64,000 bases of DNA from Nostoc sp. DedSLP01 (lineage in GTDB: Bacteria > Cyanobacteriota > Cyanobacteriia > Cyanobacteriales > Nostocaceae): positions 64,001-128,000 of the forward strand of contig JAVRCJ020000005.1 in assembly GCA_034530875.2 (NCBI GenBank). The letters run 5' to 3'. The notes beneath the pieces are model-generated. The model had not been told where the DNA came from. It saw only the letters and a list, made by a program, of their open reading frames with translations, and ran no database searches. Position 1 is the first letter of the stretch. The number at the start of each line of letters is the position of its first letter. Below, one piece after another: positions 1 to 64,000 of the stretch. The position numbers were made by a program, and so were the translations under genes.

Positions 1-53
1 GAGACACGCCCAGTTAATACCCAAACGGAAACTTCAGAATATCGAGAGCGCTA

Positions 54-749
54 GTGCCTAATTTTTTACCCCACGACATAATTCTCGTGCCTCAAGGTGC
101 AGAATATCAAGCCGTGTGCCGAGGATTACGCGGTGTTACTGGCTTTATACCGACAGTATTACCCATACCTATTGGGATGAAGGCTTTACTTCAATACTTG
201 CAAGAATCCTCAGAAAATAAACAATTTTTAGCCCCACAATCTAGAGTACTGATTTTAGGTTTGTGTGGCAGCTTGAGCGATCGCTACACTGTTGGTGATG
301 TTGTGCTGTATCAAAATTGTCTTTATCAAGACAAGCGGCAAGAATGCGATCGCTCTTTTACAGCAGAGTTACGATCGGTACTTCCCAATCCCCACTCTCC
401 AGTCAACGCCTTGACGAGCGATCGCGTCATTTCCTCCGCGGCTGAAAAACGCCGTCTGAATGAGAATTTGGCGGTTGATGTTGTTGATATGGAAGGATTT
501 ACTGCCCTAGAGTTTTTTAATGCAGCTGGGGTAGCGGTGGCAATGTTGCGAGTAGTCAGCGATGATTGTCAGCATGATATCCCTGACCTCACAGCAGCGA
601 TCGACTCTGATGGTTCCCTGCGTCCTTTGCCTCTAACAATGACAATGATTCGCCAACCTATAGCTGCGGCTCGGCTAATTCGAGGTTCGTTAACAGCATT
701 AAAAGTGTTAGAGAAAATGACAAATTCGCTCTTTTTCCCAAGAAGCTAA
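54..749 (+). CDS. Nucleoside phosphorylase-family protein (PNP/MTA-SAH nucleosidase fold)
   Basis: GLCGSL...VGDVV and VDVVDMEG...LRVVSDD motifs typical of the PNP_UDP_1 family. Confidence 0.8.
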   Translation: MPNFLPHDIILVPQGAEYQAVCRGLRGVTGFIPTVLPIPIGMKALLQYLQESSENKQFLAPQSRVLILGLCGSLSDRYTVGDVVLYQNCLYQDKRQECDRSFTAELRSVLPNPHSPVNALTSDRVISSAAEKRRLNENLAVDVVDMEGFTALEFFNAAGVAVAMLRVVSDDCQHDIPDLTAAIDSDGSLRPLPLTMTMIRQPIAAARLIRGSLTALKVLEKMTNSLFFPRS

Positions 750-804
750 AATAATTTGTTGCACAATTAATAGCACAAGATAATAGATAAGACTCCTCAA
801 CAAG

Positions 805-1079
805 CGATCGCCTATTGTCTGCGAAATCCTCGATCTTCATACAACTGCTAGTATGTATCCGGCAATTTCTACTGAGGATTTGTTAAATATTCCGATCGCG
901 CTACCAAAAGAATCTACTCGCCAGAAAATAAAAGAAAAGGTCAGAGGATCTCGCAAAGCGCGGGAGCAATCCAAACAATTGCTAAAACATGAGTAGAACG
1001 GGCGATTGAGACCCATGAAGCGACAGCCACAACTTGGATAAACCAGCAACTTGAAGCTTTGGAGGTAGAACTGACATGA
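805..1079 (+). pseudogene. 3' remnant of a type I restriction specificity subunit (HsdS-like) gene
   Basis: Frame from 805 reads RSPIVCEILDLHTTASMYPAISTEDLLNIPIALPKESTRQKIKEKVRGSRKAREQSKQLL. After a frameshift it reads KT*VERAIETHEATATTWINQQLEALEVELT*. The YPAIS..L.NIPI.LP...QKI pattern followed by a coiled coil resembles the HsdS conserved region. No start codon or N-terminus. Confidence 0.65.
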
Positions 1080-1749
1080 TTGCTCAACCTGAGACCAAAT
1101 GTTACACCGTTGAAGAGTACCTGGAACTTGAATTCGCCTCCGACATCCGCAACGAATACCGCGATGGAGAAATTGTCCCTATGACAGGTGGAACCCCAGA
1201 CCATAATGATATTGCCAGCAACCTTGTGGCTATCCTTAAAACAGCATTGCGGGGAAAGCCTTGCCGTGTATTTATCCTGGATCAGCGACTCTGGATTCCC
1301 GATGCAAATCTCTATACTTACCCTGATGTGATGCTTGTGTCCAAACCCTTAGAACTTCAAACTGGACGCAAAGATACCGTGGTGAACCCCTGCTTTATCG
1401 CTGAAGTGTTATCTAAATCCACCCAAAACTATGACCGTGGCGATAAATTTGTTGCATATCGTACAATTCCTACCTTCCAAGAATATCTGCTGATCGACCA
1501 ATATCGCATACACGTTGAACATCATATTAAAACAGCCCCTCATCAGTGGCTATTCTCAGAATACGACGATCCAACTGTCACCCTTTCTTTAAGTACCTTT
1601 GAGTTGCAAATTCAAATTGCAGAACTTTACGAAAATATTGATTTTTCCACCGTTTGAGTTGAATGGGTAAAACATGGGTAGAACAAGTAATTGAGGCTGA
1701 TGAAGCGGTAGCCATAACTTGAATAAACCAGTAACTTGAAGCTATTGGC
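983..1749 (+). repeat. Imperfect ~80-bp direct repeat pair (983-1062 and 1668-1749) bracketing the Uma2 gene
   Basis: taaaacatgagtagaacgggcgattgagacccatgaagcgacagccacaacttggataaaccagcaacttgaagct vs taaaacatgggtagaacaagtaattgaggctgatgaagcggtagccataacttgaataaaccagtaacttgaagct. Confidence 0.85.
1076..1657 (+). CDS. Uma2 family (DUF820) PD-(D/E)xK endonuclease-fold protein
   Basis: YTVEEYL..E, EYRDGEIVPMTGGTPDH, YPDV, AEVLSKST..YDRGDKF. Confidence 0.92.
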   Translation: MIAQPETKCYTVEEYLELEFASDIRNEYRDGEIVPMTGGTPDHNDIASNLVAILKTALRGKPCRVFILDQRLWIPDANLYTYPDVMLVSKPLELQTGRKDTVVNPCFIAEVLSKSTQNYDRGDKFVAYRTIPTFQEYLLIDQYRIHVEHHIKTAPHQWLFSEYDDPTVTLSLSTFELQIQIAELYENIDFSTV

Positions 1750-1789
1750 ATTAATTTATCAAATTCAACTTAAATTTAATGAAGGCATA

Positions 1790-1999
1790 ATGTCTGAGAT
1801 TACTTTAAACCCGGAACAACTCAAATAAATTTTGAAAAGTGCGATCGTCGAATTGATTCGCGATCGCCGGAAAGAAGTCTCTGAATTTTTGGCAGAAATT
1901 ATTGAAGACTTAGCAATGGAACGTGCGATCGCAGAAGGTGAGACCACTGAACTAGTCAGCCGGGACTCCATCTTTCAACTTTTGGAGCCGAAATCGTGA
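1790..1999 (+). pseudogene. Small antitoxin-like gene with a premature stop
   Basis: MSEITLNPEQLK*ILKSAIVELIRDRRKEVSEFLAEIIEDLAMERAIAEGETTELVSRDSIFQLLEPKS; TAA at 1826-1828; C-terminus (AIAEGE...VS...IF) typical of antitoxins upstream of RelE/ParE toxins. Confidence 0.65.
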
Positions 2000-2049
2000 A
2001 AGTCGAGTTCAGAAAAAGCTTTGAACGACCACTTAACATCTGGGAGTAG
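1996..2049 (+). pseudogene. N-terminal stub of a RelE/ParE-type toxin
   Basis: GTG overlaps the preceding TGA (GTGA coupling); MKVEFRKSFER resembles a RelE N-terminus; ORF ends after 17 codons. Confidence 0.55.
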
Positions 2050-2051
2050 CA

Positions 2052-2291
2052 ATGAAAGCACTTAAAGTCATGGCGACAATTAATGAGGAAGGACAACTCA
2101 CCTTAGATCGTCCTCTCACAATAGATAAAAATAGCCGTGTAGAAGTCATTGTTTTAATTCCAGATGAGGAAACCCTAGATGAGACATCTCAGGCAGAAGT
2201 ATTAGCAGATTTCCGGCAAGCTTGGCACGAAGCCATGACTGGACAAACGATTCCCGTTGCTCAACTTTGGGAAGGTCTTGAAGATGACTGA
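2052..2291 (+). CDS. Putative type II antitoxin (orphan)
   Basis: 79 aa, acidic; C-terminal FRQAWHEAMTGQTIPVAQLWEGL resembles cyanobacterial antitoxins preceding RelE/HigB-like toxins; GGAG RBS upstream. Confidence 0.6.
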   Translation: MKALKVMATINEEGQLTLDRPLTIDKNSRVEVIVLIPDEETLDETSQAEVLADFRQAWHEAMTGQTIPVAQLWEGLEDD

Positions 2292-2424
2292 TGTTACTAA
2301 TAACCGCACCTCTAGGGACGGACACCACTACTACTGCAAAGATTAAAACGCCTTAACATTTCGTTACACTAAAGACATCGAGAGCAAAGCAAAGCTCTTG
2401 CAATTGAAATCAAAGGTGAACGAC

Positions 2425-3549
2425 ATGAATGGCACAATTCGCGTTGGTAATCTCTTCGGAATTCCCTTCTATATCCATCCGTCGTGGTTTTTAGTTCTCG
2501 GTTTGGTAACTTGGAGCTATAGCAGCGGACTAGCGGCGCAATTTCCTCAATTATCTGCGGGATTGTCTTTGCTACTGGGATTGATGACAGCGCTGATGTT
2601 GTTCGCCTCTGTCGTCGCCCACGAATTAGGACACAGTTTTGTTGCTATAAGTCAGGGAATTGATGTCAAATCAATCACACTGTTTATTTTTGGTGGTTTG
2701 GCAAGCTTAGAAAAAGAATCGAAAACTCCTGGTGAAGCGTTTTGGGTAGCGATCGCCGGGCCTTTAGTTAGCTTACTACTGTTTGGAATCGTTACAGCAA
2801 TCGGTATTACGACTTCTGTCTCAGGGCCTCTAGCTGCAATTCTCAGTGTTTTAGCTGCTGTTAACTTGGCATTAGCATTATTCAACCTGATTCCTGGCTT
2901 GCCTTTAGATGGGGGTAATATACTCAAAGCTATTGTTTGGAAAATTACAGGCAACCCTTATAAAGGCGTAACTTTTGCTAGTGCAGTTGGGCAAATCTTT
3001 GGTTGGGTAGCAATTCTTTCTGGCGTACTTCCATTAATATTATTTGGCAGCTTGGGTAACTTCTGGAACTTGTTAGTTGGCTTCTTCTTGTTGCAAAATG
3101 CTGGGAATGCGGCTCAATTTGCCAGAGTGCAAGAAAAACTCAATGGTTTAACAGCCGAAGATGCTGTAACTGCCGATAGCCCGATTGTATCTGCTAATCT
3201 GACTTTGAGAGAGTTTGCCGACGAACGGGTTATGAACGGCCAAAATTGGCAGCGGTTTTTAGTGACTGATGATGAGGGACAATTAGTAGGTGCGATCGCA
3301 CTTGATAACTTGCGAAGCATCCCAACAGCACTGTGGTCTGAAACTCAAGTGAAAGAAGTCACCAGACCAATGACAGAATCCCCCACAGTTCAATCAGATA
3401 AACCTCTGCTGGAAGTTATGCAGCTACTGGAACAACAAAAGCTCTCTGCGCTTCCTGTAATTCGTAACAACGGCGTTTTGGTCGGAATCTTAGAAAAAAC
3501 TGCAATTATCAGATTATTGCAAAGCCAAACCCTGCCAAACCCTGCATAG
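2425..3549 (+). CDS. Site-2 protease (M50) with CBS domains
   Basis: HELGH zinc motif, NLIPGLPLDGG, C-terminal CBS pair; ATG at 2425 preferred over TTG at 2398. Confidence 0.93.
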   Translation: MNGTIRVGNLFGIPFYIHPSWFLVLGLVTWSYSSGLAAQFPQLSAGLSLLLGLMTALMLFASVVAHELGHSFVAISQGIDVKSITLFIFGGLASLEKESKTPGEAFWVAIAGPLVSLLLFGIVTAIGITTSVSGPLAAILSVLAAVNLALALFNLIPGLPLDGGNILKAIVWKITGNPYKGVTFASAVGQIFGWVAILSGVLPLILFGSLGNFWNLLVGFFLLQNAGNAAQFARVQEKLNGLTAEDAVTADSPIVSANLTLREFADERVMNGQNWQRFLVTDDEGQLVGAIALDNLRSIPTALWSETQVKEVTRPMTESPTVQSDKPLLEVMQLLEQQKLSALPVIRNNGVLVGILEKTAIIRLLQSQTLPNPA

Positions 3550-3581
3550 TTATTTCCAAAAACAATCTTCTCTCTTCAACC

Positions 3582-3609
3582 TCCCTCAGAAATCCTGAGG
3601 GATTTTTTT
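3582..3609 (+). terminator. Rho-independent terminator
   Basis: tccctcag-aaatc-ctgaggga followed by T7. Confidence 0.8.
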
Positions 3610-3668
3610 GCGAATTGCACGAACTTGTAGCCAAATCTTTGCGTTCCTTAGCAATTTGAATTGAAGAA

Positions 3669-3944
3669 GAATTCTGAATTCTGAATTCTGAATTCAGAAT
3701 TCAGGAGTCAGAATCAAGACGCTCGCGGACTCGCTAACGCTTCGCTATCAGTCGCGGGTCTGAATCCCCGACTGATTGTTTTGCACCAAATCGTAGATTT
3801 GGCGGGGGTCTTAAACCCAGTTATTCAGACGCGACGCTCGAATACTCGCTAACGCTGCGCTATCGCGGACACGGCGAATCGCTGCTCTATCCGCCAGTCG
3901 GACTCCAATTCATACTGAATTCTGACGACTGACTCCTGAATTCT
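3669..3944. mobile_element. MITE-like element with 16-bp terminal inverted repeats, adjoining (GAATTCT)n, with two nested SDR-like inserts
   Basis: agaattcaggagtcag (3696-3711) / ctgactcctgaattct (3929-3944); internal copies gacgctcgcggactcgctaacgcttcgctatc (3718-3749) and gacgctcgaatactcgctaacgctgcgctatc (3833-3864). Confidence 0.65.
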
Positions 3945-3973
3945 ATCTTGATAACAATTCGGCAGATATATTG

Positions 3974-4001
3974 TTAGGGGCGTGCAGTTGTACGCCCCTA
4001 A
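3974..4001. repeat. REP-like palindrome
   Basis: ttaggggcgtgca-gt-tgtacgcccctaa. Confidence 0.65.
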
Positions 4002-4133
4002 ATTCGATCCATTTGCGATCGAGATTTTTTGAGAGACACATAATACTTACATAAGTGAAAAGTTAAAAGTCCAAATAAATATTGAATTCATCTTTCTTTT
4101 TACTTTTGACTTTTTACTTATGGAAGCCTGTAG

Positions 4134-4838
4134 TTAATTCTTGTGCAAGGATTTTTTACGGGATATCAGGTAAATTCCTACCAGGGATAAACCTGCTATT
4201 GTTGCAGGTTCAGGTATGGGCTTGATTGTGGCAAAAATAGATGTTTTAACAGTGCCTTGTTCAAGCGCTCCAATTTTCAATTGAGAAGCATCTGGATTAA
4301 ACCCTGTTAGCTCAAGTGTATATTTCTTACCTTCAAACGCGAAACTGTTATCATTCAATTTTCCGTCTATAGATACATAATCCGCATTTTCTTGAGGATT
4401 TTTTGATTCATTGGGTGTATTGATTAAACGGAAATTGAAGTCAAAAGCTTGGTCGATTCCAGCAGGAGATGTCAGGGATAAATTGAGTGCTAAAGGTACA
4501 AATTCAACACTTGTTTTCTCGAGTACTGTCTCGTTAAAATATGTCAATTCACCTATTTTAAAGACAGAATTAGTATCTGCAAAAAAGGAACTTCCATCAA
4601 AGATTACTTTATTTGGAGATGTTGATGGCGAAGAAGCTTGACCCCAAGTAAATATGTTCGTTCCCACACCTGTATGTTTAGGATTGGTATTGATGGTTCC
4701 TGGAGTAGGCGTCTTCCATGTACCACTGGAGGTACCAGAAAAAGAGAAAGCTTGTGCTTGACCAAAGAAAGCAAATACTGTGGTCGCAGTCACAAAAGAA
4801 CTAGATATGGCAGTCGCAAAAACTAGACTTCGTTTCAT
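4134..4838 (-). CDS. PEP-CTERM sorting domain protein (choice-of-anchor K-like domain)
   Basis: Signal peptide ending AQA; C-terminal IPEPATIAGLSLVGIYLISRKK; FTWG / GELTYFN / NTPN..AD core. Confidence 0.85.
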   Translation of the reverse strand: MKRSLVFATAISSSFVTATTVFAFFGQAQAFSFSGTSSGTWKTPTPGTINTNPKHTGVGTNIFTWGQASSPSTSPNKVIFDGSSFFADTNSVFKIGELTYFNETVLEKTSVEFVPLALNLSLTSPAGIDQAFDFNFRLINTPNESKNPQENADYVSIDGKLNDNSFAFEGKKYTLELTGFNPDASQLKIGALEQGTVKTSIFATIKPIPEPATIAGLSLVGIYLISRKKSLHKN

Positions 4839-5110
4839 AAACTTAGGTTTGAATTCTCATCCTGGAGTTTCTCTCAAGTCGGCCTCCAGTCTACCTTAGT
4901 TAATTTACGGAAAATACGCCAATATCTTTTTGTAGTTTTTATGAAATACTTATTCTTTTTTAATAAAATCTTTTTTAATAATTTATACTTATAAACTCTA
5001 ATTTATGGTTATTTAAATAAATTTATGATTTTTTCTACTAGGTTAGCCGATTATCTTACTAGATGTCAAATTAACATCAAGTTGATGTTTTGTATATCAA
5101 ATAATAGCAT

Positions 5111-5155
5111 AAGGGCAGATAATTCATAAGCTGGGCTTATGAATTATCTGCCCTT
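5111..5155 (-). terminator. 20-bp perfect hairpin downstream of chlP (terminator or mRNA stabiliser)
   Basis: aagggcagataattcataag-ctggg-cttatgaattatctgccctt. Confidence 0.7.
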
Positions 5156-5211
5156 GATTAGAGTATTCAGAACCGACTAAATGCTCTACTTCTACCAACA
5201 GTACTACTAAC

Positions 5212-6432
5212 TTAAGGTGCGAGGGCATTACCCCGAAGTAAACTAGCAATAGTTTTGGCAGTAATTTTCAATTGGGTGATGGGATTAGCTGGAACAACCG
5301 TTTTATACAGATAGCTATCAAACGTTAGCCGCTGTACATCGAGGTCATCGCACATTTCCACAAAGGCTTCGCGGGTAGCGTCGGAACGATAGAAAACGGT
5401 TTGCAGAATGTCCAACACTTTATAAGTGAGTCCGTATTTTTTATCCCAACGCTTCAAGTAAATCTTGAGGTCATTTTCTGTGGGAATGCGGTTACCACCG
5501 TTAGATGTTTCAACAATGGTTTCTGCACACATCCGCCCAGATTTGGCAGCAAAATAAATGCCTTCACCGGAAGACTTGGTAACGTAACCAGCAGCATCTC
5601 CTACTAAAGCGATGCGACCGACTACGCGACGGGGACGGGGATGTTCGGGAATGGGATGTGCTTCTACTTTGATGATTTTACCGCCTGCCAGCTTTTCGGA
5701 TGCACGAGCGCGGATACCAGCTTGTAATTGTTTGATGCTGGCTTTATTGACGTGCATCGTACCGGTACCAACAGCTACGTGGTCGTATTTGGGGAAAACC
5801 CAGGCGTAGAAGTCAGTGGAAACATCATTACCGACATACATTTCAGCGAGGTCGTTGTAGTATGCCATTTTGTCTTCGGGTAAGCGAATCCGTTCTTGGA
5901 AGGCGATCGCATAATTATAATCCCCTGCATCCATTTCTTTGGCAACACGGGAATTTGCGCCATCAGCCCCAATGATGACATCCACTTTTAGAGATTTGGC
6001 AATACCTTGCGCACCACCTTCTGTATGGTCAACGTAATGGATGGTATAGGGATCGGTATTGTTTGCTGGTATATCAAGTTTATGAACGGTGGCATTTATT
6101 AAAGTTGCGCCGAGTTTTGCAGCACGATTGCGCAAAAAGCCATCTAGCACTTCCCGGCGGCACATTCCTATATATTCTTCTTCATTTACCAGATTGATAT
6201 CGACTTCGCGGTTGGAAGGCGAAATCATTTTCATCTTCCGCACGCGGCGATCGATAATCTCTGGTGGTAAGTCAAACTCACCCACCATACACAGGGGAAT
6301 TGCGCCCCCACAAGGCTTAGCATTGTCTAGCTTCCGTTCAAACAGGTAGGTTTCAATCCCAGCTTTTGCCAATGTTTCAGCGGCAGAGGAACCAGCAGGG
6401 CCTGACCCAATAACAGCAACCCGTAGTGTCAA
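5212..6432 (-). CDS. chlP: Geranylgeranyl reductase
   Basis: LRVAVIGSGPAG FAD motif, NAKPCGGAIP, GDAAGYVTKSSGEGIYFA; TTG start at 6432 with GGGAG upstream. Confidence 0.97.
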   Translation of the reverse strand: MTLRVAVIGSGPAGSSAAETLAKAGIETYLFERKLDNAKPCGGAIPLCMVGEFDLPPEIIDRRVRKMKMISPSNREVDINLVNEEEYIGMCRREVLDGFLRNRAAKLGATLINATVHKLDIPANNTDPYTIHYVDHTEGGAQGIAKSLKVDVIIGADGANSRVAKEMDAGDYNYAIAFQERIRLPEDKMAYYNDLAEMYVGNDVSTDFYAWVFPKYDHVAVGTGTMHVNKASIKQLQAGIRARASEKLAGGKIIKVEAHPIPEHPRPRRVVGRIALVGDAAGYVTKSSGEGIYFAAKSGRMCAETIVETSNGGNRIPTENDLKIYLKRWDKKYGLTYKVLDILQTVFYRSDATREAFVEMCDDLDVQRLTFDSYLYKTVVPANPITQLKITAKTIASLLRGNALAP

Positions 6433-6668
6433 AGGTCTTTCTCCCAATCTTCACATTTACCGAGAGCATACTACCACGGTCTTTCGGCTGATTTGCCGCT
6501 TTACCTCCAGGTTTTGACTGAAATGCAATATTCCTTAACTTTTTGAAACAAAAAGCCCGATTGAGAATCAGAAATTTGGTTTCAGGCAGAAATACTGGTA
6601 TAATTTTTTATATCACACTGATAAGTTGCTCTTCATTATTAATAAATTATTTTTGACAAAGGTATTTT

Positions 6669-8111
6669 ATGCCTCAGAATCTTGAAAACGATTTTCTACA
6701 ACAAGTTCGTAAGCTGAAGCAGAAAAAAAGAAAACGCATGGTTTGCAGGGCTGGGGTAGTTTTGCTAATTTTCGGTATAGTCAATACCTTGATATATCTG
6801 TTTTATCAAGGCAATTTCATCTGGAAAATAGGCAGTTCGAGTATTAATAACGCAACAGTTGCGTTGATTATTCTAGCGCTAATTGTAATTTGTGCTTTAA
6901 TTATTTTTATAATCAACCGAAGTTATATAGCTCGTTATCAATTTTCTCTATTTATTCGGTATTTCAATCGTTTCAAACACGTTAAGCCTAAATATATATT
7001 AGGTTATAGCTTAGTAATATTAGCATTAATTTATCAAACTAATCAGTCTTTTTTCATTAACCAAATTAATGGTTTAGTTACTCATATAGTATATAAACCT
7101 GTACCTCCTACATTAAACTCGCCTTGGCCGTGGAAAGATAATGCAATGATTCATCCAATCGTTGCAAATATGCCATCTAATATAGAAACAAGTATTGAAT
7201 CTGTTGCTAAATATATTGCTCAAAATGAATCAGATCCATACTTAAGAGTTAAAGCTATACATGACTATGTTGTTAGTCGAGTTAGTTATGATTTAGAGGT
7301 TTTGAAAACAGGAAAAAGACCTCCTCAAGATGCTAAAACTGTTTTTTTAACTTATAAGGCGGTTTGTGAGGGCTATGCTAATTTATTCATGGCATTGGGA
7401 CGGGCTATAGGTACAGATGTTGTTTATATTAGAGGAAAAATTCGTCGAGATTTGGCTCCTATAGAGTTAATACCTCAGTTTTTTAGGCTGTTAAATTCTG
7501 GTTATGATTGGACAAATCACGCTTGGAATGCAGTCAAAATTTTAGATAATTGGCAATTAGTTGATACGACTTGGGATGATAGCGAATCTAGCGAATTTGG
7601 CGCTTCATACAGTGCAGACTATCTGACGCTTCCTCCTGAAATAATGAGTATCAGCCATTTTCCCAACCAATTAGATTGGCAACTTTTAGCTAACCGTGAA
7701 GATTACAATACATTTGAAAACAAACCACTCCTGACACCTCAGTTTTTTATTGAAGGTTTAAAGCTGATTTCACCAACTGTATATCAAACAAATGTTCAGA
7801 AAGTTGGTGAAATTAAAATTGTTACTTACCAAAGTTACGACAAAAAGATTGTAGCCTTATTTACTAAATCAAAGAAATCTGAGTCTTCATTTTGGAATTT
7901 TCCAGAATCTGGGAATTTGCTAAAAGATAATGAAGATAGTCAAGGAAAACTACGAAATATAAAAAAATGTCAGACTCAAGCAAACTCAACAGGAGATACT
8001 GAAATCTATTGCCAGTTTCCAGAAGCAGGAGATTATGAAGTTTTTGTTTTAAGTCTTGGAAAAAAAGTGAATCTTTTAGGTCAACTAAAATTTCATGCTC
8101 TACTGCACTAA
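6669..8111 (+). CDS. Membrane-anchored transglutaminase-like domain protein
   Basis: N-terminal TM helices; catalytic-triad motifs VCEGYANLF, HAWNAV, LVDTTWD. Confidence 0.85.
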   Translation: MPQNLENDFLQQVRKLKQKKRKRMVCRAGVVLLIFGIVNTLIYLFYQGNFIWKIGSSSINNATVALIILALIVICALIIFIINRSYIARYQFSLFIRYFNRFKHVKPKYILGYSLVILALIYQTNQSFFINQINGLVTHIVYKPVPPTLNSPWPWKDNAMIHPIVANMPSNIETSIESVAKYIAQNESDPYLRVKAIHDYVVSRVSYDLEVLKTGKRPPQDAKTVFLTYKAVCEGYANLFMALGRAIGTDVVYIRGKIRRDLAPIELIPQFFRLLNSGYDWTNHAWNAVKILDNWQLVDTTWDDSESSEFGASYSADYLTLPPEIMSISHFPNQLDWQLLANREDYNTFENKPLLTPQFFIEGLKLISPTVYQTNVQKVGEIKIVTYQSYDKKIVALFTKSKKSESSFWNFPESGNLLKDNEDSQGKLRNIKKCQTQANSTGDTEIYCQFPEAGDYEVFVLSLGKKVNLLGQLKFHALLH

Positions 8112-8222
8112 AAGTCAGAATTGCCTAAATCTTATTTATCCAAAAATAATAATCTGTGGTATATATAGGACACAGTAATCCTAGCGAGAAACTGTAGATT
8201 TAGTTGCAGAGGTATAGCAGCA

Positions 8223-9239
8223 GTGGGTATTGTAGTTGAGAACGTCTCTAAACAGTTCGGGAGTTTCAAGGCAGTAGATGGCGTCAGTTTGGAAATTAAG
8301 AGTGGTTCGCTAGTTGCATTGCTAGGGCCATCGGGATCGGGTAAATCTACTCTGTTGCGGTTAATTGCAGGTTTAGAAATGCCTGATAGTGGGAAAATTC
8401 TGCTGACTGGCAAGGATGCGACATATCAAAGCGTCCAAGAACGAAATATTGGGTTTGTGTTTCAGCACTATGCTTTATTCAAGCATTTGACTGTGAGGCA
8501 GAATATTGCTTTTGGCTTAGAAATTCGCAAGGCACAGCCAAAGAAAATTAAAGGGCGTGTAGATCAGCTGCTAGAATTGGTGCAATTGACTGGACTAGGC
8601 GATCGCTATCCTTCACAACTTTCTGGCGGTCAAAGACAACGAGTAGCATTAGCAAGGTCACTGGCAGTAGAACCAGAAGTTTTATTACTGGATGAACCTT
8701 TCGGCGCACTGGATGCTAAAGTCCGCAAAGACTTACGCGCTTGGTTACGGGGATTGCATGATGAAGTTCATGTTACCACAGTTTTTGTTACCCACGACCA
8801 AGAAGAAGCAATGGAAGTCTCAGACGAAGTTGTGGTAATGAATAAAGGACGCGTGGAACAGGTAGGAACGCCAGCAGAAATTTACGATCATCCTGCTACC
8901 GCATTTGTAATGAGTTTCATCGGCCCTGTGAACGTATTGCCTAGCAGCTCGAAGATTTTTCAAAGTAGTGGATTTGATGCACCCCATCCACAAGTATTTT
9001 TGCGCCCCCAAGATATTATTTTAGAAACTAGTCCTAACGGTACCACTACACCTGCTACAGTCAGCCGCTTGATACATTTAGGTTGGGAAATTCAGGTAGA
9101 ATTGACTTTCGATGACGGGCAAGTAGTGACGGCGCATTTAACACGCGATCGCTATAATCAATTAGAGTTAGAACCAAAACAGCGGGTCTATGTAAAGCCA
9201 AAGGATGCGAAGTCTTTCCCGCTGTCGTATTCAATTTAG
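8223..9239 (+). CDS. cysA: Sulfate/thiosulfate ABC transporter ATP-binding subunit
   Basis: [49 protein letters not shown] tail. Confidence 0.93.
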
Positions 9240-9349
9240 AATGTTGCTAGTTTGTTTACGCTCAAAACCCCAGATTAATAGGTGAGCTCCACAGTTATTA
9301 TTTTGGGGTTTAGTTAATAAAAATTCGTAATTCGTAGTTGAGAATCCAC

Positions 9350-9930
9350 TTATCTAGTTATAGGTGGTAAGATTTCCCAAACTGCAATACTTAAATCAGG
9401 AAATTCTAAAGGTGAAATAGTCGTATCTTCTGCTAAAATCACTTCGCTTTGATAGCCATTCTCAGTCGGTTCTCGAAAGATATGTAATTGACGGCTAACC
9501 ACATCTAGCACCCAATAATCTGTAATTCCAGCTTGAGAATATGCTTTAGCTTTAGTTTCACAATCTAGTCTCAAGCTACTATCTGCTACTTCAATAATTA
9601 GATAAACTTCTGTTGGGGTGGGATGATGGTCTGCATAGTCCAGCGGATCTACTTTTACAACAGCGATATCCGGTTCTGGTTCAGACCGTTCATTTAACTT
9701 TACTGGGTCTTGAATAGATACCCAAGCCCGATTTCCTAATTTGTTTTTGAGTAAGTAATCTGTTCTACCCACAGCTGACCTATGGGCTGTACCTTTGGCA
9801 ATCATCCAAATTATTTTTCCTTCAAGCAGTTCCACGCGTTCATCTGCACCGAAAATCCCAGCCTCAGCCATCCGGTGATATTCTTCAACCGTCCACAAGC
9901 GAAGTTTTAATGCGGGTTCTGTGTTCTGCA
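9350..9930 (-). CDS. Uma2 family (DUF820) protein
   Basis: WTVEEYHRMAEAG, SEPEPDIAVV, IIEVADSSL, YWVLDV; start placed approximately at MQNTE. Confidence 0.9.
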
Positions 9931-10109
9931 TAGCTTGTTTCGCAACTGTGACGAAAATCAATATCCTAGCATTGTTAGCTTAGCAAAATAATGATAATGT
10001 GCGGTTTAAATAGCAATTCCAATAAAGAAGAATTCATCAATACAAAGATAAAGTATTAAATTCTTCTGAAGTCTGAATTCTGAATTCTGGATTCTGAATT
10101 CTTACCAAA

Positions 10110-10844
10110 TCAATCTTCTAAAATCTGAATTTCATCAAGTTGATTAATCGCTACATCTGCACCTTTGACATTATCCGGCTTACCCACCCAAGTGATTCCA
10201 ATACAGCCTGCGGCTTTAGCATCACGCGCCATTTGCATATCACCAACAGAATCACCTACCATCAAAGTAGCGCTTGGTTCGACTCCCAAGGCTTGACAAG
10301 CTTGTAAAAATAGTGCTGGGTCTGGTTTACTCGGGCCTTCATCTACTCCCATTTGCAGCTGAATATAATCGCTTAATTGGTGATGCGCTACAAACTTTTG
10401 TACTTCATCAGTTGTTGCAGCTGAGAGTATACCGAGTTTTATACCAGCTTCGTGTAGATATTTCAATATTTCTAAACTGCCTACAAACAGTGGTGAAGGA
10501 GTTTGTCGAATGTATTTTTCGGCTTCATCCAAAGCTTGACGAGCTATTTTTAAGCACTCAAACCATCCTCTTCCAGTTTCGGCAATATATGCGGCGGCTG
10601 CAACTTCTGTTTCGCGCCGACTCGCTACCGATATCAAACCGGCAGGATCTAAATTATTAGCATTGACGCCAAATGCCATTAATAGAGGTTCCCCAACACC
10701 GGGAACTTGAGCGTCTATCAATCTCGCTGCCTTTTGTGCGAGCGATCGCAAAAAGGTTTCTGAGTCTTCTAGGGTACCATTTTTGTCAAACAAAATTGCT
10801 TGAACATTATAAAAAGTGATGTTTCTACATTTAATAGTTGCCAA
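10110..10844 (-). CDS. HAD family hydrolase
   Basis: FDKNGTL motif I variant, KPDP, MVGDSVGD. Confidence 0.88.
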   Translation of the reverse strand: MATIKCRNITFYNVQAILFDKNGTLEDSETFLRSLAQKAARLIDAQVPGVGEPLLMAFGVNANNLDPAGLISVASRRETEVAAAAYIAETGRGWFECLKIARQALDEAEKYIRQTPSPLFVGSLEILKYLHEAGIKLGILSAATTDEVQKFVAHHQLSDYIQLQMGVDEGPSKPDPALFLQACQALGVEPSATLMVGDSVGDMQMARDAKAAGCIGITWVGKPDNVKGADVAINQLDEIQILED

Positions 10845-10914
10845 AATATTTCACCCCATTTATTGAGCTATTTTTCATTTGTCCTTTGACTAATGACTAA
10901 TAACAAAATACATA

Positions 10915-10944
10915 AAAAAAGAGGGTTTTTCCCTCTTTCAAAAA
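10915..10944 (-). terminator. Terminator after rpsA
   Basis: aaagaggg-tttt-ccctcttt hairpin with a U-run on the minus strand. Confidence 0.65.
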
Positions 10945-10987
10945 TGCTTTGATACTCTTAATTAAAGATAGTAAAGCTATAAATGTA

Positions 10988-12040
10988 TTACTCTTCAATA
11001 GCTGCTGGAATTTCTTCTTCTATTGCTGCGGGAATCTCGTCGTCAATAGCTGGTGGAATATCATCTTCAAGTTCCGTTGCTGGGGGAATATCTTCTCCTG
11101 CAACTTCCACAACTCCAGCAGGCGCAGCAGTAATACCTTGCTGTTTAGCTAGCAGTTGTTCCCGATACTTAGCAGCCATTTCTTCTGCTTTATCGTAAAC
11201 CAAATCCCGGTTTTTAATCATATCACCAGGTTCGGGTTCTAATTGCTTGGTAGATAGAGAAATCCGACCTCTTTCTGCATCCAAATCAATGATCATAACT
11301 TTCACTTCATCATTGACATTGAACACGCTATGAGGTGTATCAATATGTTCGTGAGAAATCTCAGAAATGTGTAATAGACCGCTGACGCCGCCGATGTCAA
11401 TGAACGCACCGTAAGGTTTGATACCACGAACTGTACCAATTACTACTTCACCAACTTCTAAGCGGTTCATCTTGCGCTCAACTAAGGCGCGACGGTGAGA
11501 TAGAACTAAGCGGTTGCGTTCTTCGTCTACCTCTAGGAATTTCAGTGGTAGTTCTTCGCCTACCAATTCTTCTTTAGGCTTGCGAGTGCTAATGTGGGAG
11601 CCGGGTATAAAACCGCGCAATCCCTCAATGCGTACCAAAGCACCGCCACGATTAGTTGCAAATACGCCAGAACGAACTGTAGCGTCTTCTGCTTGCAGCT
11701 GACGCACGCGTTCCCAAGCGCGCATATATTCAATACGGCGAATGGAAAGAGTTAACTGACCATCTTCATTTTCATCGGTGAGGATGAAAAATTCCCGTGT
11801 TTCGTTTGACTGTAAGACTTCTTCCGGGGCATCGACCCGGTTGATAGACATTTCTTGTATGGGTATATATGCTGCTGTTTTAGCACCAATGTCAATCAGA
11901 GCGCCGCGCGGCTCTATACTGAAAACGGTTCCTGGTACAATATCTCCAGGGCTAAAATGGTAGTCGTATTTATCTAGTAGAGCAGCGAAATCTTCGTGAG
12001 TGAATCCAATTTCTGTAGCGGTTAAATTCTGATTGACCAT
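10988..12040 (-). CDS. rpsA: 30S ribosomal protein S1
   Basis: Three S1 domains (DIGAKTAAYIP, GLRGFIPGSH, GLLHISEISH). Confidence 0.96.
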   Translation of the reverse strand: MVNQNLTATEIGFTHEDFAALLDKYDYHFSPGDIVPGTVFSIEPRGALIDIGAKTAAYIPIQEMSINRVDAPEEVLQSNETREFFILTDENEDGQLTLSIRRIEYMRAWERVRQLQAEDATVRSGVFATNRGGALVRIEGLRGFIPGSHISTRKPKEELVGEELPLKFLEVDEERNRLVLSHRRALVERKMNRLEVGEVVIGTVRGIKPYGAFIDIGGVSGLLHISEISHEHIDTPHSVFNVNDEVKVMIIDLDAERGRISLSTKQLEPEPGDMIKNRDLVYDKAEEMAAKYREQLLAKQQGITAAPAGVVEVAGEDIPPATELEDDIPPAIDDEIPAAIEEEIPAAIEE

Positions 12041-12333
12041 GCTGATTTAGTTCCTGGTTCTAGTCTCCGTAAAGGTTGTGCGACAAGCGCGATGTCCATG
12101 CAATTGCCTCTAGGCAATCGGCACTTAACATCCTTTTCCATCCTAGCGCAGAAAAGCTAGTATTAACACATATCAACTCCCAAGATTGGAAATTATATCA
12201 CAATTTTAAAGTGATTGGGGACTTGGGAGATGCAAAGATGCAGCGAATAACTAATGCCCAACGCTCCATACCCGATGCCCAATGACTAATGACTGATGAC
12301 TAATGACTAAATAACAAATCACAAACACAATAA

Positions 12334-12367
12334 TATCCGTTGCTACTATACCCAGTAGCAACGGATA
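12334..12367 (-). terminator. Hairpin terminator after psbT
   Basis: tatccgttgctact-ataccc-agtagcaacggata, 14-bp stem, followed by T-rich sequence on the minus strand. Confidence 0.75.
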
Positions 12368-12406
12368 CTAAGATTGAGTGCACTTTAAAGTTGTGGTAAT
12401 AGCGAC

Positions 12407-12511
12407 TTACTTCTCTTTTTTCTCAAAGCGGGGGGGTTCGCGAAATGCGATCGCAAAGAAGAGAACGCCTATACACAGGGTAAAAATGAGGATGTATGCA
12501 ACGCTTTCCAT
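12407..12511 (-). CDS. psbT: Photosystem II reaction centre protein T (not in the ORF track)
   Basis: MESVAYILIFTLCIGVLFFAIAFREPPRFEKKEK, directly downstream of psbB. Confidence 0.96.
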   Translation of the reverse strand: MESVAYILIFTLCIGVLFFAIAFREPPRFEKKEK

Positions 12512-12660
12512 TTATAAATTCCTGCCTATCCAGCTAGTAATGAGGGATTAGCGATGGGTATTGGGGACTGGGTATTAGGGATTGAGTATTGGCTAGTGAG
12601 AAAGTATTTCTAAATACTTCTTTCCTAGTCCCCAGTCCCCAGTCACCATTCCCCAATCCT

Positions 12661-14190
12661 TTAGAGGGCTTCCTTCCGGCGGGTTGATTTGTCACCCACT
12701 TTCTGGAATAGACCCCATTCTACTTGTTCTTCTAGATCCGCTTCAACACCGGCAAATACGTCTCTGTAGATTGTACGAGCGCCATGCCACAGGTGACCGA
12801 AGAAGAATAACAGAGCAAACACAGCGTGTCCGAAGGTAAACCAACCTCTAGGACTGGTGCGGAATACACCGTCAGAATTCAAGGTTTCGCGGTCAAATTC
12901 AAAGATTTCGCCGCCTTGAGCCTTACGAGCATATTTCTTCACATCCGCTGGATCTGTAAAGGTTTTGCCGTTGAGGTCACCACCGTAGAAACTAACGGTG
13001 ACACCAGATTGCTCGAAGCTATACTTAGATTCTGCACGACGGAAGGGGATGTCAGCGCGGACAACTCCATCTGCGTCGGTCAAGATTACTGGGAAGGTTT
13101 CAAAGAAGTTGGGGAGGCGACGCACGGTCAACTCGCGTCCTTCAGAGTCTTTGAATACAGCGTGACCTTGCCAAGATTGAGCAATGCCATCACCCTTAAC
13201 CATCGGCCCTGTACGGAATAGACCGCCTTTAGCGGGGCTATTGCCGACGTAATCGTAGAAAGCTAATTTTTCTGGAATTGCAGACCAAGCTTGTTCCAGG
13301 GTTACACCTTGGCTAAGGTTGGTTTGGACGCGACGCTGAATTTCTTGACGGAAGTAGCCTTGATCCCATTGGTAACGGGTAGGGCCAAACAGTTCAATGG
13401 GGGTGGTAGCGTTACCGTACCACATAGTACCTGCTACAACGAAAGCAGCAAAGAAGACTGCTGCGATACTGCTAGAAAGTACTGTTTCAATGTTCCCCAT
13501 CCGCAGAGCTTTGTAGAGCCTTTCGGGGGGTCGGACTGTGAGGTGGAATAAGCCTGCAATAATACCAACAACACCAGCAGCAATGTGGTGAGCCACGATG
13601 CCGCCAGGGTTATATGGGTTAAAACCATCTGGGCCCCATTCTGGTGCTACTGGCTGGATGCTGCCAGTTATACCATAGGCGTCAGAAACCCACATCCCCG
13701 GGCCAAATAGTCCGGTGAGGTGGAAAGCACCGAAGCCAAAGCAAAGTAGACCAGATAAGAACAGGTGAATGCCAAACATTTTTGGCAAGTCTAAAGCGGG
13801 TTCACCTGTGCGGGGATCTCTAAAGAGTTCTAAATCCCAGTAAACCCAGTGCCAAACAGCTGCTAGGAATAATAGACCGGAAAGAACGATGTGAGCCGCA
13901 GCAACGCCTTCAAATGACCAGAAGCCAGGATCGCCTGCTGAAGCACCAGTAACACTCCAACCACCCCAAGATTGGGTAACGCCCAAACGTGCCATGAAGG
14001 GTAGGACGAACATTCCTTGACGCCACATCGGGTTGAGAACCGGATCGCTTGGGTCAAAAGTAGCTAGTTCGTATAGTGCCATTGAACCAGCCCAGCCAGC
14101 TACTAAGGCTGTGTGCATCAGGTGTACAGAAATCAGCCGCCCTGGATCGTTCAGAACGACTGTGTGTACTCGGTACCAGGGTAGTCCCAT
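12661..14190 (-). CDS. psbB: Photosystem II CP47
   Basis: [19 protein letters not shown]... full-length 509 aa. Confidence 0.99.
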
Positions 14191-14629
14191 CGACTACGCT
14201 CCTCCTCGATGAGTTAGTTTACAAAGCAATTTTCTTACTGAGATTCTGAGAAACGAAAGCCGCCACTCAGAAAACTCTTTTGTTTTTTGTTATTGCCAGA
14301 GCCAGAGCTTGACCACAACTTAGTCTTATAAAATCAGACAGCGTGGGTGTTTGGCAATGCTGACTTGCTCCCTTGCGATTTACCCCGTAGGGTAGCCATC
14401 GCCAAGCAAAAATGAGAATGTTTTAAAAAGTGTAACTATTGATGGAACTGTTTGCAAGCGTGTAAATTAATGCGATCGCGTAGCATGTCAAAGTTTTTTC
14501 GCTACCAATCCTGTCAGGGATTAAATTTGCTTATCTTTTCTTTACTCAATGGGGAGTGGGGAATGGGGAGTGGGGAATGGTGAGTGGGGGTAGGGGAAGC
14601 TTTTTTATAAATTTCCCTACTCCCTACTC

Positions 14630-14956
14630 TTACTGAACCACCAACTGGATATTTTGCAGGTGACACTTGGTCTGGGCACTACCGAGGCGTTCGATTACTT
14701 GTTCGGCACTCATCAAACGCTTTAGTACTACTTGACCGATGTTCTGACTGGTTGATACTGGGGTTGTTGGTTTCACTTCTACAGTCAAAATGGCTTCTTC
14801 AACTCGATACAGCCACAGCAATTCGTTTTCTTCGACTAAACAAATATTCATTCGCTGAATATCTGGTTGGCGTCGCCATGCGGTTATTTGCCAGAGTCCG
14901 TCAGATGACCAGACTCTAGAAACCGTCCATCCCTCAGATAGAAAGAAATATTTCAC
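14630..14956 (-). CDS. Conserved cyanobacterial hypothetical protein
   Basis: 108-aa ORF with normal composition; no recognised motif. Confidence 0.7.
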   Translation of the reverse strand: MKYFFLSEGWTVSRVWSSDGLWQITAWRRQPDIQRMNICLVEENELLWLYRVEEAILTVEVKPTTPVSTSQNIGQVVLKRLMSAEQVIERLGSAQTKCHLQNIQLVVQ

Positions 14957-15444
14957 GGTCTTAGTCTCACTATTAGACTTTAATTCTGCTGTTCACGAAA
15001 TCGCGATCGCTTGTTTGGCTGATGTATGAACGCTAGATTTGTTAAGAAAACCATGCAGCTGTTCTCTATGAGAATTTACTCCACGGAATCTCTACCGAAG
15101 CAGCAACAGGCTAAGTGTTAATGTACGCTACTTGGGCTACTGTCAGAACTTAACAAACCTATTCCCTAGTAACTATGAATTTACGACAAATTTAGTTAAT
15201 GTTTAAAATCTTAATTAAATAAAAATTTTTTCTCATTTCAGCAACTGCGCTTTCTCATTAGTCATTTTTGTCAACAAAGTATAAATCAATAATGACAGTT
15301 TTCTCCGAAAATATTGCAATAGGTAATTATTTTTACGTATATACTTAGCTCTCAGAATCATCAAAATTATTTGTAAAAATTAAGGCATAAAACTCACAAA
15401 TGTAGTAAGATGTCTGACCGCTGATATCTACAAGTTTTATTGCT

Positions 15445-17097
15445 ATGACCTGGTTTTCGTTGACCGCAAGACGCTGGAATCGAATTATACAATTCCTGTC
15501 TTTGTTTTGCATCTGTTTATTTTTAGTTGTTAGTTGTACTCCTCGTCCACAGCCAACTACGCCACCATCAGGTTCTGTAAATACTCCTACAGGTGATGGT
15601 CGCATTACTATAGGTACAACAGCTAAACCAAGAACTCTTGACCCAGCTGATGCTTATGAGTTAGCAGCCTTAGGTTTAGTATTTAATATGAGCGATCGCC
15701 TTTATACTTACGAACCAGGTAGTACAGAAATTAAACCCCAACTGGCCACAGCATTACCGAAAGTCAGTCAAGATGGTTTAACTTACACCATCCCTTTACG
15801 CCAAGGAGTAGTTTTTCACGATGGAACTCCGTTTAACGCCCAAGCAATGGCGTTTACCATCCAGCGGTTTATTGAAAACAAAGGAAAACCCTCTTTCTTA
15901 TTAGGGGATATAGTAGATTCCGTGAAAGCCACAGGCGACTATGAATTAAGCATTAAGCTGAAAAAACCCTTTGCAGCATTTCCTTCACTACTAGCGTTTC
16001 CTGGCGTGTGTGCAGTTTCACCCAAAGCTTATGAAGTTGGTGCGGGTAAATTCAAGCCAAATATTTTTGTGGGGACTGGGCCTTATAAATTAGCGCAGTA
16101 TGGTACTGATTCATTGCGATTTGATGTGTTTGATAAATATTGGGGCGAAAAGCCAGCCAATAAAGGTGTTAACGTCCAAATTCAAACTAGTCCGGTTAAT
16201 TTATTTAATGCTTTCCGTACAGGTGCAATTGATATAGCTTATTTATCGTTGCAACCAGACCAAACTCGTAGCTTGGAAGAAGGTGGTAAAAAAGGGGATT
16301 GGCAAGCGATCGCTGCACAGGGTAATGTAGTCAGTTATATGGTGTTAAACCGGAATCAAAAGCCCTTAGATAAAGCAGAAGTAAGAGCTGCGATCGCTTC
16401 AATCGTTGACCGTCCGCTAATCAACGAACGAGTCTTACTTGGTCAAGCAGATCCGCTTTATAGTATGATTCCCGCTACATTTAATGTATCTGTGCCATTA
16501 TTTAAAGATAAATATGGCGATGCTAATTTCGATAGAGCCAAACAATTATTAACTACTGCCGGTTTTTCCAAAGAAAATCCTGCCAAAGTTCAAATTTGGT
16601 ATCCTTCTAGTTCGCCTACTCGCAGTTTGGCAGCACAGACACTTAAATCGTTAGTCGATGCCAAAATGGATGGAATTCTGCAATTTGAAGTCGCAGTTGC
16701 CGAAGGCCCTGCTTTCTTTAAAGATATTTCTAGAGGATTATATCCAGCAGCATTACTTGATTGGTATCCAGACTTTTTAGACCCAGATAATTACGTCCAG
16801 CCATTTTTGTATTGTGACAAAGGTTCAGTTGCCAAAGGATGCGAAGATGGAGGCAGTCAAAGTCAGGGTTCGTTTTACTATAACGAAGCCATGAATAAAT
16901 TGATTGATCGGCAACGTCAAGAACAAAATCCCGAAGCCCGTCAGAAAATTTTTGCCGACATTCAAAACCAAGTAATTACAGATGTACCTTACGTTCCGCT
17001 ATGGCAAAACAAAGACTATGTATTTGCCCGTAATGGTATTAGTAATGTAAAACTAAATCCGAATCAAGTTTTGGTTTACGAAGAAATTAAAAAATAA
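15445..17097 (+). CDS. Peptide/nickel ABC transporter substrate-binding lipoprotein (family 5)
   Basis: Lipobox VVSC, TLDPAD, FHDGTPFNA, GTGPY. Confidence 0.92.
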   Translation: MTWFSLTARRWNRIIQFLSLFCICLFLVVSCTPRPQPTTPPSGSVNTPTGDGRITIGTTAKPRTLDPADAYELAALGLVFNMSDRLYTYEPGSTEIKPQLATALPKVSQDGLTYTIPLRQGVVFHDGTPFNAQAMAFTIQRFIENKGKPSFLLGDIVDSVKATGDYELSIKLKKPFAAFPSLLAFPGVCAVSPKAYEVGAGKFKPNIFVGTGPYKLAQYGTDSLRFDVFDKYWGEKPANKGVNVQIQTSPVNLFNAFRTGAIDIAYLSLQPDQTRSLEEGGKKGDWQAIAAQGNVVSYMVLNRNQKPLDKAEVRAAIASIVDRPLINERVLLGQADPLYSMIPATFNVSVPLFKDKYGDANFDRAKQLLTTAGFSKENPAKVQIWYPSSSPTRSLAAQTLKSLVDAKMDGILQFEVAVAEGPAFFKDISRGLYPAALLDWYPDFLDPDNYVQPFLYCDKGSVAKGCEDGGSQSQGSFYYNEAMNKLIDRQRQEQNPEARQKIFADIQNQVITDVPYVPLWQNKDYVFARNGISNVKLNPNQVLVYEEIKK

Positions 17098-17310
17098 TTC
17101 GTAATTCGTAATTCGTAATTCGTAATTCAATCTGTTGAGGTCTAAATGCTCAACAGTGAAAACCCCAAAAATTTGAGAATTTGGTGTGGTGAAAAGCCCA
17201 AAAATTACGAATTACGAATTATAAATTACGAATTCCGTTAGCTATGTGATAACGTCTTGTATAAAAGCCCATTCCAAATTACGAATTACGAATTACGAAT
17301 TACGAATTAT
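17096..17310. repeat. (AATTCGT)n heptamer arrays in inverted orientation enclosing a hairpin
   Basis: aattcgt x4-5 at 17096-17128; aattacg arrays at ~17203-17235 and ~17277-17310; hairpin ctgttgag..ctcaacag at 17132-17156. Confidence 0.8.
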
Positions 17311-17312
17311 TT

Positions 17313-18338
17313 ATGTCTCGTTCTAAAGCTTTACAATATTACATTGTTTCCCGGTTGCTGTTAGCACCACTTCAGTTATTAACTATCATCACTATTGTAT
17401 TTCTCTTACTCAGAGCAACACCAGGAGATCCCGCAGATGCAATTCTTGGTGGACGCGCGCCAGAAGCAGCTAAAGAGGAATTACGAAAACAACTTGGTTT
17501 AGATTTGCCTTTGTGGTTACAGTATCTCAACTATTTGGGAAATCTGTTGCGCTTTGATTTAGGAACTTCTTTGTTGAGTCGGGGAGAGAATGTTTGGAAC
17601 ATTATTGCCCAATATTTCCCGGCAACGGTAGAGTTAGCAGTATGCAGTATGGCGGTTGCACTCATCGTCGGAATTTTAGTTGGTACTCTTTCCGCTTCTC
17701 GTCCTGGGACATATTTTGATGTCAGCGGGCGGCTGTTTGGTATTATCACCTACGCACTCCCGATGTTTTGGGCGGGAATGCTTTTGCAGTTAATTTTTTC
17801 AGTACAACTGGGTTGGTTTCCTAATTCCAACCGCTTTCCGCCCAACCTTCCCGCCCCCGCAACTGTCACAGGATTGTATACAATTGATAGCTTACTAGCT
17901 GGAAACTTCACTCAGTTTTTCACATCTTTGCATCATCTTGCCCTACCGAGTCTGACTTTGGGAATTTTGCTCAGTGGGATTTTTGAGCGAATTGTGCGAG
18001 TGAATTTAAAGCAAACTCTACAAGCAGATTATGTAGAAGCAGCTAGAGCTAGAGGAATTAAGGAAAATAAGATTTTAGTTTCTCATGCCTTAAAAAATGC
18101 GTTAATTCCAGTCATTACAGTGTTGGGATTAACATTTGCATCTCTGTTGGGTGGAGCGATTTTGACAGAGGTTACATTTTCTTGGCCTGGGTTAGCTAAT
18201 CGACTATATCAAGCAATTAGCGATCGCGATTATCCCACAGTCCAAGGAGTATTGGTATTTTTTGGAGCGATCGTTGTCAGCGCCAGCATTTTAATTGACA
18301 TATTAAATGCTTATGTAGACCCACGAATTCGATATTAA
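17313..18338 (+). CDS. Peptide ABC transporter permease (DppB/OppB type)
   Basis: PGDPA, FDLGTS, DYVEAARARG (EAA loop), DPRIRY. Confidence 0.93.
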   Translation: MSRSKALQYYIVSRLLLAPLQLLTIITIVFLLLRATPGDPADAILGGRAPEAAKEELRKQLGLDLPLWLQYLNYLGNLLRFDLGTSLLSRGENVWNIIAQYFPATVELAVCSMAVALIVGILVGTLSASRPGTYFDVSGRLFGIITYALPMFWAGMLLQLIFSVQLGWFPNSNRFPPNLPAPATVTGLYTIDSLLAGNFTQFFTSLHHLALPSLTLGILLSGIFERIVRVNLKQTLQADYVEAARARGIKENKILVSHALKNALIPVITVLGLTFASLLGGAILTEVTFSWPGLANRLYQAISDRDYPTVQGVLVFFGAIVVSASILIDILNAYVDPRIRY

Positions 18339-18392
18339 GTAGAATATTCAGAATTCAGAATTCAGAATTCTGACTCCTGAATTTTGTTAAAT

Positions 18393-18992
18393 TTATTGAG
18401 AAATGCCACTGGCTAAAATACCAAGAATTTTATTTACGTCTTTGAGATAATATTCACTTAAATCAATAGTTAGTGTTTGTTTTTCTAGTTTGAGAAATTG
18501 CCAAATACTGCCTGTTGTGACTGCGCCGTAAATTGTTTTAATCTCAGTTGCAGCTTGCTGGTTAAAAATTTGTGCTGCTACCATTTCTGCCGCACACTGA
18601 CCCAAACCTGCATTAATATTTTCTTTTTTAGCTTCTACAACTGTAATTACTGGTGCTGTCAAAATGAGAATTTCTGGAGATTTTGTAATAATAAAATCGC
18701 AAGTGCCATTTAATCCTTTGGCATTATCAACAGTAAAATCTACCCCAGAAAATAAACTAACTTGCTCGTGTAATTGTCGGCGCAAGTCAACTAAAATGGG
18801 AGCAATGATTAACTCAGAACGGGCTTTTTCACTATTACTACCTAAAGCGATCGCCAGGTTATAATTAAGTGTTTCTACAAGTAAATTACTTGCTGCTAAA
18901 TCAGGAACAGCAGCGAAAATATCGCGTTTTTCTAATGTGGTTAAGCTAAACTCTTGTTTTGCTTTAGCTAAACTAAAGTCGCTATAAGACAT
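18393..18992 (-). CDS. Cyanobacterial PD-(D/E)xK-fold protein (SEKARSE...CDF...VVEAK family)
   Basis: MSYSDFSL start; SEKARSELIIAPIL, GTCDFII, VVEAKKENINAGLGQCAAEM, GAVTTGSIWQFL. Confidence 0.8.
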   Translation of the reverse strand: MSYSDFSLAKAKQEFSLTTLEKRDIFAAVPDLAASNLLVETLNYNLAIALGSNSEKARSELIIAPILVDLRRQLHEQVSLFSGVDFTVDNAKGLNGTCDFIITKSPEILILTAPVITVVEAKKENINAGLGQCAAEMVAAQIFNQQAATEIKTIYGAVTTGSIWQFLKLEKQTLTIDLSEYYLKDVNKILGILASGISQ

Positions 18993-19038
18993 AAAACTAC
19001 TACTCTTTTTTGTAATTTCATAACTTAAGAAATAAAAT

Positions 19039-19070
19039 GTAGGTTGGGTTAAGCAAAGCGCAACCCAACA
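19039..19070. repeat. REP-like GTAG palindrome
   Basis: gtaggttgggttaagcaaagcgcaacccaaca. Confidence 0.65.
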
Positions 19071-19078
19071 CAAAACTA

Positions 19079-19420
19079 TCATTTTGTCTGGGAAATATTC
19101 TCAATTTGAGTTATCTGACCCAGAGATACTTTTAAAGCTAAGATGGGTAAGGCGGTAGCTGCAATCAGAACAGCAGTAGCTAAGATAATTGCAACTGGTT
19201 TCCCGCCAGATTGAACTAAGACCTTAAAAATGTTTTCTGCTGTCTGACCCCCAGCTTGAACTAATTCCACTGTATCTGATTTGCTCAAAGCAGCAGTAAT
19301 ATTTTCAGCAATATCCAGAAGTTGTTCTGTATTGTTTGATTGGTTCAGAACATCTAGAGATTTATTTATTGGCTGTTGCTGTGGGTGTAAATTTTCGTTT
19401 TCCGGATAGTAAGTAGACAT
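19079..19420 (-). CDS. Small hypothetical membrane protein
   Basis: 113 aa; polar N-terminus, single C-terminal hydrophobic helix after SGGKP; AGAGGAG RBS upstream. Confidence 0.75.
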   Translation of the reverse strand: MSTYYPENENLHPQQQPINKSLDVLNQSNNTEQLLDIAENITAALSKSDTVELVQAGGQTAENIFKVLVQSGGKPVAIILATAVLIAATALPILALKVSLGQITQIENISQTK

Positions 19421-19478
19421 CGTTTTGCACTCCTCTGTTGTTGGGATGTCTCTATACTCGCCTGTAGTCCATAGTTAT

Positions 19479-19553
19479 ACGTAGGATGTAGGTAAATGTA
19501 GGATCATGCCATAAATACAAAGAATATCTACATAGACGTAGGATTATGTAGGT
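19479..19553. promoter_or_regulatory. Phased GTAGG repeats in a divergent promoter region (putative operator)
   Basis: GTAGG at 19481, 19488, 19498, 19538, 19548. Confidence 0.5.
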
Positions 19554-19618
19554 TTTGCTGTAAAATACTGAACTTATATCCAGGTGTTAACTCCACTTTA
19601 CCAACTCAATCAGGTTAA

Positions 19619-20725
19619 ATGAAAGCTGAAGAAGCATTAGAGTCTATTAAGCAAATATTTGAGGAAAGAAAAGGAAAAGTAGTATCCCTGAGTAAATTAG
19701 AACAAAAAGTTTTTCTACTAAGTTGGGAAGGTATGAACTATGGTCAAATGCCTTCTAAAATAGATAAGCCTAATCCTACTACCAAACCATATACAGAACA
19801 GTATTTAAAAGAAATAGGCAAAAGTTTAATTGATAAGATTAAAAAAATTTTGAATTTAGACGATATTGATAAAAGAAATTTTAGGGAAGAAATTGAAAAT
19901 TTTTTGGTTAGAAATTACAACCAGCATACTCAAAAATTCCCTCGTATTACTCCGCTCAATTCAGACTATACTGCCCCTCAAGAGCTACCTAATAATAGTT
20001 CATCTGAGCAAAATCACAATCCCTTCATTCCTTTGACTGCCAGAGTAGAAGAAAAGTATCTATTTTTTGACCGAGAGTGCGAAATCCGGCGAATATTTGA
20101 GGTACTGAATAGCGGTAGTAGTGTCGTTTTGATTGGTGAAGAGGGAATTGGAAAATCCTCGCTGCTATGGATGATTTCCCAAGAAGCAGAAAGTCGTCTC
20201 AATGTTCAACGTCAGCCAGTTTTCTTAGACCTGAATTTACTTCATAATGAAAGTCAATTTTATAGTAATTTGTGCCACGAGATTGGTATGCCCGAAAGTC
20301 AAGACTACCAGTTAACCCGCAATTTGCGAAATCGTAAAATACTACTGGCTATAGATAATCTAGGAAAACTAAACAGGGAAGGTTTTACTCGCAACATAAG
20401 AGATTATTTGCGCGGTTTCGCTGAAGGAAGTAATGCTCCGTTGAAGCTGATTTTAGCTGCTACGGAACCTCTGAATAATCTTTTTAAGGATAGTCAGGAG
20501 CAAGGTAATACTTCTCCTTTAGCGGGTATTTGCCAAGAGGAACACATTTATCCTTGGGATGAAGCTACTATGCGCGCTTTTATTACCAACCGTTTGGCTA
20601 ACACTTCTGTGAGTTTTACTCAGGAACAAATTATCCAACTCATTCAAGAAAGTGGCGGACATCCTCGCAAACTGATGCAATTGTGTTATCGAACTTATTC
20701 CCGGTATGTGGAGAGTTTGCAATGA
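19619..20725 (+). CDS. N-terminal HTH-like domain plus STAND/AAA-type ATPase
   Basis: LSKLEQKVFLLSWEGMNYGQM...YLKEIGKSL...KRNFR (wHTH-like); NPF; Walker A GEEGIGKSS; Walker B LLAIDN; SGGHP motif. Confidence 0.8.
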   Translation: MKAEEALESIKQIFEERKGKVVSLSKLEQKVFLLSWEGMNYGQMPSKIDKPNPTTKPYTEQYLKEIGKSLIDKIKKILNLDDIDKRNFREEIENFLVRNYNQHTQKFPRITPLNSDYTAPQELPNNSSSEQNHNPFIPLTARVEEKYLFFDRECEIRRIFEVLNSGSSVVLIGEEGIGKSSLLWMISQEAESRLNVQRQPVFLDLNLLHNESQFYSNLCHEIGMPESQDYQLTRNLRNRKILLAIDNLGKLNREGFTRNIRDYLRGFAEGSNAPLKLILAATEPLNNLFKDSQEQGNTSPLAGICQEEHIYPWDEATMRAFITNRLANTSVSFTQEQIIQLIQESGGHPRKLMQLCYRTYSRYVESLQ

Positions 20726-20738
20726 TGGAGACAGAATA

Positions 20739-23360
20739 ATGACTCCTGTACCCCGCTTAGACTTAAAACCCAAGTTAAAGCGTTCCCTGTCTGTGTGGAA
20801 TCCCTTGGATTATCTGCGCCTTTTGTACTGGGTGTTTTTCTTTCCCCAAGCTTTGCGGTGGTATGTCGATGAGTTCGGAGGTGGGTATATTTCTGAAGAA
20901 GAAATGAATTGGCGAAAAGGATGGGAGTTATTGCGTCAAAATGCTATCCAACGCCAGTTAGTTTTTCAAGGATTATTTTTAACAGTAATTACACCTGTTG
21001 CTATAGGCTTTATTTTTCAAGCTCTAAATGTTCCCGTTAACTGGTTCTATGTAGCGGTAAGCGTAGTGGGAAGCATCGTGGTAGGTGTGGCGGGAGGCGT
21101 GGCGGGAGGCGTGGTATTCGGCGTGGCGGGAGGCGTGGCATTCGGCGTGGCGGGAGGTGTGGCATTCGGCGTGGTGTTCGGCGTGGCGGGAGGCGTGGTG
21201 CTCGGCGTCACAGTAGGCGTGACAGTAGGTGTGGCGGGAGGTGTGGTGAGAAAGGTGGCATTCGGCGTGGCATTCTGCATGGCGGTAGGCGTGGCATTCG
21301 GCGTGGCATTAGGCGTGGCATTCGGTGTGGCATTCGGTGTGGCGGTAGGCATGGCGTTACTGCGTCCAGAAACCTGGCTTATTGGCTCACCTTTAAACTT
21401 ACGAATTATTCAAAACGATAGTTGGCTACTCCCCCGCATCACTCCGCTTCCTCTTCCTAATCTTGTCTGGCGCTTAGAAAATTGGTTGCAAAATGATTGG
21501 GAAATAGGTTTACATAATATCAATGAACTACTCGCATATACCTTACAATTCATTCCTGTTATCCAAGCACTCAACAGAGTACTTGCCAAAATCCCCTCAG
21601 AGGAAATTATTTGGAATGTCTCTCGTCTAGCGGCAGATCCTTTTGATTGGAATATAGTACGTTTTGCTTCAGCTTCTTTAGATGAAACTTTAAAGTTAAG
21701 GTTTATCAAAGGTTTCTTCTCCTTCCCCTTGTTCCTTTTCTTCCCTCGTTCTTGGGGAGAAGGTTTACAGACTCCTTTTAACACAGACACTCGCTTAGAT
21801 ACTTTCGCCCATGCTGCTGCTGCTGGTTTCTGGCATCTGCACGAAAAAGAACCAGCCAGAGCAATAGAGGCTTTTGCTGTAGTGCGTTCTCTTCTCTATG
21901 GCGAGGAAATGTATACCCTTGCCCAAACTCTAGCAGCGTTTCAGAACGCTCAAAAACCAGCCTCCATTGCTGCTATCCAAGTTCCTACTTTTCCACAGAA
22001 ACTGCTTTTACGTCCAGATACCTGGGAAGTTCTAGCTCATCTGCGTCGAGTTGTTGAAGATGTCCAGTTTGTTAACCGCAGCGTCTCACGTTCAGCCAGG
22101 TCTTTAGCTCTCAATCGAGCATTAGGCGAACTGACAAAAATCCTAAATCAAGCCAACACCTTGCCGCAAGCAGAGCAAGGGTTAATCATAGATATCGCTC
22201 AAACTTGGAAAGAAAGCCTTTTACAAATCGCTGGTGAAGTGGGAGAAATTTCCATCACCAAACCTGTGGTTAATCCTTATGTTGTAGGCGACCCCGTTCA
22301 AGGTCATCTCTTTGTTGGGCGAGAAGATATCATCAGACAGTTAGAAGAACTCTGGCTGATGGGTAACCAACTCCAGTCTGTAGTTCTCTACGGTCACAGG
22401 CGTATGGGCAAAACTTCTATTCTGCTTAACGTTGCTAACCGTCTAGGCTCACAGATACAGCTAGCATACGTCAACTTGCTACGTTTGGGAGATAGTCCCC
22501 AAGGTGTCGGTGAGGTGCTGATGGCAATTTGTGATGAAATTTCTCAAACTGTAAAACTTCCACCGCCAGCTGATGCTGATTTATTAAATCTTCCCTACCG
22601 GACTTTTGAGCGTTATTTAAAACAGGTGGAAGCAAAGCTAGAGGGTGGGTTAATCATCGCCTTAGACGAGTTCGAGAAGATTGAAGATTTAATAGAAGCC
22701 AAAAAAATCCCTATGGATTTTATGGGTTTTCTGCGGGGGTTGGTGCAAATGAGTTCTAAAATCGCCTTTGCCTTTGCTGGTTTGCACACCTTGGAGGAAA
22801 TGACAGCAGATTATTTTCAACCTTTCTTTGCCAGCGTCATTCCTATTCATGTTGGCTTTCAAGAACGTGCAGCTACTCGCCAAATTCTGGCGAACCCAGG
22901 TAATGAAGACTTCCCCCTCGACTACATCCCAGAAGCTTTAGATGAAATTTATGCTTTGACACATGGTCAACCATATTTAGTGCAACTCGTGGGTTTTCAG
23001 CTGGTGCGCCGCTACAATGACTTTGTTTTTGAGCAAGGGCGACCTCGTGACCCAGTTTTCACAATACAAGATGTGGAAGCAGTTATCAATGACCCTGAGT
23101 TTTTCCAGCGAGGACGCTACTACTTTGATGGGGTTTGGGGTCAGGCGGCGCGGGGTGCTGAGGGTCAACAGGCAATTGTACGAGTACTTGCACCTCATCC
23201 AGAGGGGCTAAGTCTGGATGCCTTAGCTCAGTCTACAGGGATGAATGACGCTGATTTAGAAAAAGCGTTGAATACTTTGAAGCGTCATGATGTCGTTGAG
23301 GAAACTCAGGGAAAATGGCGGATTATGGTAGAACTGTTTCGCCGCTGGGTTTTACGGTAG
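20739..23360 (+). CDS. Multi-TM glycine-repeat protein with C-terminal STAND/AAA ATPase and wHTH
   Basis: (GVAF/GVAG)n hydrophobic repeats; NPYVVGDPV..FVGRE; Walker A GHRRMGKTS; Walker B IIALDEFE; THGQPYLVQL; ATG at 20739 has a GGAG RBS. Confidence 0.82.
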   Translation: MTPVPRLDLKPKLKRSLSVWNPLDYLRLLYWVFFFPQALRWYVDEFGGGYISEEEMNWRKGWELLRQNAIQRQLVFQGLFLTVITPVAIGFIFQALNVPVNWFYVAVSVVGSIVVGVAGGVAGGVVFGVAGGVAFGVAGGVAFGVVFGVAGGVVLGVTVGVTVGVAGGVVRKVAFGVAFCMAVGVAFGVALGVAFGVAFGVAVGMALLRPETWLIGSPLNLRIIQNDSWLLPRITPLPLPNLVWRLENWLQNDWEIGLHNINELLAYTLQFIPVIQALNRVLAKIPSEEIIWNVSRLAADPFDWNIVRFASASLDETLKLRFIKGFFSFPLFLFFPRSWGEGLQTPFNTDTRLDTFAHAAAAGFWHLHEKEPARAIEAFAVVRSLLYGEEMYTLAQTLAAFQNAQKPASIAAIQVPTFPQKLLLRPDTWEVLAHLRRVVEDVQFVNRSVSRSARSLALNRALGELTKILNQANTLPQAEQGLIIDIAQTWKESLLQIAGEVGEISITKPVVNPYVVGDPVQGHLFVGREDIIRQLEELWLMGNQLQSVVLYGHRRMGKTSILLNVANRLGSQIQLAYVNLLRLGDSPQGVGEVLMAICDEISQTVKLPPPADADLLNLPYRTFERYLKQVEAKLEGGLIIALDEFEKIEDLIEAKKIPMDFMGFLRGLVQMSSKIAFAFAGLHTLEEMTADYFQPFFASVIPIHVGFQERAATRQILANPGNEDFPLDYIPEALDEIYALTHGQPYLVQLVGFQLVRRYNDFVFEQGRPRDPVFTIQDVEAVINDPEFFQRGRYYFDGVWGQAARGAEGQQAIVRVLAPHPEGLSLDALAQSTGMNDADLEKALNTLKRHDVVEETQGKWRIMVELFRRWVLR
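21083..21352 (+). repeat. In-frame 12-nt tandem repeats (ggcgtggcattc / ggcgtggcggga)
   Basis: About 22 degenerate GC-rich units encoding GVAF/GVAG. Confidence 0.9.
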
Positions 23361-23431
23361 GAGGACAATAGACCAATACGGTTCGGTTAAGATAAGAGAC
23401 AGCGATTTATCGCGTCTTTGTGACTATCTAG

Positions 23432-23523
23432 GCGATCGCATTTACTATTTCGGCGACAGCATTTACTATTTCAGCGATCGCATTTACTATTTCGGCGACA
23501 GCATTTACTATTTTTGCGATCGC
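23432..23523. repeat. 21-bp tandem repeat built on HIP1
   Basis: gcgatcgcatttactatttcg / gcgacagcatttactatttca alternating, 4 units plus a terminal gcgatcgc. Confidence 0.9.
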
Positions 23524-23541
23524 AAAAGCTATCCTAACAAC

Positions 23542-24657
23542 CTATCTTCTTAAACTGCGCGGGTCGAGTGCATCTCGCAAGCCGTCACCAAGTAAATTAA
23601 ATGCTAGCACTGTCAAAATAATCAATATAGCCGGCGGCCAAATTAACCAAGGTTGCAAAACCATAATTGAAGCATTACTAGCCAGAGAAAGCATATTGCC
23701 CCAAGAAGGGTCTGGTTGTTGAATGCCCAAACCAATCAGACTCAGTATCGCTTCTGCGCCAATAAAGCTGGGAACTGCCAGAGTCGCAGAAATAATTACA
23801 TAAGTAGCCGTCTGCGGCAAAACATGACGGACAATAATATAAAACGGGTTACCGCCCATTGCCCGCGAAGCCTGCACAAATTCTCGCTCTTTAATTGATA
23901 ATACTTGTCCGCGAATTACCCGCGCTAAACCAGCCCAGCCAATAACTGAAGTAATCACCACAATCAACAAAAATCGCTGGGTACTGCTTAAACCAGGCGG
24001 CAAAACTGCCCCCAAGGTGACCAAAAGATAAATGCTAGGAAAAGTCATTAGTACTTCTGCTAAGCGCATGATGATGCTATCTGTCCAACCTCCGAAGTAG
24101 CCAGAAATTCCACCTATCAGCAAACCGAGAGGAAAGGAAATAGCAACGCCAAAAATGCCGATAAACATACTGATGCGACCGCCATACAACAAGCGACTAA
24201 GTTGGTCGCGGCCTTGGTCATCAGTACCCAAAAGGTTGAATTTTACGCCGTTTGTTGTGCCAAAGAAATGCCAATTCAAGGGAATACCGGGAAAGATGGT
24301 AACTTCATCCCATTTGGGGGGTAGTGGCAAACTTAGCTGCAACAATTTGTATTCTGCACCAGAGACAAATAGACGCAACGGTGAGGGTTTCTTGAAGTCT
24401 ACAATTAATTCGCGATCGCCTGTATCTAAATTTGTCTCTCCCTGAATTGTAGGATAAACATGAGGCCCGATAAACTGCCCCGATCGAGAAACCCAATATA
24501 CCTTAGTTGGTGGCAGCAATGAACCATTAGGCTGTGAGGCATAAGGGTCATAAGGTGCAATAAAATCGGCTGCAATTACTGCTATGTAGAAAATTAACAG
24601 CAAAATTGCCCCGAATCGTGCCAAAGGATTTTTCTTCAGTCGTCGCCACCAATCCAT
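23542..24657 (-). CDS. Peptide ABC transporter permease (DppC/OppC type)
   Basis: LGTDDQGRD, REFVQASRAMG, PSWGNML, GDGLRDALDPR. Confidence 0.93.
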   Translation of the reverse strand: MDWWRRLKKNPLARFGAILLLIFYIAVIAADFIAPYDPYASQPNGSLLPPTKVYWVSRSGQFIGPHVYPTIQGETNLDTGDRELIVDFKKPSPLRLFVSGAEYKLLQLSLPLPPKWDEVTIFPGIPLNWHFFGTTNGVKFNLLGTDDQGRDQLSRLLYGGRISMFIGIFGVAISFPLGLLIGGISGYFGGWTDSIIMRLAEVLMTFPSIYLLVTLGAVLPPGLSSTQRFLLIVVITSVIGWAGLARVIRGQVLSIKEREFVQASRAMGGNPFYIIVRHVLPQTATYVIISATLAVPSFIGAEAILSLIGLGIQQPDPSWGNMLSLASNASIMVLQPWLIWPPAILIILTVLAFNLLGDGLRDALDPRSLRR

Positions 24658-24811
24658 AGTAGTTAAAAGTTATAAATTAGGAGTTATGAGTTATGAAGCT
24701 CTTATTTTAATTCATAATTTATGATTAATAATTCTTAACTCCCCACTCCATATTCCCCATTCCTGTACAGACAATGGTTAACCCTTGTCTGTACCTAATT
24801 ACTCTCCACTT

Positions 24812-25693
24812 TTAACTCTTAACTCTTAACTCCTCTAAATACCGCTGTTGTTCTTCTTGTTGTCTTTCGTGTTCCACAACAAACACATTCGAGTAGAGAT
24901 TAGCTAGAATTTGTTTTCCCTGTTGTGTCAGTGACAGATAATGCAGTCCTTCTTGGATATAGGGATATACTCCATTCCAGTAAAACTTCGCGTAATTCTT
25001 ACGTAAATCGGCAGGAGTTTTATAGCCCAAAACTTTATTCATACCAGTTTCTTCAAATTCATAAAATAAAGAATTAATTTTCTTTAAGTAACGCGGGTCG
25101 CTTAATTGCCCAATCAAATCAGCAGCACGTACCAACCCCGCAAAGCATTTTGTATCTTGGTGATCCTCTGCCGCTGGCACCGGAAATCTAGTTAATTCAA
25201 TATTGCTTTTAATCGCATCGGCATCTATTAACTTGTGGCCGCCAAAACGCTCGTCAATAAATAGCTTTGCTCGATCGACATGATAGGGTGTAAGACTGGC
25301 ATCAGAAGCCCCAGGAGCCAAAGAAATCATTCTGCCATTTTTACCTGTGGCATACAAGCCTGCTGTTTCTCTATCTTGTCGGCAAACTCCTTTAACATAG
25401 CCAATATCATGGCTAACTAAGGAGATGATGAAATGTAGCCAATCTTCACTGGAAACACCACCTTCTCTAATATGTTTGCCACGCAAAATTTCCTGCCCTA
25501 CCAGGGCAACTAAGACAGTATGTTCGACATTATGGTAAAGGGCATCGCTATTGGCAATATTTTCCAGAGCCATGTTACCAGCCCAGGCGATAATGTCTTG
25601 ATAGTCATTTTTGAAGCAGCCATAAGTGCGACGGTAACCTTCTCGAATCTGATTTACAAAGGCATCAATTAAAATTTCAGTGGCATTGAACAT
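24812..25693 (-). CDS. HD-domain metalloprotein (Npun_R2479-like family)
   Basis: YHNVEHT, HDIGY, RAADLIGQLSDP. Confidence 0.85.
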   Translation of the reverse strand: MFNATEILIDAFVNQIREGYRRTYGCFKNDYQDIIAWAGNMALENIANSDALYHNVEHTVLVALVGQEILRGKHIREGGVSSEDWLHFIISLVSHDIGYVKGVCRQDRETAGLYATGKNGRMISLAPGASDASLTPYHVDRAKLFIDERFGGHKLIDADAIKSNIELTRFPVPAAEDHQDTKCFAGLVRAADLIGQLSDPRYLKKINSLFYEFEETGMNKVLGYKTPADLRKNYAKFYWNGVYPYIQEGLHYLSLTQQGKQILANLYSNVFVVEHERQQEEQQRYLEELRVKS

Positions 25694-26020
25694 ATATGTT
25701 TACTCTGGTATCTGAGTGATTTTATTGATTGATAAGCGGGGTTAGGGATTAGGGATGGAGGAGCAGAGGGACGCAGAGGCACAAAGGAAGTTTTAGCAAA
25801 CCTTTCCCTTCTACCCTGAAACGCCCACTCCCCATCCTCTTTTAAATGCCCAATACCTAATGCCCTTGGTCGAATTTTAGACAATGCAGTTTGCTCTTTT
25901 GTAACTCAGGTATAGATGTATATGCTACCTTGACCTATCTTGTATTTCAGGATAAGGTGTGCCTTTGTGCATATACAAACCTGTGAAAAAGATGATAAAT
26001 TACGTGTAACAATCAAAAAC

Positions 26021-26036
26021 TGTATACTAAAGTACA
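26021..26036. promoter_or_regulatory. Candidate NtcA-type box
   Basis: TGTA-tactaaag-TACA (GTA-N8-TAC) in the divergent HD-protein/RND intergenic region. Confidence 0.4.
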
Positions 26037-26486
26037 TTAACGCTTTTGATTTTAGTTAGATAAAGCTGATATAGATTTATCTATAATTTTTTCACTTATA
26101 ACTTGCGATCGACAGCGATCTAAATACATCTACGCTGTGACATACTTCTCAACCAAGTAAAAATGGAAGGTTTAGAGGTGATATGCATAGAGCTAGATAT
26201 GCAGACGGGTAAAATATTCAACTTTCTTTGCAAAGCTGTCTTGTTAGAGTACTAGAGTTTTTAGAGAAGATACTATAAATTCTGTATCTTAAATTACTTA
26301 TTATTTTAATATCTATGCCAGTAATTATTCTGGATAATGCGTATTATTTTGTCATGTCATATACTATAAATTGCAAAAAATATTTACCCTAAAATGCGTC
26401 ATTTTTGATATAAAGTAAATAAATTTCAACTTTTCTTAAAAAAATATTAATACTGGTAAACATACACAGAAAGTTGAGGTGGCACT

Positions 26487-27944
26487 GTGAGCGATGAAGG
26501 TGTTTCAGAAGTTGATGTGCAAGAATGTTTCAGGTCTGAAGATACAAACTTTGGAGACAAATTGAATCGAAAACAGACCAGAACATGGTTGAAACCGTTA
26601 TTATTGGGTACTGGTTTAGGAATAGCGATCGCTTTTGGCGGTATGGCTATACTCAGCGGTCTGTCATCTCGTCAACAAAGCGCAGTTGGAGATAAAAAAA
26701 TCAACCCAGCAATGACGGTCACTTTCGCCACAGTAGAAAATGCCCGTATTCTCCGTACTCTGAAAACCACTGGTACTGTAGCTCCCCGCGATTTAATTCC
26801 GATACTACCTCAGGTCAACGGTCTACAAATTAAAAGCATCCCTCAAGATATTACAGAAGGAGCTTTAGTCAAAAAAGGTCAAGTTTTAGCGATATTAGAT
26901 GATTCCGTACTGCAAAACCAAATTACCCAAGCCAAGGCAGATGTCGACTCAAAACAAGCAGATGTCAATTCCAGACAAGCAGATTTGGCATCAAGACAAG
27001 CAGACTTGATAGCAAATCAGGCAATAGTCCAGCAAAAAAAAGCAGATTTAGCTCAAGCTAAGGCGAGATTAGAGGAAGCAGCCAAGAATTATCAGCGATA
27101 TCAAAAACTCGCCGACTCTGGAACGATTAGCAGGCAAGAACTTGACACTCGTTCTTATGCTGTGAAAACTGCCATAGAAGTTGTGAATCTCAGTCAAGAA
27201 AATGTCCGTAGCGCCCAAGCCACTGTTAGAAGCGCCCAGTCAAACATTACCAATGCCCAAGCCGCCATCAAGAAAGCCAAAGCTGATGTTAACAGTAGTG
27301 TTGCTAGGATGCAACAACTGCAAACTCAGCTAGCACAAACTCTAGTGCGTGCGCCGGTTTCTGGAGTCATCGCCGAGAAACTTGCCAGGGTCGGTGATGT
27401 CACTGGAGTACCGCCACAAACCCAAGTCGGGACTGTGATTGGTGGCACGCAAAAGCTATTTTCAATTATCCAGGATGAGAAACTAGAACTCCAGGCGAAA
27501 GTGCCTGAGACTCAACTAAAACAGGTAAAAATCGCTACATCTGTGCAAATTACTTCTGATATCGAACCGCGAGTGCGATCGCAAGGACGAGTCAGGGAAA
27601 TACAACCACTAATAAACGATCTAAGACGCGAGGCTATAGTCAAAATTGATTTGCCACCAACAACTTCACTCAAACCAGGAATGTTTGCCCGTGCTGCAAT
27701 TACCACTAACTCAGACATGACAATGGTAGTACCGCAAAAAGCAGTACAGTCTCAACCAGATTCCAGCGTAATTGTATTCACCTTATCGGGTGAAGATACA
27801 GTCCGTAGCCAGAAAGTAGAGTTAGGAGATCCCGTTAATGGTGACAAAGTGGAAATTAAGAATGGGTTGCAGTTAGGCGATCGCGTCATCGTTGACGGTG
27901 CAGCTTATCTCAAAGATGGCGACAAAGTACGAGTTGCAAAGTAA
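26487..27944 (+). CDS. RND efflux membrane fusion protein (periplasmic adaptor)
   Basis: TM anchor, lipoyl half-motifs VKKGQVLA and VRAPVSGVI, long alpha-hairpin, LKPGMFARA. Confidence 0.92.
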   Translation: MSDEGVSEVDVQECFRSEDTNFGDKLNRKQTRTWLKPLLLGTGLGIAIAFGGMAILSGLSSRQQSAVGDKKINPAMTVTFATVENARILRTLKTTGTVAPRDLIPILPQVNGLQIKSIPQDITEGALVKKGQVLAILDDSVLQNQITQAKADVDSKQADVNSRQADLASRQADLIANQAIVQQKKADLAQAKARLEEAAKNYQRYQKLADSGTISRQELDTRSYAVKTAIEVVNLSQENVRSAQATVRSAQSNITNAQAAIKKAKADVNSSVARMQQLQTQLAQTLVRAPVSGVIAEKLARVGDVTGVPPQTQVGTVIGGTQKLFSIIQDEKLELQAKVPETQLKQVKIATSVQITSDIEPRVRSQGRVREIQPLINDLRREAIVKIDLPPTTSLKPGMFARAAITTNSDMTMVVPQKAVQSQPDSSVIVFTLSGEDTVRSQKVELGDPVNGDKVEIKNGLQLGDRVIVDGAAYLKDGDKVRVAK

Positions 27945-28002
27945 AAAAGATTTAGGTATGGGGGATTGAACATTGGGCATTGGAGATGAGGAAGAAATAA
28001 CC

Positions 28003-28058
28003 AATGACTAATGACTAATGACTAATGACTAATGACTAATGACTAATGACTAATGACT
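28003..28058. repeat. STRR-type (AATGACT)8
   Basis: Eight perfect heptamers. Confidence 0.95.
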
Positions 28059-28087
28059 AATCCAAAAATCTAAAATCTAAATTTCTG

Positions 28088-31000
28088 ATGTCTTTTAATA
28101 TCTCTGCTTGGTCGATTAAAAAACCTGTTCCCACGATAGTTCTATTTTTAATTTTGACAATATTGGGTTGGTTATCCTTCACGTCTTTGGGGATTGATAC
28201 GAATCCAAATATTGATATACCAACAGTTTCGGTAAAAGTGACTCAACCGGGTGCAGGGCCGACGGAACTGGAATCCCAAGTGACGAAAAAAATTGAAGAT
28301 GCTGTTGCTGGCTTGGGCAATATCGATAGTATGATTTCCAAGGTCAGCGATGGGAATTCTCAAACTACAATCAATTTTGTTCTTGGTACAGATACCGATC
28401 GCGCCACCAATGATGTCCGCAATGCGATCGCTCAAATTCGCCAAGACTTGCCCCAAGACATCAACGACCCAGTTGTGGAACGCTTAGATTTTTCTGGCGG
28501 CCCCATCATTACCTACGCCGTTAAATCCGACCAACGTTCCGTAGAAGAATTAAGCAACCTCGTAGACCAAACCATTAGCCGTGCCTTATTGGGAGTTCCT
28601 GGTGTAGCACAAATTCAGCGTATCGGAGGAGTTGACAGAGAAATTCGCGTTAACCTCTATCCAGACCGCTTAGAATCTCTAGGTATCACTGCCACCCAGG
28701 TAAACGACCAAATCCGGGCTTGGAATATTAATTTACCTGGCGGACGTGCTGAAGTCGGCGGTAGCGAACAAAGTATTCGCACCCTTGGAAGTGCCGCCAA
28801 TGTCGAGAATTTGAAAACTTACGAAATCGTCTTACCAGCAGGTGGTTCTGTACCCTTATCCAGCTTAGGAACTGTAGAAGACAAATTTGGCGATGTGCGC
28901 CAAGCTGCCTATTTAAATAATCAACCAGTAGTAGCTTTCCAGGTCTTGCGTAGTACTGGCAGTGTCCTAGTGAGTGTGGAACAAGGAGTAAAAGCAGCAG
29001 TCCAACAACTGCAAAAAACACTCCCTCCAGATGTGAAGCTGGATTTAATTTTTACTAGAGCCAATATTGTTCGCCAATCATACCAAAGCACCATTGATGA
29101 ATTAATTCAAGCTTCGGTGCTAGCTGTCATTGTTATTTTAGTATTTTTACGTGACTGGCGAGCAACATTGATTACTGCTGTGGCTTTGCCTTTATCGATG
29201 ATTCCCACCTTTGCAGTACAGCAGGCTCTTGGTTATACCCTCAACAACATGACTTTGTTGGCATTAGCGCTGGCAGTAGGCAATTTAGTTGATGATGCCG
29301 TCGTCGAAATTGAAAACATGGAACGGCACATGGCTATGGGTAAATCAGCTTGGGAAGCTGCTTTTGACTCTTCTGATGAAGTGGGATTGGCAGTAATGGC
29401 AAGTTCGGCGACGATTATTGCTGTGTTTTTGCCCGTTGCTTTTATGGGCGGAATTCCAGGGCAATTTTTTCAACCATTTGGTGTTACCGTTGCCGTTTCT
29501 ACAATTTTCTCGACCCTTGTAGCGCGGATGATTACGCCCATGATGGGGGCATATCTTTTACAAGACAAAGAGACAAGCGACAGCACACAGGGACACCAGC
29601 GTAGAGGAGTAATAAAATTTGGGAATTTCAAATTCACACTTCCTGGTAGTAATAATCGCAGCAAAAAAGCCACAAATGGCCGCGGCTTTCAACCTTATAG
29701 ATTGCTGCTCCAGTGGGCGTTACGCCATAGATTGACAACAATGGCGATCGCCTTAGCTTTTTTCCTTGCCAGTGCGATGCTAATTCCTTTGATTCCCAAG
29801 GGTTTTGTCGATGACGGTGACTTCGGAATTTCCATTGTCACTGTAGAACTAGCTCCTGGTTCAACTTTGGCAGATGTTAACAAAGTAGTGACGCAAGCTA
29901 CCGATCTCATCCGTCAAAACCCAATAGTTGAAGGCGTACTAGCAGCCCAAGAAATCAATTCTGCAACTTTGACCATTAATCTCAAACCCCGAGAAGAACG
30001 GGATATTTCCCAAAAACAGTTTGAGGAAGAAGTACGCCCTAAATTTTCGCAAATACCAGGAGCAAGAATTAGCTTTCAAAGTCAATCGCCAGGTGACAGT
30101 CGCAAGGCTTTATCAATTGTCCTCAGAAGTGAAAATCCCCAAGCATTAATTCAAACTGCTGATGCCCTAGAAAAGCAGATGCGAACCATACCTGGATTGG
30201 TGGAAGTCTCTTCAAGTGCGAGTTTGGTGAAACCAGAGATTTTAGTAATTCCTAACCCACAGCGGGCGGCAGATTTAGGGGTAACAGTACAAGCGATCGC
30301 TCGGACTGCTTCCCTGGCTACCATTGGCGACAACGATGCCAATTTAGCAAAATTTAATTTGAGCGATCGGCAAATTCCGATTCGCGTGCAAATCGACCCT
30401 GAAGCTAGGACTGACATTAACACGATCGAAAACCTCCAAGTCCCGACTCAAAATGGCAAATTAGTTCCCCTCATCGCAGTGGCAGATATTCGCTTTGGTA
30501 GCGGCCCTGCTACCATCAACCGCTACGATCGCGCCCGTCAAGTTGCTGTAGAAGCGAATCTACAAGGTATTTCTTTAGGACAAGCAGTAGAAGCGATCGA
30601 CAAACTGCCCGCCATGCAAAACTTACCGCCAGAAGTAGCACAGCAACCTTCAGGCAGTGCCAAAATCATGCGGGACATTTTCGGGCGCTTTGGCAGCGCA
30701 CTAGGGCTGGCAATCATGTCTATCTATGCAATTCTGGTGTTGCTGTATAACAACTTCTTACATCCATTATCAATTATGGCAGCTTTGCCTTTTTGTTTAG
30801 GCGGTGTATTGCTAGCGTTGATGGTTGCCCAAAAACCCTTAGGACTATATGCTCTGATTGGTGTCGTATTGCTATTAGGAATTGTCACCAAAAACTCAAT
30901 TCTGTTAGTAGACTACACCATCATCAACATGCAAGAAGGCAAAAACCAACGTCAAGCGCTAGTAGAAGCAGGCGTATCACGTCTGCGCCCCATTATAATG

Positions 31001-31225
31001 ACTTCTCTAGCAACCATCGCAGGTACTCTGCCCCTAGCATTGGGAATTGGTGCGGGTTCTGAAGTCCGTCAACCAATGGGAATTGCTATTATGGGCGGTT
31101 TTACAACTTCCACCTTGTTGACACTCGTAGTAGTACCAGTGATATTTAGCTACATTGACAACTTCCAAAATTGGATTCTGAATACACTGCGCTATGGATT
31201 TGGTAAGAAACCACCGATTTCTTGA
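28088..31225 (+). CDS. RND efflux transporter permease (AcrB/AcrD/AcrF family)
   Basis: 1045 aa; GNLVDDAVVEIEN, KNSILLVD, RLRPIIMTS. Confidence 0.95.
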   Translation: MSFNISAWSIKKPVPTIVLFLILTILGWLSFTSLGIDTNPNIDIPTVSVKVTQPGAGPTELESQVTKKIEDAVAGLGNIDSMISKVSDGNSQTTINFVLGTDTDRATNDVRNAIAQIRQDLPQDINDPVVERLDFSGGPIITYAVKSDQRSVEELSNLVDQTISRALLGVPGVAQIQRIGGVDREIRVNLYPDRLESLGITATQVNDQIRAWNINLPGGRAEVGGSEQSIRTLGSAANVENLKTYEIVLPAGGSVPLSSLGTVEDKFGDVRQAAYLNNQPVVAFQVLRSTGSVLVSVEQGVKAAVQQLQKTLPPDVKLDLIFTRANIVRQSYQSTIDELIQASVLAVIVILVFLRDWRATLITAVALPLSMIPTFAVQQALGYTLNNMTLLALALAVGNLVDDAVVEIENMERHMAMGKSAWEAAFDSSDEVGLAVMASSATIIAVFLPVAFMGGIPGQFFQPFGVTVAVSTIFSTLVARMITPMMGAYLLQDKETSDSTQGHQRRGVIKFGNFKFTLPGSNNRSKKATNGRGFQPYRLLLQWALRHRLTTMAIALAFFLASAMLIPLIPKGFVDDGDFGISIVTVELAPGSTLADVNKVVTQATDLIRQNPIVEGVLAAQEINSATLTINLKPREERDISQKQFEEEVRPKFSQIPGARISFQSQSPGDSRKALSIVLRSENPQALIQTADALEKQMRTIPGLVEVSSSASLVKPEILVIPNPQRAADLGVTVQAIARTASLATIGDNDANLAKFNLSDRQIPIRVQIDPEARTDINTIENLQVPTQNGKLVPLIAVADIRFGSGPATINRYDRARQVAVEANLQGISLGQAVEAIDKLPAMQNLPPEVAQQPSGSAKIMRDIFGRFGSALGLAIMSIYAILVLLYNNFLHPLSIMAALPFCLGGVLLALMVAQKPLGLYALIGVVLLLGIVTKNSILLVDYTIINMQEGKNQRQALVEAGVSRLRPIIMTSLATIAGTLPLALGIGAGSEVRQPMGIAIMGGFTTSTLLTLVVVPVIFSYIDNFQNWILNTLRYGFGKKPPIS

Positions 31226-31394
31226 ATCAGGCAGGGACGACATGGAAAGATGAGGGGACAAGGAGAATAATTCCTAACTCAAGAGTCAACACCCGCAACG
31301 CACATATTTGTAATCGTGTAAGGAACTGTAAACTAGAGGATGTAAAGTTTTGAAGCTAGGCCAAATTTTGAATAACTAGGAGTCGATCTGAGGA

Positions 31395-31863
31395 ATGTCT
31401 GACACTCTGTACGATCGCGATTTGCAATTATGGATTGAGCAAACTATTCAACAGCTACAGAATCGTGAATTTGAGGCGTTAGATATCGAGCATTTGGTTG
31501 AGGAGCTAATTGATTTGAGTAAGGCAGAGAAAAATGCCCTCAAAAGCAATTTGACAATCTTGTTGGCGCATTTACTCAAGTTAAGGGGTTCAGCACGATG
31601 TCCTTGATAGTATGAAAGGCAGTTGGTATAGTTCAATCCTTGAACATCGGCAGCGAGTTCTCAATAATTTAGCAGATACTCCTTCTCTAAAAAGTTTTTT
31701 AGTAGAGGCACTGGAAAAAGCCTACCCAGATGCCCGCAAGCTAGCAATTAAGGAAGGTAAGCTGGCGAAATTTGGAGTTCGCATACCACAGGAAAGTGAG
31801 TATCCTACGGTTTGCCCTTTTTCCATTGAGCAGATTCTAGATGAGGATTTTTACGGACTATAA
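31395..31863 (+). pseudogene. DUF29-family gene split by a +1 frameshift
   Basis: LYDRDLQLWIEQT..LDIEHLVEEL..LLAHLLK, then SW..SI.EHR...PSLK...YP..CPFSIEQILDEDF; removing one G from GGGG (31585-31588) restores the frame. Confidence 0.85.
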
Positions 31864-32040
31864 GTTTACCTTTCAATGGATGGACAGGTTGACCGAAAAG
31901 TTCTACAATCTGAACTGATTGCGGTAATTTTACCTATTGCCCAATCCATATAACCATAGTAAAGATTTTCTAGTGATTCCATAAGATTGTGGAAGCACTA
32001 AATTAATATAGGAAAGTCTTGAATAAGGGGCGGCAAACAA

Positions 32041-32163
32041 ATGGATGTAAAGCTGATTCTAGCTGGCTTAACAGTTATTTTTACAATTTCGTGTTTATTC
32101 TTTGGCACGAAAAATGGATTCTATGATTCAGATAACTACCACGGCAATGGTTCCGCACATTGA
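32041..32163 (+). CDS. ndhP: NDH-1 complex small subunit NdhP (not in the ORF track)
   Basis: MDVKLILAGLTVIFTISCLFFGTKNGFYDSDNYHGNGSAH. Confidence 0.9.
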   Translation: MDVKLILAGLTVIFTISCLFFGTKNGFYDSDNYHGNGSAH

Positions 32164-32467
32164 GATGAGTCTGTAGGCGCTGGGACAACTTTTAACAGGG
32201 TAAGTTGGCTAACAGCGCTCGTAACTTTCACACAAAAAACAGGCCAGACACAAAACTCCTTTAGCTCCTAGTTTGATGGCTCTCTCGTTATTCAACTTTT
32301 CCGAACTAGTGCGGGTTCGGTGGAGGCGTCCTCCCCAATCAAAAATCCGTATTCTCAGGGTGTAGGGGCGGATAATAAAACTTACCCCTAAGTCACAAAA
32401 CCAAAATTTTTGTAATTTTTGGCTTTTGGGATATGTCCATGACGATGAGGTTTGAGGGGAGGAGAGC

Positions 32468-34132
32468 ATGAGGGATAATCTATCAGCATCCTCTCGCGTA
32501 GATGCTGGAGAAATGGGTAGTGAATTAGAATGTTTCCCCTATAGTGTCCAGCATTACGATGAGGGTGTGTGTTTATTGGTGAAAATGGGGCCACACCGTA
32601 TTTTGTTGGACTGTGGTTTAGACGATATCTCATCACTGGCAAGAGGGCTTAACAACCCGGTACGTGGAAGTAGTTCGGTACCAGCTGATTTAGTTTTAAT
32701 TAGTCACGCCCACCCAGATCACTCTAGAGGCTTGCTGGCGCTACATCAAGCTTTTCCCAAGTTGCCTATTTATGGTAGCGAAGTAACCAGTAAGTTACTG
32801 CCACTGAATTGGCTAAACCAAGAAAGAGAGAAAATTTCCCAATTTTGTCATGCTTTGCCGTTGCGATCGCCAGTAGAATTCCAAGACGGTCTGGTGGCAG
32901 AATTATTTCCCGCAGGCCATCTACCAGGAGCAGTGGCAATTCTCCTTACTTACACCACCCAACATCGTAGTTACAAACTACTGTATACGGGGGATTTTTT
33001 CTTATCGAACTCCCGGCTGGTAGAAGGTTTGCGTTTAGAGGAACTACGGGGTATAGATTTAGATGTGCTGATCGTTGAAGGCACTTATGGCACATCCCGC
33101 CATCCCCACCGCCGCAACCAAGAAAATCAATTGGCAGAGCGAATTAATCGCGCGATCGCTGAGCATTGGTCTGTAATCCTCCCTACCCCTGCTTTAGGGC
33201 TTGGTCAAGAACTGTTAATGCTCTTGCGTTCTCATCACCACTTCACTGGACGAGATTTAGATATTTGGGTAGACGGTGCCGTGGCCACTGGTTGCGACGC
33301 TTACCTAGAACTCCTACCCCACCTCCCGTCATCAGTACAGAACTTTGCCCGCCATCAACCTTTATTTTGGGACGAACGGGTGCGTCCGCGGGTGCGTCGT
33401 CTGCAACCAGAACAACGCGCCACTGTTGGCAAGTCGCCCTGTATTGTCCTGACTGACTCGATAACTGATTTGCGCCAATATTGTCAACCAGATACCGGCC
33501 CTTGGCTAATCTTGCTCCCGGAAAAAATTGATATAAAAGTTAACAAAAAATATTTAGCTCCCACCACTGTGGAAAGCTATCTCCTAGCTCAACACAGTGA
33601 TGGGCCTGGTACTACCCAGCTAATTCATAATTTGCGACCGCAGCACGTAATTTTTGTCCACGGTTCTCCTGCCTACTTAGCCGACCTCACGAGCTTAGAG
33701 GAATTGCAAAACCGCTATCATATACACTCTCCAGCAGCTCGGACTTTGGTGGAATTGCCCATTGGCGATACATTTTTGCAACCCGCAGCACCAGAAACTA
33801 ATTACGAAGGTGAGCTAACGGAGTTAGGAACAGTAGTTACAATCACCTTACCCGATGCAATCACAGCCGATCCTCGTTGGCAACAGTTTGCTGATACTGG
33901 TTTAGTCGAGGCGCGTTGGCAGGGGGAAGAACTCGTATTAAGAGGATTGTCTCAACGAGAATTGCTCAATCAAAATAGCGATCGCTATACTTGGACAGAT
34001 CTAGAGTGTTGCGGTACTTGCCGACATCAAAGGGGGCAGCGGTGTTGGAACCCAGCTTCCCCATTGTACAATTTTAAAGTCACCTTAGAAGGTTACTGTC
34101 CTGCTTTTGAAAGGTTAAGTGAGGGTCAATAG
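32468..34132 (+). CDS. MBL-fold beta-CASP ribonuclease-like protein with C-terminal Cys cluster
   Basis: ILLDCG, SHAHPDH, AGHLPGA, YTGDF, EGTYG, QHSD, VHG; CxxC..C..C tail. Confidence 0.88.
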   Translation: MRDNLSASSRVDAGEMGSELECFPYSVQHYDEGVCLLVKMGPHRILLDCGLDDISSLARGLNNPVRGSSSVPADLVLISHAHPDHSRGLLALHQAFPKLPIYGSEVTSKLLPLNWLNQEREKISQFCHALPLRSPVEFQDGLVAELFPAGHLPGAVAILLTYTTQHRSYKLLYTGDFFLSNSRLVEGLRLEELRGIDLDVLIVEGTYGTSRHPHRRNQENQLAERINRAIAEHWSVILPTPALGLGQELLMLLRSHHHFTGRDLDIWVDGAVATGCDAYLELLPHLPSSVQNFARHQPLFWDERVRPRVRRLQPEQRATVGKSPCIVLTDSITDLRQYCQPDTGPWLILLPEKIDIKVNKKYLAPTTVESYLLAQHSDGPGTTQLIHNLRPQHVIFVHGSPAYLADLTSLEELQNRYHIHSPAARTLVELPIGDTFLQPAAPETNYEGELTELGTVVTITLPDAITADPRWQQFADTGLVEARWQGEELVLRGLSQRELLNQNSDRYTWTDLECCGTCRHQRGQRCWNPASPLYNFKVTLEGYCPAFERLSEGQ

Positions 34133-34213
34133 TCATCAGTTTTTGATTATTTGCCATTTCTCCGTAATCATTGAGAAATGACTAACGATCGATGACTAAT
34201 GACCAATGACTCT

Positions 34214-34525
34214 TTATTCCGGATTTGAGTCAGTGTAACGATTGCGGATGCGTTCGGCTTCGGGACAATCCTCTGTCAGGAGAGGTTCGACATTGCCGCG
34301 TGGCACTGAAGCCAATTTTTGCGTTACAGCACCGATGCTCTCGAGGCGAACCATTTCTTCCCAAGAACAAATTTCGTCTTCTTCTTCTGTTTCATAGCGT
34401 AGGGTTACTAAATCTCCCTCTATGTCTATGATGCGGGCGCGTTCAATCCAGCGTTGCTGGTCCCGCAAGAAAACACATACCTCCCGCCCGTCGCAACACA
34501 GTTGATAAATCTTGCGGTGTAGCAT
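34214..34525 (-). CDS. Conserved cyanobacterial protein (DUF6679-like)
   Basis: MLHRKIYQLCCDGREV..FLRDQQRWIE..RLESIGAV recognised as a conserved small family. Confidence 0.75.
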   Translation of the reverse strand: MLHRKIYQLCCDGREVCVFLRDQQRWIERARIIDIEGDLVTLRYETEEEDEICSWEEMVRLESIGAVTQKLASVPRGNVEPLLTEDCPEAERIRNRYTDSNPE

Positions 34526-35183
34526 GTACTGCTTCTGCCTTTTTAAACAACGTAGTTAAACCTGTCGAAATCTGGGTTTTACCCAATTACATTACACCCT
34601 AAAGAGGTGAATTCCACGGTTGAGAACAAGTACGCCTCATGACTGAATCTCAAGATTTGCTTGTAGTTATCAAAATCTAGGGAGATTTTGGGTCATCAAC
34701 CAATGGTTGCTGTACTAATGAACTCAATCTCTTTCGAGCTGATTTTAAGAAATGCTTACTTCATAAGAAGTCAAACAAGTCGGGATTTCTCCTTACAAGG
34801 TTAATATTTGCTGGTGAGTTGTTTCTACCATTATGTAATAAAAAATACTGCAAAACAAGCGTTGATTGCGGTTGTTTAATTTGCCTACTTGTAATCATTG
34901 GCATTACTGCGAAGTCCGGGGACTTGGCTTTACTTTTACCCCTGTGTATTTGATCTTAACTCATTCTCTTGCTGACCTTGATGATTTTCAATAACAATAG
35001 CCAAAGAGTTTTGAGTTTTTCAAGTTTTTCCTTGAATACGAGGCTCAGGGCGATGGGAAAATAAAGGAAGCATGGGATATGAAAGCAGGACGCGGGGAGG
35101 CGGAGAGTTGCTTGGTTTCACCTTGTCTCCTAGTCTCTTTATCCCCCTTATTCCCCTCATGTCTCGTGTCTCTAATAGAAGTA

Positions 35184-35402
35184 TCAATAAGATTTATAAG
35201 GTAAGGGTAGTTCCATTAGCACATTGGAAGATGTTGCTTCTCGTTTAATTTGACCTGTGCGGACTGCATCATATAAGGCTGCAAGGGCTGACAAATCTTC
35301 TGACTGGTAGCACTTAGTAGCCAGCATTTGATGCAGTAAGCCTTCAGATTCAACACTAAGATATCCAGTTTGAAAAGCAGATTCAACAATTGTGCGAATC
35401 AT
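35184..35402 (-). CDS. Small conserved cyanobacterial hypothetical protein
   Basis: MIR.IV..A..TGYLSVE.E...ED..AL..L..AV..GQIKRE pattern. Confidence 0.75.
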   Translation of the reverse strand: MIRTIVESAFQTGYLSVESEGLLHQMLATKCYQSEDLSALAALYDAVRTGQIKREATSSNVLMELPLPYKSY

Positions 35403-35487
35403 CTTGATTAAGGCAGAGTAAGCAATTTATTACGTCTAGTGTGGAACATTTCCCTCTACTGCTGATTGATATAGAACATTAATAATA

Positions 35488-35531
35488 TGTGATTATCATT
35501 ACACTATATTTGTGATTTGTATCACAAATAT
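35488..35531. promoter_or_regulatory. Tandem CRP-family binding sites
   Basis: TGTGA-tttgta-TCACA (35511-35526) inside a 26-bp palindrome, plus TGTGA-ttatca-TTACA (35488-35503). Confidence 0.65.
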
Positions 35532-35691
35532 TATTGAATATATAAGCTTTTAGGGATTGGTTAATTAAAATACGTGAATAAATAATTACAAATATATAAG
35601 TATTAATATTTATATATCTATCTTCTAAGAATCTTAAAAAATAATAAAACTTTTAGGCAAGCACTCAAAATAATACTTATAAGCTCTGCAA

Positions 35692-36480
35692 TCAAGCAAA
35701 AAACTGGCGGAAATCCTCATCTTTTTGACTCAGTTGCACCCAGTCTAAGTTTAAGGACTGGAATTTTTGCACCAAGCGATCGCAAGCAGGACGTTCTGTA
35801 GCATAATGTCCAGCGTCAATTAAAATGAGATTGCGGTCGCGGCTTTCTTGAAACTGATGAAATTTGCAGTCAGAAGTCAGGTAAGCTTGGGCGCCAGTTT
35901 TAGTTACTGCTGAGATAAAACTCGCTCCCGAACCACCCAAAACTGCAACGCGTGAAATAGTTTGCTGTAGATCTGCTGTTGGGGAAAAAATTAAATTTGG
36001 GGAAGCAAGTCGGGTTTGAATTACCGCAAGTAATTCATGTAGCGTCATCGATGGCTCTAGCAAACCAACACGACCGTATCCTAATCCTGGCTGTGTGGGT
36101 ACTATGGAAGTAACTTGTTTGAGTTGTAAAATTTGAGCCAAGACATCAGCAGTACCATCCTCTACTTGGTCAAAATTGGTGTGAGCGCTGTAGATACCAA
36201 TATTATGGGTAAAGGATAAGCGTATCATTTCTGCGATCGCTTCACCAGTGCGTAAGGACTTGGGAGGGGTAAAAATTAGCGGATGATGGGCAAAAATTAG
36301 ATTAGCATTTAAGGCGATCGCTTCCTGCATTACTGCTAAAGTTGGTGTCAAACACACCAATACTCGCGCTTTTTCCTGCAACACTCCTGGCTCAATTTGC
36401 CAACCACAATTATCCCAGCTTTCAGACCAAGCAGGATTTGCCCATGCTTCAAACCAATTAATTAAATCAGCAATTTTCAT
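35692..36480 (-). CDS. Nif3-like dinuclear metal centre protein
   Basis: WDNCGWQ, AHHPLIF, HTNFD, GSG, DAGHYATE. Confidence 0.93.
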   Translation of the reverse strand: MKIADLINWFEAWANPAWSESWDNCGWQIEPGVLQEKARVLVCLTPTLAVMQEAIALNANLIFAHHPLIFTPPKSLRTGEAIAEMIRLSFTHNIGIYSAHTNFDQVEDGTADVLAQILQLKQVTSIVPTQPGLGYGRVGLLEPSMTLHELLAVIQTRLASPNLIFSPTADLQQTISRVAVLGGSGASFISAVTKTGAQAYLTSDCKFHQFQESRDRNLILIDAGHYATERPACDRLVQKFQSLNLDWVQLSQKDEDFRQFFA

Positions 36481-36679
36481 AATTAATTTTTAACTAGAAA
36501 GAATTCAAGAGTCAGAATTCACAAATTGAATTTTTAGCTCTCAGTGAATGAATAAACAGTGAAACACTCGCGCCTAATTTAAAATTTTACGGTCTGCAAT
36601 TATTAGCTAGTCTAAATACTCCACTTCGAGTATTACTGAATTCTAAATTCTCTATTCTCTATTCTTGTCTAATTACTGC

Positions 36680-37429
36680 TCAGTGTTTCTGTGGTTGAAT
36701 ATCTAATTTTAACGCCATTTGCTGACGCATTTCTTGAAAAGGTTTATTCCATACAGGGCTAGCATTCCAATTCCACACTGGTACTGGAATCAGTTGTTCC
36801 CGAGCAAGATAGGTTAACAGACGATATTCATCTTCTGGTTCGCGAGAAAAAGTGAAGGGGTTGCGGTAACCTGTATCGCATAGTTTATAACAAGTTGTTT
36901 GACCCTGACGAATACGTTGTGTAATTTCCTTACCTTTAGCTAGTAAGTAATCAAAAAACATTAAGCTAAAAGGCTCTACACTGCCACGATTTTCTGGGTC
37001 TTTTTGTACCCACCTTGCCCAATCAAATCCATACATAAAATCGTGAACGTAACGGAAACGTATTTCTGTATTAATTCCAAACATCTCCGTTAGCCTAACC
37101 ATCTTTTCACCAAAAATTTTTAGATAAGAAATAGCACCTTCATCTGCGACTAAAGCCTGTCTCAGCATACTACTTACCAAGAAATCAAAATCCCAAAAAA
37201 TATTTTTTGGGAAATTTTCTAACTGAGCATCAACTATAGATTCTAAAGTTTCCTGAAGAGTTGTAATGATTTCGATGTCGGTGTTTTGTTCGGCAATCAA
37301 ATTTCCTAATTGTGTAAAACTGGTAATAATTTTTTGTTGTGGATTCAGTGATAAAAGATTAACAGAGTGCTGGGCAAATATTTCATCAATCAGTTGGAAA
37401 TTATGAGTTGGCATTAATTCTTGCTTCAT
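36680..37429 (-). CDS. Hypothetical protein
   Basis: Long ORF with FPKNIFWDFD and FRYVHDFMYGFDWARWV; function not recognised; start uncertain. Confidence 0.7.
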   Translation of the reverse strand: MKQELMPTHNFQLIDEIFAQHSVNLLSLNPQQKIITSFTQLGNLIAEQNTDIEIITTLQETLESIVDAQLENFPKNIFWDFDFLVSSMLRQALVADEGAISYLKIFGEKMVRLTEMFGINTEIRFRYVHDFMYGFDWARWVQKDPENRGSVEPFSLMFFDYLLAKGKEITQRIRQGQTTCYKLCDTGYRNPFTFSREPEDEYRLLTYLAREQLIPVPVWNWNASPVWNKPFQEMRQQMALKLDIQPQKH

Positions 37430-37706
37430 AGTAATTGAAAAAGCCCAGCCAGATAACACTAAATATTAGTTTATATTAAAAAAACTCAAATATTAAAGAA
37501 ATATAAACAAACTTTATTTTTGATTTACAAACTGATACACAGCTTTTTTATCAGCATATATATGATTTACTCCCGATGCAGATTTTTCGTCAATAAGAGA
37601 TGACACCAACGAAGTTTACAATATTTTACCTAAAGCGTAGGCCCTAAGAACAGAGTATTTAAACTCTATAAAGCTAGAGCTTAAACAAATTAAATTTGAG
37701 AAATTA

Positions 37707-38120
37707 CTAACCAGAAATATGGACAACTAATTCCCTTGAATGACTGCGCTGGCGGTGTTCCCAAATATAAATTCCTTGCCAAGTTCCCAGTACTAGATGA
37801 CCGCGATTAATGGGGATATGTTCGGATGTGTGCGTAAGTGCTGTACGGATATGTGCCGGCATATCATCAGTGCCTTCAGCGTCGTGAATGTATTTAGCTG
37901 ATTCTGGTACGAGTTTTGCCATAAAATTAGCTAGATCCACAAGAACATCGGGATCGGCATTTTCTTGGATGACTAAACTAGCTGAAGTGTGGCGTAAAAA
38001 TAAAGTACAAAGGCCAGTTTCCACACCCGACTCTGCAACGATCGCCTCAATTTTATTAGTAATATTGTAAAAAGATTTGCCAGCAGTAGTAACTCTTAAT
38101 AACTTTTGGTAGTGAGTCAT
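37707..38120 (-). CDS. yjbQ: YjbQ/UPF0047 family protein
   Basis: HTSASL..ENADPDV, DDMPAHIR, LGTWQGIY. Confidence 0.92.
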   Translation of the reverse strand: MTHYQKLLRVTTAGKSFYNITNKIEAIVAESGVETGLCTLFLRHTSASLVIQENADPDVLVDLANFMAKLVPESAKYIHDAEGTDDMPAHIRTALTHTSEHIPINRGHLVLGTWQGIYIWEHRQRSHSRELVVHISG

Positions 38121-38288
38121 TTTTAACTGTAATATTGATAACAGTAAAAGCTAGTAACAGTAGGATATTTCAACACTAGAGAAATATCATCTACTTGTTG
38201 CTAGTTCTTATTATAAGTCTGGCTGAACTCAACTAACATCTGCAAAATTTCTTTGTTTATTGTTAGATTTTCATTACCATTATGAATT

Positions 38289-39386
38289 TTACTTGGATTG
38301 TAAATAATTAATTACAGCCTGAGCGATCGCTTCATTACCATCTTTAGAAATAGGTTGAGATTGTTTTGGTGCTTGGGGTAACTCAAAAAGAAAATTCCAA
38401 TTTCCTTCAAAAAACTCGGTTGGGGTGACAATTTGATGTTTATTGTAATTAATTACACCTTCTAATAGATAACTTGCTTCAGCAAAATCTTCTCGAGGAA
38501 TAGTAACAATCGGTACTTCCAATTTTGTAGTTTCAGCAAAAGTACTATAACCAGGTTTAGAAACTACTCGCCCACAAATAGGCATAAAATCTACAGGGCG
38601 ATATTTACGGTCATTAATTTTAATTACATTTGGTAAATCAGGGGCAGAGCGATCGAACGTAATAAATTGCCAGTCTAAAAATTCTTGTAGGTTATTATAG
38701 GGAATTTGCTGTAAACCCAAACCTCCAAAAGTCAATAAAATTGTTTTTTCAACTGGTGCAGTGATTCCCCAAACAGAGCGTAAATCATCAAGTGAGTAAC
38801 GTGGAGAACTGCCTGTTAAGCCTATATCTGTGATATTGTTAAAAGCCTGCATCCTTTCGTGGAAAGGAAGACGAAACAGGCGATCGCACTTTGAATACCA
38901 ATCGCTAATCCAGTCTGCAACTGCTATAAATTCACCTCCCCAATCTCGATATACCAAGTCCCAGCCAAAGTTACTAATCATCCAGCAGGGAATATTTGCA
39001 GCATTAGCAAACCCAGAAGCAAGAAATGGGATATCTCCCAAGATGAGATTGACGCGATTTTGACGGATAAAATTAACTTCTGAGGCAATTAACGAATTTT
39101 GCTGTTTTTTAATCTCCAGCAACTTTTCTAAAGTCGCTGCTTTATCCATTGCTAAACTATCAGCTTGCACCACACCCAAATCAAATGCACGGGGACGATA
39201 GATAAAATCACCTTCTATGTAGCACTCTAACAACCAGCGTGGTGCAGTAGTCACCATAATCAGCAGGACTTCTGGACAGAATTTTTGAATTGTCGCAGCC
39301 ACAGAAGCCATGCGGGTAGCATGACCAAATCCGTGATTAGTGATGGCTAAATATAAAATTGGGCGTTCCATTTTAGAGTTAGTCAT
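38289..39386 (-). CDS. Glycosyltransferase (GT-B fold)
   Basis: HGFGHATR, TFGG, SKPGYSTFAE. Confidence 0.85.
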   Translation of the reverse strand: MTNSKMERPILYLAITNHGFGHATRMASVAATIQKFCPEVLLIMVTTAPRWLLECYIEGDFIYRPRAFDLGVVQADSLAMDKAATLEKLLEIKKQQNSLIASEVNFIRQNRVNLILGDIPFLASGFANAANIPCWMISNFGWDLVYRDWGGEFIAVADWISDWYSKCDRLFRLPFHERMQAFNNITDIGLTGSSPRYSLDDLRSVWGITAPVEKTILLTFGGLGLQQIPYNNLQEFLDWQFITFDRSAPDLPNVIKINDRKYRPVDFMPICGRVVSKPGYSTFAETTKLEVPIVTIPREDFAEASYLLEGVINYNKHQIVTPTEFFEGNWNFLFELPQAPKQSQPISKDGNEAIAQAVINYLQSK

Positions 39387-39414
39387 TAGTCATTAGTTAT
39401 TGGTCTTCTCTTAC

Positions 39415-39475
39415 AAAGTTCCGTTCGCCCTTGGCGTTGCCGCAGGCATCGGAGGAAACCTCCGCTCAGACTTTG
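39415..39475. repeat. Nested SDR-like small dispersed repeat
   Basis: GC-rich cgttcgcccttggcgttgccgcaggcat inside aaagt..cggaggaaacctccg..acttt. Confidence 0.5.
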
Positions 39476-39537
39476 CGCTTAGTTATTAGGAGTTAAAATT
39501 AGAGTTATAACTCCTAATAATCGAAAACTATTAACTT

Positions 39538-40731
39538 TTAGCTAGTTTTACAAAAAGTTTGAACTGCCTCAATTAATTGGTTAATTTCCGATTCTAAAGT
39601 AAAGTAATGGACAGTAGCGCGGATACAGCTAGGGTTGGCAATTGTGCGAGTTAATATTTTTTGTGAGTCTAAAAACTGCACTAATTTGACATGAGCTTCT
39701 GGCTGATTATTTGTCAGTTGAAAAGAGACTATACCGCTTTCTGGCGGGGAAGTCCACAGACATTGAACATCAGCTAAAGCCGTTAACTTTTGCCAGAGGT
39801 ATTCACTGTTGTGACAAATTTGTTCGTAACGTTCTTGTGGAGTTCCCCATTGCTGATGAACGGCGATCGCCTCCCGTAAACCGACATACAAAGGGTAAGC
39901 TATTGTAGACACTTCATATCTTCGCCCATCTGGAAGCCAACCCACAGGTTGAGATTGACTATCTACAACAACGCCATTCAAACCAATAAACGTAGGTCTG
40001 AGGCTTTCTCGTGCTTCTGGTCTGACGTACAAACCGCCTGCGCCAGCAGGGCCGCATAACCATTTGTGACCGGTGAAAGCATAAAAATCTACTCCCAATT
40101 CAGTCAAGTTTAAAGGCAACAAACCAGCAGATTGAGCAGCATCTATTAATAGTGCAGAATGATTATTTCTGCATACTTCAGCAATTTTATCTAAAGGTAA
40201 AACTTGACCTGTATTCCAGAAAACATGACTCAATATTACTAGGCGGGTATTAGGGCGTAAATATTGGGTAATGAGTTTTACAGGGTCACCTTCATTTAAA
40301 GTCGCTTTTAGAGGACAGATAGTCACTTCTACAGAAAATCGTCTGCTGATTTCTTGGGTTGTAGCAATCACGCCTGGGTGTTCGCAATCAGAAAGTAATA
40401 TGTGGTCGCCAGGACGCCATTCGAGACCCCAGATAGCGATATTACAGCCAACAGTCACATTCTGAGTCAGGGTTATTGTATCAGTTGGTATCTGGAACTC
40501 GGAGGCGATCGCTTCTCTTGCAGCTTGTAATTCTGGTTTTAGCCAGCGATAGACCTCACTACCAAAGGGGCCTAGATGCTGAATGTGGGCTTCGGTTTGA
40601 GCGATCGCATCCATCGCCCCAAGAGGCATCGGCCCTTGTCCTCCATAATTAAAATAAGTCTTATTTGCTAAAGCGGGAAATTGCTCTCGATGGCGATGCA
40701 ACCTATTTTGTGTAACAGCACTAGTGGTCAT
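39538..40731 (-). CDS. Class V PLP aminotransferase (cystine lyase/C-DES-like)
   Basis: YFNYGGQGP, EHPG, IDAAQSAG, FTGHKWLCGP. Confidence 0.9.
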   Translation of the reverse strand: MTTSAVTQNRLHRHREQFPALANKTYFNYGGQGPMPLGAMDAIAQTEAHIQHLGPFGSEVYRWLKPELQAAREAIASEFQIPTDTITLTQNVTVGCNIAIWGLEWRPGDHILLSDCEHPGVIATTQEISRRFSVEVTICPLKATLNEGDPVKLITQYLRPNTRLVILSHVFWNTGQVLPLDKIAEVCRNNHSALLIDAAQSAGLLPLNLTELGVDFYAFTGHKWLCGPAGAGGLYVRPEARESLRPTFIGLNGVVVDSQSQPVGWLPDGRRYEVSTIAYPLYVGLREAIAVHQQWGTPQERYEQICHNSEYLWQKLTALADVQCLWTSPPESGIVSFQLTNNQPEAHVKLVQFLDSQKILTRTIANPSCIRATVHYFTLESEINQLIEAVQTFCKTS

Positions 40732-40768
40732 ACTAAATATTGGATTTTGGATTTTGGGTTAGTCATTA

Positions 40769-40910
40769 GGAGCCACTGCGTTGCGGAGGTTCCCCCCCTG
40801 TTGAAGCAAGTGGCGTTCATTGGTCATTAGTTATCGAAACAATCGGGTTTAAACCTCGCCTTTAAAGGTGAAAAGTTTTTGTAATGGGGTATAAATCCTC
40901 GTTACAAAAA
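40769..40910. repeat. SDR-like and MITE-like palindromic repeats
   Basis: gccactgcgttgcggaggttccccccctgttgaagcaagtggc; tttttgtaatggggtataaatcctcgttacaaaaa. Confidence 0.5.
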
Positions 40911-41025
40911 CGGCCTTCTGCCTCCTGCCCCCTGCCTTCGTTATTCCCCGTGTCTCAACCTCCCATTCCATTACTAATTGTTTGAGTTAGTGCCAGAAAA
41001 TGCTAATTGTTGTTAACTTAAAGAA

Positions 41026-42486
41026 ATGCTAATTAATGCTGAACTCCTACTGCAATATCAACGCTGTAAACGCCGACCTTTTTTAGATATCCACGGTGAT
41101 AGAGGTCAGCGCGATGCTCCTAACGAGCTGCTGGGGAAACTACAACAAGACAAAATCGCTCATCAACTGAGTAATTTGGCACAGCTGACTTATCATCAAC
41201 CAGATTATCCATCTGGAAACTGGAAAGCGGGAGAAAAAGCAACTTTAGAATTAATGCAACAAGGAGTTGAGTACATCTATAAAGGAATGTTGTTAGCAAC
41301 TTATTCTGAAGGATACACCTTACTGAGTCGTCCAGATTTACTTATTAAACAGCCAGGACAATCTCGCTTTGGAGATTGGATGTATATCCCGGCTAGTATT
41401 GAACTCGGTAAGCGTCCTAAACAAGAATATCAAGTTGTGGCTGCGTTTCATGCCCAAGTGTTGGCAACAGTCCAAGAAATTGTACCCGAGAGTGCTTTGC
41501 TGATTTTACGGGCTAAAAATACTAGTTATGTAGTGGATTTGTTGAAATGGACGCCACAGATGCAACAAATTCTGGTGGAATTTATTCAAGTTTTAGAGTT
41601 ACCAAATCCGCCAGAAATGTTTATTTCTCGGCAAAAATGTAATCTTTGCCATTGGTATAGTCAATGTTATGCCATCGCTCAAAGTCAGCAACATCTTTCG
41701 CTGTTACCAGGCGTAACACCCATTCGCTACACTCAACTCCAAACCTTAGACATCGCAACACTGGAATCTCTCGCCAACACTAGTCCTAGCATTCTCGAGA
41801 ACCTAGTTGGTTTCGACAGCGAAGTGGCAGCAAAACTAGTAGTGCAGGCTCAATCTGTACTTGAAAAACGACCTTTAATATTACCGTATCCGCTTTCAAA
41901 GGAAAACATTACATTTACAGCACCTATAGAGCTTTATTTTGATATTGAGGCACAACCAGACTTGGATTTAGATTATCTTTTGGGAGTTTTGGTGGTAGAT
42001 AGGCTTACCAACACAGAAAAGTTTTATTCTTTTTTAGCAGAAAAACCAGAAGACGAAGAATTAGTTTGGCAGCAATTTTTAAACTTAGTTTGCCAATATC
42101 CCCAAGCGCCAATTTATCATTTTTGCGCGTATGAATTTGATACAGTCAAACGACTAGCAAAGCTTTACAATACTCCGCACTCCTCCGTGCGTCCCATACT
42201 GAATAGATTTGTCGATATCTACGAACTATTAACCCAAAGTGTAGCATTGCCTGTGGAAAGCTATGCCCTCAAAGCGATCGCTCGTTGGTTAGGATTTGAG
42301 TGGCGTAATAAAGAAGCTAGCGGTGCTAAGTGCATTTACTGGTATGAAGAATGGTTGAAGACAGGCGATCGGACATTGCTAGCAAGTATCCAAAGTTACA
42401 ATGAAGATGATTGCCGTGCGACCTGCATAGTTAAAGACTGGCTGGTTCAGTTTTTCCAAGATGAATACAGTTGGCAGCTTGCTTAA
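41026..42486 (+). CDS. TM0106-family RecB-like nuclease with C-terminal RNase H-like domain
   Basis: RPDLLIK, C..C.W...C, YFDIE, SYALK, YNEDDCRAT. Confidence 0.88.
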   Translation: MLINAELLLQYQRCKRRPFLDIHGDRGQRDAPNELLGKLQQDKIAHQLSNLAQLTYHQPDYPSGNWKAGEKATLELMQQGVEYIYKGMLLATYSEGYTLLSRPDLLIKQPGQSRFGDWMYIPASIELGKRPKQEYQVVAAFHAQVLATVQEIVPESALLILRAKNTSYVVDLLKWTPQMQQILVEFIQVLELPNPPEMFISRQKCNLCHWYSQCYAIAQSQQHLSLLPGVTPIRYTQLQTLDIATLESLANTSPSILENLVGFDSEVAAKLVVQAQSVLEKRPLILPYPLSKENITFTAPIELYFDIEAQPDLDLDYLLGVLVVDRLTNTEKFYSFLAEKPEDEELVWQQFLNLVCQYPQAPIYHFCAYEFDTVKRLAKLYNTPHSSVRPILNRFVDIYELLTQSVALPVESYALKAIARWLGFEWRNKEASGAKCIYWYEEWLKTGDRTLLASIQSYNEDDCRATCIVKDWLVQFFQDEYSWQLA

Positions 42487-42744
42487 TGAATTCTAAGTAG
42501 GTACTGAGCAGTGAGAGAAGAATTCCTAATACTAATTCGCAGATATTATTTAGGTAATTTATAAATTTCTACTCTTCACCCCTAATCGTGACTTCCTAAA
42601 AGCCAAAATTACAAAGTACTAAATACTGGTAAATTATGCCAAAATTTGTCTGTGGTTAATAGCCACAAATTTAATTTTGCAGCTGATTACCCAGCCACTC
42701 ACCCCTAATTGCCAGTACCTTTTTGAATTAAACAATAGCTTTCT

Positions 42745-43935
42745 ATGCAGTTAATTAAAAAAATCTTCCGATTTCCCAGGCTGATTTACTTTTTCATTCC
42801 AATTTTAATTACTAGCCTATTCTTGACAAATTTACCATCCAATGCTTTTGAAATAAGTAGCATCAAATTTATTGGAGAAGTTACTTTACCTAAAAATTTA
42901 ACCTTCCAAAAAACTGAAGTTGGAGGTTTATCAGGAATTACATATAATGCAAAAAATAACCTTTATTATGCTATTTCCGATGACCGCGGGCAAAAAGGTA
43001 ATGCTCGTTTCTACACTTTGAAAATCGATTTAAGCAAGGGTTTATTAAAAAAAGGTGGAGTTGCTGTTGTTAATGCTACTACCTTATTAAAGCAAAATGG
43101 TGAAAAGTTTACTCGTGGTGAAACTGATACAGAAGGCATTGCTTTCATGAATAAAGACACTGTATTTATTTCATCTGAAGGCGATGTCGGTAAATTAATT
43201 AATCCTTTTATTAAAGAATTTTCATTATCTTCTGGTAAAGAAATTGCAGCACTTCCTATACCCAACAAATTTTTGCCAGATAAAAATGGTCAAAAAGGTA
43301 TCCGCAACAATTTAGCTTTTGAAAGCCTGACCGTTACACCCGATGAAAAATATCTATTTACAGCTACAGAAAATGCTTTAATTCAAGATGGTTCAGCAGC
43401 TCAACCGAAAATTGGTACTCCTTGTCGGATTTTGCAATATAACTTCCTCAGCAACCAACCAGAACGAGAATTTCTTTACCAAACTGAACCAGTAGCACCG
43501 TTTTTGAATATTACGGGTAAATTTGCAAGTGGATTACCTGATTTACTCGCTCTCGATAATCAAGGAAATTTCTTAAGTTTAGAACGGTCTTTTACTGGTA
43601 TAGGATTTGCTGTTTCTCTATTTCAGGTTTCATTAAATGGAGCCGATGATATTCATAATATTGATAGTCTTTTAGTAGTTGACTCTAAAGCTATTAAACC
43701 AGTACAGAAAAAACTATTGTTAGATTTGAGAACTCTAGATGTAGCTCTAGACAATATCGAAGGCTTAACTCTCGGTTCTAAGTTACCAGATGGACAGCGT
43801 TCGTTAATTCTCGTTAGCGACAACAATTTTAACTCTCTACAACGTACCAAAATCTTAGCTTTTAAAATCAAGATAGAAACACCATTAATGAGATTGTTAC
43901 GTCGTTTACTGCCAAATCTAAATCGCGAACGGTAA
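42745..43935 (+). CDS. Esterase-like activity of phytase family protein
   Basis: GGLSGI, ISDDR, DTEGI, ISSEG, RNNLAFESL, DNIEGL, VSDNNF. Confidence 0.9.
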   Translation: MQLIKKIFRFPRLIYFFIPILITSLFLTNLPSNAFEISSIKFIGEVTLPKNLTFQKTEVGGLSGITYNAKNNLYYAISDDRGQKGNARFYTLKIDLSKGLLKKGGVAVVNATTLLKQNGEKFTRGETDTEGIAFMNKDTVFISSEGDVGKLINPFIKEFSLSSGKEIAALPIPNKFLPDKNGQKGIRNNLAFESLTVTPDEKYLFTATENALIQDGSAAQPKIGTPCRILQYNFLSNQPEREFLYQTEPVAPFLNITGKFASGLPDLLALDNQGNFLSLERSFTGIGFAVSLFQVSLNGADDIHNIDSLLVVDSKAIKPVQKKLLLDLRTLDVALDNIEGLTLGSKLPDGQRSLILVSDNNFNSLQRTKILAFKIKIETPLMRLLRRLLPNLNRER

Positions 43936-44325
43936 AGAGTCTAAGCAATTTTAAAAGTTACATCCCTGACTTGTTAAATTAAGCCAGGGATCTATACATG
44001 GTAAATTTTTAGAAATCAAATACAATAGCTATATTTACTTTTTTCTAGTTATTACTGTGTATTTACTGAATCCACCAGATAAATTTATCTAGTCTATTTA
44101 GACTTTCAGTGTAATTTCTCAACCGTATTCCTTAATAAATATGTTACATAATGTGTAAGAGCTTTTGCATAGAGGCGAACCACATTCAATGTAATAAATT
44201 TTGCTGGTAGCAGTTGTTAAAATTATACCATTTAATTAATTTAACAAGCTTAAAGTTTTTCAAAATAATAATTGACTCAATTTATTCAAGTGTTTTGCCA
44301 ACAATATTTTTCATAATTGATTTTT

Positions 44326-45927
44326 ATGACAGAAAAAAAAATTGAGAATATGGTAGGGCAAAAAGTAGAATTAGACAATTACATTGGACAATTATTAAAT
44401 AATCGCTATTTAATTAGAGATTTAATTGGTAAAGGCGGGATGGGTAGAGTTTACCTAGCAGAAGATACTGCTAAAGGTGGAATGGCGATCGCTATTAAAA
44501 TTCTATCACTCAGTCTAGCCAACCAACACATGTCTCAACGCTTTGCCAGAGAGATTTTTATTGGCGCGCAATTAGGCCGTAAAAGTAAACATATTGTGCG
44601 GATTTTAAGTTACGGCGTAACTGAGGATAAAGTTCCCTTTTATGTAATGGAATATCTGCAAGGCAAAAACCTCAAACAGATTCTCAAAATTCAGCCTTTA
44701 ACAATATCCAGATTTTTAGAGATTTCTCAGCAAATTTGTTTGGGTTTGCAATGTGCCCACGAAGGTATTAACCTCAAAGGAGAAATTTATCCTATTGTTC
44801 ATAGAGATATTAAACCAGAAAATATATTTCTTAGCGAACATCCTAAGCAAGGAGAAATTGTTAAAATACTCGATTTTGGCATTGCCAAGTTTTTAACAGA
44901 GCGCAGTGGGATGACCCTGACAGATTCTTTTATCGGCAGTTTGCCTTATTGTTCTCCAGAACACATGGAAGGGCGAAAATTGTTGGATGTACGCTCTGAT
45001 ATTTACAGCTTGGGAGTATTAATGTTTGAAATGCTGACAGGTAAACATCCATTTCAGACAAAAAGTAACTCCTTTGGTAGTTGGTATCAAGCGCATCGTT
45101 TCCAAATACCACCTACAGTTGAAGAAGTAAATCCGCAAGTTAAAATACCTCAAGCATTACAAAAAATATTAATGAGTTGTTTGGCAAAAGAAGTCAGCGA
45201 TCGCCCTCAAAATATCAATGAAATATTAGACGAATTAGCAAAAATAAATAACCAAATTGAGGATTCTATTTCTGAAGTCTTGCCAACTATGCAATTAGTT
45301 CCGGTAACCTTATTATCAGAAAAAGAGTGTTTGCAGAAAATTTGGCCTAAAAATAAGCCAGTTGCACCAATTGGATTTCCTCATTTATTACATACTCCTC
45401 AAAAATCTATCCCAACTTTTTGGGCAATGTTACCCAAACAGGAAATTCTAAAATTTTTGGATAAACTGCGCGGTACAGAATTTATCGCTAAAATGGATAT
45501 ATACCCAATGTTATTGTGGGTAACAGTACTATACGATGCCGAACCTTCTCTAACAAAATGGCTACCTTATTTTTTGGATTTGAAAGATTCAAAAGGTCAG
45601 AATATAGCGCGTAGCTTAGCAGAAGTAGGTTACTATCATCTACTATTTTTCCCCCTAGAAGATGCCAATCGTTGCTCCCATGTTACGACTTTAAGCATCA
45701 CAGCTAGCCAGCGCCAGCAACTGACAGATTGGTTAAATACGAATCAAAAATTAAATGAATCAATTTTACCTCAAGAAGCCAAAAATCTTTTAAAAATAGA
45801 ATACGAAAAGCTTAAATTAGAGATTTTACGCAAATTAGTTACAGAGCAAAAATCTGAAAAAGAAACTTTAAAAAATAGGCTTGCTAAATTTTGGGAGATG
45901 GTTTTTAAATTTATATCAATTCGTTAA
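44326..45927 (+). CDS. Hanks-type Ser/Thr protein kinase
   Basis: GKGGMGRVY, AIK, HRDIKPEN, DFG, SPE, DIYSLG. Confidence 0.95.
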   Translation: MTEKKIENMVGQKVELDNYIGQLLNNRYLIRDLIGKGGMGRVYLAEDTAKGGMAIAIKILSLSLANQHMSQRFAREIFIGAQLGRKSKHIVRILSYGVTEDKVPFYVMEYLQGKNLKQILKIQPLTISRFLEISQQICLGLQCAHEGINLKGEIYPIVHRDIKPENIFLSEHPKQGEIVKILDFGIAKFLTERSGMTLTDSFIGSLPYCSPEHMEGRKLLDVRSDIYSLGVLMFEMLTGKHPFQTKSNSFGSWYQAHRFQIPPTVEEVNPQVKIPQALQKILMSCLAKEVSDRPQNINEILDELAKINNQIEDSISEVLPTMQLVPVTLLSEKECLQKIWPKNKPVAPIGFPHLLHTPQKSIPTFWAMLPKQEILKFLDKLRGTEFIAKMDIYPMLLWVTVLYDAEPSLTKWLPYFLDLKDSKGQNIARSLAEVGYYHLLFFPLEDANRCSHVTTLSITASQRQQLTDWLNTNQKLNESILPQEAKNLLKIEYEKLKLEILRKLVTEQKSEKETLKNRLAKFWEMVFKFISIR

Positions 45928-46027
45928 AATTTTACTATTAAAATTAAAAAATTATTAATATTGAATAATATAATTTATATATTACCATCACTAACTGTAA
46001 ATAAATTAAGGAGCAGAGGTTACCAAA

Positions 46028-47554
46028 GTGAATCAAAGCCCATTTGCATCTCCCAGTAATAAGGGCTTGCTTGCCAATCGTTATCAGCTCAAGCAATTAA
46101 TTGGCAGCGGTGGCATGGGGGAAGTTTTTTTAGCAAATGATATTTTGTTAGGGGGAACACCAGTTGCTATAAAGTTTTTGACTCAGACTGTTGCCGACAG
46201 CAAAATGCAACAAGACTTCGCTCGTGAAGCTTTAATGAGTGCAGCTTTGAGCCAAAAAAGCGTACATATAGTGCGCGCGTATGATTATGGCGTTAGTGAA
46301 AAAGGAAAACCATACTACGTTATGGAATACCTATTTGGCAAGAGTTTAAAGGATTTAATTCCGCTATCCCTACCGATGTTTTTGACTTTATCCAGACAAA
46401 TTTGTTTGGGTTTACAGTGCGCTCATGAAGGCATTAATATTGATGGCAAAATTTGTCCGTTAGTTCATAGAGATATAAAACCTGCAAATATATTAGTTAT
46501 CCCCGATCCTATATTAGGTTATTTAGTTAAAATTTTAGACTTTGGTATTGCTCGATTTTTAAATTATGCATCAACAGCCTCTACAAGTAGAGGGTTTAAT
46601 GGGACTTTGCCTTATTGTTCTCCAGAACAACTAGATGGGGAAAAATTAGACGGTCGTTCTGATATTTATAGCCTGGGCGTGATGATGTTTGAGATGCTCA
46701 CAGGCAAAAAACCTTGGCAGCCAGAAACTGACTACTTTGGTGCTTGGTATAAAGCACATCACTTTGAAGCACCAAAAGCGATCGCAGATGTCAAACCCAA
46801 TCTGAAATTGCCTCAAAAACTTAATAATTTAATTATGGCTTGTCTTGCGAAAAAACCAAGCGATCGCCCACAAAATATTGCTCAAATTTTACAAGTTTTA
46901 AATAGTTTAGAACAATCTAATTGTCCTAGTTTACCTACAACTTTAGCCTCTAGAACTATCCTCACTCGCCCTTTAGATTCTGGCTTAACAATTACATTAG
47001 AACAAACCTGTCGGCAACTTTCTTGGCCTGAGAATAAACCAATTCAAGAAATTGTTTTTCCCCACATTATAGACACCTTACAAAAACCCATAACTGCACT
47101 ATGGTTAATGTTGCCTCAACCAGAAATTAAAAAGTATGCTCTTTCTACCCGTTACAATCAATTTATTTTCATCACATCTCCCCACCCAATGCTCCTGTGG
47201 GTAACTTTACTCTACCATCGAGAACTCGCCCCTAAGTGGCTGCCCTGCTACCTAGATATGCAAAATCTCCAAAATCGCAAAATGGTGAGCTTTCTGGCTG
47301 AAAATGAGCGCTATCCGTTGATTTTCTTTACTTTGGAAGCCCCACATTCCTGTGCTAATGTTCTCAGCAGCCGCATTGACCAAAATCAGCGACAAATGTT
47401 AAAAACTTGGGTCGAACAAAGTCAGAACCTACCGCCCAGTTCTCAAGCCCACTTGAGTAAACAGCTTCTAAAACAACAGTATAAACAAATGCAATCCAAG
47501 ATATTGCAGCATTTAGAATCAAAGCCCCAGGTTGTATTATCCGGATCTGCGTAA
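46028..47554 (+). CDS. Hanks-type Ser/Thr protein kinase (paralog of the upstream gene)
   Basis: GSGGMGEVF, HRDIKPAN, DFG, DIYSLG; C-terminal domain shared with the upstream kinase. Confidence 0.95.
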   Translation: MNQSPFASPSNKGLLANRYQLKQLIGSGGMGEVFLANDILLGGTPVAIKFLTQTVADSKMQQDFAREALMSAALSQKSVHIVRAYDYGVSEKGKPYYVMEYLFGKSLKDLIPLSLPMFLTLSRQICLGLQCAHEGINIDGKICPLVHRDIKPANILVIPDPILGYLVKILDFGIARFLNYASTASTSRGFNGTLPYCSPEQLDGEKLDGRSDIYSLGVMMFEMLTGKKPWQPETDYFGAWYKAHHFEAPKAIADVKPNLKLPQKLNNLIMACLAKKPSDRPQNIAQILQVLNSLEQSNCPSLPTTLASRTILTRPLDSGLTITLEQTCRQLSWPENKPIQEIVFPHIIDTLQKPITALWLMLPQPEIKKYALSTRYNQFIFITSPHPMLLWVTLLYHRELAPKWLPCYLDMQNLQNRKMVSFLAENERYPLIFFTLEAPHSCANVLSSRIDQNQRQMLKTWVEQSQNLPPSSQAHLSKQLLKQQYKQMQSKILQHLESKPQVVLSGSA

Positions 47555-47648
47555 ACCACTCATCTGCAACTTTGGATGGAGTTGTTAGTAAGGGAAGATG
47601 AGGGAAATACAGGGCAAAAATAATTTCTGATTTCTCACTCAAAAACAC

Positions 47649-47677
47649 TTGACAATTAGAAAAAAAATAGCGACAAT
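47649..47677 (+). promoter_or_regulatory. Sigma70-type promoter of tRNA-Asp
   Basis: TTGACA-17 bp-GACAAT. Confidence 0.6.
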
Positions 47678-47694
47678 AGCAAAGTTGCCATCAA

Positions 47695-47768
47695 GGGACT
47701 GTAGTTCAATTGGTTAGAGCACCGCCCTGTCACGGCGGAAGTTGCGGGTTCGAGCCCCGTCAGTCCCG
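47695..47768 (+). tRNA. trnD: tRNA-Asp(GTC)
   Basis: gggactg...cagtccc acceptor stem, ccgcc-ctGTCac-ggcgg anticodon arm, GGTTCGAG T-loop; CCA not encoded. Confidence 0.97.
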
Positions 47769-47938
47769 TTCTAAAATAAATAGCAAGCCTTAATTCCTGA
47801 GTAGTAGAGGAATGTGACCTAATTATCTTATATTGCTAGGCTCAACATGAAGCGATGAATCCTATCTCTGTAGGCTCAAACCTGAAAGTTGAAATATAAG
47901 GTACATTTATTGATGCTTTGCAAAAGAGAGAATAAACT

Positions 47939-49384
47939 GTGACTGTTAGAGTCCGTATTGCGCCCAGTCCGACTGGAAATTTACATATTGGTACAGCGAG
48001 AACGGCTGTATTTAATTGGTTATTTGCCCGCCACCACGGTGGGACGTTCATTTTGAGAATAGAAGACACAGACTTAGAGCGATCGCGTCCTGAATATACT
48101 GAAAATATCCTTCAAGGGCTGCGCTGGTTAGGGTTGAACTGGGATGAAGGGCCGTTTTTTCAATCGCAACGCCTGGATCTTTATAAACAAGCAGTACAAC
48201 AACTACTAGATCTAGGATTAGCTTATCGCTGTTACACCACTGCTGAAGAACTAGAGGCTTTACGAGAAGCCCAAAAAGCTAGAGGCGAAGCTCCTCGCTA
48301 TGACAACCGTCACCGCAACCTCACCCCAGAACAACGCGCTGCTTTTGAAGCAGAAGGTCGTTCTTCTGTAATTCGCTTCAAAATTGAAGACGATCGCGAA
48401 ATTGTCTGGAACGATTTAGTCAGAGGAAAAATGTCCTGGCGAGGTAGCGATTTAGGCGGTGATATGGTTATCGCCCGCGCCTCAGAAGAGGGTAGCGGTC
48501 AACCTTTATACAACTTTGTAGTTGTAGTTGATGACATCGATATGCAAATTACCCATGTCATTCGCGGAGAAGACCACATCGCCAACACAGCCAAGCAAAT
48601 TTTGCTGTATGAAGCTTTGGGAGCAAAAATTCCAGAGTTTGCCCACTCACCGCTGATTTTGAACAAGGAAGGGCGTAAACTTTCCAAGCGGGATGGCGTC
48701 ACTTCTATCTCTGACTTTAAGCAAATGGGCTTTACTGCCGAAGGCTTGGTAAATTACATGACATTACTTGGTTGGTCGCCCCCAGATTCAACCCAAGAAA
48801 TATTTACCTTAGAAACAGCAGCCAAAGAATTCAGCTTTGAGCGAGTTAATAAAGCAGGTGCAAAATTTGACTGGGACAAGCTCGATTGGTTGAACAGTCA
48901 GTATATCCACAATACGCCTGTAGATAAACTCACTGATTTACTCATACCTTATTGGCAAGAAGCTGGGTATAAATTTGACGGGGGACGCAGCCGCCCGTGG
49001 TTAGAGCAGTTAGTAACTTTAATTAGCCAAAGCTTGGCTCGACTGGTAGACGCTGTAGCTATGAGTCAAGTGTTTTTCACCGACACAGTTGAATTTAGCG
49101 ACGAAGCAAATACACAACTCAAGCAAGAAGGTTCTGCTGCTGTCCTTGAGGGGATTGTCACTGCTTTGGAAAATCAGCCGCAACTCTCGGAAGAATCTGC
49201 CCAAGAGATTATTAAACAAGTAGTTAAAGAACAAAAAGTCAAAAAAGGCTTAGTAATGCGATCGCTCAGAGCAGCTTTAACTGGAGACGTTCACGGCCCC
49301 GACCTCATCCAATCTTGGTTATTACTAAATCAAATTGGTTTAGATCGGCTGCGCTTGAGTAGAGCAATTACCCAAGTTAATTAG
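47939..49384 (+). CDS. gltX: Glutamate--tRNA ligase
   Basis: [28 protein letters not shown]. Confidence 0.97.
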
Positions 49385-49913
49385 CGATGACTCCCAGTTT
49401 TTAGAAATATTTTAGTTAGATTTTAAGGGCGTATATTTATGCGCCTCTAAAATCTATCTATTGAGCATAGAACCCACATTTCGCAGGTGTGATCGTAAAT
49501 GCTGTATTTTTGAAAGTAACTTCAATGCTGCATTTTAGAAGCATGAGAGTATAACCATTAGATACCAACCATATCCGGCAGGTAAATGAATAGGCTGATG
49601 GTATTTTTAAATCATGATATCTGAGCAACGTTGGATTCTCCAGTTTCTCAGTGAGCCTTGCCGAAAATATTATTTGCTTACCAAAGAGACCTGCAAAATG
49701 TATATTGCATAATTAAAAATTGTAACACGTAAGTAGTGATTAGTAGTTGCTAATATTACTATTGTCTGGTTAGCTCAATTTTTATACGGCTTTAGTCCGA
49801 TACTGCATTGTTTAACATAATTAAATAATACTTACGCATTCACAAAAAACGTAAAGTAACTAATTCTAATTTTTGAACATAAAATTAAATTGCCACTGAA
49901 CTATACAACAAAT

Positions 49914-50474
49914 ATGAATACAGAAGATTTACTGGTTAACAGTTTTCGGCAGGTATTTGAAAACATGAATAAGGAAGGGATAAAGGATAGCATCGATAAA
50001 AACGGGATTGATAGGTTTATTTCTGATTGTGCATTGTTAGCTGCTACAACAGGTGCAGCTAGTGGTTTTGGGGGATTTTCTACAATGATTGTTGGAGTTC
50101 CTGTAGATGTTATAAATAACGTTATTCAACAGTTTAGAGTCACATTAGGAGTTATTTATCACAAAAAAGGGGTATATAAAGTTTCTTTTTCTCAATTTAT
50201 GAAAATAGTAGGAGTTTCATTAGGTGTAGAGATTGGTGCGTCTCTAACAAAATCAGTAATGATCGCTATTGCTAATAAAATACTTGTTAGATTATCTGCA
50301 TCAAGTGCAGGCAAAGCTGTACCTTTTTTAGGTGCAGTTATTGGCGGCAGTGTAAATTACGGTTTTATTAGAGCTATAGGATCTGCTGTTAAACGAATAG
50401 ATATGAGCAACATTGTCTTTGAAGAAGATGTACAACAAGATGATTCAACTAATGAAACCTCTTTATCTACTTAA
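49914..50474 (+). CDS. EcsC-like membrane-associated protein
   Basis: AATTGAASGFGG...VPVDV...GKAVPFLGAVIGGSVN; start uncertain. Confidence 0.6.
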   Translation: MNTEDLLVNSFRQVFENMNKEGIKDSIDKNGIDRFISDCALLAATTGAASGFGGFSTMIVGVPVDVINNVIQQFRVTLGVIYHKKGVYKVSFSQFMKIVGVSLGVEIGASLTKSVMIAIANKILVRLSASSAGKAVPFLGAVIGGSVNYGFIRAIGSAVKRIDMSNIVFEEDVQQDDSTNETSLST

Positions 50475-50728
50475 AAGATACTGTGCATTTTTTTAGCGTG
50501 TGTTAATCAGATTTATATGAAGGCTTCCTACCAAGATCTGTGCCAAAAAAACTGTTATCAAAAATTGTAACCTACATTGCCCAGATTGAAACGGAGAGTT
50601 CGGTATTTTTTAATAACGTTGAATTAGCAATTAATATTTAAATTTTTGGCTTCACTAAGCTACATAAATATGGTGTTTTCTCATGCATCATTCTTGGATT
50701 GCTATAGATGTTTTCTTGATCTCGGATT

Positions 50729-50983
50729 CTAAACATCAAACCCATATTTTTCTTTTAATAAAGCCTTAAGTTTATCATTAGGTTTTTCTCCATAACAAGA
50801 ACCAACAACCTTTCCATAATCCTCTAAATCAATAGTTTGATTTGATTCGAGTGCTTTTAAAAACTCCTGCTCTAAAGCAGGTCTTATATAAACGAAATAA
50901 TATGCCCATCGACCAGTGCTATCTTTAGCTTTGAGTTTATGAATAAGATGGCCTCGTTCTGCAAAAAACTTATCTTCATGCAT
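50729..50983 (-). CDS. Small hypothetical protein
   Basis: 84 aa: KDSTGRWAYYFV...IDLEDYGKVVGSCYGEKP; last gene of the minus-strand cluster. Confidence 0.75.
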   Translation of the reverse strand: MHEDKFFAERGHLIHKLKAKDSTGRWAYYFVYIRPALEQEFLKALESNQTIDLEDYGKVVGSCYGEKPNDKLKALLKEKYGFDV

Positions 50984-51028
50984 ATCGCTATCACTACTAG
51001 ATGAGTTTGGACTAATTTAGTATGAACT

Positions 51029-52794
51029 TTAAGAATCCCATTGAGTTGATTTACGTAAGGCATTAATCACAGCATTACGAACCTCCTTTTCCCTATGATT
51101 CTTCATAGACTCTAAAACCTTCCGCCCCTGTGGATTACTAACACCGGCTAATGCATAAGCTAGGGCATTGATATCTATTTGATTCTTTATACCAAGTTCA
51201 ATTTGTTGCTGAAGTGCGTCTACATTACCCATACCGATTAGTGCTAGAAAGCAACGTTCAGGTAAACCATACTTATCTGTATCATCTTTTGGGCGATTCA
51301 CTCCATATATAAGCGCAGATATAACTTGAGAATTACCTGTAAACACTAAATAAACTAATGCTTCATCACGTTCATCACTAGTACACATATCATCCTGAAA
51401 AACTTGGAGGAGCGGGTCTATTATTTCGGGTAGAAAGCATCCTAGTCGTCCAAGCGCAATGGCTACATATCTTTTGGCTTTAATTGGTAAATGTGAAAAG
51501 ATTAACTTTTTCATGACCTCAATATCTTTCAGACGATTGAGATATGATACTTTTGGTAACTTTCTTTGAGGCTTACCTCCATCTGCCACAATTGCCCATT
51601 CGTAAATCCAATCTGCTTGGGCAAATATAGTTTTTTCAGGGGTACAGACGCTCAAAATAAGAGCAGACCAACTTCGAGCAAAAGCATCATGTTTTTCATT
51701 GATAATAACTTGCCGTAAAATGTCAAGTTCTTCATCAGCAAAAGTATAGGTTGTGTAAGAATGGCAAGTTTTGGCACTGGTTAGCCATAAAATAGCCCAT
51801 ATAGCTGTGGTTGACACTGCATCATTACCCACCGTCTTTTGTTCAGCAGCCGTAAGTAATACTTTGACCGCTTTACGCAAGAGTCCGTTCGGTAAAAATC
51901 TATTCTTGTACTATTATTTTTACCCTGTGGACTATAGAATGCTTCAACTAAGTGCAGTGCTGCTTTAACACGCTCTTCCACCGAGCAGAAGATAGTTAAC
52001 TCCTCCAAAAAGGGTATTAATATTTGAGTAGCATTTTCTGCATTGAGGATTTCACTGATTGTGATTACCGTATTGAATAAAACACCACCAATCTTATTTC
52101 GATGGTCATCACGAGTTTGTATATAACTCTTTAACAGTCGTTCATGCAATAGCTGTCTAAAACTGGACTGCATTACTGAATAAAATGCTTCGTCCATTAA
52201 AGTATTCTGCTTATTGTTAAGACCATCAAGGTCGTTGAGGTTATCTATAGCTTTATCTATTACTAAATGAACGGTCTCGTTCTTCAATCCAGGCTCTTTT
52301 CCAAGGCACTGCATAGCAAAACTAGACAAAGCACGAGCTTCCGTAGCCGATCTATTGGAAGATAACAGCATTAACATCACGTCATCAGCCGTGACAATAC
52401 TTAAAGACTCTGATTTATTGTTTTTTTGACCCAATTTAAATATCCAAAAGCGCATAAACTCTTGCCAATGAGCAGCGACAACTGGCTCAGTTTTTTGACT
52501 TTTACCAAAAACTTCAATTTGTCTATCTACAATCGGTATGTCATGCATTTTCTGACATAAAGAATCCAAGATATCTAAAGTTTTTTGTTGGCTCTCTTTT
52601 TTTAAAGATTCTATTTCTTTAGCTTTTCTTTCAATTTCTTGCCGACATTCTTCAATTCTTTTTCGTAATCCAAATCTTTGCTCTGCACTGTAAGTCAAAA
52701 CAAGGTCTTTCTCTAGTTCGGCAAGTTTTTCTTGCCAGAGATCCATCACTTCCTCTTGCTTTAATAAAATTTGTTCTCGATTATCTGCTGACAT
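51029..52794 (-). pseudogene. Frameshifted gene: N-terminal helical domain plus C-terminal HEAT/PBS-like repeats
   Basis: ORFs 51781-52794 and 51029-51880 overlap; adding one base to the A5 run at 51894-51898 gives ..RIDFLPNGLLRKAVKVLL.. and one ~588-aa protein; HEAT-like VAIALGRLG, ERDEALVYL, VRNAVINAL. Confidence 0.7.
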
Positions 52795-52797
52795 TCC

Positions 52798-53277
52798 CTA
52801 TCTCCGAACTATTCTCCTAATTTTCTCCCAAGCTTTATACATCAATCCCTCTGTTTCCATCTCCAACTCATAAGATACGATCGCAGGAATTAACGGTAAA
52901 ACTACCTTCAACTTGGCTGAGGCTGCTTTATCTTGTTTCTCTAACTTGTCTCTAATCTCTTGCAGGAGAGAAATTAATTCTGAAGGATAAGTAATGGGAG
53001 GTCTCTGTTCGATAGATACAACTGCTTGTTCTACTTTAACCAGTTGGGTTTCTGCTTCCTCTTCAGAGATAATAATCGCTTCTTGTGGATAAAGTTGCCA
53101 GTATTCTGTCTCGTATTTAGTAATATTAGGGAGAATCTCTCGCTTAATGCGCTGCTTTAACTCAAATTTCGCAGGTTGACTATTACTAGTAAATAACTCT
53201 TTTTCAAACTCTCCCAGCTTTTCGTAGAGTAAGTCTAAAATATCTTTTAAGTCATTTAGTCTGTCGTAATCGCTCAT
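52798..53277 (-). CDS. Hypothetical helical protein sharing its N-terminal domain with the downstream gene
   Basis: LDLLYEKLGEFEKEL..AKFELKQRI; C-terminal AKLKVVLPLIPAIVSYELE. Confidence 0.8.
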   Translation of the reverse strand: MSDYDRLNDLKDILDLLYEKLGEFEKELFTSNSQPAKFELKQRIKREILPNITKYETEYWQLYPQEAIIISEEEAETQLVKVEQAVVSIEQRPPITYPSELISLLQEIRDKLEKQDKAASAKLKVVLPLIPAIVSYELEMETEGLMYKAWEKIRRIVRR

Positions 53278-53766
53278 ATTTATTTTTAATTTATAGTTGT
53301 TAATGTAATAAAGTTTTGGGCGTTCTTGAATGATGCGGTAAATAAAAAATTATCCTATCATGAATTATTCAAGATTGCTATATATTTTACTTATCTGTTG
53401 ACGGTCTTCACTCTTGATTAGGGGAATAAAAAAGTCTAAATACCCACTGTTTGAGGACATGCCCCAGCCTCGCATTTTACATTGAGTATCATATTCAGGC
53501 GCTCAAATGGCTCCATGAAAGTTTCTTAACAGCAGCCAGTTAGTGATTACTTCCAGATTTTAGAAATATTTTAGATTTTAGGGGCGTATATTTGTGGGTC
53601 CCTATCGACAAGGTACAGCAACTACAGGAACAAGAAATTATTGAGTGATTACTAATGAATTATCCCCAATTTCAAATCCAAAATACCTAGTCAATTATCC
53701 TCATGTTGGGAACTTGGGGTGTAAAATTCATGTCTTCAAAAGCACTTAGAAGCAAACCTAATTACA

Positions 53767-54261
53767 ATGCCGACAAAAGCGCTCAACATAGGGATGAGAT
53801 TATCGTTGATGATAGTTACGCTTTTCATCACTTCAGCAATTAATGCCATAGCTGATGCCCAAGAAGCGCCAACGATATTTGGAGATGTCACCATTAGCCC
53901 GCAGTTTTCGCCAGATCCATTGACAGTTCGGGGGATGAGTGGTGGCTCAGTTTCTGGAAATCAAGTAGGTGGCAGAAATGAAACAGCCACCGGCCCTTGT
54001 ACTGGATTCGTTGATGAAACGCCAGACCACACATTAGTACTAACCAGTAAATTTGATTACCTCAAGCTACAAGTTCAAAGCCCTGAGGACACTACCATAA
54101 TTGTTAACGGCCCCGGCGGTACTTGGTGCAATGACGATTTTGATGGTAAGAATGCTGGCATTGTTGGTGAATGGCTGGCTGGAACTTATCAAATTTGGGT
54201 TGGTTCCTACGATAAAGGCAAGTATCTTCCTTACACTCTACAAATTACAGAAGTTAAGTAA
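53767..54261 (+). CDS. Exported hypothetical protein (PPC-like beta domain)
   Basis: Signal peptide; CTGFV..PDH, GPGGTWCNDD, GTYQIWVGSY. Confidence 0.75.
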   Translation: MPTKALNIGMRLSLMIVTLFITSAINAIADAQEAPTIFGDVTISPQFSPDPLTVRGMSGGSVSGNQVGGRNETATGPCTGFVDETPDHTLVLTSKFDYLKLQVQSPEDTTIIVNGPGGTWCNDDFDGKNAGIVGEWLAGTYQIWVGSYDKGKYLPYTLQITEVK

Positions 54262-54287
54262 AGAATAGGGCATAGGGCATTGGGCGT

Positions 54288-54360
54288 GGGGAAAAGGGTA
54301 AGGGGTAAGGGGGAAAAGTTAAATTTATCCCTTTACCCTTTACCCTTTAACCTTTTCCCC
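54288..54360. repeat. Inverted heptamer-repeat hairpin (ggggtaa / ttacccc type)
   Basis: ggggaaaagggtaaggggtaagggg...cctttacccttt accctttaaccttttcccc. Confidence 0.7.
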
Positions 54361-54613
54361 TACCTCCCATACCTCCCTATGCCGATTCTCTTTCTTTTTC
54401 TCGTGCGATATTGTATTAAAATTAAGTTAACTTTAATTAAGATTCTTGTTGGCATGGCCATAATGGTCTAAAGCTTGTATGGCTTTGCATATAAGAAATC
54501 AAATTAAACAAAATGGATTTATGAACATCCGTTTAACGGCTCAAAGTGACAGAATGATAGTCCTTCGGTTGCTAAGGCTAATGAGTTGTATAAACATCTA
54601 GAGGCAAATTAAC

Positions 54614-56500
54614 ATGAAATTTTCCTGGAAAGTCGTGGCACTCTGGACGTTGCCGGCTTTGGTTATTGGCTTTTTCTTCTGGCAAGGAGCTTTTGCAGGT
54701 GCGCCTGCGGATATGACTAAAAATGCCGCCAACACCCGGATGACCTATGGTCGCTTCCTAGAATATTTGGATGCCGATCGCGTCACCAGTGTCGATCTGT
54801 ACGAAGGCGGCAGAACTGCAATCTTAGAAGCTCGCGATCCAGATCTGGAAAATCACATCCAAAGGTGGCGGGTCGATCTGCCTGTTAACGCCCCTGAGTT
54901 AATTAGCAAGCTTAAAGAAAAGGGAATTAGTTTTGACGCTCACCCCATGCGTAATGATGGCGCAATTTGGGGATTATTGGGCAATCTGGTGTTTCCAGTT
55001 TTATTGATTACTGGATTATTCTTTTTGTTCCGGCGTTCTAGCAATCTTCCTGGCGGGCCAGGTCAAGCAATGAACTTCGGCAAATCCCGCGCCCGCTTCC
55101 AAATGGAGGCAAAAACCGGAGTCAAATTTGATGATGTAGCTGGGATTGAAGAAGCTAAGGAAGAATTACAAGAAGTTGTTACCTTCCTCAAACAACCAGA
55201 AAGATTCACCGCTGTGGGCGCACGCATTCCCAAAGGAGTACTCTTAGTCGGGCCTCCTGGAACTGGTAAAACTTTATTAGCAAAAGCGATCGCTGGTGAA
55301 GCAGGCGTACCTTTCTTCAGCATTTCCGGTTCGGAATTTGTAGAAATGTTCGTAGGTGTAGGTGCATCCCGCGTCCGCGATTTGTTTAAGAAAGCTAAAG
55401 ATAACGCCCCCTGTATTATCTTCATCGATGAAATCGATGCCGTGGGCAGACAACGGGGCGCTGGTATCGGTGGCGGTAACGATGAAAGAGAGCAAACTCT
55501 CAACCAATTGCTGACCGAAATGGATGGGTTTGAAGGTAACACAGGAATTATTATTATTGCTGCTACCAACCGTCCCGACGTATTAGACTCAGCATTGTTG
55601 CGTCCCGGCCGTTTTGACCGCCAAGTTACAGTAGATGCACCTGACATCAAAGGGCGTTTGGAAATTTTAGAAGTCCACGCACGGAACAAGAAACTAGACC
55701 CTAGCGTATCCTTAGAAGCGATCGCTCGCCGCACTCCTGGATTCACTGGTGCCGATCTAGCCAACTTACTTAACGAAGCGGCAATTCTCACCGCCAGAAG
55801 ACGCAAAGAAGCTATCACCCTCCGCGAAATTGATGATGCAGTGGATCGGGTAGTCGCTGGGATGGAAGGTACTCCTTTGGTAGACAGCAAGAGCAAGCGC
55901 TTAATTGCCTACCACGAAATTGGACACGCCTTAGTCGGGACTTTGTTAAAAGACCACGATCCAGTACAGAAAGTCACCTTGATTCCACGCGGACAAGCAC
56001 AAGGTTTAACCTGGTTTACTCCCAACGAAGAACAAGGTTTAATTTCTCGTTCCCAGTTGAAAGCCAGAATCACTGGTGCTTTGGGCGGTCGCGCTGCTGA
56101 AGAAGTGATTTTTGGCGCTGCGGAAGTAACCACTGGCGCTGGTGGAGATTTGCAACAGTTATCAGGAATGGCGCGGCAAATGGTAACCCGGTTTGGGATG
56201 TCAGATTTAGGGCCATTGTCGCTGGAAAGTCAACAGGGAGAAGTATTCTTGGGTCGTGACTGGACAACCCGATCTGAGTATTCTGAATCTATCGCTTCTC
56301 GGATTGATGGACAAGTTAGAGCGATCGTTGAAGATTGCTATGAAACCGCTAAGAAAATCATCCGCGACCATCGCACCGTTACCGATCGCTTGGTAGATTT
56401 GCTCATCGAAAAAGAAACCATTGATGGCGAAGAATTCCGTCAGATTGTGGCTGAGTATGCTGAAGTACCAGAAAAACAACAGTACGTACCACAACTGTAA
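54614..56500 (+). CDS. ftsH: ATP-dependent zinc metalloprotease FtsH (FtsH2-type, thylakoid)
   Basis: [24 protein letters not shown]-terminus MKFSW..LWTLP. Confidence 0.97.
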
Positions 56501-56551
56501 TCATTGATTTCTGGGCTAATGCCTGGAAATGAACAAAAGAATAAAAACTAG

Positions 56552-56585
56552 AATGGGGATGGTGTTAACTATCCTCATTTTTTTA
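56552..56585 (+). terminator. Terminator after ftsH
   Basis: aatggggatggt-gtta-actatcctcatt followed by a T-run. Confidence 0.65.
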
Positions 56586-56595
56586 GCTCTTCCGT

Positions 56596-57666
56596 TTAAA
56601 AGGAATCCTCATCCTCTAGATCCTCTAATTGATCGTAATATTCATTATATCCTTCCTCTAATTCAGGATAATGCATTGCTCGGTGTAAAGGTGTAATAAA
56701 TTTATCGCTTACTAATTCAAAAATATTCAATGTAGCATCTATCACTTCTAGAGCTTGCTCTGAAGAAATTTCTATCACATCATATCTAGGATTATTGGTA
56801 GGCTTTTTAATAAAGATTTCTTCTGAGTATGGAATTTTTTTTACTTCATCTACTATTTTTAAAGTGCTTTCAAGATAGCATTCTAATTTCTGGAGGATAT
56901 AGAATAGTTGATGTCCATATTCATTTCTCAACTCTTTCCGTATTTCTTCAGATGTATTTTTAGTGTATTTTAATTCTTCTTCTATTAAACAAGCTTTTAA
57001 AAGTTTTTCAATTGCTTGTGAAGCCGGAAAAATTACAAATTGATAATCCCTCGTATTTTTTAAAGTAACGATAGCAAGATTTAAATCTTCAATAGCAAAA
57101 CTAATAAGCTTTATAGTTTCATTATTCAAATAAAAATTATTTTTTAATTGTTCAGGGACTATAAAAGGAAAATTACGATCGGTTTTACGTTCTTCATTAC
57201 GATAAAAAACTACATCATTTAGATATTTTATTGCTTGGAGTTTTTGTCTACTGCATTTAAACAAATTTTTTAAATATTCATTTTCTTCTTCTGTTAAACT
57301 TTGTTTGACTATTTCCGGTAAATTTGTGCAGTTAATATTGCAATCTTCAATCTTTTCTGGATGTGTGAAATACCAAATTTGTCCTTGCAGAAACAATGGT
57401 GTTTCTTTAATAATGAAATAATCAGGTATTTGTTTATATCCATAATTTTCTCGATACCAATCCTCAACTTGCCAAGCAGATAAGAATCTATCTAATTCTT
57501 CTTCACTTAATGAATCAACTCCATTGAAAAATCTATCTCCTAAATCATTTATATCAGGGCATAATTCAAGTACTACTATATCAATTCTGTCAGCAAGATA
57601 TTTATTTTCACTTGCTAATCTGCGATTTATTTTAGCTATTTGAGCATTTGTTTCATCTATGTTCAT
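56596..57666 (-). CDS. HEPN domain-containing protein
   Basis: C-terminal A.EDL..A...F.ASQAIEKLLKACL...GHQL...PRY...A.EVI pattern; very AT-rich. Confidence 0.75.
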   Translation of the reverse strand: MNIDETNAQIAKINRRLASENKYLADRIDIVVLELCPDINDLGDRFFNGVDSLSEEELDRFLSAWQVEDWYRENYGYKQIPDYFIIKETPLFLQGQIWYFTHPEKIEDCNINCTNLPEIVKQSLTEEENEYLKNLFKCSRQKLQAIKYLNDVVFYRNEERKTDRNFPFIVPEQLKNNFYLNNETIKLISFAIEDLNLAIVTLKNTRDYQFVIFPASQAIEKLLKACLIEEELKYTKNTSEEIRKELRNEYGHQLFYILQKLECYLESTLKIVDEVKKIPYSEEIFIKKPTNNPRYDVIEISSEQALEVIDATLNIFELVSDKFITPLHRAMHYPELEEGYNEYYDQLEDLEDEDSF

Positions 57667-57798
57667 TTTAAATTAATCTTAAAATACTACGTAAAAATAG
57701 TTCTATTTAGATAATTTGACTCTAGCCATTTTCTTAGAACATAAACTAGAAAATTGAATAAAGTACAGTGCCAGATGGCTAGTTAGAAATTTGTAAGC

Positions 57799-58317
57799 TT
57801 ATATGTTACAGTCTACAAGTTTAGAAGTGAGCCGACAGAAGCCCAATACGACCATCATCACCCAGAAACTACCCCCCAACCAAACATTTCCCCTATTAAT
57901 ATCACAACTAATATAAGGAAGGTGTCCTTGTGGTGCTGTAAGGTCGAAAGTCAACTTTGGATAATGTAATCAGTTCCAATCCTCTTTCCTCCAACCTACA
58001 GCATTGGCAAAAGTTCCCCAAATTTCTACATCATATTCCTTCACAATTTCTGCTTTATACTCCTTAGTTCCACCAAGGCTTTGATAAATACGCCTTTGAA
58101 TTGAGAAGCCAAAGTGTCCATTGCTGTATTTAACCCACAATCGGTCAATAATGCTGAGGTCTGTACAGGGAAAATCATCAATATCTTGAAAACGCAACCA
58201 ACTTTCCTGTTTCGCTACTACTAACATTACTCGTCCTGTTTCGTGATCAGCCTCTTTCCATTTCCCAGCAGCGAGTAAGTCCTGCAAGCGGGTGTAGTCT
58301 GTTGATCCTTGTGGCAT
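57799..58317 (-). pseudogene. GUN4-domain gene with an internal nonsense codon
   Basis: DYTRLQDLLAAGKWKEADHET..FPCTDL..IDRLW..SNGHFGFSIQ; after TGA (57970-57972) the same frame continues LHYPKLTFDLTAPQGHLP...SKLVDCNI* to 57799. Confidence 0.85.
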
Positions 58318-58551
58318 AAATAATAGTACAAAGTTCCTAATCTTGTTTAAGGGAAATGCTTACTACTTATTGTTCCCATCTGTATTAAGAGGATCACAAC
58401 TTGGATTAAATTCAGTATCATTTTGCTGTAATGACTTTTGTGGTTATTTGGTCAGCTGTTAATCTGATGTATTTATTTAAGCTTGCCGAAATCCGAAACT
58501 GGCAACACGGTTATTGTATGTAAATATCTACCCCTTTTTTATTTGCAGCAA

Positions 58552-59097
58552 ATGAATAGTAAAGCGAAATTATTAACTCTTGCCACCATCACTTTTGCTC
58601 TTTCATCTGTGAGTGTGGGAGCAGTCATAGCACAGACAAAACTAACCAATAAATCCAAATTGTTCGCTAACGGTATTGGACAAGTGCGAGTGGGAATGAC
58701 GGTCTCTCAAGCAAGCAAAGCTGCTGGGACTCGGCTAATTGGCGACCCACCGAATAAATATTGCTACTACGTAAAGCCGGAATGGGATCCTAAAGATGTT
58801 GGGTTCATGGTGACAGAAGGTCGTATTTCTAGGGTGGATGTGTGGAGAGATAGCAAAATTACTACCTTAAAAGGTGCAAAAATCGGTGACACGGAAGCGC
58901 GGATTAAATCTCTCTATCCAGGGCAGATTAAAGTTACTCCTCATAACTATGTCCAAGGTGGTCACTACCTGACTTTTATACCAAAAGACGAATCTGACCA
59001 AAATTATCGTCTAGTATTTGAGACTGATGGTAAACGTGTCACTCAGTTTCGCTCAGGTAAATTACCGGAAGTTGAATATGTGGAGGGATGTAGTTAA
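58552..59097 (+). CDS. Exported hypothetical protein
   Basis: Signal peptide after MNSK; GIGQVRVGMT, GAKIGDTE, YVEGCS. Confidence 0.75.
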   Translation: MNSKAKLLTLATITFALSSVSVGAVIAQTKLTNKSKLFANGIGQVRVGMTVSQASKAAGTRLIGDPPNKYCYYVKPEWDPKDVGFMVTEGRISRVDVWRDSKITTLKGAKIGDTEARIKSLYPGQIKVTPHNYVQGGHYLTFIPKDESDQNYRLVFETDGKRVTQFRSGKLPEVEYVEGCS

Positions 59098-59371
59098 TTA
59101 GAGAGAGCGTAAGTGTATCTATAACTCGGAACAGTTTAAGTCAAAAAACACCGTCATCGATTTCTGCAATTATCGAAACCACACCGATTTCATCTGGCGA
59201 TGGTCTTGTTCCAACATACACCACTGTGTAGCAAGATAAAGGCTTTGAACGGCAGTTAGTTTATAGTCATTCGTCTTTATAAATGACAAATAACTAATCG
59301 AAAATTGTATCAGTTCGTTCAACTGCTTCAGAATTCAGAATAATCTTGAATTCTGAATTCTGACTTCTGTT

Positions 59372-60682
59372 TTATCGTTCGAGTTCATCTACTGCTTTGG
59401 GAACTCCCGCAGTTAAGATTTCATGTCCATTCGCTGTCACTAACACATCATCTTCAATGCGAATCCCAATTCCAACCCATCGCGGGTGAGTTTCTGGTTG
59501 GTCTTCTGCTAATTTGGTATCAGGCACAATATAAAGTCCTGGTTCCACTGTCAAAATTTGACCTGGTTGTAAAATCTGCGGTTTATCTTCACCGTGCTGG
59601 TAAACTCCCACATCATGCACATCTAAACCTAACCAATGACTGGTACGGTGCATATAATATGGTTTGTATTTTTCTTCTTCAATTAACTTGTCAATTTCCC
59701 CTTGAAGAATGCCAAGTTCAACTAAACCTTCAGTCAGGACGCGCACTGCTATATCATGAACTGATTTGAAGGTATTGCCTGGTTGTACTTGAGCGATCGC
59801 TTGTTTTTGTGCCTCTAAAACAATCTCATACAATGTCTTCTGTTCTGGTGTAAATTTACCTCCAACGGGAAATGTCCGGGTAATATCAGAATTGTAATAA
59901 CCATAAGCACAACCGGCATCAATTAACAGTAACTCTCCATCCTGCATTTGCCGATTATTTTCAACGTAGTGCAACACGCAAGCATTCACACCAGAAGCCA
60001 CAATGGAAGGATAAGCCGGGCCGATACCACCCCGCACTCGAAAGATGCGTTCCATTTCTGCTTGGATTTCATATTCATAACGTCCGGGTGCAGCGATTTC
60101 TTGGGCGTGATTGTGTGCTTCAATAGCGATCGCAGCTGCTTGGCGCATTAACTCCAACTCGGCTTCACTTTTGATTAGTCTCATACCGTGGATAATAGTC
60201 CCGGTATCTTGAATCGCAATCGGCCCTGTACCGCGTTTGGGATAAGTTTGCAGTAACCTTTGGTAATGTGTCAAAATTTTCTCATTAAAAGCGCGATCGC
60301 GTCCTAAGTGATAGTAAATGCGATCGGCTTTTTCCAAATATTGCGGCAATTTTTCATCTAACTCGTTAATGGGGTACGCTTCATCAGCACCATAAATTTC
60401 TTTCGCTGCATCTACCCCGCAGCGATAACCACTCCATACTTCTCTTTCCCGATCCTTAGGTTGAACAAACAACACAAACCGATGTTCAGCGTGATGCGGC
60501 GCTAACACTGCAACAGCCTCTGGTTCGTTAAATCCAGTTAAGTAGAAAAAATCACTATCTTGGCGATAAACATACTCAACATCATTGTGCATCACTGCCA
60601 TTGGCGCACTGCGAAAAATGGCTGTGCCATTGCCAATTTTTGCCATTAATCGCTCTCGACGCTGCCGATATTCTGTTTGCAT
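59372..60682 (-). CDS. pepP: Xaa-Pro aminopeptidase (aminopeptidase P)
   Basis: YRQDSDFFYLTG, DAG..YNSDITRT, HWLGLDVHD, TVEPGLY, GIRIEDD. Confidence 0.93.
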   Translation of the reverse strand: MQTEYRQRRERLMAKIGNGTAIFRSAPMAVMHNDVEYVYRQDSDFFYLTGFNEPEAVAVLAPHHAEHRFVLFVQPKDREREVWSGYRCGVDAAKEIYGADEAYPINELDEKLPQYLEKADRIYYHLGRDRAFNEKILTHYQRLLQTYPKRGTGPIAIQDTGTIIHGMRLIKSEAELELMRQAAAIAIEAHNHAQEIAAPGRYEYEIQAEMERIFRVRGGIGPAYPSIVASGVNACVLHYVENNRQMQDGELLLIDAGCAYGYYNSDITRTFPVGGKFTPEQKTLYEIVLEAQKQAIAQVQPGNTFKSVHDIAVRVLTEGLVELGILQGEIDKLIEEEKYKPYYMHRTSHWLGLDVHDVGVYQHGEDKPQILQPGQILTVEPGLYIVPDTKLAEDQPETHPRWVGIGIRIEDDVLVTANGHEILTAGVPKAVDELER

Positions 60683-61188
60683 AGTAGATGTATTTGTAAA
60701 GTCTCGTGTTATTTTACACTTTTGACAACCAGCGGATGCACAGATAATGCTTCTCGGTAGTTGCTAATCTTAGTTATTTTAGCCAATATTTGTTCGCGCT
60801 CAAGTTATAAAACATCAGGATTCAGAATTAAGTATTCAGGATTCTGAATATTTTTACACCCAAGCTGAATCAGTTAAAAAATCAATAACCCATATAGCAA
60901 CCCTATTTGAGTTATGAAAAATATATCGGCGGTAATTATTACAAAAACATCACATAATTTATCTATAAATCATCACAAGCAGAATTTATTTCCTAATTGT
61001 TTAGATAATACTTGATTTTTACAGACAAATGATTTAAACGAAATCAAAATTTGTGGTCAAAGACTGACATTAAGCAAAATAAAATAGTGCTGAAGAAAAA
61101 ATAAAAACCAAATAAATGTTATTTCATTACAGAAAAGTACAAACTAAAAAAGTTAAAAAAAGATAACAACCAACAATTAAAAAATACC

Positions 61189-62424
61189 ATGTTTGGAAGT
61201 AAAAATTCCTCAAAATTATCTTTGAAGACAGATGATTGGGCATCCTCATCTTTCAATAAATCCCAAGAATTAGTATCTCTTGTTAATAATTCAAATTCTT
61301 TTGATTCTGAGGTTCCGACTTTTAGTAGTAAGAGTTCTTCACTACCACAAGAGTCTGCGGTGGTGTCAGCAAATCCCAATCCGAATCCTTACTTAACCAG
61401 TGCAGCGATTGTCCCCGATTTTAATGGTGATGGCAAAACAGATAAACTTTGGGTTAATACCCAAACTGGTGAAATTATTGTTCGCCTAATGGATGGAACC
61501 AGAGTTATCGAACAGGGTTCTTTGGGTCAATTCGATCTAAACTCTTGGACTTATAATATTGCCGATTTCAACGCTGATGGCAAGACAGACTTCCTTTTGC
61601 GTAATCAAGTAACTGGTGAGAATAGTATTGTATTAATGGATGGTACAAGAGTTGCTAATGCAGCTTCTTTAACCAACGTTGATGCAGCTTGGACTTCTAA
61701 AATTGGCGATTTCGATGGCGATCGCAAAACCGATATTTTTTGGCATAACAATCAAACTGGCGAAAATGCGATTTGGTTAGTCCAAGATACAACAGTTGTA
61801 AATGCAACTGTTCTAGACACAAAAGACCCAGCGCTAACTGCTAGCATTGTTGATTTCGATGCCAACGGCAAGAGTGACATCTTCTGGCGCAATGAGACAA
61901 CCGGCGAGAACAGCGTTTGGTTTATGGATGGTGTTCAAAAGAGTGAGTTTAGCCTGCAATCACAAGAAGCAGGCTGGACTTATCAAGTCGGCGATTTCAA
62001 CGGTGACCTATGCACTGACCTGCTGTGGAGAAAGGCCGAAACAGGTGAAGCCAAGGTTTGGACAGTCAGAGGTATCTTAGTCACAGAAGGTGCTTTGGGA
62101 ACAAAAGACTCTTCTTGGACTTCTCAAATTGGTGATTTCAATGGTGATGGTAAGACCGACATCTTCTGGCACAATGGAACCACAGGTGAGAACACTGCTT
62201 GGTTGATGGATGGTACAAACGTTGCAACTGAAGCCTTCCTACCGAGCAATAGTGCATCTCTAACCCCATCCCTTGGCGATTACAATGGTGATGGCAAGAC
62301 CGACATCTACTGGCGCGATCAAGCAACAGCCGCAGACAACATCTGGACTATCGATGGCACAACCGCTGTTGAGACTCCGATCGGCGACGCAGATAAGCTG
62401 GGCCCAGAGTGGTATACGTTCTAA
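61189..62424 (+). CDS. FG-GAP/VCBS repeat protein
   Basis: Seven DFNGDGKTD(I/L)(F/L)W-type repeats. Confidence 0.9.
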   Translation: MFGSKNSSKLSLKTDDWASSSFNKSQELVSLVNNSNSFDSEVPTFSSKSSSLPQESAVVSANPNPNPYLTSAAIVPDFNGDGKTDKLWVNTQTGEIIVRLMDGTRVIEQGSLGQFDLNSWTYNIADFNADGKTDFLLRNQVTGENSIVLMDGTRVANAASLTNVDAAWTSKIGDFDGDRKTDIFWHNNQTGENAIWLVQDTTVVNATVLDTKDPALTASIVDFDANGKSDIFWRNETTGENSVWFMDGVQKSEFSLQSQEAGWTYQVGDFNGDLCTDLLWRKAETGEAKVWTVRGILVTEGALGTKDSSWTSQIGDFNGDGKTDIFWHNGTTGENTAWLMDGTNVATEAFLPSNSASLTPSLGDYNGDGKTDIYWRDQATAADNIWTIDGTTAVETPIGDADKLGPEWYTF

Positions 62425-62425
62425 A

Positions 62426-62605
62426 GAATTCTGAATTCTGAATTCTGAATTCTGAATTCTGAAGTGAGGACACAGGGGCATTGGGTATGGGGAGATGGGG
62501 GAGTAAGGGAAGAGAGGGGAGTGTGGGGGGAAAGATTTCTTCCCCATCCTCCCACACCCCCCACACCTCCCCATACCCAATGCCCCATGCCCCATGCCCC
62601 ATGCC
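62426..62605. repeat. STRR cluster: (GAATTCT)5 and (CCCCATG)n with an inverted partner
   Basis: gaattct x5 at 62426-62460; gggcattgggtatgggg...ccccatacccaatgccccatgcccc. Confidence 0.85.
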
Positions 62606-62618
62606 TAATACCTGTTCA

Positions 62619-63386
62619 TCAAAACTTGTAACTTAAAACCTGAATTTCTCCATTCTCTGGCAATTTATCGGCAGTAATGGAAATAGTATCTCCACTGTTA
62701 CGTCGCACTGTCATACCTTGCATTAAGGTGAGAAAATCATCGAGTGGCGAAATGTCACATGCAGCAGGATCGGCAGCCTGTGTCCGGTAATGGGTGGGAA
62801 TTACTAGCTTGGGATTTAATACTTCAACAGCCTGCTTTGCTTCTTGAGCATTGTAGGCTTTTGCACTGCCTCCCACCGGAATAAAAGCTACATCGGGACG
62901 ACCCATGAGAATTTTTTGCTCAATGGAAATCGGTGCAGCAGCGCCGCCTAAGTGCAGGATATTAATTCCGCCTTGTTTCCAACTCCAAGCGGTATTAATG
63001 CCAAACTGCTTACCACCTTTGCGATCGTGGTCTATGGCAATTCCTTGAAACTTAATACCTTTGAACTCGTAAACTCCCGGTTCGTAGATCAATTTTGCAT
63101 TTGCAGGTAGTACGTCTACAGCACCTTCATCGAGCAATTGGCTACTAATCAGTACTAAATCTGCCGTAACTTTTGGTACGCGATACCCGGCAGTACACCC
63201 GATCGCTCGAAATGGGTTAACGAGAATTTTAGTACCGCTACCACTTAAAAGGAAGCAAGTATGACCCAACCACTTAACTGATAAACCACTAGACTGTGCG
63301 TCAGCTTGAAGGTGGGAACCTAAGGTAGTAACTGAAGCTGTGACCAAACCTGCCCCAGCGTAGCCCATGAACTGTCGTCGTTTCAT
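62619..63386 (-). CDS. Tat-exported MBL-fold hydrolase-like protein
   Basis: MKRRQFM twin-arginine signal; WLGHTCF, IPVGG, VIPTHY; canonical HxHxDH is degenerate. Confidence 0.85.
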   Translation of the reverse strand: MKRRQFMGYAGAGLVTASVTTLGSHLQADAQSSGLSVKWLGHTCFLLSGSGTKILVNPFRAIGCTAGYRVPKVTADLVLISSQLLDEGAVDVLPANAKLIYEPGVYEFKGIKFQGIAIDHDRKGGKQFGINTAWSWKQGGINILHLGGAAAPISIEQKILMGRPDVAFIPVGGSAKAYNAQEAKQAVEVLNPKLVIPTHYRTQAADPAACDISPLDDFLTLMQGMTVRRNSGDTISITADKLPENGEIQVLSYKF

Positions 63387-63392
63387 TAATAA

Positions 63393-63992
63393 TTAAGCTC
63401 TCGACTGTAACTGTTGGAGAAAGTTCCGCAATAGCTGTTTTCCTGATGTTGTCAACACGCTCTCTGGATGAAACTGGACACCCTCAATCTGAGGATAGTT
63501 CCGGTGTCGTACTCCCATAATTGTGCCATCTTCAACCCAAGCGGTGATTTCTAGCACATCAGGGCAGGTTTCGCGTTCGATGACTAAACTATGATACCTG
63601 GTAGCGGTAAGCGGATTTTCTAATCCTTGGAAAACTCCCACCCCTGTATGAGACACCTGAGAAGTTTTGCCATGCATCAACTCTGGAGCAGAGACTATTT
63701 TACCACCGAACACTTGACCGATACTTTGATGCCCTAAACAGACGCCTAAAATTGGCAACTCTTGTCCTAGTTGCTCAATTAACTCTAGAGAAATACCCGC
63801 ATCTTCTGGGCGGCCAGGGCCGGGAGAAATAACCACAGCTTGGGGCTTTAATGCCCGAATTTCATCTATAGATATTTTGTCGTTACGAAAAACTTTAATA
63901 TCAGCTGCTACTGGGAACTCGGCTGCCAACTCTCCCAGATACTGCACCAGATTATATGTAAAACTATCGTAGTTATCAATGACTATCAACAT
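63393..63992 (-). CDS. trpG: Anthranilate/aminodeoxychorismate synthase component II (glutamine amidotransferase)
   Basis: [34 protein letters not shown]. Confidence 0.9.
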
Positions 63993-64000
63993 AAATAAGG

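Follow-up and report, generated by a model that had tools for sequence, protein, structure and literature searches.

The 198-bp gap (19421-19618) between a small membrane protein gene and a divergent pair of STAND-type ATPase genes in Nostoc sp. DedSLP01 contains five GTAGG boxes, all on the same strand, which is the new finding relative to a preliminary description of this locus. The window, meaning the whole stretch of DNA analyzed, comprises 64,000 nucleotides of contig JAVRCJ020000005.1. The pairing of the two ATPases, the covariation of the repeats with the N-terminal domain of the first ATPase, a survey of the small-protein family, and the precedent of MalT lead us to consider it on balance probable that the ATPase pair, the boxes, and the small gene form a split transcription switch, with the small gene as its output.

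Cyanobacterial genomes contain many genes for NLR-like proteins that have HTH-type N-termini and lack known targets. The present locus and its relatives offer a candidate target gene and candidate operator boxes for each domain class, together with natural controls (swapped domains, CHAT versions, and a CTAGG variant), and the target question for such proteins can now be tested by gel shift and reporter assays. If our reading is correct, the locus would provide a bacterial sensor/helper STAND pair with a transcriptional output, more than 100 clusters of small membrane proteins would be likely outputs, and EAD4, known as a protein adaptor, would be suggested to bind DNA.

Architecture of the locus and of the two ATPases

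The small membrane protein (19079-19420, minus strand, 113 aa) is encoded head-to-head with ATPase 1 (19619-20725, plus strand, 368 aa), which is followed by ATPase 2 (20739-23360, plus strand, 873 aa), consisting of a hydrophobic N-terminus, a helical region, a STAND-type NTPase with intact Walker motifs, and a C-terminal winged helix. The two ATPase genes are 13 nt apart if the ATG at 20739 is the start; an in-frame ATG at 20706 would give an ATPase 2 of 884 aa, overlapping ATPase 1 by 20 nt. The preliminary description had reported this three-gene block with its motifs and flanking genes, and the overall observation was borne out; its interpretation of the locus is partly supported. The convergent flanking permease genes indeed encode ABC permeases, and the gene beside the block (18393-19082, minus strand) has a PD-(D/E)xK nuclease fold as described (PADLOC E 4e-55), with homologues that begin about 30 codons later. 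This gene is a passenger; it is multi-copy (12 tblastn matches in its own genome) and present in 22 of the 69 loci with at least 2.5 kb of upstream sequence; permease B is within reach in 42 of these 69.

The preliminary description had staked its proposal on the co-occurrence of homologues, and the ATPase genes do co-occur: ATPase 2 lies downstream of ATPase 1 in 74 of 80 loci, and 5 of the 6 others are at contig ends with at most 218 nt of downstream sequence. Two observations count against a split switch, namely a locus (L098) that has ATPase 1 with no ATPase 2 within 3.3 kb, and RNA-library contigs of one relative, whose match stops within ATPase 1 and leaves ATPase 2 uncovered.

We class both proteins as STAND-type because each has a P-loop with Walker A and B motifs, followed by a helical domain with a GxP motif. 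All motifs previously read from the sequence were recovered (GEEGIGKSS, LLAIDNLG, and GGHP in ATPase 1; GHRRMGKTS, ALDEFE, and GQP in ATPase 2). The Walker B motif of ATPase 1, within its NTPase and helical domain (20018-20725, plus strand), reads DN and lacks the glutamate. Among 120 close homologues it is D-N in 118, D-T in 1, and D-E in none, with 1 unparsed, and it reads DE in a more distant orthologue (G015); hydrolysis by ATPase 1 may be weak or absent. ATPase 1 scores 28.5 bits against nSTAND1 (cut-off 27.1) and is also above the AAA_22 cut-off. Its best fold match is Orc1/Cdc6 (Z 18.0), followed by PAB2304 (Z 16.2), with ZAR1 and MalT also behind Orc1/Cdc6. The protein stops after the helical domain, with neither a winged helix nor a sensor. 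ATPase 2 is above the Pfam ATPase_2 cut-off, and its helical domain is followed by residues 805-870, which match winged helices (Z about 10), in agreement with the C-terminal wHTH proposed earlier.

The N-terminal ~105 residues of ATPase 1 (19619-19933, plus strand) form a confident four-helix domain in the predicted structure (pLDDT 82-95), which is exchangeable in homologues. A profile of this domain alone matches GerE weakly (E 0.005), of its 16 PDB matches with E values up to 10, 14 are GerE chains or response regulators of the LuxR/NarL type, and precomputed annotation assigns it to PF26355, which we take to be HTH_VMAP-M9; the window's own N-terminal domain gave no HTH match against the Pfam copy used. 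The domain thus looks like a GerE/LuxR-like HTH, consistent with the HTH proposed previously, and may bind DNA.

The N-terminal part of ATPase 2 contains a length-variable Gly-zipper repeat (21080-21356, plus strand; 23.1 copies of a 12-nt unit), a candidate membrane sensor. The repeat array noted previously is real, but its reported count of about 22 GVAF/GVAG repeats becomes 20 G-x-x-x tetrads by pattern, with strict GVAF/GVAG in 12. Of the 33 loci parsed, 31 have 92-266 residues between fixed anchors, the window's ATPase 2 having 188; the remaining two, near 430 residues, were probably mis-parsed. It is predicted to be helical at low confidence (pLDDT 26-43 over residues 141-220), and its insertion into the membrane is only a model prediction.

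GTAGG boxes and the exchange of modules

The boxes fall into two clusters within a conserved multi-box architecture. Cluster 1 (19481-19502, plus strand; GTAGG at 19481, 19488, and 19498) is a candidate operator beside the promoter of the small gene, and cluster 2 (19538-19552, plus strand; GTAGG at 19538 and 19548) a candidate operator beside that of the ATPase operon. The last two boxes of cluster 1 are 10 nt apart, as are both boxes of cluster 2. In 3000 shuffles, no 5-mer with at least three G/C attained five copies; five same-strand copies of GTAGG occur in just 2 of the 4958 upstream regions of the genome, and the double-pair arrangement occurs once in its 8.6 Mb. Across 15 hand-picked aligned regions, box columns are 89% identical compared to 58% for spacer columns, and nearly all invariant columns lie within or adjoining boxes. 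The spacing between boxes peaks at 10 nt (15 pairs), 37 nt (7), and 27 nt (4) in 14 dereplicated regions. A consensus promoter scan gave nothing above chance; two candidate -10 hexamers were found after the fact, a weak GAGTAT for the small gene (19454-19459, minus strand), 21 nt from the first box, and TAAAAT for the ATPase operon (19561-19566, plus strand).

To judge from sequence comparison, the divergent gene, the boxes, and the N-terminal domain of ATPase 1 are modules exchanged on a constant ATPase core. The class with the GerE/LuxR-like HTH comprises 53 loci with full upstream sequence, and the surveyed loci include many close kin. At least three GTAGG boxes lie within 260 nt in 45 of the 53; the other 8 have fewer in that window, several of them with insertions there. 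A divergent small-protein or 180-aa gene is found in 49, beyond which two loci have a divergent gene further off and one a weak match. A second N-terminal class has no GTAGG in 7 of 7 loci and two to three copies of CCGGAA/TTCCGG in 6 of 7; its TTCCG/CGGAA palindromes are kept on NB-ARC or ATPase 1-type fusions in several genera. In a third class, repeats of the AAGTAGAA type are retained on both NB-ARC and NACHT genes (at least two in 11 of 12). All 14 loci of the CHAT (caspase-like) class lack GTAGG and have neither the small-protein gene nor the 180-aa gene, and the CHAT N-termini require at least three changes on well-supported branches of a quick tree. In three related loci, probably reflecting one event, 4-5 boxes read CTAGG with their layout unchanged. 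One ATPase core that shares 89% identity with the window's is joined to an HTH of 37% identity and has an unrelated divergent gene. No small-protein gene was seen at paralogous pairs whose N-terminus is Cro-like (L036, L038-L040).

The GTAGG motif appears to be subfamily-specific, because GTAGG arrays are lacking both for eight other proteins of the genome with the same HTH family and for the sole NB-ARC partner of the GerE/LuxR-like HTH class (L162). The way the repeats track the N-terminal domain of ATPase 1 lends indirect support to the idea that the HTH-ATPase controls the small gene. The promoter lies next to the HTH, however, so recombination would be expected to move the two together even without function, and the sole argument against function-free hitchhiking is that conservation is concentrated in the boxes. 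That the boxes are non-functional short repeats carried along with the adjacent gene start, the head-to-head layout being historical, is very improbable: short repeats are common in Nostoc DNA and abundant here (short tandem repeats at 18346-18370 and 23423-23524), linked DNA recombines jointly, and many surveyed loci are closely related, but the boxes are non-tandem, with diverged spacers and a fixed 10-nt period across genera, the invariant columns are nearly confined to them and their edges, each domain class has its own motif, and the double pair is unique in the genome.

The small membrane protein and the proposed switch

The motifs quoted previously for the small single-TM protein are present, and its one hydrophobic stretch starts at residue 76 (Kyte-Doolittle 2.6). 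A profile of 16 members defines an unnamed cyanobacterial family of 137 clusters at 50% identity, and an independent profile from 135 of these clusters matches the 113-aa ORF (E 3.5e-9). Neither NCBIfam nor PHROGs has a family for the small-protein set, and its Pfam matches are not convincing; in the comparison with holins and other phage membrane proteins, one of the 16 members matched one unnamed PHROG (E 0.009). Outside this genome, 40 of 42 intact family genes face an HTH-type gene, where partners of the classes 'MSxWQTF', 'MEWxxFL', and 'MAASIRAS', which have no convincing Pfam HTH match, were counted as HTH-type by position and appearance. A Walker A motif was seen in 37 of these 40 partners (NB-ARC, NACHT, or ATPase 1 type), most family members lie opposite single NB-ARC/NACHT genes, and each partner domain class has its own repeat. 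In this genome 3 of 4 family genes face an HTH-type gene; the fourth (C63) has no divergent partner, which counts against a split switch.

The preliminary description had treated the small protein as a fixed third component. This did not hold, as in most same-locus relatives (40 of 53 loci of the GerE/LuxR-like HTH class) its place is taken by an unrelated protein of ~180 aa that has a hydrophobic segment near its N-terminus. The small protein is likely the regulated output of the ATPase pair, and its most likely role would be that of an envelope-acting stress, death, or alarm effector, which is the weakest step in our argument. An effector role is suggested because ATPase 1 loci in which a caspase-like domain takes the place of the HTH have neither boxes nor a divergent gene; the sensor pair thus seems to have two alternative kinds of output, an HTH with its divergent gene or a fused protease.

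The model we favor is a STAND transcription switch of the MalT kind in which membrane sensor and DNA-binding helper are separate proteins. ATPase 2 would be the membrane-anchored sensor, and ATPase 1 the helper that co-oligomerizes with it upon activation. The putative hetero-oligomer would bind the 10-nt-spaced boxes through its HTH domains and likely turn the small gene on, and the ATPase operon may be autoregulated. We tentatively extend this to a general "NLR-to-transcription" grammar in filamentous cyanobacteria, which is possible but rather doubtful: a cassette made up of a divergent gene for a small membrane protein, its operator repeats, and the matching DNA-binding domain (at least six domain classes, including EAD4) would be portable between NB-ARC, NACHT, and paired STAND sensors and would convert detection into production of an undescribed membrane effector that acts in cell death or filament alarm. 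The present locus would be the variant built on a sensor/helper pair, its membrane sensor being a hypervariable Gly zipper.

The opposite logic appears unlikely. Here, ATPase 1 would repress the divergent gene and its own operon until ATPase 2 signals, or the small protein would feed back on the STAND by tethering it to the membrane or inhibiting it, as MalK does to MalT, and would not be an effector. The candidate -10 of the ATPase operon lies just downstream of box cluster 2, which fits repression; some partner domains are of the Cro/Xre type, commonly repressors; and the family occurs beside STANDs of various classes, as a general regulator would. However, its replacement by the unrelated ~180-aa protein is hard to square with a specific inhibitor, one partner (L154) comes without any ATPase, and the weak candidate -10 of the small gene, albeit found after the fact, resembles those of activator-dependent promoters.

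Less likely still is that the pair acts as an anti-phage or cell-death system at the protein level, with HTH and boxes only setting its own expression and the divergent gene as co-regulated cargo. Caspase-like CHAT domains or WD40 repeats on homologues would suit such a system, fast module swapping and repeat variation would suit an arms race, and PMC7159879 and PMC8195603, in the parts covered, describe STANDs that carry EADs and caspases as conflict systems in multicellular bacteria. On the other hand, the HTH-bearing ATPase 1 has no enzymatic effector, the PADLOC and NCBIfam matches are weak P-loop matches only, the usual flanks are housekeeping permease genes, and the PADLOC matches among 43 scanned neighbor proteins are mostly generic multi-copy families.

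Comparison with known systems

Neither the profile libraries nor the literature searched named a characterized system for this locus. Avs and other named anti-phage STANDs were rejected, as their best matches reach 20-24 bits over the P-loop only, against NCBIfam cut-offs of 370-790, and neither ATPase has a C-terminal repeat sensor. The VMAP/iSTAND ternary systems (Kaur 2020, PMC7159879, in the parts covered) are similar in being cyanobacterial STAND-like proteins with exchangeable N-termini, and share PF26355 (on ATPase 1) and EAD4 (on some small-protein partners). In contrast to them, this locus has no MoxR or vWA gene, nor room for one between the two permease genes, and ATPase 1 retains its Walker A motif. 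In the same parts of PMC7159879, EADs are presented as protein adaptors that act homotypically; the EAD4 loci of this survey, by contrast, carry their own upstream repeats. The Bell/BASS effector-NLR pairs of filamentous bacteria also place a small gene, a proposed effector, beside an NLR-like gene, but they are collinear in 91.3% of cases and joined by a shared amyloid motif (bioRxiv 10.1101/2020.01.06.895854), whereas the genes here are divergent and linked through DNA repeats; BLAST with small-protein orthologues matched only the small protein in a set including both ATPases.

Both ATPases resemble MNS-clade STANDs, nSTAND1, and the archaeal proteins PAB2304 and SSO1545 by Pfam (nSTAND1, ATPase_2) and fold (2qen, 2fna). 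The Npun2340/2341 family of the MNS clade, reportedly treated by Leipe in 2004, is said to consist of adjacent gene pairs. Its name is given in section 7 of PMC8195603, and the parts of the texts covered mention no divergent gene, operator repeats, or transcriptional output for these ATPases.

Our preferred split switch has the layout of the sensor/helper NLR pairs. In NAIP-NLRC4 and paired plant NLRs, two STAND genes are linked, one variable and one with an output domain. Here, by contrast, it is an N-terminal region that varies, with a predicted location in the membrane; transcription is the predicted output, and the hetero-oligomer is putative.

MalT of E. coli has a DNA-binding domain of the LuxR type, and the sites it binds are arranged as spaced direct repeats. 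Oligomerization of this STAND permits cooperative binding to several promoter sites, and another ATPase, MalK, keeps it at the membrane (PMC10427625, in the parts covered). ATPase 1 resembles MalT/AfsR-type activators in joining a STAND ATPase to a predicted DNA-binding domain (the weak GerE match), and the gap beside it shows a repeated pattern of candidate sites. However, a MalT/AfsR-type activator is a single polypeptide with a sensor, an NTPase, and a DNA-binding domain, whereas ATPase 1 has only an N-terminal, exchangeable HTH and the NTPase, a second STAND-type ATPase bears the variable region, and the double-pair site is confined to this one locus of the genome.

Layout of the block and its ATPase pair

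The small membrane protein (113 aa) is encoded by an ORF on the minus strand at 19079–19420, and a gap of 198 bp (19421–19618) separates it from the plus-strand ORFs of ATPase 1 (19619–20725) and, 13 nt further on, ATPase 2 (20739–23360). The block is flanked by two convergent ABC permease genes, and the names of homologues assign the genome to Nostoc. All the features listed for it in the preliminary description (three genes, gaps, and motifs) are present in the sequence; a PD-(D/E)xK gene, considered as a core part, was rejected on the basis of our locus survey. Short multi-copy repeats, possible recombination sites for module exchange, flank the block at 18346–18370, 19034–19070, and 23423–23524 of the window. 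RNA-library contigs of one ~89% identical relative (share 0.05) cover the permease, the small gene, the gap, and the first half of ATPase 1, and are silent on expression and strand. A plasmid collection gave no match to either ATPase.

ATPase 1 scores above the cut-offs for nSTAND1 and AAA_22 and contains PF26355. In its structural model, four helices make up the N-terminal domain, which a disordered linker connects to an NTPase and helical domain; there is no winged helix, and the nearest folds are Orc1/Cdc6 and the archaeal ATPase PAB2304. The HTH-like N-terminus originally proposed for this protein is borne out, albeit weakly: a profile restricted to this domain, built without LuxR-type N-termini to avoid circularity, matches GerE with an E value of 0.005, and 14 of its 16 PDB matches are of the LuxR/NarL type. 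The degenerate Walker B motif lacking the glutamate is likewise real: 118 of 120 close homologues read DN and not one reads DE, which suggests that hydrolysis by ATPase 1 is weak. In ATPase 2, the Walker A sequence GHRRMGKTS is kept in 117 of 119 homologues and the C-terminus forms a winged helix; the Gly-zipper region varies in both length and sequence between well-conserved flanks.

The two ATPase genes were expected to travel together, and among the best 80 of the 207 loci retrieved with an ATPase 1 alignment, ATPase 2 lies directly downstream in 74, with five others cut by contig ends and a single locus (L098) having ATPase 1 without ATPase 2. The two genes are thus one unit. The N-termini of ATPase 1 in the same best 80 of 207 loci are of several types, namely the HTH seen in the window (55), an unrelated domain that defines a second class (7), LuxR (1), and a caspase-like CHAT domain (14, including locus L121), with four loci left unassigned in the first count. 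A quick tree built from 69 ATPase cores, with broken or partial rows left out, intermingles these types. The core encoded in the window shares 89% identity with a core that comes with an HTH only 37% identical to the window's and with an unrelated divergent gene. The operon's front end is therefore exchanged on a constant ATPase core.

The genome holds a second pair of this kind (L035:6745-10262, at ~260.7–264.3 kb of contig C5), with Gly repeats and a first gene lacking the N-terminal HTH. In another paralogous pair (L034:6891-14024), which is split over several ORFs, the first gene has a caspase N-terminus and WD40 repeats precede the second.

Repeated motifs upstream of ATPase 1

Five GTAGG boxes, which are candidate operators, lie on the same strand of the gap at 19481, 19488, 19498, 19538, and 19548. 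The array exceeds what is found in shuffled sequence (0 of 3000), and five same-strand GTAGG boxes occur in just two of 4958 upstream regions of the genome. The arrangement as two pairs, each with 10-nt spacing, is found once in the genome. A genome-wide regulon was rejected. A sigma-70 scan returned one site, the same as in shuffles, and the −10 candidates in the gap were chosen after the fact.

At least three GTAGG boxes within 260 nt are present in 45 of the 53 HTH-class loci with full upstream sequence (two of the 55 lack it), counts in which linked DNA travels together and kin loci are non-independent. Box spacing peaks at 10 nt in 14 dereplicated regions, and in 15 regions that we aligned ourselves, column identity is 89% in the boxes versus 58% in the spacers. 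GTAGG is absent from all seven second-class loci, and this class carries TTCCG/CGGAA palindromes; in the DedSLP01 genome, these palindromes again stand upstream where the second-class domain is joined to NB-ARC. The 14 CHAT loci all lack GTAGG, the small-protein gene, and the ~180-aa gene described below. Since ATPase 2 and its winged helix are present throughout, the upstream motif follows the N-terminus of ATPase 1 and not ATPase 2. Three related loci have CTAGG at four to five boxes in the same layout as the GTAGG loci, probably the result of one event; we sought a residue accounting for GTAGG versus CTAGG and found none. Upstream regions with domains of their own include CTAGG, TTCCG/CGGAA, and AAGTAGAA types.

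The idea that GTAGG is the site for every member of the HTH family was rejected, because the array is missing upstream of eight further members encoded in this genome. Same-family proteins on contigs C53, C19, C9, and C76 stand beside genes that, by eye, are like AAA_35 ATPases and have no GTAGG arrays; upstream of C27:54621-56999 there are GTCGG-like repeats instead.

The divergent gene and the small-protein family

Searching with a 16-member profile of the small protein retrieved 137 clusters (50% identity), almost all of them 42–139 aa long, and no Pfam, NCBIfam, or PHROGs family corresponds to the set. The N-terminal tail of members is polar, a G-x-x-P-x-x-IILA motif opens their single hydrophobic segment, and the C-terminal tail is usually basic. 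Three overlapping searches of 151, 81, and 251 genomes located the family at 46 distinct places outside the DedSLP01 genome, 42 of them with an intact ORF (loci L055, L155, L176, and L177 were left out). As anticipated for small membrane-protein genes divergent from HTH-ATPases, 40 of these 42 directly face an HTH-type gene, another gene intervening in the two exceptions, and in 37 of these 40 the facing gene has a Walker A motif (NB-ARC, NACHT, or ATPase 1 type). Three of the four members in the DedSLP01 genome fit the same pattern. The partner N-termini can be sorted into several classes, and every class has a repeat of its own; Pfam names Cro/Xre and EAD4 among them, and for three others it gives nothing convincing. 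The family is thus tied, as judged from gene neighborhoods, to divergent HTH-type genes. EAD4, which may be a DNA-binding winged helix, starts the partners at L049:948-1277 (E 7e-27), L149:979-1308 (E 9e-29), and, by eye, L165, with their own GGGTA/CTACC repeats upstream.

Membership of the small gene in the system holds only in part: it is divergent in the window, but at the orthologous locus it is in the minority, 40 of 53 loci having an unrelated ~180-aa protein in its place. This unnamed protein (L024:5103-5645 and relatives) has conserved cysteines and a hydrophobic segment at its N-terminus, and occurs in 14 of 24 same-genus genomes, being absent from DedSLP01 and from relatives G013 and G017. 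The ESM Atlas returned just unnamed cyanobacterial clusters, with scores of 0.80–0.82 in the case of the small protein, which is no more than a lead, and 0.96 in that of the ~180-aa protein, the latter match probably being its own cluster. Second-class ATPase 1 genes are preceded by other, unrelated divergent genes at L125:3363-3743 (126 aa, hydrophobic segment at the N-terminus) and L129:3541-3888 (115 aa). No member of the small-protein family was seen at the paralogous pairs L036 and L038–L040.

Elsewhere in the genome, small-protein genes are divergent from an NB-ARC protein with APAF1-like/TPR regions (C13:135389-139546, L041) and from one with TPR (C47:25100-27867, L042), the two partners having different N-terminal domains and their own repeats. 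A fourth, divergent member (C63:12955-13215) has no partner ORF of at least 70 aa in ~1.1 kb upstream. At C14:72052-73420 (L043), TACGC repeats separate a 79-aa gene from a divergent gene for a GerE-HTH protein that has no ATPase, and this is the same cassette logic without a STAND. Finally, L057:842-1288, flanked by a small-protein gene and a NACHT gene, encodes a 148-aa protein with a G/N/Q-rich C-terminus that is Bell/BASS-like by eye.

A proposed switch, its alternatives, and known systems

We consider it somewhat probable that the block is a split STAND transcription switch. ATPase 2 would be the membrane sensor and ATPase 1 its DNA-binding helper; on oligomerization, several HTH domains would be brought to boxes spaced by one helical turn, and the divergent gene would be switched on. 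An envelope-acting effector is the probable output, given that CHAT loci have a fused protease in place of the boxes and the divergent gene, but this is the weakest step of the reading. The precedent is MalT, which, according to PMC10427625, binds as an oligomer, cooperatively, to several promoter sites and is held at the membrane by MalK.

Repression instead of activation, or feedback inhibition by the small protein, is an unlikely alternative that nevertheless carries some weight. We give less credence to the ATPase pair being a protein-level defence, with HTH and boxes serving autoregulation only. That the boxes are hitchhiking repeats seems improbable.

In the literature searched, from which subscription journals are largely missing, neither the cassette nor the boxes nor the small-protein family turned out to be described. 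The ATPase pair may correspond to the Npun2340/2341 family named in PMC8195603, and the clade tables of PMC13581612 may classify both ATPases. The block is not a member of the Avs systems, nor of the iSTAND/VMAP ternary systems (PMC7159879), since MoxR and vWA genes are absent, nor of the Bell/BASS pairs (bioRxiv 10.1101/2020.01.06.895854), since its genes are divergent. As a split STAND switch it would work in the manner of paired NLRs and of MalT/AfsR, yet its split architecture places it outside the MalT/AfsR family.
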